From an uncultured delta proteobacterium (GTDB lineage: Bacteria > Myxococcota_A > Polyangia > Polyangiales > B10-G4), in the NCBI GenBank assembly GCA_963727445.1, contig CAVSGI010000015.1, positions 384,001 to 448,000 of the forward strand: 64,000 nt of DNA, read 5' to 3'. Under the pieces are notes generated by a model. It ran no database searches. It saw only the letters and a program-made list of their open reading frames with translations, and had not been told where the DNA came from. This document shows, one piece after another, positions 1 to 64,000 of this stretch (position 1 is its first letter; every line of letters begins with the position of its first letter). Position numbers and translations under genes: made by a program.

Positions 1-330
1 TTCCGGCGCACCTTCGATCGCCTCCCCGAGGAAGCGTCGCAGGGCATCGAGCTTCGGCCCTGCCCCCGCAACCATCTCAAGGTCGTCATCGTGGACGGCG
101 CCTTCATGTACTTCGGCTCGGCCAATTGGACGGGCGCCGGGCTCGGCGCCAAGGGTGAAGGGCGTCGCAACTTCGAGCTCGGGATCGTCACCGACGACGA
201 GGAGTGGCTCGACGAGGTTCAGAGCATCTACGAACGGATCTGGCGCGGTGGCCCATGCGCGGGCTGTCGCCTGCAGTCGGAGTGCGAGATGCCCATCGCC
301 GAGCTCGAGCGCCTCCGCGCCGCCGGTTGA
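1..330 (+). CDS. Phospholipase D-like (HKD) domain protein, 5'-truncated by the window edge
   Basis: Open frame from base 1 reads ...PCPRNHLKVVIVDGAFMYFGSANWT...RNFELG, matching the HxKxxxxD-x6-GSxN motif and downstream N-x-E of PLD/Nuc-like domains; ends with a CxxC-x5-C cluster. Confidence 0.8.
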   Translation, partial: FRRTFDRLPEEASQGIELRPCPRNHLKVVIVDGAFMYFGSANWTGAGLGAKGEGRRNFELGIVTDDEEWLDEVQSIYERIWRGGPCAGCRLQSECEMPIAELERLRAAG

Positions 331-362
331 CACGACACCGGAGCTACGCGAAAGAGCACGCG

Positions 363-1754
363 ATGGCCGGGGGCGACAGCGACGAAGGGACGCCGAGAGT
401 GGAGGCCCGGGCTTCGATCGCGGACAGGGTCCTGCGAATCTTCTCCGACGTCCGTGCGGGTGAGTCGCCGACCGTCCTGCTCCTCACCCTCAACCTCTTC
501 GTCCCCCTCGTCAGCTACTACATCCTCAAGGTCCTGCGCGAGGCGCTGATCGAGGATGCGGTGGCCGCGTCCTACGCCACCGGCGCCCAGGCGCTGCTCC
601 TGATGATCGTCATCCCCGCCTACGGCTGGTTTGCGTCGAAGGTGAACCGCAACTGGTTGATCCTGGGGGTCGTCCTCTTCTTCGTCGCGTGTCTCGAGCT
701 CTTCTTCTTCGGAAAACTCGCAGGCTTGTCCATCGGCTTCGCCTTCTTCGTCTGGCTGGGGATCTTCAGTCTGATGATCATCAGCCAGTTCTGGGCTTTC
801 GCGAACGACATCTACGACAAGGATTCGGGCGATCGCCTCTTTCCAGTGATCGCCGTGGGCCAGACGGTGGGCGCTTTCGTGGGCGCGCAAGTCGGTGGCC
901 TCAAGTCGCTCTCGATCCCGGTGCTCTTCCAGATCACGGCGGGCCTGCTCCTGCTCCACCTCGTCCTCTACTGGATCCTCAACAAGAGGCCCGACGTCTC
1001 ACCCAAGGGCGGGAAGGCCGAAAAGAAGCTGAAGGGCGCCGGCGGCTTCGCGCTCGTCGCCAAGAGCCCCTACCTGCGTCTGGTCGCGCTGCTCTTCCTG
1101 CTCTTGAACCTCGTGAACACCACCGGTGAGTACATCTTGCGCGACGCGGTTCTCGAGCGCGCCGACGAAACGGTGCAGGAGATGGAACAGAGCGATCCCA
1201 CCCTCGCCGCCGACGAGGAGCGGCGACAGGCGATCATCACGCGGGAGCGAAAGGCGTTCTACGGAGATTTCTTCTCCGTGGTGAACGTCCTCGCCATCTT
1301 GATCCAGGCCTTCGTCGTGAGTCGGATCGTGAAGTTCTTCGGGATGCGAGGGGTGCTCTTCACACTGCCCTTGATCGCGCTCGCCTCCTACGGATCGGTC
1401 GCCCTCGGCGCGGGCTTCATGGCTCTCAGATGGGCGAAGACCGCCGAGAATTCGACCGACTACTCGGTGATGAACACCGGTCGAGCACTCTTGTGGCTGC
1501 CCACCGATCGCGACGAGAAGTACAAGGCCAAGCAGACCATCGACGCCTTCATCGTGCGGGTCGGCGACCTCGCCTCGGCGGGCCTGGTCTTCTTCGGCAC
1601 CCAGGAGCTCGAGCTGTCGCGCCGGGGCTTCGCATCCGCCAACGTGCTGCTCATCGCCGTCTGGCTCGGCATGACCTATCTGGTGATGCGCGAGTTCCGT
1701 TCGCTCGCCGAAGCGCAGCAGATCGACGTCAAAGCGGCCGCCCAGAAGAAGTGA
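363..1754 (+). CDS. Npt1/TLC-like nucleotide (ATP/ADP) transporter, MFS fold
   Basis: About 12 hydrophobic segments; motifs SYYILKVLRE, SQFWAFANDIY, RLFPVI, EKYKAKQTIDAFIVRVGD typical of NTT/TLC-family proteins; ATG at 363 chosen over the upstream ORF start. Confidence 0.75.
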   Translation: MAGGDSDEGTPRVEARASIADRVLRIFSDVRAGESPTVLLLTLNLFVPLVSYYILKVLREALIEDAVAASYATGAQALLLMIVIPAYGWFASKVNRNWLILGVVLFFVACLELFFFGKLAGLSIGFAFFVWLGIFSLMIISQFWAFANDIYDKDSGDRLFPVIAVGQTVGAFVGAQVGGLKSLSIPVLFQITAGLLLLHLVLYWILNKRPDVSPKGGKAEKKLKGAGGFALVAKSPYLRLVALLFLLLNLVNTTGEYILRDAVLERADETVQEMEQSDPTLAADEERRQAIITRERKAFYGDFFSVVNVLAILIQAFVVSRIVKFFGMRGVLFTLPLIALASYGSVALGAGFMALRWAKTAENSTDYSVMNTGRALLWLPTDRDEKYKAKQTIDAFIVRVGDLASAGLVFFGTQELELSRRGFASANVLLIAVWLGMTYLVMREFRSLAEAQQIDVKAAAQKK

Positions 1755-1757
1755 CGG

Positions 1758-2297
1758 TCAGCCCTCGATCGGCGTCCCCTCGCCGCCGTTGGGGTGACAA
1801 GCGAAGCAGCCGAAGCCCTCGCCCGTCTCTGCATCGAAGCGCTCTTGTCCGAGCATCGTGCGCATGGCCGGGACCACGTCCCGGAACATGAAATTCACCA
1901 TCGGGCGCATGTCGTTGACCATCTCGAGCTGCTCCTGCGAGCCGGTCTTGTAGAGGGTGAAGATGGTCGGGTTGGGCATCTCGTAGTCGCGCTCCTGCGC
2001 GTTTTCGCCGTGACAGCCCTCGCACCCGAACCCGGCGAAGCGCTCGGCGTCGTAACCCTCGAAGAGCTCCGCCATCCGCGGCGTCACCTCGAGCGCCATC
2101 CAGGCCTTCTTGTCGTCGAAGGACATCTCCGCCCAGGGCGTGGGGGGCGACGGGATGGTGTCCTCGCCGCCGGCGGTCGAGGTGTCGGTGGTGGTCTCGG
2201 ACTCGGCGGCTTCTTCTTCGGGAGTGGGCTCGGCCCCGCCGCAGCCGGCGGCAAAGGCCAGTGCGAATAGAGCTGTCGGGATCTTCGCGTTCGTCAT
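1758..2297 (-). CDS. Diheme c-type cytochrome lipoprotein
   Basis: Signal peptide with lipobox AAGC, acidic linker, two CxxCH motifs (CEGCH, CFACH). Confidence 0.75.
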   Translation of the reverse strand: MTNAKIPTALFALAFAAGCGGAEPTPEEEAAESETTTDTSTAGGEDTIPSPPTPWAEMSFDDKKAWMALEVTPRMAELFEGYDAERFAGFGCEGCHGENAQERDYEMPNPTIFTLYKTGSQEQLEMVNDMRPMVNFMFRDVVPAMRTMLGQERFDAETGEGFGCFACHPNGGEGTPIEG

Positions 2298-2370
2298 CTC
2301 TGCCTCGTGCGCGCCCTATGCTCTAACACCGGGCAACGTTTCACCCGAAAGACAAAAATCGGCGCCGTGT

Positions 2371-3189
2371 CTATTTCGCCCGCGGGTCCAGGCGATCGCG
2401 GAGCCAATCGCCGGCGAGGTTGAAGCCCAGGACCGTGACGGCGATGGCCCCGCCGGCGAAGAGCGCGACGTGGGGAAAGCGCAGAAGCACCGAGCTGCCT
2501 TGATCGAGGAGCGCGCCCCAGGAGGCGCCGGTGCCCGGGCCGAGGCCGAGGAAGCTGAGCGTGGACTCGGCGAGGATCACCACGCCGAGACCCGCCGTGG
2601 CCTGCACCACCAGGGGACCTGCGAGGTTGGGGAGGACGTGGCGGACGAGGATGCGGCTCTGGCTCATGCCGAGGGCGCGCGCGGCCTGGATGTACTCGCG
2701 CTCGCGAATGGTGAAGGTCTGCGCGCGGGCGATGCGCGCATAGAGGACCCAGCCGTTCACAGCGAGGGCGAAGACCAGGTGACTGATGCCGGGCCGGGCG
2801 ACCAGGGCGAGGATGGCGATGTTCAACAGGATGGCCGGGAAGGCCTGGAGAAGATCGGCGATGCCGGTGACGACGTGGTCGGCGATGCCGGCGCGGTAGC
2901 CGGCGATGGCGCCGAGGGTGGTGCCGAGGGCGACAGAGATGCCGACGACCAACAGGCTCACCATGCCTCCGAGGCGCGCGCCGTGGAGGAGCACCGAGAG
3001 GATGTCGACGCCGTTGTCCGCGGTGCCGAGGAGGTGGCTGGCCGAGGGCAGCTCGTACTGGTGGTGGAGGTCGATGGCGGCCGGGTCGTGGGGCGCGATC
3101 CACGGACCCAGGAGCGCCAGGAGCCAGAAGCCGGCGACGATCACGACGCCCAGGGGCACGCGCCGGAGCCCCGCCAGGCGCGCCCTCAC
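2371..3189 (-). CDS. Peptide/nickel ABC transporter permease (DppC/OppC type)
   Basis: HLLGTADNGVD, EAA-like loop EYIQAARALG, RHVLPN, ESTLSFLGLG, GDWLRDRLDP. Confidence 0.92.
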   Translation of the reverse strand: MRARLAGLRRVPLGVVIVAGFWLLALLGPWIAPHDPAAIDLHHQYELPSASHLLGTADNGVDILSVLLHGARLGGMVSLLVVGISVALGTTLGAIAGYRAGIADHVVTGIADLLQAFPAILLNIAILALVARPGISHLVFALAVNGWVLYARIARAQTFTIREREYIQAARALGMSQSRILVRHVLPNLAGPLVVQATAGLGVVILAESTLSFLGLGPGTGASWGALLDQGSSVLLRFPHVALFAGGAIAVTVLGFNLAGDWLRDRLDPRAK

Positions 3190-4127
3190 GACGAGAGCCT
3201 CACGCGCGGATCGACGACGACGTAGAGCAGATCGACGAGCAGGTTCACGCTCACGTAGATCACGGCGATCACCAGGACGCAGCCTTGCACCACCGGGATG
3301 TCGCGATCGAAGAAGGCCTCGAGGAAGAGGGTGCCGAGACCGCGTCGCTCGAAGATCTTCTCCGCGATGACGGTGCCCGAGAGGAGCGCCCCGAGCTGCG
3401 CGGCGCCGACCGTCATGACCGGCAGGAGCGCGTTGCGGAGCGCGTGGCGCAAGATGACGGCGCTCCTCGACAGGCCGCGTGCGCGCGCCGCGAGGATGTA
3501 CTGCTCGGAGAGCACCTCGACCATCGAGCCGCGGGTCTGCCGCGTGAGGACGGCGGCGAGCGCGGTGCCAATGGTGATCGCGGGCAGGATCAGGGCGACC
3601 GCGCCCGCTTCGTCGTCGCCCGGTAGGGGGAGCCAGCGGAGCTCGACACCGAAGAGGAGGATCAACAGCGGGCCGAGCCAGATGTTGGGGATGGCGATGC
3701 CGAGCATCGCGAAGGTGGTGGCGGAGGTGTCCCAGGCGGAGCCGCGTCTGGCGGCGGCGATGGAGCCGAGCGGCACCGCGAGGGCCCAGGCCACGAGCAG
3801 GGCGGCGAGGGCCAGGACCACCGTGTCCGGGAGCACCTCGGTGATCAGCGTGGCGACGGTGGTGTCGCGGCGCCGAAAGGACGTGCCGAGGGTTCCATTG
3901 GCCACGTCGCCGACGAAGGAGAGGTACTGCTCGGCGAAGGGGCGATCGAGGTGGAGCGCGCGCCGCAGCTCGGCCCGATCCTCGGGCGATGCCTGGTCGC
4001 CGAGGATGGCGTCGATGGGATCGCCTGGGACGAGGCGCACCAGGAGGAAGACGAGGGTGACGACGCCGAGCACGGTGAGCGCCGCGCGAACGATCCGCTC
4101 AGCGACGTAGCGCGGCCCTCCGTCCAT
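3186..4127 (-). CDS. Peptide/nickel ABC transporter permease (DppB/OppB type)
   Basis: LVPGDP, YILAARARGLS, RHALRNALLP, RDIPVVQG, DPRVR; 4-nt overlap with the DppC-type gene. Confidence 0.92.
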   Translation of the reverse strand: MDGGPRYVAERIVRAALTVLGVVTLVFLLVRLVPGDPIDAILGDQASPEDRAELRRALHLDRPFAEQYLSFVGDVANGTLGTSFRRRDTTVATLITEVLPDTVVLALAALLVAWALAVPLGSIAAARRGSAWDTSATTFAMLGIAIPNIWLGPLLILLFGVELRWLPLPGDDEAGAVALILPAITIGTALAAVLTRQTRGSMVEVLSEQYILAARARGLSRSAVILRHALRNALLPVMTVGAAQLGALLSGTVIAEKIFERRGLGTLFLEAFFDRDIPVVQGCVLVIAVIYVSVNLLVDLLYVVVDPRVRLSS

Positions 4128-4174
4128 CCTCCCGGCTTACCAAACGAGCCAGAAACCCAGAAGTTCCCGACGGT

Positions 4175-4594
4175 CTACTGGGCGGCGCAGAAGGTGCGGT
4201 TGGGCTGGTCGACGTCGATGGTGGTGGCGATGGGCAGGTCATTGCCCGGCTCGACCTCGAAATTGCCGAGGTCCTCGGCGCTGACGCAGCTGTAGCCGTC
4301 CTGCTCGCGGCAGTCGGAGTCCTGCTCGCAGACCTTCATGCACCACGCCTGGGCGAGGCGGCTCGGGGTCGGCCGGAAGCGCACGCAGACGCCGTTGTCC
4401 GGGCAGGTGTCCGCCTCACAGCCCTGAATCGTGCAGTAGCCGTTGGGCTGTGCGTTGTCGCAAATGCGATCCCCGTTGACCGAGCAGTTCACCGAGGTGC
4501 TGCAGGAATCCCCGATCACGGGGGCGCAGCCCGTGGCGACGACGGCGGCCAAGAGGGCGATGACGAGGACGGGACGCATGAGCGGGCGGAGCAT
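4175..4594 (-). CDS. Small Cys-rich lipoprotein
   Basis: Hydrophobic signal with lipobox ATGC, then multiple Cys (CSTSVNC, GYCT, CEADTCP, CMKVCEQDSDC); start may be 4594 or 4579. Confidence 0.7.
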   Translation of the reverse strand: MLRPLMRPVLVIALLAAVVATGCAPVIGDSCSTSVNCSVNGDRICDNAQPNGYCTIQGCEADTCPDNGVCVRFRPTPSRLAQAWCMKVCEQDSDCREQDGYSCVSAEDLGNFEVEPGNDLPIATTIDVDQPNRTFCAAQ

Positions 4595-4678
4595 AGCGGT
4601 CCGCGAGCTTTCGGCAACAGCACCCGTTTCCGAGCATTTCTGCGGAATCCGCCCTCTTGGTTTAACGTTCGTGCCCAC

Positions 4679-6850
4679 GTGCGCTGGCTCTCCATCCTCA
4701 CCTGCCTCGTTCTAGCGCCCCTCTTCGCGTCCGGGCGAGCCTCGGCGCAGGGCGATCCCCTCGGCGCCGTGGCCGAACGGGTGCGCGTGGGGGACGACGC
4801 CGGCGCCCTGGCCCGCCTCGACCGGGTGACGGGCGAAGCGCGTGAGAGCGTTCGCGCGCGCTATCTCGAAGGGCGCCTCGCCGCGCGCCTGGGCGATCAT
4901 CCGCGCGCGCTCCACGCCTGGGCGAGCATCACCAGTGGGCTGCCCGACGCGGTCGCGGCGGATCTGGCGTATCGGCGCGCCGTCTCTCAGGCTGCGGTGG
5001 GACGGTGCGAGGACGCGCGCCCCGTCTTCGAGCGGGTGGGCGCCGAACGAGGGCGCCGCGCCGCGCTCGCCCGCGCCCGCGCCGCCGAGTGTCTCCTCGC
5101 CGAAGGCGCGCTCGCCGAAGCGGTCGGCGCGCTCGGGCGCGTGGCGCAGGAGGACGCGGTGGGCGTCGACACCTTCGCGGTGCGCCTCTCGCTCGCGGAT
5201 GCGCATCACCGCGGCGGTGATGACAGCGCGGCGGCCGCCGAGCTCCGCGCCCTGCTCATCGACCGTCCCGAGCATCCCGACGCCGACGCCGTGGTCGCAC
5301 AGCTTCGGGCCCTCGGCGCTCCCTTCACGCCCACGCCGGAGGAGCGCTTCGCGCGTGCGACGCGCTTCCACGAGCAGCGCATGCATCGCGAGGCCGTCGC
5401 CGAGCTCGACGCCGCGGGCGCGGTCCCATCGGGCCGCGCCCTTCGCGCGCGTTGGCTGCACCTGCGCGGGATGGCGCTCTTCAAGACGCGTCACGACTAT
5501 CCGGAGGCCGCGGAGGTGCTGGCGCAGGCCGCCCGTCTCGGTGGGCCCACGGCGCCCGAAGACGAATTTCACGCCGCGCGTGCCCTGTCGCGCGCCGACC
5601 AGGACGCGCGCGCCATCACCAGCTATCGGCGCTTCGCGCGCCGTCACCGCGGCCATCCCCTCGCGACCCAGGCGGAGTTCCTCGCAGCGTGGCTCGAGCT
5701 CCGCCACGGGCGGCGGAGCGGCGAAGCGTCGATGGCGCGCTTCGTTCGCAGCCGCGGCGCGCGCGGGACGAGCTTCGCCCGCTCCGCGACCTTCGAGCTG
5801 GGCCTCTCCGCCTACGAGCATGGTCGTTTCAGCCTCGCCGCCCGCCGCTTCGAGGAGCACGCCGCCATGGGGCAGGACGCGCTGGTGCGCGGCCGGGGGC
5901 TCTACTGGGCCGGTCGGGCGCACGCGCGGGCCGGCGCCCGGCGCTCTGCGATCGCGCGGCTTCGGGAAGCGATCCGGGTCGAGCCGCTGCATTACTACGC
6001 GTTGTTGGCGCGCCAGCGGCTGGTGGCGCTGGGCGAGGATCCGGGCGACCCCTTCGAGGAGGCCGAGGACCGAGAGGCGCTCGAGCCCCTGCCCATGACG
6101 ACCCTGCCGGAAGAGGTGCGCTTCTATTCGCGCCTCGGCCTGCGAAGCGACGCCGCGGAGGCGCTGCGTGAGCAGGAGAGCAGCGTGCGCGACGCGCAGC
6201 CCGACGGGCGTGGTCTCGAAGGGCTGGTGGCGGCCTACACGCGCCTCGGCGAGGTGGCGCGCCCCTACCGTCTGGTGGTCAGCGCCGAGCGCGACGAGCT
6301 GGCGCGGCGCCCCGACGCCTTCAACGCGTGGATCTGGCGCGCCGCCTATCCCGAAGCCTTCCGATCACAGGTCGAGCCGGCGGCGCGGGCGCAGGGGCTC
6401 GAGCCCGAGTACCTGTGGGCGATCATGCGCCAGGAGAGCGGATACGAGCCCGAGGCGGTGTCCTATGCGGACGCGATCGGCCTCTTGCAGATGCTGCCGG
6501 CGACCACGCGCCGGGTCGCCGAAGGTCTCGGCGTCCCCTTCAGCCGCGAGCTCCTCTTCGACCCGGCCTGGAACGCGCGCTTCGCAGCGCAGTACAACGC
6601 CACCCTGAAGAGGCGCTTCGGCGTCCCTCTGAGCTTCGCCGCCTTCAACGGCGGCGGCCATCGCGTCGAAGCCTGGCTCGACGAGCGCGCCCCCATGGAC
6701 TTCGACCTCTTCGTCGAACGCATCGGCATCACCCAGACGAAGAACTACATCCGCCGGGTGACCTCACACTATGCCCGCTACCTCTACCTGAAGGACCCCG
6801 ACGCCGGCTGGCCGCTCGAGCTGCCCGATCAGGTCGAGCCGCTGGACTGA
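4679..6850 (+). CDS. Soluble lytic transglycosylase (Slt-type) with TPR-like repeats
   Basis: Signal peptide, Ala/Arg-rich helical repeats, C-terminal SLT motifs AIMRQES, AIGLLQMLPAT, AAFNGG, TKNYIRRV. Confidence 0.88.
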   Translation: MRWLSILTCLVLAPLFASGRASAQGDPLGAVAERVRVGDDAGALARLDRVTGEARESVRARYLEGRLAARLGDHPRALHAWASITSGLPDAVAADLAYRRAVSQAAVGRCEDARPVFERVGAERGRRAALARARAAECLLAEGALAEAVGALGRVAQEDAVGVDTFAVRLSLADAHHRGGDDSAAAAELRALLIDRPEHPDADAVVAQLRALGAPFTPTPEERFARATRFHEQRMHREAVAELDAAGAVPSGRALRARWLHLRGMALFKTRHDYPEAAEVLAQAARLGGPTAPEDEFHAARALSRADQDARAITSYRRFARRHRGHPLATQAEFLAAWLELRHGRRSGEASMARFVRSRGARGTSFARSATFELGLSAYEHGRFSLAARRFEEHAAMGQDALVRGRGLYWAGRAHARAGARRSAIARLREAIRVEPLHYYALLARQRLVALGEDPGDPFEEAEDREALEPLPMTTLPEEVRFYSRLGLRSDAAEALREQESSVRDAQPDGRGLEGLVAAYTRLGEVARPYRLVVSAERDELARRPDAFNAWIWRAAYPEAFRSQVEPAARAQGLEPEYLWAIMRQESGYEPEAVSYADAIGLLQMLPATTRRVAEGLGVPFSRELLFDPAWNARFAAQYNATLKRRFGVPLSFAAFNGGGHRVEAWLDERAPMDFDLFVERIGITQTKNYIRRVTSHYARYLYLKDPDAGWPLELPDQVEPLD

Positions 6851-6898
6851 GCCCCCTGGGAGAAGGCTCGTGCGGCGAGCCGGGAGTGCTGCGAAGCG

Positions 6899-7963
<1,065 letters not shown>

Positions 7964-8104
7964 TCGGCCCGTCACCCTAACCGACCCCGAGGACCCGGTC
8001 CTCGCAATTCGGTCGAAAATCGCCGATCCGCAAAGATCGCCGGATCTCTCGTTGACGTGCGAGTTGCGGATATCCTAGTTTTTCTCCTCGGTCTCGGCGA
8101 CGAC

Positions 8105-8965
8105 ATGGACATCATTTCGCACGGGGTGTCGGACGTTGGGCTGCAGCGGGAGCATAACGAGGATAGCTTCTGCATACTGCCCGAGTTCGAGCTGTACATC
8201 GTCGCGGACGGCATGGGCGGCCATAAGGCCGGTGATGTCGCCAGCAAGATGGCGACGCATGCCATCGCTTCCTTCTTCCAGGCGACCGCGTCCGAGGACG
8301 CGACCTGGCCGTTCCACTTCGACCCGCACCTGTCGGTCGACGAGAACCGGCTGATCACCGGCATCAAGGTCGCCAACAAGAAGATCTTCGAAGCGTCGGC
8401 CCGGCACTCGGACGTGCAGGGGATGGGGACCACCGTCGTCGGTGCGCTCTTCTCGAAGTCGCAGAACAAGGTCTACGTCGCCCACGTCGGCGACAGTCGC
8501 TGTTATCGGGTGCGCGACGACGAGATCACGCTCCTCACCCGCGACCACTCGCTGGTGAACGACTATCTGCTGGTCATGCCGGACATGACGCAGGAGCAGA
8601 AGGACGAGCTCCCGAAGAACGTCATCACCCGCGCCCTCGGCATGCAGGACACGGTGGTGGTCGACCTGGTCCCCGAGCAGCCGAAGCCGGGCGACTACTA
8701 CGTGCTCTGCTCGGACGGCCTGAGCGGGATGATCACCGACGAAACCATCAAGCAGGCCATCGACGAGAGCGACGGTGTCGAAGGGGCCGCCAAGAAGCTG
8801 GTGGAGTTGGCCAACGCGGCTGGCGGCGAGGACAACATCACGGTCGTCGTGGTCCAGGTCGCCGAAGGCATTGCTGCAAAGAGCGGCGCCGACGGGGCCG
8901 ATGGCGCCGATGACGCGCCGAATGGCGGGGACGACGACGCCGAGGAAGAGCACACCTCGGACTGA
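8105..8965 (+). CDS. PP2C-family Ser/Thr protein phosphatase (Stp1/IreP type)
   Basis: SDVGLQREHNED, VADGMGGH, MGTT, AHVGDSRCY, CSDGLSG, GGEDNIT; the 7046 ORF start is a shadow extension over the opposite-strand gene. Confidence 0.93.
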   Translation: MDIISHGVSDVGLQREHNEDSFCILPEFELYIVADGMGGHKAGDVASKMATHAIASFFQATASEDATWPFHFDPHLSVDENRLITGIKVANKKIFEASARHSDVQGMGTTVVGALFSKSQNKVYVAHVGDSRCYRVRDDEITLLTRDHSLVNDYLLVMPDMTQEQKDELPKNVITRALGMQDTVVVDLVPEQPKPGDYYVLCSDGLSGMITDETIKQAIDESDGVEGAAKKLVELANAAGGEDNITVVVVQVAEGIAAKSGADGADGADDAPNGGDDDAEEEHTSD

Positions 8966-9000
8966 GCGTTCGCCCCGCCCGACGAACCTCAGGGAGAGAG

Positions 9001-9516
9001 ATGGGAAAGTTCACGGTACGCCACGTCTTCGACGTCGACGTCGACACGTTCTGGAATGAGGTCTTCTTCGACCCGGAGTACAACGAGCGGCTCTTCCGCG
9101 AAGAGCTCGGCTTCATCTACGAGCTGATCGAGCTGAAGAAGAACGACGACGGTAGCTACGATCGGAAGGTTCGGACCGAGCCGAAGACCGAAGCGCCCGC
9201 GGCGGTGAAGAAGCTGGTGGGTGACAAGTTCAGCTATCTCGAGGAGGGGCACTTCGATCCGAAGACGCGCCTCTGGAAATACACCGTCACGCCGTCCGCG
9301 CTCCCGAACAAGATCCACATCAGTGGCGTGTTCCGCGCCGAGCCCAAGGGCGAAAAGCAGCTCACGCGGATCGTCGACACCGATCTCGAGGTGAAGATTT
9401 TCGGTGTGGGGAAAATCGTCGAGGCCTTCGTCGAGAAGGAGACGAAGGAGAGCTACGACAAGGCGCAGCGCTTCACCAACCGCTGGCTGCGCGAAAAAGG
9501 CTTCGCCTCCGATTGA
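9001..9516 (+). CDS. DUF2505-like (START/SRPBCC-fold) protein
   Basis: Purine-rich RBS before ATG; 171 aa, pattern F-x-V-x-H-x-F ... VKIFGVGKIVEAFV resembling DUF2505 proteins. Confidence 0.6.
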   Translation: MGKFTVRHVFDVDVDTFWNEVFFDPEYNERLFREELGFIYELIELKKNDDGSYDRKVRTEPKTEAPAAVKKLVGDKFSYLEEGHFDPKTRLWKYTVTPSALPNKIHISGVFRAEPKGEKQLTRIVDTDLEVKIFGVGKIVEAFVEKETKESYDKAQRFTNRWLREKGFASD

Positions 9517-9561
9517 TTGAGAGGTGCGCATCGGAGATCATCGGCGTTCGGAGGAACCCCG

Positions 9562-11190
9562 ATGTCCCGAACGACGCTCGCCTTTTCTTTGATCGCCCTT
9601 CTCGTCGCCAGCGCTTGCGGTGACGACAGCACCGCCTCGGATGGCGGAATGGACGCGACAGCCGACGCCATGGGCGACGGCGGGGGAGGGGACACCTCGC
9701 TTCCCGACGGCGGTGGTGACACGAGCGTTCCGCCGGGTGACGGCGGCGGTGACACCAGCGTTCCGCCGGGCGACGGCGGCGGTGACACGAGCGTTCCGCC
9801 GGGTGACGGTGGCGCGGACTCCTCCATGGCCTGCGGCGACATCGGCATGGCCTGCTGCGCCGGGGGCAGCTGCACCAGCGGCACCTGCGTCGGCGGGATG
9901 TGCACCGACTGCGGTGCGCCTGGCGGCGGCTGCTGCCCGGGCGGGGGGTGCAACACCGGCGCGACCTGCGCGGGTGGCACTTGCGTCGTCTGCGGAGATC
10001 CGGGCACGGCGTGCTGCGACCTCGGCGTGTGCAGCGGCAGCGGCTGCTGCGTGGACGGCACCTGCACGGGCGCAGGCTCGACCTGCCCCGGCGTCATGGG
10101 GACCTGCATGGACTCGAGCTGCGGCGGCTGCGGCGCCGCGGGCGAGGCTTGCTGCGCCGGTCGCATCTGCACGGCGCCCTCGACGGAGTGCAACGGCGGC
10201 GGCGCGGGCACCTGCGAGGCTTGCGGCGGGCTCGGCGAGAGCTGTTGTGCGGGTGGCGGGTGTGACACCGGTGGCGTCTGCGCCGGCGGGACCTGCGTGG
10301 CATGCGGCGGCGACGGGGAGCCCTGCTGCTCGGGGCGCTCCTGCGATACGGGCTGCTGCGACGTGCGCACCGGGCCGGACATCTGCGTCGCCACGGGCAC
10401 TGATTGCACGGTGGGCACCTGTGGCTCTTCGGGCATGTGCGAGGTCTGCGGTGCGCCGGGCTCGCCTTGCTGTGCCGGGGACACGTGTGACGGCGGCGGC
10501 TGCTGCGACAGCGGGAGCTGCGTGGCCTCGGGCACCGCGGTGGGCACGCAGGTCTGCTCGGCCGGAACGGTCGTGGACTGTGGTGGCTCGGGCGAGCCGT
10601 GCTGCGACGGCGCGACTTCGTGCGCGGCGGGTGGGTGCTGCATCGACGGCACCTGTGTGGACGATGGCGCGACCTGTCCCGGCTTCGGTGGCGGCGGCGG
10701 TGCCACCTGCACCAGCGGCTCGTGTGTGACCGCCGGCGGGGGCGGGACGACCTGCGGCGGTATCGGTGAGGACTGCTGCGGCTTCGCCAACTACTGCACG
10801 GTGAGCGGCGCGGTCTGCGTCAACAATCCCTTCCCCACGCCCGACTCCTGTGAGGCGTGTGGTGGGGACGGCGAGGCGTGCTGCCCGGGTCAGGCCTGTG
10901 GTGGCGCGGGGAGCTGCTGCGTCGACGGCATGTGCGTCGCGAACGGCGACTCCTGCGGCGGCGGCGCGGGCACCTGCGTCGACGGAGGCTGCTCCGGCGG
11001 CACCTGCGGACGTCTCGGCGGCACCTGCTGCGGCGGCGGCCTCGGCTGCACCGAGTCCTTCACCATCTGTACCGGCGGCTTCGGCGGCAGCTGCGTCAGC
11101 TGCGGCGGCGAGGGCCAGCCCTGCTGCAGCGGCTGCGCCGATCCCTATCGCTGCACGGGTGGCTTCGGCGCGACCTGCGAGGCGCCTTAA
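9562..11190 (+). CDS. Cys/Gly-rich repeat lipoprotein
   Basis: Lipobox SAC-GDD, Asp/Gly linker, then 12 copies of CGxxGxxCC; GGAGGA upstream of ATG 9562. Confidence 0.8.
   Translation: MSRTTLAFSLIALLVASACGDDSTASDGGMDATADAMGDGGGGDTSLPDGGGDTSVPPGDGGGDTSVPPGDGGGDTSVPPGDGGADSSMACGDIGMACCAGGSCTSGTCVGGMCTDCGAPGGGCCPGGGCNTGATCAGGTCVVCGDPGTACCDLGVCSGSGCCVDGTCTGAGSTCPGVMGTCMDSSCGGCGAAGEACCAGRICTAPSTECNGGGAGTCEACGGLGESCCAGGGCDTGGVCAGGTCVACGGDGEPCCSGRSCDTGCCDVRTGPDICVATGTDCTVGTCGSSGMCEVCGAPGSPCCAGDTCDGGGCCDSGSCVASGTAVGTQVCSAGTVVDCGGSGEPCCDGATSCAAGGCCIDGTCVDDGATCPGFGGGGGATCTSGSCVTAGGGGTTCGGIGEDCCGFANYCTVSGAVCVNNPFPTPDSCEACGGDGEACCPGQACGGAGSCCVDGMCVANGDSCGGGAGTCVDGGCSGGTCGRLGGTCCGGGLGCTESFTICTGGFGGSCVSCGGEGQPCCSGCADPYRCTGGFGATCEAP
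9709..9807 (+). repeat. 33-bp coding tandem repeat x3 (GGGDTSVPPGD)
   Basis: ggcggYggtgacacSagcgttccgccgggYgac three times in tandem. Confidence 0.9.
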
Positions 11191-11214
11191 TCGTAGTCGG
11201 GGCTCCGCCCCAAC

Positions 11215-11242
11215 CGACAGGGGGGACAAGCCCCCCCTGTCG
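11215..11242 (+). terminator. GC-rich hairpin just downstream of the Cys-rich lipoprotein gene (possible terminator)
   Basis: cgacagggggg-acaagc-cccccctgtcg, 11-bp perfect stem 25 nt after the stop; no U-tract, and it may simply belong to the repeat element. Confidence 0.35.
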
Positions 11243-11407
11243 CCTCGCGCTTCGCGCTGCTCTCACGTCTGCCCGCCCGGTGTGGAACAGATGGGCTCGC
11301 CATACTCATTGGCAATGATCTGATGGTCTGCGGGCAGCGTTCGGCCCCCCCTCGGCGCCTGCTCAGCTCACCTGGACGGAGTGGAGCGTTGCGAAGCGGA
11401 CGCAGGC

Positions 11408-11885
11408 CTAACGGGGACGGTCTACACTTTTCAACTTTCGCCCCGCCCGCCGGGTTCCATCCCGCATGCGGGCTAACGGGGACTGCGGGCTAACGGGGAC
11501 GGCTAACGGGGACCGCGGCTAACGGGGACGGTCTACACTTTTCAACTTTCGACCCGCCGGCCCGGGTTCCATCCCGCATGCGGGCTAACGGGGACGGTCT
11601 ACACTTTTCAACTTTCGCCCCGCCGGCCCGGGTTCCATCCCGCATGCGCGCGACCCAGCGAAAGTTGAAAAGTGTAGACCGTCCCCATCAAGCGGTCCTC
11701 CCCATCAAGCGGTCCCCATCAAGCGCTTCCCTATCCGCATGCGCGCGACCCAGCGAAAGTTGAAAAGTGTAGACCGTCCCCATCAAGCGGTCCTCCCCAT
11801 CAAGCGGTCCCCATCAAGCGCTTCCCTATCCGCATGCGCGCGACCCAGCGAAAGTTGAAAAGTGTAGACCGTCCCCATCAAGCGC
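11408..11885. repeat. REP/REPIN-like array of a 28-bp unit GGGGACGGTCTACACTTTTCAACTTTCG
   Basis: Forward copies 11413-11440, 11524-11551, 11590-11617; inverted copies 11659-11686, 11754-11781, 11849-11876 (95-bp period); flank fragments ctaacggggac x6 and ccccatcaagcg x7. Confidence 0.88.
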
Positions 11886-12281
11886 TCCTCGGTAACCCGG
11901 ACGGAGTGGAGCGTTGCGAAGCAACGCGAACCGGGCGCCGTGAGGCGCGCGAGGGGGTGCGAACGCTGCCCGCAGGGGTCCCGGACAATTCAGAGATGGA
12001 CCTTCTGGGTCAGTCTCAAACACAGTTGCCGGGCAGACGTGAGAGCCGAGCGCGAAGCGCGAGGCGACGAGGGGCCCCCTCAGGGGTGTCGGCGCAGCCC
12101 CTGACCTCAACTAAACATATCCGGCCCCCGCCCAGCGTCCCCGCAAGCACGCTCGCGAAGCGAGCCGCGCGCACGCCAACGCCCTTCCTTCAAACTGAGC
12201 GAGCGCAGCGAGGCGCGCTCATCGCCCACTCCGTCCAGGCAACCTGCTCAGAGAGCAAACCGCGCCTGCCGCCGCAGCGAG

Positions 12282-13067
12282 CTACTCGCAGACCTCCCAC
12301 GCTCGGCTGGCCGCTGCGCCCGCTGCGCCCACGTCTACGCCGCCTGGCAGCGCTTCGAAGGCGCTCCGCGCATCGGCGACGGGGCCGTCGAGGGACTCGA
12401 GGGCCGCGACGACCGCGAGGCTGGCGTCCTTCGCCTGTCGGGCGCTGGCGCGCGCTTCTTCGTAGGCGGTGAAGGCTGCGGTGACGCGGGCCATGTCGGT
12501 GGAGGCGTCGGGTGCACTCTCCGCCGCCTGGATGGCGGTGTAGCGTGCCAGGACGGCGCCGCGGGTCTCGGTGGGAAGGTCGCGGACCAGGTTCTGTAGA
12601 TCCGTGGAGCATCCGTCGCCCAGCTCTGTCAGTCGGGACGCCGCGTCCGCGCCCGCCGCGTCCAGGGTCATCAGCTCGCGATAGCGCCCCTCGAGCTCGG
12701 TCCGCGCCGCCGTAGCCATCCGGTCGGCGGCTTCCGCGTCGGTCTCGGCCAGGCGCTCGGTGGCGAGGAGCGTCGCCATCATCGCGCCGACGCTCACCTC
12801 GACCCCGACGGCGCCGTCCTGCTCCTGGCCGATCGCGGCGACTACCGCGTCACTCCGCAGGTTGCCCAGATCCATCACCGCGCTGCTGAGGGCGTCCATC
12901 GCTTCACCTCGCGCGCGCGCCGCTTCCTCGGCGCTCGTCCGCGCCGCGTCGGCCGCCGCGCGAAGCCCTTCGCGCATCTCGGTCTTCGCCGCCTCGCACT
13001 TCTCTTCGTTGCTCTCGCAGCCCGCGACCACCGCCGCCAGCGCGAGGATCGAGATCAGCTCACGCAT
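12282..13067 (-). CDS. Hypothetical helical lipoprotein
   Basis: MRELISILALAAVVAGC lipoprotein signal; Ala/Glu-rich helical body; Cys near both ends. Confidence 0.65.
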   Translation of the reverse strand: MRELISILALAAVVAGCESNEEKCEAAKTEMREGLRAAADAARTSAEEAARARGEAMDALSSAVMDLGNLRSDAVVAAIGQEQDGAVGVEVSVGAMMATLLATERLAETDAEAADRMATAARTELEGRYRELMTLDAAGADAASRLTELGDGCSTDLQNLVRDLPTETRGAVLARYTAIQAAESAPDASTDMARVTAAFTAYEEARASARQAKDASLAVVAALESLDGPVADARSAFEALPGGVDVGAAGAAASRAWEVCE

Positions 13068-13141
13068 CCGCACCCCCACGCGTCGAGACTACCATCATCT
13101 CCGCCGGCCCCCATGGGGGCCGTTCGCTGCGCAAACCCTCT

Positions 13142-14893
13142 CTACTCTCCCGCCGGCATCCCCCCCTTCCGCGGATCGCTCACGGCGATCAGGCGGGGGG
13201 AGCCGTCTCGGTTGATGCGAATCAGCTGCACGACCGCGCTGTGACGGGCGACGGTGATGTGGTGGCCGCGGGCGACGAGGCCTTCGACGACGCTCTCGGG
13301 CTGTGGGTTCGTCTCTTCGATGCGCAGCTCGTTGGGGTAGCCCTGATGGTGAACGCGGGGATGGTTCAAGGCTTCGTAGGGGTCGACGCCGCGCACCAGC
13401 GTGTGCCACGCGACCTGCTCGGTCGCGGTCACGATGCGGCTGCCGCCCGACGCGCCGATGCAGAGCACCGGGCCCTGATCGTCGAAGACGATCGTCGGCG
13501 ACATGGTCGACACCGGGCGGTGGCCGGGACCGGGGAGGTTGGGGGCGCCGCCAGGCAGGCCGAAGGCGTTCGCTTCGCCGATCCCGCTCGCGAAGTCGTC
13601 CATCTCGTCGTTCATCACGATGCCCGCCGCCGTGAAGCGCGCGCCGAAAGGCAGGTTCACGGTGGTGGTCACGGCCGCGACGTTGCCCTCCTCGTCGACG
13701 ACGCACAGATGCGAGGTGCCGTGCTCCTCGGGCGGGCTCGGCGGACCGGCCGGCGGATCGGGAAGCGGCAGCGCATAGAGGTCGGCGTGGGTCGCGACCT
13801 GACGCCGGAAGACGTCACTGCGCCGCGCCGTCCGCGCCTCCTCGAGGAGCGCTGTCACCGGCACGTCGACGTAGTCGGGATCGCCGAAGTAGCTCGCCCG
13901 ATCCCAGAAGGGTCCCTTCCACGACTCGGCGAAGGCGTGGAAGAGCGCGGCGTCGGCCGGGCCGCGGCGGCGGGACGCGCCCACCCACCGGTCGAGGAGC
14001 GAGAGGCTCGCCAGCATTGTGTAGCCACCGGCGCTCGGCGGCGGCGCCGTGACCCAGCGGTGACCGAGCAGGTTCGCCGAGAGGGGCTCGCGCTCCACCA
14101 CCGCGTAGTCGGCCAGGTCCTCGAGGGTGATGATCCCGCCGTTTCGCCGGCTCGCAGCGACGATGGCGCGCGCCACCCGCCCTTCGTAGATCGCGGGCGC
14201 TCCCCGCGCACCGAACTCGCGCAGCGTTCGCGCCAGCTCCGGGTTCCGGATCCGCTGACCGACCGCGATCCCTTCAGCCCCCGCCCCGATCCAGCGCCGC
14301 ATCACCGGATCGCGCCGCAGGTGCTCGGCGAAGGCGACGCTCATGCGGGAGAGCGCTTCGTGCGCTTCGAAGCCGTCGCCGGCGAGGCGCGCCGCCGGGG
14401 CGGCCGCGACGGAGAGGGGCTTGTCGCCGAAGCGGCGCACGAGCTCCGCGATGCCCGCGGGCTCGCCGAGCACCCCAGCCGCCAGCCCGCCCAGCTGTGA
14501 CTTCTTGCTGGCCGGCCCGCCCTGCGACTCGTTGTCGGCGTACATGTCCGGCGTCGCGCCGCCGGGGGCGCGCTCGCGGAAGTCGAGGAAGGTGAGCTCC
14601 CCCGATTCGGCGTCGTAGTAGAGAGCGAAGCCGCCACCGCCCATCCCGCTCGACTGCGGATTGACCACACCGAGGGCGAGCATCGTCGCCGCCGCCGCGT
14701 CCGCCGCGTTGCCGCCTTGTTGCAGGACCTCGAGGCCCGCGTTCGACGCCAGGGGATGATCCGAAGCCACCGCGAAGCGCTCGTAAGCGCCACGTGTCGG
14801 TGCGTCCGGCGTGTCGGTCCCGGCGAGGACCAGCGACAGGAGCGCGATGCAGAGGGCGACGAAGAGCGGCGGGATTCGACGGTGGCGGGCCAT
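13142..14893 (-). CDS. ggt: Gamma-glutamyltransferase
   Basis: GGNAADAA, SSGMGGGGF, LDFRERAP, autocleavage site HG-TSHLCVVD, NDEMDDF, RPVSTMSP, GASGGSRI, SDPRKGG; N-terminal signal peptide. Confidence 0.95.
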   Translation of the reverse strand: MARHRRIPPLFVALCIALLSLVLAGTDTPDAPTRGAYERFAVASDHPLASNAGLEVLQQGGNAADAAAATMLALGVVNPQSSGMGGGGFALYYDAESGELTFLDFRERAPGGATPDMYADNESQGGPASKKSQLGGLAAGVLGEPAGIAELVRRFGDKPLSVAAAPAARLAGDGFEAHEALSRMSVAFAEHLRRDPVMRRWIGAGAEGIAVGQRIRNPELARTLREFGARGAPAIYEGRVARAIVAASRRNGGIITLEDLADYAVVEREPLSANLLGHRWVTAPPPSAGGYTMLASLSLLDRWVGASRRRGPADAALFHAFAESWKGPFWDRASYFGDPDYVDVPVTALLEEARTARRSDVFRRQVATHADLYALPLPDPPAGPPSPPEEHGTSHLCVVDEEGNVAAVTTTVNLPFGARFTAAGIVMNDEMDDFASGIGEANAFGLPGGAPNLPGPGHRPVSTMSPTIVFDDQGPVLCIGASGGSRIVTATEQVAWHTLVRGVDPYEALNHPRVHHQGYPNELRIEETNPQPESVVEGLVARGHHITVARHSAVVQLIRINRDGSPRLIAVSDPRKGGMPAGE

Positions 14894-14911
14894 GTCCGCG
14901 CACCCTACCGA

Positions 14912-16006
14912 TCACTGCGTCAGGAAGAAAGCCGACGCCACGGCCAGCAGCGCGAAGAGGAGCGCGGCCCAGATCCAAGGCGGCGTGGCGCGCGGCGCCG
15001 AGGCCAGCTCCTCGTCAGTGACTGGCGCCTCTTTCGCTGGCTTCGCCGGTGCCGTGGGCCGCCCGGAGAGGGTCGAGGCAGCGTTTGGAGGCGCTGGCGT
15101 GGTGGGGCGAACGAGGAATTCCCGGACGACCCGGCTCATCTCTTCTGCGAGCTCATCCGCGGTCTGGTAGCGAAGCTCCCTTTCGTGATGCATCGCTTTG
15201 GCGACCACTGCCTCCAGCGATTTCGGGAGCTCGGGCCGGTGCGTTCTGAGGCGTGGGTAGTCGCCCGTGAGGATCGCCTGCACCACCTCCATGTGCGGCT
15301 TGCGCTCCGCTTCTTCGCCCGTGGGCTTGAAGGGGTGGACGCCGGTGAGCGCTTCGTAGACGACGACGCCGACCGAGTACACGTCCGCGCGACGGTCGAC
15401 GTCGGGGTCTCCGCGGAGCTGCTCGGGTGCCATGTACTGGAAGGTGCCCACCGCGCCCCCCGTGACCGTCAGCTTTCGGCCGCCCGCCACCTTGGCGACC
15501 CCGAAGTCCACGAGCTTCACCATGGACTCGGCCCCCTCGAGGGACAGGCTCTTCTCTGGACCCGCCGGTAGGAAGACGTTCGAAGGCTTGACGTCGCGGT
15601 GCACCACGTCTTGAGCGTGCGCCGCGCTGAGCGCACCGCAGAGGCCCTGCACCACCGGGATCAGCAGCTGAAGGGGCATCCGCCCTTCACGGAGCACGAA
15701 GCTCTTCAGCGTCTCGCCCTCGAGTCGTTCGAGGGCGATGTAGAAGACCCCGTCCGGAAGGGTGCCGGCCTCCTTCACGCCCACCACCGCCGGGTGGTCG
15801 ATCTTCTGCAGCACCTGCGCCTCGCGCTTGAAGCGCTCGAGGAGGTGCTCGTCGTCCGCGAAGGCCGACCGCATCACCTTGAGCGCCACCTCCGAGCCGT
15901 CTTCGAGGTCGGTCGCGGCCAGGACCGCGCCCATGCCGCCCTTGCCCAACACCCCATCGATGCGGAACCGTTCTCCGACGATCTCGCCCTTGCCGAGATC
16001 CGTCAT
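14912..16006 (-). CDS. Hanks-type Ser/Thr protein kinase with C-terminal membrane anchor
   Basis: LGKGGMGAV, VALK, HRDVKPSN, DFG, GTFQYMAPE, DVYSVG; hydrophobic C-terminus. Confidence 0.93.
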   Translation of the reverse strand: MTDLGKGEIVGERFRIDGVLGKGGMGAVLAATDLEDGSEVALKVMRSAFADDEHLLERFKREAQVLQKIDHPAVVGVKEAGTLPDGVFYIALERLEGETLKSFVLREGRMPLQLLIPVVQGLCGALSAAHAQDVVHRDVKPSNVFLPAGPEKSLSLEGAESMVKLVDFGVAKVAGGRKLTVTGGAVGTFQYMAPEQLRGDPDVDRRADVYSVGVVVYEALTGVHPFKPTGEEAERKPHMEVVQAILTGDYPRLRTHRPELPKSLEAVVAKAMHHERELRYQTADELAEEMSRVVREFLVRPTTPAPPNAASTLSGRPTAPAKPAKEAPVTDEELASAPRATPPWIWAALLFALLAVASAFFLTQ

Positions 16007-16076
16007 CCTCACCGGCCGCATTCGACCTTATTACCACCCTCCCGGACCGGCCAGCCAGGCACTATGCTTTCGAGCG

Positions 16077-17031
16077 ATGCGGATCGTTTTCGTCATGGAC
16101 CCACCGTCGACGGTCATCGTCGACGAGGACACCACCTTCGGGATCATGCTCGCCGCCCAGGCGCGCGGGCATCGCATCGATTACTGCCGCGTCCAAGACG
16201 TCTGGCTCGAGCAGGATCGGCCCGTCGCCGCCGTGCGAAAGGCGGTCGCGTCGCGCGACGCCGAGAGCCCGCTCACACTCGGCGCCGTGGAGGAGCTCCC
16301 TCTGGCCGAGGCCGACGTGGTCTTCGTGCGGAAGGACCCACCCTTCGACAGTCCCTACTTGTGGCTCACCTTGATCCTCGAGCATCTGCGGGACGACCGG
16401 ACCCTGGTCGTGAACGACCCCCGGGCGCTTCGCGACGCCAACGAGAAGCTCTACGCCCACCACTTCCCCGAGTACATGCCGAAAACCCTCGTGGTCTCGG
16501 ACGAGGGGCGCATTCGACGTTTCCTCGAAGAGCTCGAAGGCAGAGAAGCGATCATCAAGCCGGTGGACGGGCATGGGGGCGCCAGCGTCTACGCCATCGG
16601 GCTCGGCGGCCGAAACTTCCGCGGGCTCGTCGAGGCGGTGACCCACGGCGGCCGGCGCGTGGCCATCGTCCAGGAGCTGATCCCCGAGGTCACCCAAGGT
16701 GACAAGCGGATCCTCCTCCTCGAGGGTGAGCCCCTGGGCGCCATCCTCCGGGTCCCCACCGGCGGCGACGTCCGCAGCAACATCCACGTCGGCGGCCAGG
16801 TCGTCGCCACCGAGCTGACCGAGCGGGAGCGGGAGATTCTGCGCCGCCATGGGGCCGCGGCTCCGCGACGACGGCCTCTTCTTCGTGGGGATCGACGTGA
16901 TCGGCCCCTACCTCACGGAGGTCAACGTCACGAGCCCCACGGGCATCCAGCAGGCGTCGCGCCTGAGCGGTCAGGACCTCGAGACGCGCGTGGTCGAGGC
17001 CCTCGAAGCGCGGGTGGCTTCACGGAGCTGA
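16077..17031 (+). CDS. gshB: Glutathione synthetase (apparent +1 frameshift near 16837-16838)
   Basis: [35 protein letters not shown] in one frame, then [22 protein letters not shown] in the +1 frame; removing one T gives [12 protein letters not shown] and a 317-aa protein. Confidence 0.9.
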
Positions 17032-17045
17032 CCAGGGCCGCAATT

Positions 17046-17083
17046 GAAAACGGCGCCGTCGCGGATGCGACGACGCCGTCTTC
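17046..17083 (-). terminator. Rho-independent terminator between convergent gshB and the small lipoprotein gene
   Basis: Minus strand: cggcgtcgtcgc-atcc-gcgacggcgccg (12-bp stem, one G-U pair) followed by tttt. Confidence 0.6.
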
Positions 17084-17099
17084 GATACGAAAGTGAAGC

Positions 17100-17366
17100 T
17101 CAGAGGGCTTCGTCGTCGGTCGCCGCCTCGTCGGTGGCGCCTTCCTCGGCGGCCGGATCACCCATGCCGTCGTCGGTGGCGGCCTCGTCGCCGTAGCCGT
17201 CGTCGGCAGCCGGATCGCCGTAGGCGTCATCCGTGGCGGTCTCGTCGCCGGTGGTCATCGTGTCGTCGCTCTGGGACTCGGCAGCCTCGGACTCGGAGCC
17301 GCCGCCGCAGGCGGTGACGGAGAAGGCCAGCGCAGCGGCGATGAAAAGAGTGGAAAGGGTCTTCAT
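17100..17366 (-). CDS. Small highly acidic lipoprotein
   Basis: MKTLSTLFIAAALAFSVTAC-GGG signal with GAGG upstream; mature part is Asp/Glu-rich with DDxxGD(P/E)AA repeats. Confidence 0.8.
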   Translation of the reverse strand: MKTLSTLFIAAALAFSVTACGGGSESEAAESQSDDTMTTGDETATDDAYGDPAADDGYGDEAATDDGMGDPAAEEGATDEAATDDEAL

Positions 17367-17420
17367 GGAGTAACCTCGCTCGTGTTCTTTGGTGGCTTTC
17401 CCGGCCAAAGACAAAGCGTG

Positions 17421-17436
17421 AGCCAGGGGCGTGCCG
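17421..17436 (-). promoter_or_regulatory. Candidate sigma-54 (-24/-12) promoter
   Basis: Minus strand CGGCACGCCCCTGGCT has GG-N10-GC spacing with the GGCACG core, about 55 bp upstream of ATG 17366. Confidence 0.45.
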
Positions 17437-17584
17437 CACAGAAGCATTTCATCGTCGTCAATTGTCAGCGAATGTCGGCAGCGCTGGGAGCCAATGATAA
17501 CGGGCGTCTACCTCTCCTGAGGCCTGTCCATATCCGCTTTCGCTGCATTTCGATTCCCGACCTGCTCTGGCAGGATCCTCGTGC

Positions 17585-18697
17585 ATGAGCCTGGCAGGAC
17601 TCGCGGAGCTCGCGTACTGGCTCGGTCCCTGGACCTCCGATGACGGCGTGCCAGCGGACGTTCGCACCGAGGAAGAGCAGGTGCCGCCCGCGCTCGGTGC
17701 CGGCGCCGGGCGACCGATGCGTGCGCGCATCTATCGCCCCACCCGACGCGCGGCACAGGGGTCGCTCCTCGTGGTGCAGGGCCTTCATTACGCCGGCCCC
17801 GATGACCCGCGGATGGATCGCGTGGCGCGCATCCTCGCGGCGAGCGGCCTCGTCGTCTACGCGCCATTCCTTCCCGACTTCGCCGCGCTCCGCGTGGCGG
17901 AGACGTTGGTCACCGACACCGCGCGCGCCTTCGACCGCCTCGAGGCGCTACCCGCGCGTCCGCCGGGGCGCCCGGGGATCTTCAGCATCTCCTTCGGCTC
18001 GATGCCCGCGCTGCGCGTGGCCGCCGACCCCGAGCGCTCGTCGCGCGTCGGCGGGCTGCTCTGCTTCGGCGGCTACGCCGACTTCCGCGAGACGATCCGC
18101 TTCTGCCTCTGCGGTGGCGAGGGGCTGCCGCACGATCCGTTGAACCGCCCCGCGGTCTTCATCAACATCGTGGATGATCTCGAGGGCACCCCCGACGATC
18201 CGAGCCAGCTGCTCGCGGCCTGGGATCGCTTCGTACGTCGCACCTGGGGGCGCGTGGAGATGAAAGAAATGGCGCGCTACGCGCCGGTCGCCGAGGAGAT
18301 CGCCGAATCGCTACCCGAAGAGCAGCGGGCGCTCTTCCTGCAGGGCTGCGACGTCCTGCCCGGCGGTGAGGAGATCGGCGTGGCCGCGCTCGAGCGCGCC
18401 GCCGATCGCTTCGCCTACCTCGATCCCCGACCCCACCTCTCCACGCTCCGCTGCCCGGTCTACGTCGTCCACGGCCGAGACGACGACGTGATCCCCTACA
18501 CCCAGGCCGAGAAGATCCGCGCTGCCCTCCCCGCCCACATCCACTCCCGCGTCCTGCTCACCGGCCTCTACGCCCACACCGGCGGCACGGGCCTCCTCTC
18601 CTTCCTCCGCAAAGCCAGGCTCGTCCCCACCGAGCTCCGCTCCATGATCGGCATTCTCCAAGCCATCCATCGAACGGGGACGGACCCGAGAGGCTGA
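17585..18697 (+). CDS. Alpha/beta hydrolase-fold protein
   Basis: Nucleophile-elbow-like FSISFGS, VVHGRDDDVIP and downstream LYAH suggest a Ser-Asp-His triad. Confidence 0.7.
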   Translation: MSLAGLAELAYWLGPWTSDDGVPADVRTEEEQVPPALGAGAGRPMRARIYRPTRRAAQGSLLVVQGLHYAGPDDPRMDRVARILAASGLVVYAPFLPDFAALRVAETLVTDTARAFDRLEALPARPPGRPGIFSISFGSMPALRVAADPERSSRVGGLLCFGGYADFRETIRFCLCGGEGLPHDPLNRPAVFINIVDDLEGTPDDPSQLLAAWDRFVRRTWGRVEMKEMARYAPVAEEIAESLPEEQRALFLQGCDVLPGGEEIGVAALERAADRFAYLDPRPHLSTLRCPVYVVHGRDDDVIPYTQAEKIRAALPAHIHSRVLLTGLYAHTGGTGLLSFLRKARLVPTELRSMIGILQAIHRTGTDPRG

Positions 18698-18706
18698 CCC
18701 TCGTGC

Positions 18707-19501
18707 TCAGCGGCGGCGTCGGGAGGCCGAGGACGTCGTGTCGACCGGCTGCTGTCGCGGTGGTGGTGTGACCGGGGTCTCGCGCGGCGGCGTGGTGTGG
18801 ACGGGCTCGGGGGTCTCCTCGAGGGTCCCAGGGCCAGTGGACGTGGTCGTCATGGCGGGCGTGGTCGTCATGGCGGGCGTGGTCGTCGTGGTGGACCTGG
18901 TCGTCGTGGTGGACATCGTCGTTCGGCGTCGTCTCGGTCTCGGCGTCTCGGCGGGTGGTGGGCCGGTGGCCGGCGGCCCGGCGTCGGGCGGGCCGGCATC
19001 GACGGCGCCCTCGTCCGGCTCCCACTGCTCACCCCGCATACGCGCCTCGTGCTCGGCCTCCGAAATGGGCTGACCGTTCCACGTGGCCGGCAGCCATGCC
19101 CGGGTGGTGTGGCAGTCCCCGCAGGTGAGCGGGAAGGTGAGGTGGTCCGGGAAGGTGTCGTCGTCGTAGGTGTCGCGGTGACAGTCGACGCACGCGCCCC
19201 CCATCCCCTCGAACACCGGCGGGTCGTCATCGTGACAATCGAAGCATTCGACGTGTGCGTGCGCGCCGGTCAGCGGCCACTCGTGCTCGACCACCCGCCG
19301 CGGCCTCCACCTCTCGGTGGTGTGGCACACCGCGCATGTCGTCGGCTTCTCCCCCACGTGATGTCGCGCCCCCTGGTACTCCTCGAGATGGCACGACGCG
19401 CATCGCGCCGAGCCCGCGTCGGGCGAGGCCTCACCACCGTCCGCGCAGCCGAGGAGCGAAAGGCAGAGGAGCCACGAGCCGATGGCGCGCGCGGCGCGCA
19501 T
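18707..19501 (-). CDS. Pentaheme c-type cytochrome lipoprotein with Pro/Thr-rich tail
   Basis: Lipobox LLGC; five CxxCH (CASCH, CAVCH, CFDCH, CVDCH, CGDCH) with intervening His (WPLTGAH, PDH); ATG overlaps the NOX stop (TGATG). Confidence 0.85.
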   Translation of the reverse strand: MRAARAIGSWLLCLSLLGCADGGEASPDAGSARCASCHLEEYQGARHHVGEKPTTCAVCHTTERWRPRRVVEHEWPLTGAHAHVECFDCHDDDPPVFEGMGGACVDCHRDTYDDDTFPDHLTFPLTCGDCHTTRAWLPATWNGQPISEAEHEARMRGEQWEPDEGAVDAGPPDAGPPATGPPPAETPRPRRRRTTMSTTTTRSTTTTTPAMTTTPAMTTTSTGPGTLEETPEPVHTTPPRETPVTPPPRQQPVDTTSSASRRRR

Positions 19502-21492
19502 CAGAACACCTCCTCACGAAACGGCATGCCGAGCGACTCGCATGCACGCCGGACCTTCGCGCCGAGCCCCGGCGGGCCACAGAAGTAGACGGAGACCTTT
19601 TCGCCGCGGTGCGCCTTCTTGATCGCGGCGAGCTCCTTCTTCCAGCTCGGCGCGCTCATGCGCGTCTTGGCCCGAAGGCCGGTCGCGAGGTCCGTCCGGC
19701 CGTATGCGTGTGCGAGCTCGCGCGCAGCTTCGAGCCCGAACGCCGTCGCACCCGTGCGCCCGCCGGTCATGTGGAGGTGGAGCTCGAGCACGTCGCGCGC
19801 GTCGCGTCTCTCGACTTCGGCGAGCAGATCCCGGAACCATTCGAAAGAGCGCTGATCCCGGTTGAGCCAGAAGAAGTGCGCCTTGTCGAGGTTGGGACCG
19901 CTTCCATCCTCGCGCGAGACGATGCTCTCGAGCACGCTGGCGAAAGGCGTGACGCCGATGCCCGCGCCGATGAGCACAGCGACGCGCGACTGGAAGATGT
20001 GGGCGCTCGGTGAGCCGTAAGGCCCGTCGAGAAACACGAAGAGGTCGTCCGGCGCCTCCCCGCTTCGCGCCTCCGCCAGGCTTCGGAGAGCCTCCGTCCA
20101 GTTGCCGAGCGAGCGCACGTGGAGGGTGATGGTGTCGCGCTCGGGCGCGCTGCTGATCGTGAACGGGTGCCACTCGTGCTTTGCCACGGCGGGGATGCGC
20201 ACGAAGACGTAGTCCGCGGGCGAGAACGAAAAGCCGAGGGGCCGCTCGATCTCCACCCGCGTGACTCCGGACTTCAGCGGCTCGATCGCGAGGATGCGTG
20301 CGCGCCGACCACGCCGGAGCGCGCGAAAGAGCTGCTCGACGCCGAAACCGAGCAGAGGCAGCCCCAGCCACAAGAGGACGTGCGGCGCGTGAATGACGAG
20401 GAGAACGAGCAGCGGCGCATAGAGCAGGTGCGTGAAGTAGAAGATCTCGAAGCGCCGCGAGCGCCGGAAGAAGCCGAGAGCGGCGATCCACATCACGACG
20501 AAGATCACGACGAGCAACGAGCCCGTGAGCCCCGTCTTCGTCTCGAAGAGCGCATGGGTGATCGGCTCGTCGTGCCCCGCGGAGTAACTCGCGACGAAAG
20601 CGCCCACGTGAGCCAGGCTCCCGAAGAAGAACGTGTGCCCCACGACCTTGTGGAAGGCGACCGCGGAGTCGATCGGGATGAGGCGCCCGAGAAAGCTGGC
20701 GCGCAGCCGCGTGAGAAACCGGCGCGCCACGGGCACGAGCACCACACCCGCGTCGAAGGCGAGCGCTGCCCCGGTGGCGCGCCCGACGCGCATCATCACG
20801 TGCTCCCCCAGGACCATGTTGTACGTCGCGACGAAGAGCCCGACGTTCATCAGCGCGAAGGCGGCGAGCACGATGCCGCCCCGCACGTGGTTTTCGACGA
20901 AGCGCGCGAACGCGTTCGGCTCGGGCTCGCCACCCGTCTCGTCGGTCAGGCGTGCGACCACGTCGCGACCCGGGGCCATCCACAGAGCCTCGGCGCGTGC
21001 CATCTCGTGAAGGAGCTCCGGGCGCGCACGAACGAGTCGCTCGAGCTCCGCGAAGGAGACGCGCCCGTCGCGGTCGGCGTCGAGCGCCTGGAGCAACCCG
21101 AGCGCGAGCGTCTCGGGCGAGTGCTCCTCGTCCGGCTCGATGTCGTCCTCGGCGAGGCCGATGGCGATCATCCGCTCGAGCTCCGTCTGCGACAGATATC
21201 CGTCGCCGTCGTGGTCATGCAGACGAAACGCGAAGGTGAGGCGGTCGTTGTCGGTGCCGTAGACGAGCTTGCGCACACCTTCCATGAACTCCGCGCGGCT
21301 GACGGATCCGTCCGCGTCGGTGTCCAGCTGCGCGAGCATGCGCTGGGCCAGGTACTCGCTCTTCAGCCCGAGCGCTTCCTTGAGCGATTCGACGTCGATG
21401 TGCGGCGCGTCCCCGGCGATCTGATCGAATCGGTGCTGGAGCAGATCGAGGGTCTGGGCCCCGGGCTTTGCGCGACGCGGCGAGTCGGTCAT
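19501..21492 (-). CDS. EF-hand NADPH oxidase (NOX5-type flavocytochrome)
   Basis: Three canonical EF loops (DTDADGSVSRAE, DHDGDGYLSQTE, DADRDGRVSFAE) plus a degenerate first one; ferric-reductase TM domain with His pairs spaced 14 and 13; HEWHPFTISS, DGPYG, GAGIGVTPF, YFCGP, terminal E-x-F. Confidence 0.9.
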   Translation of the reverse strand: MTDSPRRAKPGAQTLDLLQHRFDQIAGDAPHIDVESLKEALGLKSEYLAQRMLAQLDTDADGSVSRAEFMEGVRKLVYGTDNDRLTFAFRLHDHDGDGYLSQTELERMIAIGLAEDDIEPDEEHSPETLALGLLQALDADRDGRVSFAELERLVRARPELLHEMARAEALWMAPGRDVVARLTDETGGEPEPNAFARFVENHVRGGIVLAAFALMNVGLFVATYNMVLGEHVMMRVGRATGAALAFDAGVVLVPVARRFLTRLRASFLGRLIPIDSAVAFHKVVGHTFFFGSLAHVGAFVASYSAGHDEPITHALFETKTGLTGSLLVVIFVVMWIAALGFFRRSRRFEIFYFTHLLYAPLLVLLVIHAPHVLLWLGLPLLGFGVEQLFRALRRGRRARILAIEPLKSGVTRVEIERPLGFSFSPADYVFVRIPAVAKHEWHPFTISSAPERDTITLHVRSLGNWTEALRSLAEARSGEAPDDLFVFLDGPYGSPSAHIFQSRVAVLIGAGIGVTPFASVLESIVSREDGSGPNLDKAHFFWLNRDQRSFEWFRDLLAEVERRDARDVLELHLHMTGGRTGATAFGLEAARELAHAYGRTDLATGLRAKTRMSAPSWKKELAAIKKAHRGEKVSVYFCGPPGLGAKVRRACESLGMPFREEVF

Positions 21493-21587
21493 GGGCTCGT
21501 CGGCTTCCTCCTCCGAAGCGACCCTCTGATAGGCGCGCCTCGCTGTAAGGCCACCAGGGACCTGCGGACGGCGCCTGCCTGCGGATC

Positions 21588-24525
21588 CTACGTGTACTGC
21601 CAGAACGCGCAGGCGGCGGTCTCGTCGGCGTTCACGAAGACGTAGACCACACCGAAGAGCCCTGCGTCCGGCCAGTCGTCCTTCGCGCCTCCGATGCCGT
21701 CGAAGTCGAGCTGAAGGAGGAAGCGATAGGGAACCTGGCCCTTGCCGAGGATCTCGCGCGGGTGCTGCACCCAGGTTGGCGTGCCGCCGATCTTCGAGAA
21801 CCCGTCCGAGCGCGGCAGGTCGAGGGCTTCGAGGGCCTCGGCGAGCTCGGGATCGCGCTGCGTGAGAGGCGAGGCGCGCGCCTCGTCGATCTCCCACGTC
21901 GGCTCCGAGACCATCAGGGCGCGTGCGTCGAGCACGGGCCCCATCGGATCGCACGCCGCCGCCCTGCCGAAGTCTTCCTTGGAGATCAGGCGCACGCGAT
22001 TGTGCAGCAGGCTCTCCGTCGCGATGCCGCTCGTGTCGACCCAGACCGAGACGCCCGCGTGCTTCTTCAGGAGATCGCCGGTCTCGATCTGGAGCAGGAG
22101 ACCGAGGGGATGCGAATCGCTCCCGTCGCGGAGCTCGCCCATCACCTCTTCGCGCTGTTCCTCCGGAACCTCGAAGAAGTTCAGCTCCTCGGGCAGGTGC
22201 CAGGTCAGCTGCTGCAGCACCTCCCTTTCGGTGGTGGGCCACGCGTCGAGCCCTCCGTCGGCCGGGAGGCCCCCGAGGTGGCTTCCCTTCACGGGGTCGC
22301 TCGCCGGACCGCCGAGGCTGATGGTGCGCATCGGTACGCATGCGAGGCGCTTCAGCTGCTCTTCGCCGAGCTCCTTGGCCGACACGAACCCGTTCTCGCG
22401 AGCCCCAGCGACGAGCTCATCGAGCTTCGTGAGGGCGGCCTCCGGAGACTTCGCTTTGGCAGGCTCGGCTTCGATGGCGGTACCGACCTCGCCCTCTTCG
22501 ACCAGCACCTCCTTGCCCGTCGTCTTCGCGAACCACACCATCGCCCCGTCGTCGTCGACCCGGTAGAGAGCCGCGCTCCGCGACTCCACCACGTCCCCAG
22601 CGCCCGTTCGTTCCCCGAGCTTGGCCGCCTCGTCGAAGGCCTCCCCGAGAGCGAGCGTGTAGTGCCCCCATGCGTCGTCGGGGTTCTGCACGTGGAGCGT
22701 TCGCGTCGTGGGATCGAAAGCCCAGTCGTCGCAGATCACGCGGAACGCCATGTCCTCGTTCGTGTGTCCGAGGCGCAAGTCGTCGGGCAGCGTGAAGGAC
22801 CCCAACTCGTCGCAACCCCCGAGGTCGAAGCGGAAGATGCTCCCGCTCCGGAAGTTCACGATGAGCGTTTGCCCCGTCTTCGGATCCGAGGCGACGGCCC
22901 GCCACGAGTCGTCGTTGAGCTCTCCCATCTTCGGCGGAAGCACCGGTTTGAAGACGTCGCCTTCGAGCACCGCCGCCTCCTCCCAGCCGATCCGGACGGC
23001 CGCCCCGAGGCCGTGATCCCAGATCAAGTGGTAGCCGACCTCGAAGTCGTCTTTGCCGCGGGCGTAGCCCTTGGGTTGCGGTGAGCTCTTCTTCGCCTTT
23101 TTCCACGACCCCTTGGCCGCATCGAAGAGGAGCACCTGGTTCGAATCTGCGCCCCTTGGTCCGGCCGCCCCACACGACGATGCGCTCTTCCCTCGGATCG
23201 AAGACGAGCTTCGTCCACATGCGCAGCTTCCAGAGCTTCGCGTCGGGGTCGGCCTTCTGCACCCACCGCCCGTCCTCGAGTGCGAAGACATGACCTTCGT
23301 TCGAGATGGCGAGGAGGCTACCGTCACTGGTCTCGACCATGCCTGCGAGGGCGTGCGTATTGCCGCCGCTCCCGCCACCGTCCCAGAGGTCCTTCTGATC
23401 GCTCTTTCCGACGATCGTCTTCCAGCCGTCGTCCGTCCACTCGATCAGCGTCAGGTAGTAGTTGCCCATCATGCGCCAGCGCCCACCCACGAAGATGCCG
23501 AAGCGCTTTGCATACAGATCGCCGACCGCGCTCTTCTTCTCCGTCACACCGAGCTTCTTCCAGCTCCCGCGCCTCTCGACGTAGAAGACGTGTTGATCCT
23601 CGGGATACTTCTCCTCTGCAGGCTCGTAGCCGCCTGGCCCCGTGACGAACCCGCCCAGGGACGCATCGAAGGTCGCGTGTGCCTTCCGGGAGGCGGGCCG
23701 CGGGTCGCCATCCTCGCCCCACGGCTTCCAGCCCCCATCGTAGATCAGCGTCCCACGCCTCCAACCACAGAGCGCGACGACGCCATCCGGGTGGGAGACG
23801 AGAATCGGCCCGGTGTTCATCCAGCCGGTGATCAGATCCTCGTGCATGCCGTCGTTCGGCAGCAACTCGAGCGTCTCGCCGTCCCAGGCGTAGAGCCACA
23901 GGCGGTCTTCTTCTTCCGCGTCCTCACACACCCAGTAGAAGAGCGTGCGCTCGGTCTTCGGATCCCAGACCCCGCCGAGGCACTCCTCCTTCCAATTCGC
24001 GTCGTTCGGCAGATCCGCGTCGTCGCGCTTCTTCGCCCACACACCCTCGGCGTCGAGCTCCCACACGCCGAGACCTGTGACGCACACGGTGACGCCCCGC
24101 TTTCGGTCGTAGGCGAAGCAGCCACCCGTGTCGTCCGAGTCCTCGAGGCGCTTCGGGTGATCGCCCGAGAGCTCGAGCATCTCGGGGCCCTCGGCTGTCA
24201 GGATCACCGCGTAGGTCATGTCCGAGTAGTCGCGTGCGTTGCAGAAGTTCCACGCGACGACGGCTTCGCGCGACACGTCGTAGACGCCCTGCCATCGTTG
24301 CTTCGGGCTCTCGGTCCGAACGGCGACGTCGCTCACCTGAACGAAGGACGCGCCATCCCACTCCCAGGCATGCCCGAACTGGTGGAAGTCCGGCGAGTGC
24401 ATGTAGATCGTCCTCTGCCGCTTCTCGTCGTAGACGAGCACGTAGTCCGCGAGGAACTCGCGCTTCGGCGGCAGCTCGATCGACGCCTCGCGCAGAGGTC
24501 CCGCCTGTGTGAACGCTAGCTCCAT
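21588..24525 (-). CDS. Large protein: beta-propeller-like repeats, WGR-like segment and C-terminal DUF1963/YwqG-like domain (apparent +1 frameshift near 23144)
   Basis: N-terminal YDxxRxx(V/T)V ... W(E/A)WDG repeats; C-terminal SHLGGLP, LLLQI, SKIGGTPTWVQ, FLLQLD, GVVYVF, FWQYT; the two ORFs join into about 978 aa after removing one base. Confidence 0.65.
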
Positions 24526-24607
24526 GACGCCTCTCCCGGTGAACCGGCGAGTCTACGCGCCGGCGCCGTGAGCGTCTCGTCTTCGAGATCGCCCTGCCCG
24601 GGCGGTG

Positions 24608-25642
24608 TCAGCCGCCGTGGTCCGACAGCCACGTGCGGAGCTGATCGCGCCGGCGCTCTGCTCTCGTGATCTCTCGCTGGATCCGCTGCGCGATGGTCTC
24701 GTCTTTGTGCTTCGTCCGGTGCTTGAGTGCCTTGAGTCGTTCCTCGAGGTCTCGTAGCTCCTGACAGAGCACGTCCCGTGCGGCGGCGCGCTCGGCCTTG
24801 TCGAACATGATCTCGTCCGGGATGTCGTCGTGGTCCTCGGCGGTCGGGGACGGCGTCGCCGGGATGAAGCGGTGCTCCGCGGGCGGCTGCCGGAGGTTGA
24901 GGAAGGGCGGCGAGACGATCTCCACCCCGCCATGATGAAGCACGTCGAGCATGTGCTTCTTCAGATCGGAGCGAGCCTCGATCAACTCCCGCACGTCACG
25001 CAGGAGCCCCGCGACCCGGTAGACGACCGCGTAGTCGCCGAGCTCGCAGATCATGACGAACGCGTCCTCGAGCCCCGCGTCGGCGGCGCTTTGCACGAGG
25101 AGCTCTTCGACCCTCCAATGCGGTACGTCGTAGCCGAGGGATATGTCTGCGTGCACGAAGGTCCCCGAGCCCTGGACGACGGTGACCGGGCGACCGATGA
25201 GGTACTGGTTGGGCAACGTCTCGAGGTTGCGATAGGGCGTCTGGATCTGAACGTGGAGCAGGCCGATCTCCGTGACGCGTCCGATGTGCGCCTCGACCAT
25301 GAGGAAATCGCCTGGGCGAAAGCCCTTCACGACCCGCAGCATCAGGCCCGCCATCGCGTTGCCCACGAAGGTGCTCGAGGAGAACGCGACCGCGGCGCTC
25401 CCCAGGATCCCGAGCAGCGCCAGGATGCGGCTCTTCGTCTCGTCGCCCACCGGCAGCGCGAGGACGACCAGCACCGCGAGCACGATGTTGAGGAAGAGCA
25501 GGAGCGCCTGCCGGTAGAAGCGCTGCTCTCCGATCGGCCCACCCCCGCGGACGAGCAGAAGCCAGCGCAGCAGGAACAGAAGCCCTACCCCGACCACCGC
25601 CGTGACGAGCAGCGGGATCCAATCAGCGATCGCGAGGATCAC
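24608..25642 (-). CDS. MscS-family mechanosensitive channel
   Basis: Three N-terminal TM helices, GNAMAGLML..FRPGDFL..GRVTEIGL, TLPN, GGVEIVSP. Confidence 0.88.
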   Translation of the reverse strand: MILAIADWIPLLVTAVVGVGLLFLLRWLLLVRGGGPIGEQRFYRQALLLFLNIVLAVLVVLALPVGDETKSRILALLGILGSAAVAFSSSTFVGNAMAGLMLRVVKGFRPGDFLMVEAHIGRVTEIGLLHVQIQTPYRNLETLPNQYLIGRPVTVVQGSGTFVHADISLGYDVPHWRVEELLVQSAADAGLEDAFVMICELGDYAVVYRVAGLLRDVRELIEARSDLKKHMLDVLHHGGVEIVSPPFLNLRQPPAEHRFIPATPSPTAEDHDDIPDEIMFDKAERAAARDVLCQELRDLEERLKALKHRTKHKDETIAQRIQREITRAERRRDQLRTWLSDHGG

Positions 25643-26712
25643 GGAACGCCGTACATCTCGCGCCAGGCCGGATCGAAGAGGTAGTTGCCGCTGGCGTCGG
25701 TGGGGGAGTTGGAGGAGACGGCCGTCGAGCAGTGCGGATAGCCGTTGGGCTCCGAGCTGATGAGCTGGCGGGAGTCGCCGTAGGGCCGGCTCGCGCCGTC
25801 GATGCTGGTGGGCGTTCCGAGGAGGCCGCCCGCGGCCCAGGCGTCGAGGTGGCCCGAGTGCTGGGGGTCGTCGGTGTGTGAGAAGCCGTAGATGTCGCCG
25901 ATGTCGGTCGCGGGGGAGTCGCCGATGTTCCAGTAGCCGGCGGAGTGCATCACCGCGCGATGGAACGGCCGCCGCGAGGCGAAGAGACCGGTGCTGGTGC
26001 CGCCGTGGGAGATGCCGGCGATGATCACGTCCTCGTAGCGGAGGGTGTCGTCGTCGTTCAGGTAGTAGCCCCAGTCGCCGCCGGGGTGCGCGGTCACGAG
26101 GTACTGCAGCATGACGATGACGCGCCCCTCGGCGCTGTCGGCGCGGCTGATGTCGATGACGCTCGACACGTCCTCGCCGGTGAGGGCCTCCCAGCGCACG
26201 TCGTCACTGCAGCTGCCGCCCATTCCGGCGCAGGGGTTGGTGCCGGTGCTGCTCCACCGGTTGTTGTAGTGGGGGATCACCACGTGGAAGCCGTAACTCG
26301 CGAGCTGCCGTCCGTGGTCGCGCCAGTTGCGCGGGATGTTGGTCGCACCCGGCAGGAAGAAGACGAGCTTGCCGAGAGGCTCGACGCGGGTGTCGAGCTG
26401 CGCGTACTGCGTCTCGATCGAGTCGGTCACCGTCGGATCGAGCGCCATCGGGTCGAGCTCGTGCTCGTAGAGCATCGGATCGCTGCGGTCGACCATCGGG
26501 CCTGTCGGTGTGGACCCATCGGCCACGGCGTCCGCTGCGGATCCGTCGGCGATCGTCGAATCGGGCGTCGAGCCATCACCCGCGCTCGTGTCGGGCGAGC
26601 CATCCATGGTCGCCGAGTCGGCGGTGGATCCGTCCGGGGTCGACGTCGTGCTGTCGTCGGAGCAGGCGAGGGCCGCGAGGGCGAGAACCAGGGCGAGCGA
26701 GAGGGTGCGCAT
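25639..26712 (-). CDS. Lipoprotein with alpha/beta hydrolase-like domain
   Basis: Lipobox LAC-SDD, acidic linker, LVFFLPGAT, GxSxG elbow IAGISHGG, HTDD, PHCS; stop overlaps the MscS-gene start. Confidence 0.7.
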   Translation of the reverse strand: MRTLSLALVLALAALACSDDSTTSTPDGSTADSATMDGSPDTSAGDGSTPDSTIADGSAADAVADGSTPTGPMVDRSDPMLYEHELDPMALDPTVTDSIETQYAQLDTRVEPLGKLVFFLPGATNIPRNWRDHGRQLASYGFHVVIPHYNNRWSSTGTNPCAGMGGSCSDDVRWEALTGEDVSSVIDISRADSAEGRVIVMLQYLVTAHPGGDWGYYLNDDDTLRYEDVIIAGISHGGTSTGLFASRRPFHRAVMHSAGYWNIGDSPATDIGDIYGFSHTDDPQHSGHLDAWAAGGLLGTPTSIDGASRPYGDSRQLISSEPNGYPHCSTAVSSNSPTDASGNYLFDPAWREMYGVP

Positions 26713-26799
26713 CCCGCCATCGTACCCGAACTGCAGCTTGCGAGCCGCCCGCGGTTCGGGCGTAGTGCTGCCCTACGCGTTTCGGCCGTAGCCTCGACG

Positions 26800-28545
26800 T
26801 CAGCGCACGAGCGCCAGCACGAGCCCGTCCTCGACCCATCCGCCTGTGACCTGTCCGTCGACCCCGAAGACGGAGTCGATGCGACCCGTGATGATCGCGT
26901 AGTCGCCGACACCCACGCCGTAGGCGAACTCTTCGGTGAGGGTGCCACCCACGATTCGCGACCAGCGGTGGGCACCGGTGGCGTCGTAGCTCACCCAGAA
27001 GATGCGCACTCGACCGCTGAGGCTGTAGGTCGTCTCGGTCTCGAAATCGAAGCCGCCCTGCATGTATCCGACGACGTAGACGTTGCCGTCTGCATCGAAC
27101 GCGACGTCGGTCGCGCGACTGGTCCCGCCCGCGTTGATGTTCTTCACGAAGTCGACGGCACCGTCGTTGTCGTACACCACCGCGTACGGGTCCCGATCGC
27201 TGCCCCCGGTGGAGGCGGTCACCGGTCCGTCGCCGAAGTCCACCATCCCGGTGAACGATCCCGCGATGACGACCTGGCCCGTGGTCGGCGAGACGGCCAA
27301 CGAGGTCACCGACACGCTGCCGAGGATCTCCTGAACCCAACGAAGCGTGCCGTCGGATCGATAGCTCGCCACGAAGTTGCCGGGCCCGGTTCGGGTCATG
27401 CCGCCGAAGTCCTCCGTCGCCCCGAAGGTCCCGGCGACGAACACGTTTCCCGACCCGTCACCGCCCACCCCCGACACCGAGGTGCCCACGATGCGTGACC
27501 ACTCCACCAGGCCACCGTTGCCGTACCGCGCGACGAAGCCACCGCCCGTGGCCGGGACGGTGACGCGCGTTCCTTCGAGCGCGATCTCTCCGAAGGCCTG
27601 GCCCCCGAGGTACACCTTTCCAGCAGTGTTGGTGGCGATCGCGGTGGCCTGGCCGTTGCCGGGGACACGGATCGACCACCGGTGCACGTCGTCCCCGGTG
27701 TAGCTGGCGAGGATCGGACTGCTGCCGCTGTCGCCCGCGGCGAAGGAGAGGTCGCCGCCTCCCAGGTCGATGGCATCCGAGGTCGCGTAGCCGGCGACGA
27801 ATACGTTGCCGGTCCCGTCGACCGCGACGTCGGCCAGGTCGTCTCGGGAGGTGCCACCCGCCGTCCGCGTCCAGCGCGGCGTCCCGTCCGAAGCGTATGC
27901 CTCGAGCTGAACGCCGTGAAAGCCGGAGATGTTCGATGCGATGACGTAGGCATTGCCGACCGCATCGACCGCGCCGTCGTTCGTCACCTCGTTCGTCATC
28001 GTGCTTCCGAGTCGGTCGATCCAGAGCGCGCTGCCCGGTCCACATGCAAACCAGTCGCATGCCGGGAAGTCGGGGTTCCACGTTCCGTCGTCACAGGTCC
28101 GCGTCTGCGTGGTGCTCGAACAGGCGCCTCCTGCGGGAGCCCGCGGTGCGGCGAAGCACTCGCGAGTCTCGGTGGTGCCGTGGGGTCGGCCGCTGCACGA
28201 GGCGAGCATGCCGGTGTCGGAGCCGCCGTCCGAGCCGCCATCCAGAGCGGCGTCGCCTCCTGCGTCCGACATCACGGCAGCATCGGCATCCGCGTCCGCT
28301 GCCGCGCCGTCCGGTGCGCCGTCCGCGATGGCGCCATCCGGAGTGGCGTCCATGGACGCGCCATCCACCATCGCCGAGTCCGGCGCTCCAGTGTCCGAAG
28401 TCCCCGTGTCCGCGGCTTCGCAGTATCCGTCCATGCAGCTGCCGAAAGGGCAATCAGCATCGGTGGTGCAGTTGCCGGCGCTGGCCCCGTCGTCGCCGCA
28501 AGCGGCGAGCAGTATCAGCACAGCACAGAGGTGGATCACTCGCAT
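26800..28545 (-). CDS. Lipoprotein with Cys-rich modules and SBBP-like beta-propeller repeats
   Basis: MRVIHLCAVLILLAAC-GDD; CTTDADC module; repeated AVDxxGNV(F/Y)VAG and ASYxxDGxxRW units; upstream extension to 30003 is a shadow of the radical SAM gene. Confidence 0.8.
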   Translation of the reverse strand: MRVIHLCAVLILLAACGDDGASAGNCTTDADCPFGSCMDGYCEAADTGTSDTGAPDSAMVDGASMDATPDGAIADGAPDGAAADADADAAVMSDAGGDAALDGGSDGGSDTGMLASCSGRPHGTTETRECFAAPRAPAGGACSSTTQTRTCDDGTWNPDFPACDWFACGPGSALWIDRLGSTMTNEVTNDGAVDAVGNAYVIASNISGFHGVQLEAYASDGTPRWTRTAGGTSRDDLADVAVDGTGNVFVAGYATSDAIDLGGGDLSFAAGDSGSSPILASYTGDDVHRWSIRVPGNGQATAIATNTAGKVYLGGQAFGEIALEGTRVTVPATGGGFVARYGNGGLVEWSRIVGTSVSGVGGDGSGNVFVAGTFGATEDFGGMTRTGPGNFVASYRSDGTLRWVQEILGSVSVTSLAVSPTTGQVVIAGSFTGMVDFGDGPVTASTGGSDRDPYAVVYDNDGAVDFVKNINAGGTSRATDVAFDADGNVYVVGYMQGGFDFETETTYSLSGRVRIFWVSYDATGAHRWSRIVGGTLTEEFAYGVGVGDYAIITGRIDSVFGVDGQVTGGWVEDGLVLALVR

Positions 28546-28632
28546 GACTGCAGGATACCGCGTCGGGTCACTCGCAGGCGCTCTCCTCGCTTCCCACGCG
28601 GCAGGACCCGGCCGACGCGCTATGATCGAGCG

Positions 28633-29853
28633 TTGGCCAACCTCGGCTACATCCAGGTCGTTCGGCACTGCAATCACTTCTGCGGGTTCTGCTCGAACCC
28701 GACGACGCCGTACACGCACGACTTTTCGTCGATGAAGGTGCTGGTCGACGACTTCGTCGCGCGCGGCTACTTCGGGGTGATCCTCACGGGCGGCGAGCCG
28801 TCGCTGCACCCCGAGCTGCCGAAGATCTGCGCCTACGCGCGCGAGCAGGGGCTGCACGTTCGCATGATCACCAACGGTCATCGCCTCGCCGACCCCGCCT
28901 TCGCGAAGGACATGGCCGACGCGGGCCTGTCGCTGGTGCACGTCTCCATCTACTCGGTGCGACCAGAGGTCGAGGAGCGCCTTCGCGGCACCACAGCCAC
29001 CCTCGCGCGCGCGTTCGCCGCGATGGACAACGCCCATCGTTTCGGCGTCGAGGTCAACGTCAACTGCGTCATCAACAAGCTCAACGCCGACCACCTCGAC
29101 GAGAACATCCGCCACTACCTCGCGCATCACTCCTACGTACGCCACTTCGTGTGGAACAACCTCGACCCCTCGATGGGGCGCGCCGAGGTGAACCAGGCGC
29201 AGTTCACGCCGCGCCTCGCCGACTTCGAGCTCTCGCTCACCCGGGCGATGCGCCTCCTTCATCGCTCCGGCCGGACCTTTCGCGTCGAGAAGGTGCCGCT
29301 CTGCTACATGGGCGAGTTCCCCTGGGCGAGCACCGAGACGCGCAAGATCGTCAAAGGCGAGGAGCGCATCGTACACTTCCTCGACGCCAAGCAGACGGTG
29401 CGCCAGGTCGACTGGGAGCACATCTACGCGGAGGGCTGCGGCGTGTGCTCGCTCCGGCACGTCTGCGGCGGTCTCTTCGATCGTGGCGGCGGCTACGACC
29501 CGGCAGAGCTCTCGCCGGTCTTCGTCGATCGCGACGCCGTCGTCCGGGCGATCCTCGAGGACCCCACCGACCCCAGCTACCGCGATCGCTATCCCTCCCT
29601 CGCCGCCTGGGAAGCGGACTTCCAGAAGCGCCTCGAGGAGTCCCGCGAACGCGCGGCGCTGCGTGCGGCCGCGGGGCACGACGACGACGACATGCCGCCC
29701 CCCGAGATGCGCGAGCCCGACGCGCCCAGGGTCGGGCAGGTCACGGACCGCGGCCGGAGGCTCTTCGAATCGAAACGACGCCGCGAACAGGACAAAGCCG
29801 CGGGTCTCGGCGTCGAGATGGAGCGGCTGAAGGCGCAGCTCCCCGATGAGTGA
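28633..29853 (+). CDS. Radical SAM protein with C-terminal Cys cluster
   Basis: CNHFCGFC (CxxxCxxC), LTGGEP, ITNG, VPLCYM, CGVCSLRHVCGG; probable TTG start at 28633. Confidence 0.88.
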   Translation: MANLGYIQVVRHCNHFCGFCSNPTTPYTHDFSSMKVLVDDFVARGYFGVILTGGEPSLHPELPKICAYAREQGLHVRMITNGHRLADPAFAKDMADAGLSLVHVSIYSVRPEVEERLRGTTATLARAFAAMDNAHRFGVEVNVNCVINKLNADHLDENIRHYLAHHSYVRHFVWNNLDPSMGRAEVNQAQFTPRLADFELSLTRAMRLLHRSGRTFRVEKVPLCYMGEFPWASTETRKIVKGEERIVHFLDAKQTVRQVDWEHIYAEGCGVCSLRHVCGGLFDRGGGYDPAELSPVFVDRDAVVRAILEDPTDPSYRDRYPSLAAWEADFQKRLEESRERAALRAAAGHDDDDMPPPEMREPDAPRVGQVTDRGRRLFESKRRREQDKAAGLGVEMERLKAQLPDE

Positions 29854-29892
29854 GGGAACAAAGAACCAGCCCTCGGGCGTTGACCATCGCCG

Positions 29893-30459
29893 ATGACCGG
29901 GCCGAAGCCGTGCGAGGAATGCGGAAAGCCGATGAGCGCGGCGGCGGTCGCCTGTCCTCATTGCGGCACGCGTCAGGCCGGTCGCGATCCCCTCCCTGAA
30001 CACGAACGACCCGCGCCGGGGCCGATGGCGAAGGCCAAGCTCTCCAGCGAAGAGATGGCCGCGATGCTCGCCATCGACAGCGTCAAGTCACCCAAGGTCG
30101 AGAGCGGACCCGGACTCTTCTCGGTGCTCCTCCTTCCCCATCCGATGACGAGCGGCGTGGCTCGCATTCTCGACGTGCTGCTCACGATCGTCGCTCATGC
30201 CGCTGATGGTCGCCGGCATCGTGCTCCTGATGCTCTTCGGCGGCCGGCGTCGCACCTTCGTCGCCGCCACTCGTCGGCTCAAAGGCCGGGTCGAGCTCAC
30301 CGCCGCGGCCTTCGCGGCCATCCTCGGATAGCGTCAGCCTTCCTGTCCCTCGGCGTCCTCTTCCCACTTCCCATCGACGTCCCGCCCCTGGTGATGGCCG
30401 CCACGGGCAGCGCCGCCCTCGTCGCGCGCGCCTTCGTCCGAACCGCGGCCGAGAAATAG
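29893..30459 (+). CDS. Zinc-ribbon membrane protein (two apparent compensating frameshifts)
   Basis: CEEC..CPHC at the N-terminus; hydrophobic segments MPLMVAGIVLLMLFGG and LTAAAFAAILG lie in the +1 frame between about 30195 and 30328. Confidence 0.6.
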   Translation: MTGPKPCEECGKPMSAAAVACPHCGTRQAGRDPLPEHERPAPGPMAKAKLSSEEMAAMLAIDSVKSPKVESGPGLFSVLLLPHPMTSGVARILDVLLTIVAHAADGRRHRAPDALRRPASHLRRRHSSAQRPGRAHRRGLRGHPRIASAFLSLGVLFPLPIDVPPLVMAATGSAALVARAFVRTAAEK

Positions 30460-30529
30460 GGCCTCGGCGTTCACCAGCCGCCCGCCCGCCTTGACGACAC
30501 CCAGCGCCCCCAGAGATAACCCGTTCGCC

Positions 30530-32626
30530 ATGCTCCGCTCCGCGTCCATCCTCGCCCTCGTCCTCTTTTCCGCGTGTGGTCCCTCCAGCCTGAGCACCGG
30601 CGGCACGACGGCGGCGACCGTTTCCGTCGGGGGTGGCGATCGCGCCATCGAGACCGTCACCGACCTCGACACCGTTCGCGACGTCGCGGTGAGCGGCGAG
30701 CGCGTCTTCGTGGCGACCGACTTCGGGCTCCTCCTTCACTGGCCCTCCGGGGACGAGCGCCCGATGCGCCTGCGGACCGCGCGGGGCATGCCGAGCGATG
30801 ACGTCCGCGCGGTGGTCGTCGATGGCAACGGTCACGCCATCGCCGCGACCGACCGAGGGGTGGTCGAGGTGGACGCCGAAGGAAACGTCTCACCCTTCGC
30901 CGACGCGCCGCCCGTGAGTCACGTCACGACCATGGCGATGACGGGCGACGGGACGCTCTGGGCCGGGGGCGTCGCCGGTCTCGCCCGCTTTCAGAATGGC
31001 GCCTGGGTGCGCTTCGGCGAGCCGATGGCCGTCACCACCATCACCCAGACGCCGGACGGCCAGCTCTGGGTAGGCGCCACCAACGGCCTCTACCTCATCG
31101 AGGGCGACGTCATCCGCGAGCACGGCATCGGTCGCGGTCTGCCCGAGCCCTACGTGCGCTCGGTGGTCCCGGTTCGCCCCGGCGAGGTCCTGGCCCTCCT
31201 TCAGGGCCCGAACGACGAGAAGATCGGGTACTGGAATGGCGACCGCTGGTTCGCCTACACGGTCAACCTCGACGCGCCGGCCGTCGATCTCGTGCAGCGA
31301 AGCGGTCAGACCCTCCTCATCACCCCCGCCAACGCCTTCGCGATCACCCCGGAGCTCGAGAGCGGCGCGGTGCGCCTCACGCCCCTGTCCATGTCCGAGC
31401 TGCGCAGCGTGCGCAGCTACGGCGCGCGCATCCTGACCCCGGACGAGATCGATGCCCCCGCCGAGGGCCAAGAGCCGCCCGCCGATGTCGCGCGCGAGCC
31501 GCTGCGCCTCGCCCTCGTCCCCGAAAACCAGCCGTCCATGGACGCGCCGCCCTTCGGCATCCGCCCGGTGAACATCGAGATGCCGGTGGACACCTACTGG
31601 GCGAAGGGGATCGGCGACAGCCTCTATCTCGCGGATCGCAACCGCGGCGTGGAGAAGCTAGACGACAACGGCTTCGCCGTGAAGCTGCGCAGCCTCGACC
31701 TGGTGGCAGAGCGCGACCTCCAGATCGCCATCGACGCCTCCCGCAACACCTGGGTGCTGAGCGCCGACCAGTCCATCGCCCTCTTCCGCGACGGTCGCCT
31801 CGAGCGCGTCCCCGCGCCCGAGGGCGTGCAGATCCAGTCCCTCGCGAACGGCCCCGACGGCGCCTACGTCCTCACTCGCGTCAGCGATCAGCCCTCGACG
31901 GTCCGGCTCTACCGCGTGAGCACCGACGGCTGGACGCAGCAGATGGAGCGCGAGCTCACGGTGGACCCGCCGCTGGTGTCGATCCCCTTCTTCGGCATCA
32001 CCGACCAGCGCGTCGTGTGGGCGGGGCTCCGTGTCGTCAACGAGATGGGTGAGAGCCCGCGCATGCGCGGCGTCGCCGTCTTCGAAGAGCAGGGCGACAT
32101 CATCTACGACCACCGCAACGCCAACCGTGAAGAGCACCCGGGATCGCTGGTCATGCCGGACGAGGTGGAGGGGATCGATCTCGGGATGCCGGACTACGCT
32201 TGGTTCCCGAGCCTCCTCGGCGCCATCCGCGTGGGCAACAGCCAGGCGATCGTCTTCGGCGAGGCCCGCGGCGTGCGCGGCGAGGTGGTGAGCGACGTCG
32301 CGGTCGCCGACAACGGTCGCGTGTGGGTCGCCGCAGCAGAGGGCCTCGGCTACTACGAGAACGGCAACTTCGAGTTCCGTCTCCCGCAAGAGGTGCAGCG
32401 TTCGCGGCCGCTGGCGCTCGCCCTCGACTCGCAAGGTCACGTGTGGGCTGCCGGTCCGAACGGTGTCGCCTTCAATGACGGCCAGACCTGGCATCGCCTC
32501 ACCGAGGAGACGGGCCTGCCCACCAACGACCTCGTCGACGTCGAGGTCGACGCCGAGGATCGCGTCTGGCTCCTCGCCAAGGACCGACTGCTGATCTTCT
32601 CGCGCGCGCAGGCGCCGACGCCCTAG
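30530..32626 (+). CDS. Beta-propeller lipoprotein (two-component regulator propeller-like repeats)
   Basis: Lipobox SAC; repeats GMPSDDVRAV, DGTLWAG, DGQLWVGATNGL, GLPTNDL..DAEDRVW. Confidence 0.75.
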   Translation: MLRSASILALVLFSACGPSSLSTGGTTAATVSVGGGDRAIETVTDLDTVRDVAVSGERVFVATDFGLLLHWPSGDERPMRLRTARGMPSDDVRAVVVDGNGHAIAATDRGVVEVDAEGNVSPFADAPPVSHVTTMAMTGDGTLWAGGVAGLARFQNGAWVRFGEPMAVTTITQTPDGQLWVGATNGLYLIEGDVIREHGIGRGLPEPYVRSVVPVRPGEVLALLQGPNDEKIGYWNGDRWFAYTVNLDAPAVDLVQRSGQTLLITPANAFAITPELESGAVRLTPLSMSELRSVRSYGARILTPDEIDAPAEGQEPPADVAREPLRLALVPENQPSMDAPPFGIRPVNIEMPVDTYWAKGIGDSLYLADRNRGVEKLDDNGFAVKLRSLDLVAERDLQIAIDASRNTWVLSADQSIALFRDGRLERVPAPEGVQIQSLANGPDGAYVLTRVSDQPSTVRLYRVSTDGWTQQMERELTVDPPLVSIPFFGITDQRVVWAGLRVVNEMGESPRMRGVAVFEEQGDIIYDHRNANREEHPGSLVMPDEVEGIDLGMPDYAWFPSLLGAIRVGNSQAIVFGEARGVRGEVVSDVAVADNGRVWVAAAEGLGYYENGNFEFRLPQEVQRSRPLALALDSQGHVWAAGPNGVAFNDGQTWHRLTEETGLPTNDLVDVEVDAEDRVWLLAKDRLLIFSRAQAPTP

Positions 32627-32628
32627 CT

Positions 32629-33591
32629 TCAGGCGCGCTGCTGAGTCCCGTTCAGCGACGCGTGTGGACCCAGCCACCGCCTGGCGCGCTTCACCGCTTC
32701 GCCGAGCACCGCTTCGTCCGTCGGCGGATCGTATTGTCGCAAGAGGGCAGAGAGGTCGATGACCATCTCGCGCGCCGTGCCATACCGCTGATCCGGATGG
32801 ATCGCGAGGGCCTGAGCGATGATATCGGCGAGCTCCTCCGGCAGATCCTCGCGATGCTCGGTGACCAGGGGTGCGACCTGGCTGGCCATGCCGTAGAGGG
32901 TCACGGGATCCTTCGAGTCGCGCAGGCGCCGGCCGACCAGCGTCTCCCAGAGGATGGCGCCCACCGACCAGAGATCGGTCTGCGCCGTCGCCACGCCGCC
33001 CCCGACGTACTCCGGCGCCATGTAGGGCATCTTGCCCTTGAGCACACCGGGCTGAGTGATGGTCGCGCGGTCCATCGCTCGCGACATGCCGAAGTCGGTG
33101 AGCTTCACGCACCCGCCCACCGAGATCATCACGTTCGCCGGGGTCACGTCGCGATGGAAGACCGGCGCCGGCTCTCCGTCGGCGTCGACCCGCCGGTGGG
33201 CGGCGCCCAGCCCTCTGAGGAGCTCGATGCCGATCGCCACCACCAGCCGCCAGTCGAGCGATTGTTTGGCGCGGTCGTGGGCGCGGGCGAAGCGGGCCAG
33301 GTCGAGCCCATCCACCCACTCCATGATGATCAGGTAGCGCCCGTCCGGGTCGCGGACGAAGTCGTAGACTTGCACGATGTTGGGATGGCTGAGCTCCGAG
33401 GTGACCCGCGCCTCTTCGGCGAACATCTCCACCGCGGGCTCGTCCTCGGCGATCGCCGGCAACAGCCGCTTGACCGCGACGCTACGGGTGAAGGAGCCGG
33501 CGCCGTGCATGCGCGCGTACCAGACGGTCGCCATGCCACCGGCGCCCGCCGGTGAAACCAGCTCGTAGTTGCCGATCCGACGACTCCCCAC
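32629..33591 (-). CDS. Hanks-type Ser/Thr protein kinase (soluble, kinase only)
   Basis: GAGGMATV, VAVKR, HRDVTPAN, DFG, KGKMPYMAPE, DLWSVG. Confidence 0.92.
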   Translation of the reverse strand: MGSRRIGNYELVSPAGAGGMATVWYARMHGAGSFTRSVAVKRLLPAIAEDEPAVEMFAEEARVTSELSHPNIVQVYDFVRDPDGRYLIIMEWVDGLDLARFARAHDRAKQSLDWRLVVAIGIELLRGLGAAHRRVDADGEPAPVFHRDVTPANVMISVGGCVKLTDFGMSRAMDRATITQPGVLKGKMPYMAPEYVGGGVATAQTDLWSVGAILWETLVGRRLRDSKDPVTLYGMASQVAPLVTEHREDLPEELADIIAQALAIHPDQRYGTAREMVIDLSALLRQYDPPTDEAVLGEAVKRARRWLGPHASLNGTQQRA

Positions 33592-33598
33592 CCCGTAG

Positions 33599-36397
33599 CT
33601 ACCTTACGACACTGATGGTCTCAGCGTCGCGCGTTCTGTAGTTGTCGTCGATGTAGTCCATGAGCTCGAGGAGGAAGGTCTCCATCTGCGCTCCATTCGG
33701 GGTGCCGGGGGGCGCGTTCGTATAGAAGGTGCCCTTGACGCACTCGTCTCCACGGCAGCGGCCGTCGGGGAAGACGAAGATCATCTTCTGCATCCGCTGC
33801 GCCTCGGGGATGGTCGAGGCGATCATGAAGTTCCAGATCAGCACTGCGGTGTCCACCAGCTGGGTGGGCTCCATCCCGTAGCCGTGGAGGAAGTACACGA
33901 CGGGATAGGTCGTGTCCGCGTACTCGGGCTCGTAGTAGCCCGGCGGCAGGATGATGCTCACCGGTCCCGTGCGCCCGGTGCTGGGCGCGGTGAAGTCGGT
34001 GATGATCTTGTTCGGGTTGTCGCAGCCGGTTGCCGAGGCATCGCAGAGCCGATCGTCGACGCGACGCCGATCGCCGTTCGGCCAGCGCTGGCTCATCCAC
34101 ACCATCGGCGCGAGGATCCGGTTCACCGCTTGCGCGATGGTGCCCACGTGCGCGCCGTCGCCCGCTTCGAGGCGCGCGGGGGTGGTGTCCACCGCGCCGT
34201 AGCGCACCAGCACGTTCTGCCCGGTGGAGAGCCAGTCGATCTCGGTGAAGACGAAGTTCTCCGGCTCGTTGTCCCGGCCGTCGAGGTGGAAGGGCGGATA
34301 GCCGTTGTGGTAGCGCAGCGGCCGACCGCGCCCCGGGAACGAGGAGAAGGTGTGATTCGCGGCGGGCGCGGCCATGAAGAGGTCGCGGATGCCGCCGTCG
34401 CCGAAGACGTCGAGGTTGTCGAGGTCGGCGTCGGGGGCGCCGGCCAGCAGGTCCTTCGGCCCGCGGTCGAGCATGCGCTGCATGCCGTGCGTCACGGTCC
34501 AGCAGCCGTCGCCTTCGCCGTTGTCGAAGCCGCCCTCGTCGAGCTGGGCGGTACCGAGGAGGTTGTCGAGGCCGAAGTCGATGAAGGCCTCGCCTCCCAT
34601 CGCGTCGCAGGGGTCGCCGTCGCGGAGGAAGTTCCCCTCCGTGCCGGTGGGATTGTACTGGTAGTGGTAGTCGTCGCCCGCGGGGTCGGGGTTGGTCACG
34701 GGGTCGTAGCCGGCTTCGTCGGGATCGCAGAGGCGGTCGAGCCCGCAGTCGTCGAACTCCTCGTGGAAGTTGCGGATCACCGGCTCGCCCGGATCGCGGA
34801 TGCCGTTGGCGTTGATGTCGACCGCGACCACCACGCCCATCGGGTAGTTGTTGTCACCGTCCGGATCCCAGACTCCGAGATTGCGCGACCCATCCGGGTA
34901 ATTCACCTCGGCGCCGTCACAGAAGGAGATCACCTGATAGGTGCCATCCGGGTTGTACTCGTCGTCGAAGAAGCCGGTGCCGGCGCTTCCGTCGTAGGGC
35001 GGGATGATCACCGGGTCGGCGCAACGATCGGCATTGCTCCGCATGCGCTCGCTGTCCGGCACGCCCGGCGGAAGCACGTTCGCCGGCGATCCATCCGACG
35101 TGGCGTCAGTGATGGGGTTGCCGTACATCATCGACAGGTCGGTGAAGATGTTGGTGTACGACTCCCGGTCGAAGGCGGCGCCGTGCCCGGAGCCGCGGAT
35201 CCTCTCGTCGTACCACCAGTGCTCGAAGTCCTGGCTCACCTCGTGGATCCACCTCGGATCCGGCGTGCGGCTTGTCGACGCGACGTCGCAGCCACTCGGA
35301 TCGGCGCTGCGCTCGTCCTCGGTGCAGAACCCACCCAGGTGCTGCGTCCGGATGTAGTTCACCAGGTAGTTCCAGTCCCAGGCCGCGCCGAGTGGCGCCG
35401 CGAAGTCGAAGCGCTCGGGGTTGCGGAAGGCGACGACCCCGGTCCCGATGCCGCCCATCGACGCGCCGAGCAGGCCGCGGAAGACGAAGTCGCGATCCCG
35501 GGCGCGCCCGGCGTCCGAGCGCACCACCACCTGATAGGTGCCGAGGCGCGGGACCTCGAAGCGCATCATCCCGTCGGCCGAGCTGGGGATGGCCACCACC
35601 GCCACCGGAACTATCCGCGGCTCGTCGACGCCCGGCCCGGTGTAGCTCACCTCGACGTGGCCGCGGTTGGCGCCCGGCGGCAGGAGCGCCGGACGGATCG
35701 GGATGGTGAGCTCGAGCTCGCGCTCGAAGCGCATGTACGTGGGCCCGAACTCCACCGCAGGTCCGAGCGCCGAGTAGCCTTCGGGGAGCTGGTCGTCGGC
35801 GCAGCCGACGCTCAGGGTGAAGGGGTCGACGTGATAGTCGTCGTCGCGGCTCGCTCCGTCGGGAATGATCATGCCGGAGCCGGTGAGGGAGCCGCTCGTC
35901 ACCCGCAGCTCCGAGCCTGGCCCGATGTCGCCGCTCGCCGACCCGTCACAGGCCGGAATGCTCGCGTCCACCACCTCGACCTCGAGGGTCGCCGTCTTCG
36001 TCATGTCCCGGATCGTCACCTCGGCGGTGATGGTCGTCGTCCCGACGCTCACCGGCGTCACCGTGAGCTGCTCGCGGCTGTCCTCAGCGACGAAGTCGAG
36101 CGAGGACGGCACGGTCGCCACCGACTCGTCGGACGAGGTGAGGGTGACCGTGAGGTCGAGACAGTAATCGAGGGTCAGCTCCAAATAGGTCTGGCGCTCG
36201 ACGCCCACGGTGGTGCCCAGGTCGCTCAGACCGAACTGCAGGTCCGGTATGCGGCAGATGACCTCGCCGTCCCCCGCGTCCCCCGCGTCGGGCGTCGCAT
36301 CGGTCATCGCATCGCCGGGCGCGTTGTCGTCGCCGCAGGCGCTCAGAAGAAGAAAGAACGGGAGAGAGAAGCCAAGGGGGAGCAGAGAAGACCGCAT
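33599..36397 (-). CDS. Large lipoprotein: Ig-like region plus esterase (alpha/beta hydrolase) domain in permuted order
   Basis: Lipobox SAC-GDD; SSDESVATV Ig-like segment; GASMGG, DGGIRD, GDGAH, and C-terminal LPPGY..YPVVYFLHGYG..FPDG..ELMDYIDDNYRT. Confidence 0.8.
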   Translation of the reverse strand: MRSSLLPLGFSLPFFLLLSACGDDNAPGDAMTDATPDAGDAGDGEVICRIPDLQFGLSDLGTTVGVERQTYLELTLDYCLDLTVTLTSSDESVATVPSSLDFVAEDSREQLTVTPVSVGTTTITAEVTIRDMTKTATLEVEVVDASIPACDGSASGDIGPGSELRVTSGSLTGSGMIIPDGASRDDDYHVDPFTLSVGCADDQLPEGYSALGPAVEFGPTYMRFERELELTIPIRPALLPPGANRGHVEVSYTGPGVDEPRIVPVAVVAIPSSADGMMRFEVPRLGTYQVVVRSDAGRARDRDFVFRGLLGASMGGIGTGVVAFRNPERFDFAAPLGAAWDWNYLVNYIRTQHLGGFCTEDERSADPSGCDVASTSRTPDPRWIHEVSQDFEHWWYDERIRGSGHGAAFDRESYTNIFTDLSMMYGNPITDATSDGSPANVLPPGVPDSERMRSNADRCADPVIIPPYDGSAGTGFFDDEYNPDGTYQVISFCDGAEVNYPDGSRNLGVWDPDGDNNYPMGVVVAVDINANGIRDPGEPVIRNFHEEFDDCGLDRLCDPDEAGYDPVTNPDPAGDDYHYQYNPTGTEGNFLRDGDPCDAMGGEAFIDFGLDNLLGTAQLDEGGFDNGEGDGCWTVTHGMQRMLDRGPKDLLAGAPDADLDNLDVFGDGGIRDLFMAAPAANHTFSSFPGRGRPLRYHNGYPPFHLDGRDNEPENFVFTEIDWLSTGQNVLVRYGAVDTTPARLEAGDGAHVGTIAQAVNRILAPMVWMSQRWPNGDRRRVDDRLCDASATGCDNPNKIITDFTAPSTGRTGPVSIILPPGYYEPEYADTTYPVVYFLHGYGMEPTQLVDTAVLIWNFMIASTIPEAQRMQKMIFVFPDGRCRGDECVKGTFYTNAPPGTPNGAQMETFLLELMDYIDDNYRTRDAETISVVR

Positions 36398-36417
36398 GGG
36401 GCGGCAGTATGGGCGCC

Positions 36418-36990
36418 TCAACCCGCCTCGTCGAGCAGGGCCCTCACCTCCCGATTCAGCTCGTCGAGGAGCGGGTGGGACCACTCGTGACCGAGGCTCA
36501 CCACGACGCTCTCGTAGTACCAGAGGGTCTGCTCGCGGCTCGCGCTGAAGCGATCGAAGACAGCCATCCCCAGGTTCGATAAATCCCGTCGGATCGAACG
36601 TGCGTTGTGCAGCTTGTCCGCGGCGCTGATCAACTTCACCTCGGGCGGTTCGGTGCGCAGCTCTTCGAGATACGCGAGCTTGCGCTCCTTCCAGGGCGGC
36701 TTCGGGTGCGTGGTGGCGTCGGAGAGCGCTTCGACGAAGCGGCGCACGCGCGGCCCGAAGCGCTTCTCCACCTCCTGGCCGGTCGCCGACTCGATGTCTT
36801 CGAGATAGTCGTGGAGCACCGCGGCGATCATCTGATCCTCGTCGCCGCCGTGCTCGGCGACGAAGACCATCACCTGCACCAGATGGGTGATGTAGGGGAT
36901 CCCGCTGCCCTTGCGCACCTTGTAGCGGAAGGCGTCGGTGGCGAGAGCGATGGCCGCGTCGAGTCGCTCGGAGTAACAGGGCTCGGCCAT
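36418..36990 (-). CDS. HD-domain protein, RelA/SpoT hydrolase-like (Mesh1/small alarmone hydrolase type)
   Basis: RKGSGIPYITHL, LHDYLED, ADKLHN; ATG overlaps the upstream stop (TGATG). Confidence 0.85.
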   Translation of the reverse strand: MAEPCYSERLDAAIALATDAFRYKVRKGSGIPYITHLVQVMVFVAEHGGDEDQMIAAVLHDYLEDIESATGQEVEKRFGPRVRRFVEALSDATTHPKPPWKERKLAYLEELRTEPPEVKLISAADKLHNARSIRRDLSNLGMAVFDRFSASREQTLWYYESVVVSLGHEWSHPLLDELNREVRALLDEAG

Positions 36991-38972
36991 CACTCCCCCA
37001 CGTCGATCTTCGACAGCACTTCGCGCGCGCTCGCGCGCAGCGCCGCGGCCTCGGCGTTCAGTCGCTTCTGCTCGGCGTAGAGCTCCTTCTGTCGGTCCAC
37101 CACCTGAGACAGCTCGTGGACCCAGCGCATCCTCAGAGCGCCTTCCTCACCGTCGGGGCGAAGCACGCCGAGCTGCTCCTTGAACGCTTCGGCCTGCGCG
37201 GCGAGCGCGGCCATCTCGGCGTCGAGCTGGCGTGCGTGGGCTTCGAGATCGGAGGCCTGCTGCCAGACATCCATGGTGTTTCGGAGCGTCTCCGAGGTCT
37301 CGTCGTCGAGCTTGTCTCCGGTGAGCCATGTCTTGAGGCGGTGCATGTCGAGGCGTTCGAGCTCGAGGCGATAGTCGTGGAGCCAGCGCTCGACGAAGAC
37401 CGCATCGGTGGTGCTTCGGGGCGCGGCTTCCACGGCGAAGCGCCAGTGGGTCGTCGTCTCTTCCACCGGCTTGATGCCCTCCACCACCCGGTGATCGGGG
37501 CGCTTCGGCACCTCGAAGATGACGGTGATCGGCTCGTCGTGATCGCTCTCTACCACCAGCTTGTGGGTGTCGCGCCGTTCGTGCGTCTCCCAGGCGACGA
37601 GGCCCTTGATGCGGATCCCGTCGAGGCGCACCGAGTTCAGCGCGCTCCGGCTGCAGCGGACGGCGAGATCGCGCGCGAAGGGCAGGCGCACCTCGGCGCC
37701 GCGCGCGCTGTAGGGCACCATCGCCTCCCCGCCGTAGCTACCGCCGTCGTAGATCACCGCCGGGCCCTCTTCGAGCACCGCGTTGGTGGTGTTGTCGAAG
37801 CGCAGCACGATGTCCGGCGCCGGCCCCTGACCGTCGCGCCAGATGCGCTCGCGCTTCGTCGTCACCTTCGACGAGAGGATCGGCACCATCGCCGAGCCGC
37901 CGCGCCGGAGCGTCACCGGCTGCCCGATGCGGTACTCGAAGTGTTCGGCGCGATCGCCGCTCTCGACGTCTTCGGCGAAGCGACTCTCGGCGCCCATGGT
38001 CGCCTCCTCCGCCGCCATGTCGTAGCTTCGCACGGCCGTCTGGCTGTAGGCGCCGCCGCCACCGATGCCCTGGGGTGCCGAGGGCGCCGGCGCCGCCCTG
38101 GGCGCGGGCGGGGGCGGCGGGCCGCCCGGCGCGCCCCGCGTCCTCTGCGCCGGCGCGATCTTTCGCGGCGCCGCCACCGCCCGGCTCGACTCCTCGAGGC
38201 GCGCCCGCGCCACGGTGCGTGCCTCGTAGAGCTCGGTGACGAAGGAGACCGGCTGGCCCGTGGTGAGGGTGAGGCGGATGTCCTCGAGGTCTTCGTCGGC
38301 CGGGTTGTGGACGATGGCCCACGCCATGAGCGTGACTTCTTCGTCGTTGGCGACGACCCGATAGGAGACGCGCCAGATCGGCGCCGGGATCGTGTAGGCG
38401 ACGCGCAGGTCCTTCACCGTGCCGTCGAGGTCGACGCGCACCCGCCGATGTTCGCGGTCGTTGGCAGCGCGGCTCTTGTCGACGAGCCATGCGAGATCGG
38501 CGCGGCTGGTCTCCTCGTCGAGCGCCATGCGCTGGATCACGTGCGCGTCCACCAGGGTGATCTGGCCGTCGTCGTCGCGGATCAGGAGCCGCTCGCGAAC
38601 GCGACCGTCGCCGTCCTGATCGCGGTCGACCCCGAGCACCTCGCCCGCTCGGCTCTTGCCGCCCACGTCCACCGACACTCGGCGGCCGCGCAAAGCTTGC
38701 AACAGGCCGCGAAAGGCCATCCCAGGCTCGAGCAAGAGCCCCCGTTCCGCGAGCTCTTCAGCGGGATCGTCGGGCGCCTCGAAGGTCGCCGCGCCCACCG
38801 TCCCCTCGCCGTCTGCCACCCAGACAGCGAAGGATTTCAGCACGTCGTTCATCTCGTCGCGCCGGAACGACAGCTCGAAAGGACCGGAGGCCGGTCCGCC
38901 TCTCTCCAGGTAGGCCACGCCATGTTTGAACACCACGAGGCGTCGCACGCGGGGTGATTCCGGGGATGTCAT
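36990..38972 (-). CDS. DUF4139-like protein with C-terminal coiled coil
   Basis: VVFKHGVAY, MNDVLKS, APIWRVSYR, WAIVHN..EDL..LTLTTGQPVSF, VTLRRGGSAMVP, LEEGPAVIY; no signal peptide seen. Confidence 0.7.
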   Translation of the reverse strand: MTSPESPRVRRLVVFKHGVAYLERGGPASGPFELSFRRDEMNDVLKSFAVWVADGEGTVGAATFEAPDDPAEELAERGLLLEPGMAFRGLLQALRGRRVSVDVGGKSRAGEVLGVDRDQDGDGRVRERLLIRDDDGQITLVDAHVIQRMALDEETSRADLAWLVDKSRAANDREHRRVRVDLDGTVKDLRVAYTIPAPIWRVSYRVVANDEEVTLMAWAIVHNPADEDLEDIRLTLTTGQPVSFVTELYEARTVARARLEESSRAVAAPRKIAPAQRTRGAPGGPPPPPAPRAAPAPSAPQGIGGGGAYSQTAVRSYDMAAEEATMGAESRFAEDVESGDRAEHFEYRIGQPVTLRRGGSAMVPILSSKVTTKRERIWRDGQGPAPDIVLRFDNTTNAVLEEGPAVIYDGGSYGGEAMVPYSARGAEVRLPFARDLAVRCSRSALNSVRLDGIRIKGLVAWETHERRDTHKLVVESDHDEPITVIFEVPKRPDHRVVEGIKPVEETTTHWRFAVEAAPRSTTDAVFVERWLHDYRLELERLDMHRLKTWLTGDKLDDETSETLRNTMDVWQQASDLEAHARQLDAEMAALAAQAEAFKEQLGVLRPDGEEGALRMRWVHELSQVVDRQKELYAEQKRLNAEAAALRASAREVLSKIDVGE

Positions 38973-39037
38973 GGAGGGGAGTAGACCACGACATAGATCA
39001 CCGTGCGAGGACCGCCGAATGGTCCTAGTATCCCCCC

Positions 39038-40052
39038 GTGCTTCGATGTCTTTTGTCAGCGCTGGTGGCGCTGATCATCCTCCCCGCCTGCTCCCCCAAC
39101 CTCGGTACGTGTGACGAGCCCACCGCGCGGAAGGTCGTCTACACCGCCGACATGAACGGCTACCCGGCGTACCAGGGCCAGGCGCTGATCCACGCCTCCT
39201 GCGGAGCCGGCACGTTCTGTCACTCGCAGGCGGCGACCCTGGCGCTGCGCAACGGCGTGCCTTTCGGGCTCGACTTCGACATGGGCCTCGCCAGCGACGC
39301 GCTGAGCACGGAGCGGCTGCGCCAGGGCCAGCTCAACGTCTTCGACAACAGCGGCGACATCCTCGGGACAATCGAGGGTGGCACCATGCCGCCGGGCGAG
39401 ATCGGCCGGAACATCGCCAACGCCGGTCCGCCATACGACGGCCTTCCCGGGCTCGACACCCCCGAGGGGGTGGACATCGTCCGCAACTGGCTCGCTTGCG
39501 GGGCGCCGGTGGTGGAGCGCGTGCGCGACGACCGCCCCTCGGGCGTCCAGCCCGTCGGTGCGATCGAGCCCGCCATGCCGGCGGTGCCCGCATGCGACTT
39601 CACGATGTGCGACAGCACCTGCGTCGACACCATGACGAATCGGAACAACTGCGGCGGCTGCGGCATGGCGTGCGCCGGCGATCAGAATCTGCGACGGAGG
39701 GGCGTGCGTGTCGTGTGCGGGCTTCGCCACCTTCAGCGGCGACGTCGAGCCCATCATCCAGAGCTACGGGTGTGACGCCATCGGCTGTCACGGGGCCCGG
39801 GGCCCCTCCAACGGCCTCGTGCTCGACCCGAGCTCGGCCTACGGCGCGCTCGTCGATGCGCCTTCGACGTGCCTCGACGGCCGAAAGCTCGTCGTTCCGG
39901 GGGACGTCTCGATGAGCTACCTGATCAACAAGCTCACGGGCGTCGACATGTGCAGCGGTGACCGGATGCCTCTAGGGACGCGAACGGGCATCATGCCGTC
40001 GGAGATGCAGGCGATCGAGGCGTGGATCTGCGCTGGCGCGATGAACGACTGA
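39038..40052 (+). CDS. Lipoprotein with two atypical cytochrome c domains and a Cys-rich module (apparent +1 frameshift near 39686)
   Basis: Lipobox PAC; CGAGTFCH..TMPP..NWLACGAP; CVDTMTNRNNCGGCG module; CDAIGCH..RMPL..AWICAGA; removing one A joins the frames into 337 aa. Confidence 0.7.
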
Positions 40053-40070
40053 GAGACAGGGAGGACCGAC

Positions 40071-40918
40071 ATGGCCGAGGGGGCGACGAGGGGGCCGAGC
40101 AGCCCCTCACAATTCATGGGGGTGAACGCGTTGGTGACCGGCGGCGCCAGTGGGCTGGGCCGCGCTTTCTGTGAGGAGCTCGGGCGGCGCGGCGCGCGGG
40201 TGCTCCTTACCGATCTCGACATCGACGGCGCGCTCGAGACGGCGCGCCGGGTGGAGAGCGCCGGCGGACAGGCCCGGGCTGTCGAGGCGGACGTCGCCTC
40301 CTTCGAGCGGATGCAGGAGGTGGCCGAGGAGGCCACCGAGTATCTGGGAGGCGTCGACCTGCTGATCAACAACGCGGGCATCGGCGCGGGCGGTCCCTTC
40401 GAAGAGCTGACGATCGACGTCTGGCGCCAGTGCATCGACGTCAACCTCTGGGGCGTCATCTACGGCTGTCATCTCTTCGCGCCGAAGATGGCGGAGCGCG
40501 GCCGCGGCTTCATCATCAACGTCGCCTCGGCGGCGGGCCTGCTCGCTGCGCCCGAGATGGCTCCCTACAACGTGACCAAGGCCGGCGTGGTCTCCCTCTC
40601 CGAGACCCTCCACGCCGAGCTCGGGCCCAAGGGCGTTCACGTCACAGCCCTCTGCCCGACCTTCTTCCGTACACGCATCATGGACAACGCCCGCGGCGTC
40701 GCGGACGACGAGATGAAGAAGCTCATCGGCCGCATGATGGACCGCTCGAAGGTGCAGGCGCCCGACGTCGCGCGGATCGCGCTCGAGGCGGTGTACGAAG
40801 GGCAGCTCTACGCTGTTCCCATGCGCGACGGCCGCATGTACTGGCGGCTCAAGCGCGCCGTGCCGCAGCGATACGCCAAGCTCGTCTCGCAGCTCACGCG
40901 AAGCCGCCTCGAGAAGCT

Positions 40919-40934
<16 letters not shown>
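40071..40934 (+). CDS. Short-chain dehydrogenase/reductase
   Basis: VTGGASGLG, NNAG, VASAAG, YNVTK (YxxxK); GGAGG RBS upstream. Confidence 0.93.
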
Positions 40935-42667
<1,733 letters not shown>

Positions 42668-42705
42668 CGCGGGTGGGACTCTATCAGGTTTCCCGGCCTT
42701 GGTTT

Positions 42706-44412
42706 CTAGCGGCGGTTGACGGGCTGGAGCTCGAAGGAAAAGTGGACGCGCCCCCCTTCACCTGTGCGTGACGGCCCCAGGTTGACGCCGTCGAGGTGTG
42801 ACTGAATGCAGAGGCGCACGTCGGTGTACGAGTCGCCTCCGTGCGGGCCGTAGCTCCCGGGGACCAGATCGCCCTCGGCAGTCGTGTCCGCCTCCAGCAT
42901 CACCGTCCAGTTGTGTTCTGGCATCGGGCGATGCCGCGGCCAACACGAGCTCCAGTCGAAGTGGGTGGTGAGGTTGCCCTGTCGCCACTCCCGGTGCCCA
43001 CCGTATTGGAAGAGCCGTGGAACGAGACGGACCAGTCGCCGCCGGGGACGCTGCGGTGCTGCGGGAGTTGGCGCGGGGTCTTCCTCGGGCTTGGGCTCCT
43101 CGTCCAGCTCTTCCTCTTCGCCCACCGCTCCCTCTTCGCCCACCGCTCCCACTTCGTTCTCTGGCACCATCGCGCTCCCCGTATCGACAGCTCCCATCCC
43201 GTTCGTCGCGGCCGGAATCACAGCGACAGAAGCGGCGGTGGGGGGACGCTCTGCTCTCTGCATGAAGACGTAGGTCCCCCCCACCCCGGCGACGAGCGCC
43301 CCGAGAACGATCGCCGGCATCAGCCAGCCGAAGCTCCGCGTCTCTGCAGGCGCGGCCGCGGACGGCGCGGTCGGCGCGTGCGCGGGCTCGGACGGCGCGG
43401 TCGACGCTTGTGCGGGCTCGGGCATCGGCGCAGGCCGAGTCGGCGTCAGCGGCTCGATCGCGACCGGCGTCACGACCGTCGCGGGCACGACGGGCTCGGG
43501 CGTCGCCACGGTGCTCGCGACGCCCAACGCTTCGCGCGGCATCGGGGTCTCCGTCTTCGGCTCGAAGCCGGCGAGCGCCTCGCTCATCTCCTCCGCGCTC
43601 GCGAAGCGCTCGCTCCGGTCCTTCGCGAGGGCGCGCGTCACGACGGCGACCAGCTCGGGGCTCAGGTCGGGCCGCAGCTCGAGGATCGGACGCGGCGTGC
43701 CGGTGAGGATGGCGACCAATAGGGCGTTGTAGTTGCTGGCCACGAGCGGTGGCTGGCCGGTGAGCGCCTCGTACATGACGGCGCCGAGGGAGTAGAGATC
43801 GGCGCGCGCGTCGATGGCCTGATCGCCGCGGGCTTGCTCCGGCGACATGTAGAGCGGCGTACCGACGATCAGCCCCGTCGCCGTCAGCTTCGCCGCGGTG
43901 TCACCGTCGAGGAGCTTCGCGATGCCGAAGTCGAGGATCTTCACGACGTCGCCGACGCCCGCGGTCTTCTTCAAGAAGATGTTGTCCGGCTTCAGGTCGC
44001 GATGGACGAGCGGGACCGCGTGGGCCGAGGCGAGGCCGGCGAGAGCACCCCGGGCGACGGCCGCCACCTCTGCTTCCGAGAGCGGGCCCCTCTCCATGCG
44101 CCTCGACAGCGGCTCCCCCTCGAGGAGCTCCATCGCGAGCCAGACCGATCCGTCGTCCTCGTGACCGAAATCGAGGACCTCCACGATGTTCGGGTGACTC
44201 AGGCGCGCGGCCTGTTCGGCCTCGCTCTTGAAGCGCGCGACCAACGCCGGGTCGGTGGAGAGCGCAGGCAGCAGGATCTTGATCGCGACCTCCCGCCCGA
44301 GGCTGGTCTGCACGGCGGTGTACACCGTGCCCATCCCGCCCCGGCCGAGCTCGTCGTTCAGACGATAGCGGCCTCCGAGGAGCCTGCCATCGTGATCGTC
44401 GTCATCGGCCAT
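42706..44412 (-). CDS. Membrane Ser/Thr protein kinase, tandem paralogue of 40919-42667
   Basis: LGRGGMG, HRDLKPDN, DFG, GTPLYMSPE; same architecture; start 44412 (ATG) or 44418 (GTG). Confidence 0.93.
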   Translation of the reverse strand: MADDDDHDGRLLGGRYRLNDELGRGGMGTVYTAVQTSLGREVAIKILLPALSTDPALVARFKSEAEQAARLSHPNIVEVLDFGHEDDGSVWLAMELLEGEPLSRRMERGPLSEAEVAAVARGALAGLASAHAVPLVHRDLKPDNIFLKKTAGVGDVVKILDFGIAKLLDGDTAAKLTATGLIVGTPLYMSPEQARGDQAIDARADLYSLGAVMYEALTGQPPLVASNYNALLVAILTGTPRPILELRPDLSPELVAVVTRALAKDRSERFASAEEMSEALAGFEPKTETPMPREALGVASTVATPEPVVPATVVTPVAIEPLTPTRPAPMPEPAQASTAPSEPAHAPTAPSAAAPAETRSFGWLMPAIVLGALVAGVGGTYVFMQRAERPPTAASVAVIPAATNGMGAVDTGSAMVPENEVGAVGEEGAVGEEEELDEEPKPEEDPAPTPAAPQRPRRRLVRLVPRLFQYGGHREWRQGNLTTHFDWSSCWPRHRPMPEHNWTVMLEADTTAEGDLVPGSYGPHGGDSYTDVRLCIQSHLDGVNLGPSRTGEGGRVHFSFELQPVNRR

Positions 44413-44437
44413 GGGCACCAGTCACCGTAACCTACGC

Positions 44438-45367
44438 CTACCTGGGCGGGACACCGAGCTCGGCCCGTACCTCTTCGAGAGGGCGCGCGAAGTGCGGCCA
44501 GGGATCCCACGCGGAGAGGTCCGTGTTCGACGCGGCGCCCCGCTCGAGCGCGCCCAGGACGGGGGCGGCGTCGAAGAGCCCGGTGTCGGAGGGCGAGTAA
44601 GGGGAGACGCGGATGCCGAGGTGGAACTGGAGCGCGATGGTGAAGAGCCAGAAGAAGGGGTCGACCTTCTTGTAGCCGGCGATGAACGCCACCAAGAGGA
44701 CCTCTTCCCGCGGTGAGGTGTCGTAGCCGGCCAGGACGTGGGTGACGTCGTGCCACAGACCGCTCTCCGGGACGGCGCGCGCTTCGCCGGGAAAACCGAG
44801 ATCGTTTTCGAGGATGAAGTCGAAGTACGCGCGACCGAAAGTGCCTGGCGAATGCTCGCCGAGGGCGATGTACTTCCGCGCGAGCGCGTAGTCGCGCGCC
44901 ATCCCCACCATCGGCCCGACGATCTGCCACAAACCGATGAAGCCATCCTCCTTCAGGCGCTCGACGAAGACGTCTCGGGCGAAGGAGCGGCGTGCGAGGT
45001 CGCACCACATGAGCTTCACGTGGCCGTGGGCCAGCTGGGTCAGGTTCCTGACGCGCGGCTCGTCCACACCGAGGGCCTGAGCCCATGCGCGTATCGTGTC
45101 GAGCTCGGCCTCGCGAACGTCGCCGTCCATGAGCGCCATGAGGATCATCGCCTGGACGATGCGTTCGCGTGCCGCGGGTTTTGGCACCGCATCGGCGACC
45201 TCCTCGGGGGTGGCCACGAGCCTTCGGTCATCGACGCGGTAGATCTTCGCGGCCGCCGACAAGAGCGCGGCTTCGTCCGCGGCGAAGTCGGCATCGGCGC
45301 GCGCCACCGCCGCCATCGCCGCCAGCCCCATCTTCGCCTCGACCTCGTCGACCCCCAGTAGACGCAT
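44438..45367 (-). CDS. TerB-like plus Coq4-like metal-binding protein
   Basis: AVARADA..DE and MALMDGDVREAE (TerB-like); PGTFGRAY and WHDVTHVLAGYDTSPREE (Coq4-like HDxxH..E). Confidence 0.6.
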   Translation of the reverse strand: MRLLGVDEVEAKMGLAAMAAVARADADFAADEAALLSAAAKIYRVDDRRLVATPEEVADAVPKPAARERIVQAMILMALMDGDVREAELDTIRAWAQALGVDEPRVRNLTQLAHGHVKLMWCDLARRSFARDVFVERLKEDGFIGLWQIVGPMVGMARDYALARKYIALGEHSPGTFGRAYFDFILENDLGFPGEARAVPESGLWHDVTHVLAGYDTSPREEVLLVAFIAGYKKVDPFFWLFTIALQFHLGIRVSPYSPSDTGLFDAAPVLGALERGAASNTDLSAWDPWPHFARPLEEVRAELGVPPR

Positions 45368-45391
45368 GGCTGGACTCTATACTCGTTCCCC

Positions 45392-46315
45392 GTGAGGGCC
45401 GAGCGCATCCTGAGGTGGTCCGCCGTGGGCGGCGCATTCGTGTGGATCGCGCTTCGCGTGATGACCGAGCTTTCGCCGACGGCGCGCGTCCTCGCGGTCG
45501 CTCCGCTGGTCGTGGTGCCCCTCGCGCTCTCGCTCCTGCCCCTCGGGACGCGCCGCGGGGCGCTGGTGATCGCGCTGTCGCAGCCGCTCGGCGCGGCCTG
45601 CGCGACCGTCTCGCTCCTCACGGACGTCGGCGCACGGGCCGCGGCGCTCGCGGCGGTTTGGCTCACGTTCGTCGCCGGCACCTGCACCTACGCGGCGCTG
45701 CGTCTGCTCGCGGACGACGCACCCGACCGTACGCGCGTCAGCTATCTCGCGGCGCTGCTCTTTTGGCCGGTGGGCGGTGCATGGATGGTCGCGGCGCGCG
45801 CCGGGTGGACGGTCCTCGGCTTCGACGGCTTCTGGGCCGAGCTCACGGCGATCCACTTCCACTACATGGGCCTCGCCGCCCCGATCCTCGTCGGCCGCAT
45901 GCTCGCGACGAAGGGGCCCGGCCTCGGCACCACGCTCTCGCTCGTGGGGATCACCCTCGGGCCGGTCCTGGTCGCCGCCGGGATCACGGTCTCACCAGTC
46001 GCCGCGCTCCTCGGAGCACTCTCGATGGCCGCGGGCCTCGGCGTGCACGGTGTGCGATCGCTCTGGCCGCCCGGTCGGCCCCGGCGCCTGGCCGTCGTCT
46101 GCTTCTGGATATCGGCGATCTCGGTTCTCTTCTCGATGCCCCTCGCCGTCATCTGGGCATGGGGAACGGCCGCGGGGACGATGCCCTTCGGCCTCGACCT
46201 CGGCTGGATGATCCGCCTTCACGGCATGGCGAATGCGCACGGCTTCTGCCTGGTGGGTTTGATCGGTTGGGTGCTCCTCGAGGGGGAGGTGGCTTCACCC
46301 GCCGGCGATCCGTGA
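45392..46315 (+). CDS. YndJ-like integral membrane protein
   Basis: Highly hydrophobic; LTAIHFHYMG and WMIRLHGMANAHGF motifs characteristic of YndJ-like proteins. Confidence 0.75.
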   Translation: MRAERILRWSAVGGAFVWIALRVMTELSPTARVLAVAPLVVVPLALSLLPLGTRRGALVIALSQPLGAACATVSLLTDVGARAAALAAVWLTFVAGTCTYAALRLLADDAPDRTRVSYLAALLFWPVGGAWMVAARAGWTVLGFDGFWAELTAIHFHYMGLAAPILVGRMLATKGPGLGTTLSLVGITLGPVLVAAGITVSPVAALLGALSMAAGLGVHGVRSLWPPGRPRRLAVVCFWISAISVLFSMPLAVIWAWGTAAGTMPFGLDLGWMIRLHGMANAHGFCLVGLIGWVLLEGEVASPAGDP

Positions 46316-46328
46316 CAGACTCCCCGCC

Positions 46329-48080
46329 GTGAATCGCTTCCTGCTCCTCGGACTCTTCCCCTTCATCGCACTGGCCTTCGCCTGCGGCGACGACGGGGCC
46401 GTCACGCCCGACGGCTCGCTCGACGCGTGCGCGGATTGTGACGCGGCGATGGACGCGCCAGCGGATACGACAGCGCCTCCCGAGCCGTGTGCGATGGAAG
46501 GCGAGGTCGCGTGCTCGGCCGACGCATCCGCCGTCCGCACCTGCACCGGCGGCTTCTGGGTCGACGACCCCTGCGCGCCCGCGACCGAGATCTGCGACGC
46601 TGGCGGCTGCGTCACGCGCTGGACCTACGGCGCGCCGTCCTACGATCAGTGCGAGGATGCCGAGAACGCGACCCCCGAGACGCTCGCGGACAAGGCCGCC
46701 TACTTCGACGAGCTCGCGGTCCGCCTGAGCCTCTCGCCCTCGCTCGGTGCGGTGACGGAGGTCGTCCTGACGGGGGGCGCCGACGAACACACCGCCACGA
46801 CCGCCGACATCGCCGCGCGCGGCATCACCGAGAACAATGGGCTCTGGAATGCGCTGTACATGGCGTCTCAGGCGTATCGCCATGCGGCCACCGGCTCCGC
46901 CGACGCTCTCGAGACGCTCCGGATCCTCGTCAGGGGCGAGGAGGATCGCATGGCGATCACCGGGGTCCCCGGCAATTTCACGCGCCGCTTCATCCTGGCG
47001 GATACGGTCGGCGCCGCGTGTCCGACCGACCCCGCCGAGTACACCGTCGACGTCGAGAAGGACGACAACCGCTGGGTGCAGATCCGCGACGACGGCTGCG
47101 CATGGGCCGTCGACAACGAGACCGGCGAGTGGTTCGACTCGGGGCACTGCGTGGACCCGCGCTTCGCCGGGGGCTGCTTCTTCGACAACGTCTCGCAGGA
47201 CGAGGTGGTCGGACACGTGCTCGGGCTCGCGGCGGTGGCGACGCTGGTGGACGATGCCGACGTTTCGTCCCGCGCCGCGGCGCTCCTCGAAGCCGTCGGG
47301 CTCCACCTCGTCGAAAACCAGATGCAGTTCGTCGACTGGGACGGGCGCGTGACCGAGCACGGCATGATCCTGTCGCCCATCCTGGGCCTCGCCTTCGTGC
47401 GCGTCGCCGGCCTGGTGAGCGGGAACGAAGAGATCCTCCGCTTCTACGACGAGTGTCTCCTGCAGAACGCATCTCCGCCCGACAACACCTGCGTGCCGTG
47501 GCTGGCCAGCTTCCTGCCCCTCGATCGCTACCTGTCGATCACGCTGCTCTACCCGGACGAGACCGCCTGCCGCGCGAACTGGAACAACATGAGCATGGCG
47601 CTCGCTTCGTTGAACGCCTGGCTCAGCGTCGAAACCGACCCGGAGATGGCCCGGGTGGTGCGCCAGGTTCTCGACGAAGACGTGATGCGCTACGACAACA
47701 CGCGCGCGATGATCGTTCAGCACAACCCGTGGTGGAACTTCATCTGGGCGCGCGACAAGGCTCTCGGTCCCGAGAGTGACGGCCCGGCCCTGGAGCCCGT
47801 TCGTGAGGGCATCTGCGCGCTGCGCCAGGTACCGGCGACGCGCGGACAGGTCGCGCGCGATCCCTCGGCCGACCACCCCACCGTTTGCATGGGGCGGCTG
47901 GACGAATCGCTGACGGACGTGCCGCTCCGACCCGACGAGCGCTGCCCGAAGTCCTTCCTCTTCTGGTTCAACCCCTACGACCTCGCCACTTGTAGCGACC
48001 AGCCGGAGCGTCTCCAGCAGCCCGGCGACTATCTGCTGCCGTACTGGATGGGGCGCTACTACGGGTTCATCGACGGCTGA
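46329..48080 (+). CDS. Hypothetical lipoprotein with large helical domain
   Basis: Lipobox FAC-GDD, Cys-rich module, then NNGLWNALYMASQAYR, DNVSQDEVVGH, DYLLPYWMGRYYGFI; function not recognised. Confidence 0.7.
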   Translation: MNRFLLLGLFPFIALAFACGDDGAVTPDGSLDACADCDAAMDAPADTTAPPEPCAMEGEVACSADASAVRTCTGGFWVDDPCAPATEICDAGGCVTRWTYGAPSYDQCEDAENATPETLADKAAYFDELAVRLSLSPSLGAVTEVVLTGGADEHTATTADIAARGITENNGLWNALYMASQAYRHAATGSADALETLRILVRGEEDRMAITGVPGNFTRRFILADTVGAACPTDPAEYTVDVEKDDNRWVQIRDDGCAWAVDNETGEWFDSGHCVDPRFAGGCFFDNVSQDEVVGHVLGLAAVATLVDDADVSSRAAALLEAVGLHLVENQMQFVDWDGRVTEHGMILSPILGLAFVRVAGLVSGNEEILRFYDECLLQNASPPDNTCVPWLASFLPLDRYLSITLLYPDETACRANWNNMSMALASLNAWLSVETDPEMARVVRQVLDEDVMRYDNTRAMIVQHNPWWNFIWARDKALGPESDGPALEPVREGICALRQVPATRGQVARDPSADHPTVCMGRLDESLTDVPLRPDERCPKSFLFWFNPYDLATCSDQPERLQQPGDYLLPYWMGRYYGFIDG

Positions 48081-48114
48081 CCAGCGATCGCGCCGAGCCG
48101 AGCCGGGGAGCCGA

Positions 48115-49074
48115 TCAGCCGGGGAGCCCGACCGCTTCGAGAGGCACGTCGACCGCAAAGATGCGGCCGCTGAGGGTGGCGATCTTCATCCACTCCAGGA
48201 TCGGACGGGGGGCGGGCGCACCTTCGAAGACGGCGAGGGACGCCTCGGCGAAACCGTTCACGACGACGCGCGCGAAGACGGAGCCGCTCTCTGGGTTGGC
48301 GAGATGTGGGCGTCCGGTGTAGCCGGGGAAGGGACGAAGCGCGTACCACGCGAGGCCGCGGGCGAGGACGTCGAGCTCCACACCGAGGCGTTCGAGACCC
48401 GCCGCTCGGGCGAAGCGCGCGAGGGCCTGGGGAGTCCGCTGAGGGACGATCGGGGGACAGGGGGGCAGCTCGCGGTGATCGCGAACCGTCTCGGGGGCGT
48501 AGTGGAGCGAGAAGGAGGTCTCGACGAAGCCGGCGTGGAAGTCGATGGCGACGTCGGCTCTCAGAGCGGCGCGGAGGGCCTCGTCCTCTACCGGCATCCA
48601 TGCCTCCTCGACGCCCTCGTAGTGTCCGCGCGCCTGCTGCACGAGCGCGAGGTTGAGGGGTGCGATGGCGCGCACGCCCCGCGCCGCGAGCGCGTCCACG
48701 CCGGCTTGCAGGGCGTGGCTGTGGAGCGGGCTGCCGTGGAAGGTCATCAGCACGACCCGCTGCGCTCCGAGGTCCGCGAGGCGATGAACGGTCTCGAGCA
48801 CCTGCCGCCGCACGTCGACGAAGGGAGTGGGTCGCGAGCCCGGGCCGGCGCAGGGATCGACGCCCACGTCGAGCTCGGGCGCGAGGAGAAAGGGATGATC
48901 GCCCAGGGCCTCGCGGAAGCGTTCGTGCAGATCCTTCGCGATGCCGACGCTCACCAGGTTGTCGTTCCGCAGCGACAGATGCGGGCCGTGGTACTCGATC
49001 GGGTTGACCGGTACGAAGATCGGGGCGCCGGCTTCGAGGTGGCGCTTCAGCTCCGCTTCCGGTGGGAGGCTCAC
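48115..49074 (-). CDS. Creatininase-family metal-dependent amidohydrolase
   Basis: PIEYHGPHLSLRND, TFHGS, DFHAGFVETS match the E-x-HGPHL..D / HG / HAG..ETS metal motifs. Confidence 0.8.
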   Translation of the reverse strand: MSLPPEAELKRHLEAGAPIFVPVNPIEYHGPHLSLRNDNLVSVGIAKDLHERFREALGDHPFLLAPELDVGVDPCAGPGSRPTPFVDVRRQVLETVHRLADLGAQRVVLMTFHGSPLHSHALQAGVDALAARGVRAIAPLNLALVQQARGHYEGVEEAWMPVEDEALRAALRADVAIDFHAGFVETSFSLHYAPETVRDHRELPPCPPIVPQRTPQALARFARAAGLERLGVELDVLARGLAWYALRPFPGYTGRPHLANPESGSVFARVVVNGFAEASLAVFEGAPAPRPILEWMKIATLSGRIFAVDVPLEAVGLPG

Positions 49075-49116
49075 GCTCCAGGCATAGCACGCCCCCGAGG
49101 CGCGCGCGCCGTCGGC

Positions 49117-51000
49117 TCAACCCGCGACGCTGGCGATCACTTTCTGGATCGCGATGCCGACGCCCATGAGCGATTCGCCGGCGATCAGCCCTGAAGCGAG
49201 GACGATCAGGAAGCGCTCGGCCCAGGTCTCGGCGTACTTGGTCACCAGCAGCGCCACCACCGCACCGAAGAACATGCTCATCGAGTTCCACGCCGGGATG
49301 ACGAAGGCGAGGCCGAGCGCAGCCGGGCTGGGCGTCCATTGGGCGAGACGCTTCGGGAGCAGCTTTTCGAGGACCGCGAGGAGGATGCCGATGCCGCCCG
49401 CGATGGCGAGCGCGCCGAGGGCGCCGGTGGGCATGGCCTCGATGCCGACCATGAACACCTCCGCTACGGCCTTCCAGGCGATCACCGCCGGTGCCGGCCA
49501 CTCCGGCGTTCCGATCATGCTCGCCGGGTCCGGCATGATGAGCAGATATGCCCAGCTACCGACGAGAGCGCCGGAGAGGGCGCCGAAGATCTGCGCGAAG
49601 CTCTGGAGCCGAGGCGAGGCTCCGATCATCAGGCCGGTCTTCATGTCGTGGAGGAGATCGGCGCACTGGCTCGCCGCGCCGCCCGTGACGTTCGCCGCCA
49701 TGAGGTTGCCGGTCGGGTCACCGGGAGAGACGACACCGAAGGTCAGCTGGGTGACCTTGCCCATCGCGCCGACGGGCGTGACCCCGGTTTCCCCGGAGAC
49801 GCGCGCGGCCACGACCGCGAGGAGGAAGGTCAGAAGCACGCCGAAGGCGGCGGTCCACCACGAGATGCCGAAGAAGGCGATCTGCGTGATCGTCGCCGCC
49901 ACCAGGACGACGCCGAGCCCGCCGATGAAATACTTGCGGGGAACCTCGTCCGCGTCCTCGACGCTGGTGATGTCGGCCGCTTCGCCGTCGCCCTCGTCGC
50001 CACCGCGCTTGCCGCGGATGGCGTCGACGATGGAGCGCCAAGAGAAGGCGAAGCTCGTCAGCGAGGAGGTGACCATCATCGCGACGCCGGGCCAGAGGAG
50101 CCACTTCACGGTGTTCTTGAACCACGGGCTGTCCGCGGCGATGGCGCCTTCGGGCGTGAAGGTCATGTGGGCCCAACCCATCTCGAGGACCCAGGGTCCG
50201 ACGATCCCCCACGCGACGATGGCGCCGAGCATCATCGAAGCCGCCGCGCGCATCCCGATGATCGCGCCGACCGCCGCGAGGAGCAGCGACGGATCGAAGG
50301 CGAAGGTCATGTTCTTGAGAGAGATGGTCTGCGCGCCCGCGTTGGCGGCGGCGCCCGTGGCCTTGAAGAAGCCGGGGACGCGTCCGTGCGGGATCGGGAT
50401 CAAGTCGGCGGCGAGCTTGAGCGCGGCCGCGAAGACGCCGCCGCCCACCAGCATCAGGACCTGCTTCATCGCGTCGCTTCCGCGCGCGTACATCTTCTTC
50501 ACAGTCTCGGCGGTGGCGATGCCGCTCGGGAAGGGGAGCGCGTCGACGAGGAGCATCTGACGCCTGAGGCCGATGGCGACCACGATGCCGCAGAGGGTGA
50601 TCACGAATGTCCACACCACCAGAACGCCCCAGGTGAACTGGTAGCCGGTGAGCATGGTGAGGGCGGGGATGGGCGCGACCAGCCCGGCGGACGAGATCGA
50701 GGCCGCGGACGACGCCGCTGTCTGGTTGATGTTGTTCTCGAGGAGCCCCCACTCCTTCGAGTGGATCACCGCGCGCAGCGTCTGCCAGAAGCCGAAGCCC
50801 AACAGCGCCGCGGTGATCGACATGTTGAAGCCCCAGCCGATGAGCAGCCCGCTGTACACGTTGCAGAGCGAGAGCACGCCGCCGAGGATCATCCCGGTCA
50901 CCACCGCGCGGATCGTGAGCTGCGCCGCTTCGCGATTGACCGGTGGATACTCGCCGGTGCGAAGCGCGGAGAGGTCCATCTCCTCTTCGTCCATCCCCAT
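49117..51000 (-). CDS. OPT-family oligopeptide transporter
   Basis: QLTIRAV, NVYSGL, ENNINQTAASS, LPFPSGIATA, DLLHDMKTG, SGLIAGESLMG; many TM helices. Confidence 0.92.
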   Translation of the reverse strand: MGMDEEEMDLSALRTGEYPPVNREAAQLTIRAVVTGMILGGVLSLCNVYSGLLIGWGFNMSITAALLGFGFWQTLRAVIHSKEWGLLENNINQTAASSAASISSAGLVAPIPALTMLTGYQFTWGVLVVWTFVITLCGIVVAIGLRRQMLLVDALPFPSGIATAETVKKMYARGSDAMKQVLMLVGGGVFAAALKLAADLIPIPHGRVPGFFKATGAAANAGAQTISLKNMTFAFDPSLLLAAVGAIIGMRAAASMMLGAIVAWGIVGPWVLEMGWAHMTFTPEGAIAADSPWFKNTVKWLLWPGVAMMVTSSLTSFAFSWRSIVDAIRGKRGGDEGDGEAADITSVEDADEVPRKYFIGGLGVVLVAATITQIAFFGISWWTAAFGVLLTFLLAVVAARVSGETGVTPVGAMGKVTQLTFGVVSPGDPTGNLMAANVTGGAASQCADLLHDMKTGLMIGASPRLQSFAQIFGALSGALVGSWAYLLIMPDPASMIGTPEWPAPAVIAWKAVAEVFMVGIEAMPTGALGALAIAGGIGILLAVLEKLLPKRLAQWTPSPAALGLAFVIPAWNSMSMFFGAVVALLVTKYAETWAERFLIVLASGLIAGESLMGVGIAIQKVIASVAG

Positions 51001-51019
51001 GGCCGCCGTGCCTAGCACC

Positions 51020-51336
51020 GGGGACGCTAGATTGAAATTGACTTCTCGGCGCCGCAGCACACGGGACGCTAATTGACAATTGACTTCTCAGCGCCGCAGC
51101 ACGCGCGCGTGGAGGAGAAGTCAATTGTCAATCTAGCGTCCCCTCAGACTTCTCGCTCAGCGCCGCAGCACACGGGGACGCTAGATTGACAAATTGACTT
51201 CTCAGCGCCGCAGCACGCGCGCGTGGAGGAGAAGTCAATTGTCAATCTAGCGTCCCCTCAGATCTCGCTCAGCGCCGCAGCACGCGCGCGTGGAGGAGAA
51301 GTCAATTGTCAATCTAGCGTCCCCTCAGACGTCCCC
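51020..51336. repeat. REP/REPIN-like cluster of a ~29-bp unit GGGGACGCTAGATTGACAATTGACTTCTC
   Basis: Forward copies about 51020-51047, 51063-51089, 51174-51203 (1-nt indels); inverted copies 51115-51143, 51229-51257, 51296-51324; repeated spacer gcgccgcagcac. Confidence 0.88.
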
Positions 51337-52717
51337 TCAGATGACGACGGCGTTTCGTCCGCTGCGCTTGGCGGCGAGGAGGTTGTCGCTGGCGCGCTCG
51401 ACGAGCGCGGCGACGGCTTCCTCGGTGTCGCGTTCGGCGGCGCCGATGCTGACGGTGACGTTCACTCGTTGGCCTTGGGTGCCTTCGATCTGGTGGCTCT
51501 CCACCGCGGCTCGAATGCGCTCGAGGACGGGCGCTGCCTCGTCGAGGGCGGTGTTGGTGAGGACGACGCAGATCTCCTCGCCGCCGTATCGCGCCACCCA
51601 GTCGCTGCCGCGGATGGTGCTGCGCACCACCTCCGCCAGCTCGCTCAGCACACGGTCGCCGGTGGGCCAGCCGTGCGTCTTGTTCACGTCGCCGAAGTGG
51701 TCGATGTCCAGCAGCGCGACGGTGAGCGGCACCGAGCCGGCCTCGGCCTGCTCCGCCTCGAAGGGGAGCCGCCGGTCGAGATAACGGCGCGAATAGAGCT
51801 GGGTGAGCGCATCCATGTCCGCCTGCTCCTTCAGCTCGTGAAAGAGGCGCCGGCCACGCCGCGTGATCACCTCGGCGACGCGCTCCGCGATCACTCGCGT
51901 GAAGTCCTCGAAGCCGGCGAGGTCGTCGTCCTTGCCCGCCTGGGCGTTCTTTCGGGCGAGCGCCGTCGCGTGAACGACGCGATTCCTCCCGCCCGCCTTC
52001 GCGGCGTAGAGCGCCTGGTTCGCGTCGCGCACCAGCTCTGCGCTCGCCATCGGCGTCTCGGTGCTCGCCGCGCCCACCGAGACAGTGATGGCGATCCCCG
52101 CGAGCGGCTCGGCCTCCACCATCGTCCGCACCCGCTCGGCGATCTCGGTCGCCCGCTCCTCGCCTCCCGACACGAGGATCGCCATCTCTTCCCCACCCAC
52201 GCGCGCGATCAGCGGCTCGGTACCGCACTGAGAGAGGAGCCGCTCGCCCAGCGCGCTGAGCACCGAGTCACCCGCCGAGTGGCCGTGCTGGTCGTTGACC
52301 GCTTTGAAGTGGTCGATGTCGATCGCGACGATGGAGACGGGCCGCTCCACGCTCGCCGAAGAAAGAGCGCGCTCGAGCTCGCGCCCCCACGGGTGCCGCG
52401 TCGCGAGACCGGTGAGCATGTCGCGCGGGCCGGCGAGGGTCGAGCAGGCGGTGGGCGACGAGGGCTACCGGCTCGTCGTAGACGCAGATGTCGTCCCCGG
52501 GGTCGAGGCGCGCGAGCGCGTCGCTCACCAGCTCCGGGTCGACACGCAGGAGCGCCGGGCCATCCAGGCTCTCGCGCTGGGCGAAGAGCGCGTCGAGATC
52601 GTCGAACCCTCTGAGGTCCAACAGCGAGACGTCCGCCTCGGCGCTCGTCACCAGCGTCAGGAGCGGGGAGACGAGGCCGCCGGGCGGGCCGAAGACGCGG
52701 GCTCGGATGCGACGCAC
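51337..52717 (-). CDS. Diguanylate cyclase with two GGDEF domains (apparent +1 frameshift near 52440)
   Basis: DMLTGL..IDIDHFKAVND..ARVGGEEM and DALTQL..LDIDHF..RGSDWVARYGGEEI; an N-terminal ~95-aa segment lies in the adjacent frame from GTG 52717. Confidence 0.85.
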
Positions 52718-52727
52718 GACGAAGAGT

Positions 52728-53693
52728 CTATCCCCAGAGGGTGGGGGGATGAAGGAGGCCGTTCGCGAGCTCGGCGCCGCCTTCACGATCCCGCGCGAGC
52801 AGGAGCGGCCCATCCAGATCGAAGATCGTCGCCTCGTTCGTCAGGAGGAAGGCCGGCGCGATCGCCAGCGAGGTGCACACCATGCAGCCCACCATCACCG
52901 AAAGGCCCATCGACCGCGCCTCGCGCGCCAGCGCCAGAGCCTCGGTGAGGCCGCCGGTCTTGTCGAGCTTCACGTTGATGGCGTCATATCGCCCGGCGAC
53001 GCGTGGCAGCTCCGCGCGGGTGTGAATGGCTTCGTCGGCGCAGATCGACAGCCCCGCGATCTTCACGTCGCGGAGCCCCTCGTCGTCGTCCGCGGGCACC
53101 GGCTGCTCGATCATCGTCACGCCGAGCTCCACCAGACGCGGGCCGAGCGCCTCGACGTCCTGGGCCGTCCAGGACTCGTTGGGATCGGCGACCAGCACCG
53201 CGCGCGGCGCCGCCTTCCGCACCGCCAGCACGCGAGCCACGTCGTCCCCGTCGCCCGCCAGCTTGAGCTTCAGATGACGCGCGCCCAGCGCGGCCGCCGC
53301 CTCGCCCATGCGCGCGGGCGTGTCGATGCTGATCGTGCGCAGGGTCGGCACCGCGCGCGGCGGCGCCACACCGGCGAGCTCCCACACCCGTTTGCCCGCG
53401 CGCCGCGCCTCGAGCTCCCAGAGCGCGCAATCGACAGCCGCGCGCGCGGCGCCGGGACCGAGCGCTTCGCCCAGCTCCTCACGCGTCGCGGTCGCCGGGT
53501 CGAGGCCCTCGATCGCCGCGACCGTGCCCTCCACGGACTCGCCGTAGCGGGCGTAGGGGACGGACTCGCCGCGGCCGACGTGCTCACCGTCGCGGACCTC
53601 GGCGACCACCACCGTCGCCTCGCGCTTCTCACCCCGCGCGATGCGAAAGGCGCCCTCAATCGGCCACACCTCCGGGCGCGCGCGGAAACGCAT
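52728..53693 (-). CDS. dgcA: Enolase-superfamily dipeptide epimerase / N-acetyl-D-Glu racemase (DgcA/YcjG type)
   Basis: GRGESVPYARYGES, LKLK, VADPNESW, IEQP, CADE, NVKLDKTGG, MVGCM, DLDGPLLL. Confidence 0.85.
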   Translation of the reverse strand: MRFRARPEVWPIEGAFRIARGEKREATVVVAEVRDGEHVGRGESVPYARYGESVEGTVAAIEGLDPATATREELGEALGPGAARAAVDCALWELEARRAGKRVWELAGVAPPRAVPTLRTISIDTPARMGEAAAALGARHLKLKLAGDGDDVARVLAVRKAAPRAVLVADPNESWTAQDVEALGPRLVELGVTMIEQPVPADDDEGLRDVKIAGLSICADEAIHTRAELPRVAGRYDAINVKLDKTGGLTEALALAREARSMGLSVMVGCMVCTSLAIAPAFLLTNEATIFDLDGPLLLARDREGGAELANGLLHPPTLWG

Positions 53694-53698
53694 CTAGA

Positions 53699-53962
53699 CT
53701 AGCCAGCCTTCCGGCGGCGGCTCAGGCAGAGGACGAGCGCCGCCACACACAGGCCCAGGGCGGCTCCCGCAATGGGCACGCTGGTCTCGCTCAGAGCACC
53801 CGTGAGCCGGAGGCCGATGGTCCCGAGGCCGAAGAAGGAGAGCGCGAAACCCCAGAACGCGAGGCTTCGCACGCGCATCTTTCCGCGACCACCGACCAGG
53901 AGCGAGGCGGCGAGGAGCACCCCACCGAAGACCAGCGCCCCGAGGTATGCGTGGACCAGCAC
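53699..53962 (-). CDS. Small membrane protein (three hydrophobic segments)
   Basis: GTG start then YLGALVFGGVLLAASLL, FWGFALSFFGLG, AALGLCVAALVL; ends 5 nt before the dgcA start. Confidence 0.55.
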   Translation of the reverse strand: MLVHAYLGALVFGGVLLAASLLVGGRGKMRVRSLAFWGFALSFFGLGTIGLRLTGALSETSVPIAGAALGLCVAALVLCLSRRRKAG

Positions 53963-54011
53963 CCGCAGACGATAACGCTGGCGGACGGGCGGCAGACACC
54001 CCAAAACACCC

Positions 54012-54518
54012 ATGATGGACGACGATCGCCGCATGATGTCCGTGGTGGAGCGCGCTCTCGCGGAGGCCCGAGGCCTCGTCGCGGGAAACCCCACCGTCGA
54101 CGCCGCGCGTGAGAGGCTCGGCGATCGGATCGCCACCGAGCCGGACGTCGGCCAGCCGGTCCGCGTTCGGAGCGGGCTCGGCGTCGAGCATCTCGGCGTC
54201 GTCATCTTCCGCCGGGCGCGCGCGGTGGACGTATGGCTCGGTGCCGGCCGCGTGCGACGGCTCGACGATTGTGCGAAGGCCGCGCCGGCGAAGCGACGTG
54301 AGCTCTCGCATTCGCTCGCGGACGTGGCTGCGAGCGCAGTCGTCTTCGCGTCCCTGTACGAGGGACAGCGCGTTCGTTTTCCTCGCCCCGACGGGACCCT
54401 CGCCTCGGGCCTCTTGGTGGAAAAGTGCCGGTATGGTGCTCTCGTGCTCGACGAGAGCGAGCGCGTGATGGCCGTCGGCTTTCAACAGCTGACCCCGGCC
54501 CCCCAGGAGCGCAGCTGA
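54012..54518 (+). CDS. Hypothetical protein
   Basis: 168-aa ORF filling the gap upstream of the kinase gene on the same strand; LVEKCRYGALV..MAVGF; no function recognised. Confidence 0.55.
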   Translation: MMDDDRRMMSVVERALAEARGLVAGNPTVDAARERLGDRIATEPDVGQPVRVRSGLGVEHLGVVIFRRARAVDVWLGAGRVRRLDDCAKAAPAKRRELSHSLADVAASAVVFASLYEGQRVRFPRPDGTLASGLLVEKCRYGALVLDESERVMAVGFQQLTPAPQERS

Positions 54519-54534
54519 GCTATCATCACGGCCC

Positions 54535-56082
<1,548 letters not shown>

Positions 56083-56122
56083 GGTCGTGGCGGCATACGG
56101 CCGCACACAGTAAGGTGAACGG

Positions 56123-57133
56123 ATGCTCGGCCGCTGGCTCGCCCTCTTCGCCCTCTCCTCGAGCCTGCTGGCTTGCGCCAACGGCGGTCGACGGCCCGCG
56201 ACGGACGGCGGCGTCACCACCGACAGCAGCATCACCGTCGACAGCAATGTCCCCGCCGACGGCAGTGTCCCCGATGGGGCCCCGCGGGACACGGGCACGC
56301 CCGACAGTGGGGTGACCGACAGCGGCCGCCCCGACACCATCGTCCCCAGTGACGGCGGGGATTGCTCGGGTGGGCTGACCCTCTGCGCCGGCGCCTGTGT
56401 GAACCTCGACTCCGACGACGTGAACTGCGGCGCTTGCGAACGCGCGTGCGCCACGGGTGAAGCCTGTATGACCGGGGTCTGCACGAGCGTTTGCCCCATG
56501 GGGGCCATCGACTGCAGTGGCACCTGCGTCGATCCACTGACGGACGACATGAACTGCGGCGGCTGCGGAGCTGCTTGCGGCACGGGGGAAGCCTGCACCG
56601 CAGGCGCGTGCACACCGATCTGCGCGATGGGCGAGACGGCGTGCTCCGGCGTCTGTGTGGACACCAGCGCGGACGACATGAACTGCGGCGCGTGCGGCGT
56701 CGTCTGCGGCACGGGCACGTCATGCACCTCCGGAACCTGCGTGATGGTGCCGACCACGACCACCGTCACCTTTCCTTCGAGCAGCGACACTCGTGTGGCT
56801 TCGGCGGGGCTCTACTTCTGGCGGATGGGCGACTACGTGGAGGGAACGCGAACCACGACTCTGCCGAGCCTCACCAGCGTCAGCTTCGCGCTCACCCTCG
56901 ACTCGAACGGATTGACCTGTGACACCCAGGACGTGTCGCTCTCCATCAACGGCGTCACGGTGGGCTCGTTCTCGATCGCCAGCGGAACCATGAGCGTGAT
57001 GCAGTCGTTCACTTTCGCGGCGATCACCGGTCCCTCCTACACGATCCGCCTCGAGACGACGCGTACCGTGGCGAGCGGATGTGGCTCCGCCGGTTACGCC
57101 AACGACGTGACGATCTTCACCCTCGGCGGCTGA
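56123..57133 (+). CDS. Cys-rich repeat lipoprotein (MXAN_6577-like repeats)
   Basis: Lipobox LAC; three copies of C-x-G-x-CV(N/D)xxxDxxNCGxCxxxCxxGxxC; beta-rich C-terminal domain. Confidence 0.8.
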   Translation: MLGRWLALFALSSSLLACANGGRRPATDGGVTTDSSITVDSNVPADGSVPDGAPRDTGTPDSGVTDSGRPDTIVPSDGGDCSGGLTLCAGACVNLDSDDVNCGACERACATGEACMTGVCTSVCPMGAIDCSGTCVDPLTDDMNCGGCGAACGTGEACTAGACTPICAMGETACSGVCVDTSADDMNCGACGVVCGTGTSCTSGTCVMVPTTTTVTFPSSSDTRVASAGLYFWRMGDYVEGTRTTTLPSLTSVSFALTLDSNGLTCDTQDVSLSINGVTVGSFSIASGTMSVMQSFTFAAITGPSYTIRLETTRTVASGCGSAGYANDVTIFTLGG

Positions 57134-58648
57134 TCAGTCGGCCCACGGGTCGAGGTCCTCCATGTGGCGTGCAGGCGGTTCCTCGACGGCCATGGCGCGG
57201 GTTTGCATCGGCGACGCGCTCGAGCGCCTGCGTGCGTGCTCGCTCAGCTCGAGGTGCACCTCGTCCTGGGGATAGTCGGGGCCGATCTCGGTGGAGAGCG
57301 TCTCGAATCCAGCGAGGCGCGCGGTGACTCGATAGGTCCGATCGGCAGGCGCCGGCACATCGATCGGCGTGTTGCCCACCATCGCGCCGTCGATCTCCAC
57401 CATCGCGCCCGGTGGGTCGGAGAAGACGGTGAGGACGGGTGCTTCCGCCTCCGCAGCGGCCTCCGCCTCCGTCTCTGTCTCCGCTCCGGTCTCCCCTTCC
57501 GCTTCCGACTCCGCGACATCCTCCACCGACGAGCTGGTCGGTGGGCCGGAGGTCGTGTCAACGTCGTCGGTCAGGCCCCCGGCCCCGGACAGCACTCCGA
57601 CACCGCCGACGGTGACGAAACCCAACATCACGCCGCCGATCACGAGCGCTCTCTGCCGTCGGCGCATGGCGCGCACCGCGGGCGGCGCTTCGCTCATCAC
57701 GGTCGCCGTGGGTCCCTCGTCCAGGATCCGCGTCTCCGGTTCCGCTCTGGCGCGCGCCTTCGGCGTCGCGGCGTTGGTGGCGGGCAGGGGGACGAAGCCG
57801 GTGCGGGGGCGGTTCGGGTTCAGCGGCGCTCCAGTCACGGCGGCCTCGAAGGCCTCGGCGAAGGCCCCCGCGGTCGCGAAGCGCGCGTCGGCCTCGCGCG
57901 CCGTGGCTTTGTGGACCACCGCGCATATCTCGGGCCCGAGCTCTGGCGCCGACAGCTCCAGTGGTGGGAGCCCCGCGATCACCTCGCGCACCGCGTCCAT
58001 TCCCTTGCCGGTGAAGGGCGGCCCCCCGGCGAGCGCTGACCACGCGATGACACCGAGCGAGTACCCATCGGCCCGCGAATCGACGGAGTTCCCCATCACC
58101 TGCTCGGGCGCCATGTAACGCACCGTGCCGACGATCTGACCGGTGATGGTCAAGCGGGTCACGTTCGCTGCTTTGGCGATGCCGAAGTCGACGAGCTTCA
58201 CTCCGCTGGGCGTGAGGAAGACGTTGCCGGGCTTGAGGTCGCGGTGAACGACGCCGACCGAGTGCACCGCGTCGAGCGCGGTCGCGATGCCGCGGACCAG
58301 CTCGGCCACCGCGGGCGCCGCGACCGGGGCTTCACGATGCAGGTAGTGGAGCAGGGTCTCGCCTTCGAGGAGCTCCATCACCAGGAAGAGCGAGCCATCA
58401 TCGGTCCGCCCCGCGTCGAAGAACCTCACGACCTGCGGATGCTCGAGCTTGTCGAGGAGCTGGGCCTCGCGCCGAAAGCGGTCCATCGCGGTCTGTGCGC
58501 TGCACCGGTCCTTGCGAATGACCTTGAGCGCGAGCGGGGCGCCGTCGTCGAGGCGCGTCACTCGGTACACGGCGCCCATGCCCCCGGTGGCGATCTCGCC
58601 CTCCACACGGTAGCGCTGACCGACGACCCGTCCCGCCTCGAGCGCCAT
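57134..58648 (-). CDS. Membrane Ser/Thr protein kinase with PEGA domain
   Basis: ATGGMGAV, ALK, HRDLKPGN, DFG, GTVRYMAPE; TM helix; SDPPGAMVEIDG..GNTP (PEGA). Confidence 0.92.
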   Translation of the reverse strand: MALEAGRVVGQRYRVEGEIATGGMGAVYRVTRLDDGAPLALKVIRKDRCSAQTAMDRFRREAQLLDKLEHPQVVRFFDAGRTDDGSLFLVMELLEGETLLHYLHREAPVAAPAVAELVRGIATALDAVHSVGVVHRDLKPGNVFLTPSGVKLVDFGIAKAANVTRLTITGQIVGTVRYMAPEQVMGNSVDSRADGYSLGVIAWSALAGGPPFTGKGMDAVREVIAGLPPLELSAPELGPEICAVVHKATAREADARFATAGAFAEAFEAAVTGAPLNPNRPRTGFVPLPATNAATPKARARAEPETRILDEGPTATVMSEAPPAVRAMRRRQRALVIGGVMLGFVTVGGVGVLSGAGGLTDDVDTTSGPPTSSSVEDVAESEAEGETGAETETEAEAAAEAEAPVLTVFSDPPGAMVEIDGAMVGNTPIDVPAPADRTYRVTARLAGFETLSTEIGPDYPQDEVHLELSEHARRRSSASPMQTRAMAVEEPPARHMEDLDPWAD

Positions 58649-58714
58649 CGCTCTGAGGCTAATCGAACCACCACGATCTTGGAACGGAGGATCGTGAGGT
58701 GCGACTGTCGCCAA

Positions 58715-60015
<1,301 letters not shown>

Positions 60016-60019
<4 letters not shown>

Positions 60020-60993
60020 GACTCTTCGCGCCGGGCTTCCACTCCCCGCGCCCCGAGAGAGAGTGAGAGTAGGTCGAAACCGGCCTCGGCGCATGCCGAC
60101 GCGAATTGGCGCGCCGCGTCCTCGTCGGCGAAGAAAGCCAGCGCCACGTCGCCTCCACCGGCGCCCGACGGTTTCGCCGCGCCGCCGACCTCGCTCGCGA
60201 GGCTCATCACCGACAGGAGCCGCTCCTCGACGATCGGCGCCTCGGCGCGCGCGCCGAGCCCAGCCATGGCGGCGCCGTGCGCCTCCACGGCTTCGATCCA
60301 CCCAGCGGCGTCACCCGATTCGGCCGCCGCGATCATCGCCTCGGCCGCTTCCGCGATGGCCGCGATGGCCGCGTCGTGACCCGAGGCGTCTCGCGCGCGA
60401 AGCGCGCCCACGGCGCGCACGAGCTCGCTCGTCCGCGCTTCCTTTCCGGTCCAGACGACGCGCGTGACCAGCCCCGACGGCAGCGTGGCGTTCGCCGCCT
60501 CGAAGCGCTCGCCCCATCGCCGGTAGAGGGTCACGCCGCCGAGGGTCGCGGCGGCGACGTCGGCGCCGCTCCCTTCGGGCGCGACGCGATGGTGTCCCTG
60601 CATGGCGTCGTCGAGGATCTGCAGCCGGGTCTCGTCCGCCGCGACGTCGCGCCCGTGCGCCGCGTGCACCGCGGCTGCCGCGGCGACCGCGGCCGCTGAC
60701 GACGATCCGAGCCCGAGCTTTTGCGCGCCGCTCTCGCTTCTCAGGTGTCGTGCGTCGAGGCTCATCACTCCGGGGGTGGGGCCGAGGCGAGCCTCGGCCA
60801 CCTCTCGGGCTACCTCGGCTTCGGGCGGAAGTCGCGGCCGATCTCCCGAAGCGTCGCTCGCGGCCGACGAGCCGTCATCAGCGAGGGTCAGAAGGACGCG
60901 CCGATCCACCGCGGCCACCAAAGAGCGATGCCCGTGGAGCACCGCGTACTCCCCGGCCACCATCATCTTCCCGGGCGCGCTGACGCGGATCAC
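60016..60993 (-). CDS. GHMP kinase, probable phosphomevalonate kinase
   Basis: SAPGKMMVAGEYAVL, KLGLGSS, GSGADVAA, AKPSGAGGGD; position in the mevalonate operon. Confidence 0.85.
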
Positions 60994-61967
60994 CCCTCGA
61001 CCTCGAGGTCACCGCCGGCCTTGCAGACGAGAGTGCCTCCGATCTGCTCGCACGCCTTCATCGCGCTCTGCACGCGCTCCACGTCGTCGGCGAGACAGAG
61101 CGCCTTCACGTGGGGGCCGGCGTCCATCGTGGCGTACACCGCCACGCCTTCGTCGCGCAGATTCCGAATCGACTCGAGCACCGACAGCGTGGTCGGGCGG
61201 AAATACATGATCGGCGGGTTCGAGGTCATGGCGCAGGCGTGGAAGGCCATGGTGCTCTGCTCCATCGCCGGGCCGAGGACCGACAGGTCGCGGGCGAGGA
61301 GGCCTTCCTTGATCGTCTTCGCGAGGAGCGGCGCTTTTTCGATCCACGCATCGTAGAGCGGCGAGGTCTCGCGGGAGCGCTCCATGCCCATGGTGGAGCC
61401 GACCTTCTTCGCGCCCTTCGCTGTGAGCCCGACGACCAGACGCACGTCCCACGCGTCGGCGCTCATCACTGGCTCGGCGGCGAGTGAGTCGTCGCCCGGC
61501 GTGCCGGCGGCCAGCTCGACGTAGCCGCCCCAGACCGAGCGCGCGGCCGACGCGCTCGAACGGCGCGCGAGGCGGCTCACGAGCTTCGGGTCGTACTCCA
61601 TGCCCGCGGCCACCGTCGATGCGGCGGCGAGGGCGGCGAAGCCCGAGGCGCTCGAGGCGAGCCCGGCTGCGGTCGGGAAATGATTCACCGACGCCACGTG
61701 AGCGAAGAGGCCCTGGCGATCGCTCATCGCCCGGACGCGATCGAGGAGCTCCACGATCCGGGTGCGCTCGCTCATGCTCGCGGGCCTCTCGTCGAGGGAG
61801 ACCTGGTCCTCACCGAGCGCGGGATCGAAGTGCACGTCCGTCTCAGTCACCAGGCGGTCGAGGGTCATCGACACGCTGGGCACCGCCGGAAGGTTCAGCG
61901 CGAGGTCGGCTTTGCCCCAGTACTTCGCGAAGGCGATGTTCGCCCGCGCCACCGCCCGCGCCTTCAC
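60990..61967 (-). CDS. mvaD: Diphosphomevalonate decarboxylase
   Basis: NIAFAKYWGK, FPTAAGLASSASGFAA, SASAARS, TMDAGPHVK. Confidence 0.95.
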   Translation of the reverse strand: MKARAVARANIAFAKYWGKADLALNLPAVPSVSMTLDRLVTETDVHFDPALGEDQVSLDERPASMSERTRIVELLDRVRAMSDRQGLFAHVASVNHFPTAAGLASSASGFAALAAASTVAAGMEYDPKLVSRLARRSSASAARSVWGGYVELAAGTPGDDSLAAEPVMSADAWDVRLVVGLTAKGAKKVGSTMGMERSRETSPLYDAWIEKAPLLAKTIKEGLLARDLSVLGPAMEQSTMAFHACAMTSNPPIMYFRPTTLSVLESIRNLRDEGVAVYATMDAGPHVKALCLADDVERVQSAMKACEQIGGTLVCKAGGDLEVEG

Positions 61968-62869
61968 GCCACCTCCGCCACGAAGGCTTCAGTCGCGATC
62001 TCCGCGACCGAGGCCCGCGCTCGCTCTGCCGTCTCCATGTCCGGGGCGAGGGCGATCATGCAGCCGCCGCCGCCGGCGCCCGTGAGCTTGGCCCCCTCGG
62101 CGCCTGCGTCGCGCGCGCGCTCGCACAGCGCCTCGAGCTTGGTCGTCGACAAGAGCAGCGAGCTCAAGAGGCCGTGGTTCAGATCCATGAGCTGCCCGAG
62201 GGCGTGGACGTCACCGGCGGCGATGGCCAGCTCGCCGTTGCGCACCAGCGCGGCGATGCCGTCGAAGACCTCCTCCACCCGCTTCTGGCTTCGCTCGTGT
62301 TGTCGCCGGACGGAGTCGACCATCACCTTGGTGCTCGAGGACTCGCCGCTGTCGGCGATCACCAGGATCAGGGGGCGCCGCGGGATGACACGCTGCAGGG
62401 GCTCGCCCCGGCGGAAGACGGCGACGCCGCCCGCGCTCGCCATGGCGGGGTCGACGCCCGAGGGGTTGCCGTGAAAGACGCGCTCCCACGCGAGCGAGAC
62501 CTCGGCGCGCGCCTCCGCGTCGCGGACCACGCCGAGCGCATCGTCCATCGCCGCGAGGACCGCCACGCCGAGCGCCGCCGAGCAACCGAGGCCGGCACCC
62601 GCCGGCAGCTCGACCTCGGCCGTGACTTCGAAGGTCGGCCGCTCGGGGTAGACGTTCAGCAGCGCATCGAAGGCGCGCGCGAGGGGCTCCTCGGCGTCGG
62701 GGCGAAGCGCCAGATCCCACGTCGGCACGATCAGCTGCGACGCGTCGGCCGATCGCGCTTCGGCGCGCACGCCACGCTCGATGCCGCAAGCGAGCGCCGG
62801 TCGCCCGTACACCACGGCGTGCTCGCCGAGGAGGATCGCTTTGCCGCGTCCGAAGCCTTTGCCGTGCAT
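61964..62869 (-). CDS. mvk: Mevalonate kinase
   Basis: GKAILLGEHAVVYG, PAGAGLGCSAA, HGNPSGVD, GAKLTGAGGGG. Confidence 0.93.
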   Translation of the reverse strand: MHGKGFGRGKAILLGEHAVVYGRPALACGIERGVRAEARSADASQLIVPTWDLALRPDAEEPLARAFDALLNVYPERPTFEVTAEVELPAGAGLGCSAALGVAVLAAMDDALGVVRDAEARAEVSLAWERVFHGNPSGVDPAMASAGGVAVFRRGEPLQRVIPRRPLILVIADSGESSSTKVMVDSVRRQHERSQKRVEEVFDGIAALVRNGELAIAAGDVHALGQLMDLNHGLLSSLLLSTTKLEALCERARDAGAEGAKLTGAGGGGCMIALAPDMETAERARASVAEIATEAFVAEVA

Positions 62870-63886
62870 TCAGTGATCCCGGTCGACCAGGAGCCCGGTG
62901 ATGAGCTCGAGGTCCTCGGTCGCGAAGGGGGCGCTCGCGAGGGCTTCGCGGGAGCGTGCGGCGAGGAGGGCGAGGCGCTCTTCGACGTGCTTCCGGGCGC
63001 CGGAGCGCACGAGGAGCTCGGTGGCCGCAGCGATCCGATCGTCGGTCGCGGACTCGTTGCCGAGGGCGTCTTCGAGCGCGGCGCGCTCGGTCTCGGGCAC
63101 CACGGCGCGCGCCTGCTTGACCAGCGTGGTGTGCTTGCCCTGCCGGATGTCGCCGCCCGCGGGCTTCCCGGTGGCGCCGGGATCCCCAAAGGTGCCGAGG
63201 AGCTCGTCACGGAGCTGGAACGCGACGCCCAGCGGATTGGCCCAGCGCCGGAGCGCGTCCATCGCGGCAGCGTCGGCGTCGGCCAGGATCGCGCCGAGGA
63301 GCATCGGCCCGCGCACCGTGTAGCTCCCGGTCTTGAGGTCGTACATGCGCTCGACCTCGGGCGCGGCGAGGATGTCGAGCTGCTGCCCGAAGAAGACCTC
63401 GCGCTGAAGGCGCCAGAACGCATCGAGGCCTTCCTTGCGACGCGCCGCGGGGAACGGTGCGCCGGCGATCATCTCCGAGGCGAAGACCGCGCCGAGGTCG
63501 CCGGCGAGGACCGCCAGGGAGGCGCCGAGGTGCGCGTCGCCGTGGCGGTCGCGCAGCGCCGCGAAGACGCTCGGCCCGCCGCGCCGCTCCTCGTCCTGAT
63601 CCATCCAATCGTCGTGGATCAGGAGATAGGTCTGGAGCAGCTCCATCGCCGCCCCCGCGTCCACCGTCTGCGAAAGCGGCGCCTGGGGCCGAACCGCCCG
63701 ATACGCCGCCGTCAGCACGACGGGCCGCAGTCGCTTGCCGCCGCGCATCGTCAGCGACGTCACCTGATCGACCAGCTCCACCGACTCCGGAGAGATCTCC
63801 TCCGCCTCGCGACGCTTGTCCGCGAGAAACGCCTCCAGCCGCTCCGCGAGCAGCCCCCTCAGCTCGTCCATCCAGGCGGGATTCAT
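62870..63886 (-). CDS. Polyprenyl diphosphate synthase (GGPP/FPP synthase family)
   Basis: GGKRLRP, LIHDDWMD..RRG, GQQLD, KTGSY, FQLRDELLG, DIRQGK. Confidence 0.92.
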   Translation of the reverse strand: MNPAWMDELRGLLAERLEAFLADKRREAEEISPESVELVDQVTSLTMRGGKRLRPVVLTAAYRAVRPQAPLSQTVDAGAAMELLQTYLLIHDDWMDQDEERRGGPSVFAALRDRHGDAHLGASLAVLAGDLGAVFASEMIAGAPFPAARRKEGLDAFWRLQREVFFGQQLDILAAPEVERMYDLKTGSYTVRGPMLLGAILADADAAAMDALRRWANPLGVAFQLRDELLGTFGDPGATGKPAGGDIRQGKHTTLVKQARAVVPETERAALEDALGNESATDDRIAAATELLVRSGARKHVEERLALLAARSREALASAPFATEDLELITGLLVDRDH

Positions 63887-64000
63887 GGCCGCCGCAACTT
63901 GCTAGGGAGGGGGGGCGGCGTCAACCCGGGCTTTTTGGAGGCTTGCGGGGTCGGTGGCGGGATGAGCGCTCACTCAGGGCGATGTGGGGGGGTGTGGCGT

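Follow-up and report, generated by a model that had tools for sequence, protein, structure and literature searches.

A NOX5-like flavocytochrome b coupled to a multiheme cytochrome c lipoprotein in Polyangiales: a candidate Ca2+-regulated NADPH:cytochrome c reductase

Two overlapping genes of a Polyangiales (Myxococcota) genome, located in a 64-kb window that is the whole stretch of DNA analysed, appear to encode a two-subunit, Ca2+-regulated NADPH:cytochrome c reductase, a reading whose probability is put at about 0.6. The order Polyangiales consists of predatory bacteria from soil and water, and human NOX5 is a calcium-activated superoxide-making enzyme. The NOX5-like protein of the pair, P0001, probably passes electrons to the multiheme cytochrome, P0002, rather than to O2, because the key O2 residue is lost and a cytochrome gene is paired with it. 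The initial annotation had proposed a two-gene electron conduit. This proposal is partly sustained by the conserved pairing and, beyond what that annotation had noticed, by the loss of the O2-site histidine, the gain of His307, and the lack of an in-chain heme ligand in the cytochrome, whereas the oxidase name is not. No published account of this NOX5-cytochrome pairing was found in a literature search.

The gene of P0001, a NOX5-like flavocytochrome b, lies at 19501..21492 on the minus strand, as do all features below, and its translation of 663 aa ends in REEVF. NOX5 enzymes are defined by an N-terminal EF-hand domain (PMC11088703, as excerpted). In P0001 the EF-hand domain spans residues 27-149 (21046..21414), with EF1 non-canonical and EF2-4 canonical on the basis of Pfam and conservation. 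The six-helix ferric-reductase-type transmembrane domain (20302..20913) holds the heme b ligands H281 (20650-20652), H295 (20608-20610), H355 (20428-20430), and H368 (20389-20391), and the dehydrogenase domain (19504..20298) contains the WHPFT FAD motif, GxGxTP, CGP, and the terminal E-x-F. The EF-hands, Ferric_reduct, FAD_binding_8, and NAD_binding_6 all exceed their Pfam cut-offs, human NOX5 leads the PDB sequence matches (E=1.6e-106), and the AF2 model of the transmembrane domain resembles csNOX5 (5o0t) with TM 0.85 and rmsd 1.9, so the 663-aa protein of NOX5 architecture is confirmed. The four heme histidines are invariant in 69/69 NOX5-like proteins, and W-H-P, GxGxTP, E661, and F663 in 44/44 NOXs coupled to the cytochrome. 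A weak match to XopAW (59.7 bits vs a cut-off of 120) reflects the EF-hands only, and this identity was rejected. The available text on MsrQ/YedZ-STEAP proteins describes replacement of the first heme His by Arg and the lack of a fused FNR-type dehydrogenase as their mark, whereas H281 is invariant here and the dehydrogenase is fused.

The second gene (18707..19501) encodes P0002, a pentaheme cytochrome c lipoprotein with a translation of 264 aa. It comprises a signal peptide with the lipobox LLGC19 (19445..19501; Cys19 at 19445-19447), five CxxCH motifs (C34, C56, C86, C104, and C127) with the spare histidines H48, H73, H81, and H120 (19094..19402), and a Pro/Thr-rich linker with a Ser/Arg C-terminal motif (18710..19090). 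The annotated lipoprotein with five CxxCH is thus present in the translation, and its Cytochrome_C7 match exceeds the Pfam cut-off (29.6 bits vs 24.8). The cytochrome c7-related profile PF14522 matches 42/42 members at E<=0.001, and the lipobox column holds Cys in 45/48 P0002 homologues. Across all six frames of the window there are 7 CxxCH motifs, 5 of them inside the P0002 gene. A PDB profile search with P0002 returned weak multiheme matches only, and its heme-free AF2 model, which is poor (pLDDT 66), found no match in Foldseek or VIA-align. A pattern search for the C-terminal motif gave no second credible protein in the genome, so its use as a general sorting signal lacks support.

The genes meet at a translational-coupling junction (19499..19515), where the Shine-Dalgarno-like GAGGAGGT (19515-19508) sits inside the last NOX codons, 6 nt ahead of the cytochrome ATG, and the NOX TGA overlaps that ATG as annotated (TGATG at 19503-19499). 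A promoter and terminator scan gave nothing above shuffles. The TGATG overlap is found at 26/49 coupled loci, and at 15 more an ATG or GTG lies within 12 nt. The initial annotation had named a non-conserved pairing as grounds for giving up the proposal; the neighbourhood survey found it conserved, with a 5- or 8-heme gene directly downstream at 50/77 decidable NOX5 loci from 7 families. In coupled loci the cytochrome gene is always directly downstream and on the same strand, which rules out chance adjacency. Clustering of 41 loci (about +/-8 kb) revealed no third gene recurring beside the pair. The genome also carries an uncoupled paralogue of the NOX gene (G000 C9:351140-353098).

The residues of the outer heme region separate coupled from uncoupled enzymes. 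P0001 has Phe299 (20596..20598) where the O2-site histidine stands in csNOX5 (H317) and NOX2 (H119), and the name 'NADPH oxidase', given in the initial annotation, is therefore not established. This histidine (column 299) occurs in 0/44 coupled vs 18/25 uncoupled NOXs, and His307 in 44/44 vs 0/25. Four further coupled loci with broken frames have the same pattern, with the O2-site His absent and His307 present. Metagenome loci, at least 4 rows of which duplicate genomes in the counts above, gave His307 in 35/35 and His299 in 0/35 of the coupled, and 0/17 and 12/17, respectively, of the uncoupled. Gly306-His307 (20572..20577) is at the periplasmic end of TM3, which ends at Gly306 in the AF2 model of the transmembrane domain, and His307 is invariant within a variable loop. 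It shares a helix with the ligand of the outer heme, 12 residues past it (an estimated ~18 A by helix rise), and could serve as an axial ligand to the partner's heme 1.

The cytochrome has a complementary gap. The homologue alignment gives 5 hemes vs 4 conserved spare histidines, and in P0002 the stretch from the lipid Cys to heme 1 lacks His. An extra His upstream of heme 1 is present in 28/28 NOX-free relatives (24 at -8 to -11) vs 13/50 coupled cytochromes (6 at -8 to -11). In a quick tree, two NOX-free cytochromes nested inside the coupled clade retain the pre-heme-1 His, which is missing from the coupled cytochromes that those genomes also carry. With the heme ligands of P0002 assigned provisionally from the alignment, His307 may supply the missing sixth ligand of heme 1, at odds just short of even. 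This detail is weakened by three coupled cytochromes without the lipobox Cys (L038, L067, and L072), which carry a His at -9 to -11 despite the retention of His307 in their NOX.

On the tree the coupled NOXs form one clade (1 change, SH-aLRT 87), so the correlations between residues and pairing count as one evolutionary event. The clade falls among bacterial NOX5s, near a cluster holding Cylindrospermum proteins, and its sister group of 7 uncoupled NOXs has lost the O2-site His in 6/7 and has no cytochrome. A tentative scenario, slightly less probable than the His307 ligand, is that a superoxide-generating NOX5 of the eukaryote-like type became, by a ligand swap, the membrane half of an electron wire gated by Ca2+. 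The O2-site His would have been lost, and a periplasmic His gained, which completes the first heme of the multiheme lipoprotein recruited as partner. One chain from NADPH to FAD, two b hemes, and 5-8 c hemes would then discharge into the periplasm at rising cytosolic Ca2+.

Ca2+ regulation is plausible because the loops of coupled NOXs are canonical in 43/43 (EF2), 42/43 (EF3), and 41/43 (EF4). In the regulatory segment of the dehydrogenase domain D601 is invariant, and G581 stands at the other Asp position, the human counterparts of the two Asp being D638 and D658. Gly occupies the latter position in 41/44 coupled NOXs, and Asp in 14/25 uncoupled NOXs. The annotated Ca2+ gating is thus plausible from the EF-hands and qualified by this substitution. 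By homology to NOX5, cytosolic Ca2+ would bind EF2-4 and free the dehydrogenase domain. Electrons would move from NADPH through FAD and the two b hemes across the inner membrane, as the family and the motifs suggest, and the outer heme, with its changed O2 pocket, may pass them to heme 1 of the cytochrome, which is lipid-anchored and would dock on the periplasmic side. In the last and least known step, the five-heme chain, which in some members is lengthened by three further hemes in a tethered module, may store electrons and then give them to soluble redox proteins of the periplasm. Searches of the genome gave several matches to CCP_MauG and none clear to NrfA, which identifies no acceptor. 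Outward electron flow costs NADPH and membrane potential, so the pair is likelier to supply the envelope with reductant on demand than to serve respiration.

An unlikely alternative is that the cytochrome is reduced and the electrons still end on O2 (or on NO or peroxide), at a cytochrome heme away from the inner membrane, for predation or signalling. No dedicated acceptor gene accompanies the pair, the heme without an in-chain sixth ligand could be an open site, and the eight-heme coupled homologues carry a three-heme module at the end of the linker on a long Pro-rich tether, all of which would suit such a relocated source. However, the position of the invariant His307 would allow it to close the open site, no catalytic pocket is visible in the sequence, and bis-His c hemes are usually carriers, not O2 reductases. 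The relay of ROS, one of the roles offered in the initial annotation, is not supported as the main output.

Slightly less probable is a Ca2+-regulated, FRE-like metal reductase, with His307 as the Fe(III) or Cu(II) site, or with the cytochrome as a relay of electrons to extracellular minerals or to chelated metal that is then taken up. The absence of His119 is a mark of metal reductases in the excerpted PMC3591440, and outside the pair the cytochrome family belongs to clusters that also encode a porin-like protein and cytochromes of 10-23 hemes. In contrast, no metal transporter or porin recurs beside the pair in 41 neighbourhoods, and a lone His would be a weak metal site. The porin-like gene is not enriched (8/48 coupled genomes vs 66/401 overall), so a dependence of the pair on that cluster was rejected and the suggested link to outer-membrane metal reduction is not supported. 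A co-encoded outer-membrane barrel or further cytochromes, as in porin-cytochrome conduits of Mtr/Pcc type, recur in none of the 41 neighbourhoods.

Of marginally lower probability again is a NOX that still produces superoxide in an outer-sphere, SpNOX-like manner, the cytochrome being a co-expressed scavenger or sensor that is reduced by superoxide and protects its producer. Arg238 (20779-20781) is kept in P0001 and in 38/44 coupled NOXs, T/S323 of TM4 in 44/44, and G324 is invariant in 42/42. NOXs without the O2-site His can still reduce O2: the available text of PMC8129163 gives O2 reduction by csNOX5 H317R as 'at least fivefold' slower, and Dictyostelium NOXC is described without this His (PMC3591440). 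The loss of the histidine need not end O2 reduction, since H317R is only slower and SpNOX consumes O2. This alternative leaves unexplained why His307 is invariant, why all 44 coupled NOXs lack the O2-site His, and why the cytochrome has lost its own His ahead of heme 1. It is very unlikely that the genes are co-regulated and their products non-interacting, with a lipoprotein bound for the outer membrane or matrix and residue changes that are lineage marks; the single origin of the clade and the scarcity of known inner-membrane retention signals (PMC3222651, in part; Lys at +2 after the lipid Cys in 1/47, Asp in 3/47) favour it, and the invariance of His307 in its variable loop and the retention of order, strand, and overlap across 7 families at ~50% identity, in otherwise unrelated neighbourhoods, argue against it.

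According to excerpts of recent structural papers, the physiological acceptor of bacterial NOXs is not known and may be a protein (PMC11031084, PMC11564096, and PMC5676040). The pair offers a candidate for this long-sought partner, and residues 299 and 307 make the acceptor question testable in vitro. If the reductase reading is true, it shows a route from ROS generator to protein reductase and a bacterial case, one of few, of transmembrane electron transfer switched by Ca2+. NOX5s are also common in Polyangiales, with matches in 69/401 genomes, beyond the few described cyanobacterial cases.

Like human NOX5 (PDB 6sz5/8u7y) and Cylindrospermum stagnale csNOX5 (5o0t/5o0x), P0001 has EF-hands, a six-helix bis-heme domain, and FAD/NADPH domains with short periplasmic loops, and shares the O2-site Arg, Thr-Gly, and terminal E-x-F. 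It differs in the replaced O2-site His, the new His307, the change of one regulatory Asp to Gly, and the coupled cytochrome gene; the excerpts of the NOX5 literature found describe no multiheme cytochrome partner. The E. coli MsrPQ system is similar in that the exposed outer heme of a ferric-reductase-domain membrane protein, MsrQ, gives electrons to a dedicated periplasmic protein, MsrP (PMC11031084, in part). Unlike P0001, MsrQ has no fused dehydrogenase or EF-hands and is fed by the quinone pool, and MsrP is a molybdoenzyme, not a multiheme cytochrome. The same excerpt describes the outer hemes of csNOX5 and SpNOX as exposed and other acceptors as possible. SpNOX of Streptococcus pneumoniae is a bacterial NOX without the canonical O2-site His and Arg that consumes O2 and reduces cytochrome c directly, anaerobically faster than it reduces O2 (PMC11564096, in part), and a protein acceptor is suspected. 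In contrast to P0001, it is described as constitutive, without EF-hands, of a distant lineage, and with no identified partner. NrfHA of Desulfovibrio vulgaris has an interface heme in NrfH with a distal ligand from its partner NrfA (PMC8840924, in part); it is quinol-fed with a lysine ligand in unrelated proteins, and is an analogy only. The c7-like multiheme lipoproteins of the Polyangiales porin-like cluster have the same heme module and N-terminal lipid anchor as P0002, and the eight-heme coupled cytochromes share their C-terminal three-heme module. Unlike P0002, these lipoproteins have 8-29 hemes and an in-chain His ahead of heme 1, and where P0002 has a NOX5, they have neighbouring genes for an FAD/Fe-S reductase, a porin-like protein, and a membrane protein.

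The NOX5-like protein P0001 (663 aa, ending in REEVF) is encoded at 21492-19501 on the minus strand of the window. The cytochrome lipoprotein P0002 (264 aa), with lipobox Cys19, five CxxCH motifs and a Pro/Thr-rich tail, follows at 19501-18707 on the same strand. EF-hand, Ferric_reduct, FAD_binding_8 and NAD_binding_6 each exceed the Pfam cut-off in P0001, and human NOX5 is its best sequence match among solved structures (E=1.6e-106). In the AF2 model, its membrane domain (pLDDT 92.7) has Cylindrospermum stagnale NOX5 (csNOX5, 5o0t) as top match, with TM 0.85 and rmsd 1.9. The NOX stop overlaps the cytochrome start as TGATG, and GAGGAGGT lies 6 nt upstream of that start, inside the final NOX codons. 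Translation, Pfam and the TGATG junction bear out the initial annotation of a NOX5-architecture protein whose gene overlaps that of a five-CxxCH lipoprotein. Of the 7 CxxCH motifs across the window's six reading frames, 5 belong to the cytochrome gene, and cytochrome c assembly proteins are encoded in the same genome (3 matches). This genome also has a second, uncoupled NOX5 (L013, contig C9:351140-353098; 37% identity to P0001), which keeps the O2-site histidine, has a degenerate EF2 and no cytochrome neighbour, and offers a natural control for assays.

Matches to P0001 occur in 69/401 genomes of the order Polyangiales and 7/401 of the phylum; only 2 of these 7 lie outside the order, both uncoupled. 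After removing duplicates of the same place and L017 (identical in sequence to L033), 81 loci were counted. A CxxCH gene lies directly downstream on the same strand in 50 (coupled) and is absent in 27 (uncoupled), while a contig end precludes the call in 4; the survey of EF-hand NOX neighbourhoods for multiheme partners, suggested at the outset, thus found the pairing conserved. The coupled loci comprise 36 five-heme forms, 12 eight-heme forms and 2 cut by a contig end, and are spread over 7 family codes. Junctions at 49 of them (L056, with a frameshift, excluded) are TGATG in 26, ATG or GTG within 12 nt in 15, and other in 8. The flanks of 41 coupled loci (40 plus the window; about ±8 kb, some shortened by contig ends) show no third recurring gene beside the pair other than small generic families. 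At L003 and L004, whose genomes belong to the same genus, the gene directly after the cytochrome encodes a two-CxxCH lipoprotein with a C-terminal part that looks rhodanese-like. NOX frames interrupted by frameshifts or a stop at L007, L009, L056, L067, L072 and L084, mostly in few-contig assemblies, are probably sequencing errors.

In csNOX5, O2 is placed in a pocket formed by Arg256, His313 and His317, and the R256S and H317R variants are reported to be slower by a factor of five or more (PMC8129163). The equivalent NOX2 His119 belongs to the signature that distinguishes NOX from metal reductases (PMC3591440). Alignment to 5o0t places Phe299 of P0001 at this position. Among 69 intact proteins, His occupies position 299 in 0/44 coupled vs 18/25 uncoupled enzymes, and Gly306-His307 (GH) is present in 44/44 coupled enzymes with His307 in 0/25 uncoupled ones. 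Twelve loci with broken or cut frames fell outside this alignment; TM3 is readable in 8, with GH and no His299 in 4 coupled and 3 undecidable loci, and neither in 1 uncoupled locus. A metagenome scan gave 76 loci, of which 52 were scored once repeats and undecidable rows were removed; at least 4 of these repeat already counted genomes, and a distant protein accounts for one of the uncoupled rows. His307 occurs in 35/35 coupled (34 GH, 1 AH) and 0/17 uncoupled metagenome loci, and His299 in 0/35 and 12/17, respectively. The top 119 database homologues include 114 with GH and no His299, 2 with neither and 3 unmatched by the pattern. The model puts the end of TM3 at Gly306, so His307 would sit on the periplasmic face, 12 residues beyond the outer-heme ligand His295 (~18 Å, estimated from helix rise). 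Another TM3 residue, His286 (20635-20637), lies between the heme ligands; it occurs in 40/44 coupled and 6/25 uncoupled enzymes and may tune the inner heme.

The NOX tree (TM and dehydrogenase columns, trait columns included, 89 rows, quick IQ-TREE, midpoint root) requires 1 change in coupling for the 44 coupled enzymes (SH-aLRT 87). Adding 7 uncoupled enzymes gives a group with support of 100 that is nested within His-retaining bacterial NOX5s; FastTree agrees (0.998 and 0.599). Because coupling needs one change, the coupled/uncoupled residue contrasts reflect one origin and show strict retention since then. Loss of the O2-site His extends beyond the coupled enzymes, as 6/7 of the grouped uncoupled ones lack it too. 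The cyanobacterial cluster with the Cylindrospermum proteins falls among outer His-retaining branches. The uncoupled sister group (L046, L049, L058, L059, L060, L063, L064, L009) mostly has Arg, Thr or Ala for the O2-site His and lacks His307; in three cases the member is a second copy, its genome also having the coupled pair. At His-less L063, a gene ~330-1280 bases past the NOX stop looks like one for an ApbE-type flavin transferase, hinting at a flavinylated acceptor in place of the cytochrome. L050, a His-retaining NOX5 near the His-less clade, stands head to head with an upstream 10-CxxCH lipoprotein on the opposite strand, presumably similar to MtrC/OmcA.

All five CxxCH are invariant in 48/48 full cytochrome cores, and the further conserved histidines are H48 (46/48), H73 (48/48), H81 (48/48) and H120 (41/48 in column). 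This leaves one heme with no sixth ligand from within the chain. The cytochrome module is present in 109/401 genomes by profile search, and 20 of the best non-NOX loci were retrieved with two own-genome loci for comparison. A His that follows the lipid Cys and precedes heme 1, the first CxxCH heme, occurs in 28/28 NOX-free members (24 at -8 to -11) and in 13/50 coupled members (6 at -8 to -11). A quick tree places the 48 coupled cores in one group (SH-aLRT 95) that includes the cluster cytochromes L094 and L096, which retain this His; it is missing from the coupled copies of their genomes. In the simplest reading, NOX His307 would have replaced the cytochrome's own ligand, the heme-to-His assignment being inferred. 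Coupled cytochromes L038, L067 and L072, without the lipobox Cys, have their own His at -9 to -11 together with NOX His307, which argues against such replacement. Similar N-termini occur in L170, L182, L183 and L190. After the Pro/Thr linker (18710-18760), a P-D-V/I/T-x-T-x-x-S-R type motif is found in 26/34 five-heme forms, and Ser/Arg endings in 36/46 coupled vs 4/28 cluster cytochromes; this C-terminal motif is perhaps a docking site.

Most of the retrieved NOX-free loci belong to one conserved cytochrome/porin-like cluster (L092-L111; in the own genome L090:3648-12277, contig C10:1379647-1388276). It encodes an FAD/NAD(P) reductase that is membrane-anchored and carries two 4Fe-4S, a membrane protein of 285 aa, cytochromes with 20-23 hemes, with 10 hemes and, as lipoproteins, with 8-17 hemes, and a protein of 563 aa without a Pfam match that we read as porin-like. 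The cluster is a candidate cytosol-to-surface electron conduit. The porin-like gene matches 66/401 genomes overall and is present in 8/48 coupled genomes, and the pair is therefore independent of this conduit. The cytochrome family also has very large proteins of 26-29 CxxCH, at L091:5751-9182 and L105-L107.

Canonical EF2, EF3 and EF4 are found in 43/43, 42/43 and 41/43 coupled proteins and in 15/24, 21/24 and 16/24 uncoupled ones, and the coupled enzymes likely bind Ca2+, judging from their sequences. Two aspartates are reported as important for EF-dehydrogenase contact (PMC11088703); D601 is invariant and the other position is Gly in 41/44, and the gating mode may differ from that of NOX5.

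The pair is best read, with a probability of about 0.6, as a putative Ca2+-regulated NADPH:cytochrome c reductase. Electrons would pass from NADPH through FAD to the two b hemes of the NOX subunit, then to heme 1, and along the c-heme chain to periplasmic acceptors. This route is credible because of several precedents: MsrP receives electrons from an exposed heme of MsrQ (PMC11031084), anaerobic cytochrome c reduction by SpNOX runs at 124.7 per min vs 48 for O2 (PMC11564096; see also PMC5676040), and an NrfH heme has a lysine ligand from NrfA (PMC8840924). The same papers indicate that NOXs without the O2-site His still reduce O2, which limits the reductase claim. Formation of ROS at the cytochrome is an unlikely outcome, metal reduction by the pair is somewhat less probable, and superoxide production with the cytochrome as scavenger slightly less so again. 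That the two proteins do not interact at all is very improbable. The +2 residue of the cytochrome lipoproteins is Lys in 1/47 and Asp in 3/47; in M. xanthus, many lipoproteins of the inner membrane are marked by Lys+2 (PMC3222651).

Full-text searches of open-access papers found no description of myxobacterial NOX5s or of a multiheme partner for any NOX5, although supplementary sequence lists of phylogeny papers might include some. Cyanobacterial NOX5s are described as a special case, represented by very few sequences (PMC9421330), and csNOX5 and SpNOX are said to be of unknown function, with other acceptors possibly involved (PMC11031084). In contrast to the Arg256/His313/His317 pocket of csNOX5, P0001 has Phe299 in place of His317. 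The pair is a real, conserved system of NOX5 descent that fails one NOX signature, the O2-site histidine.
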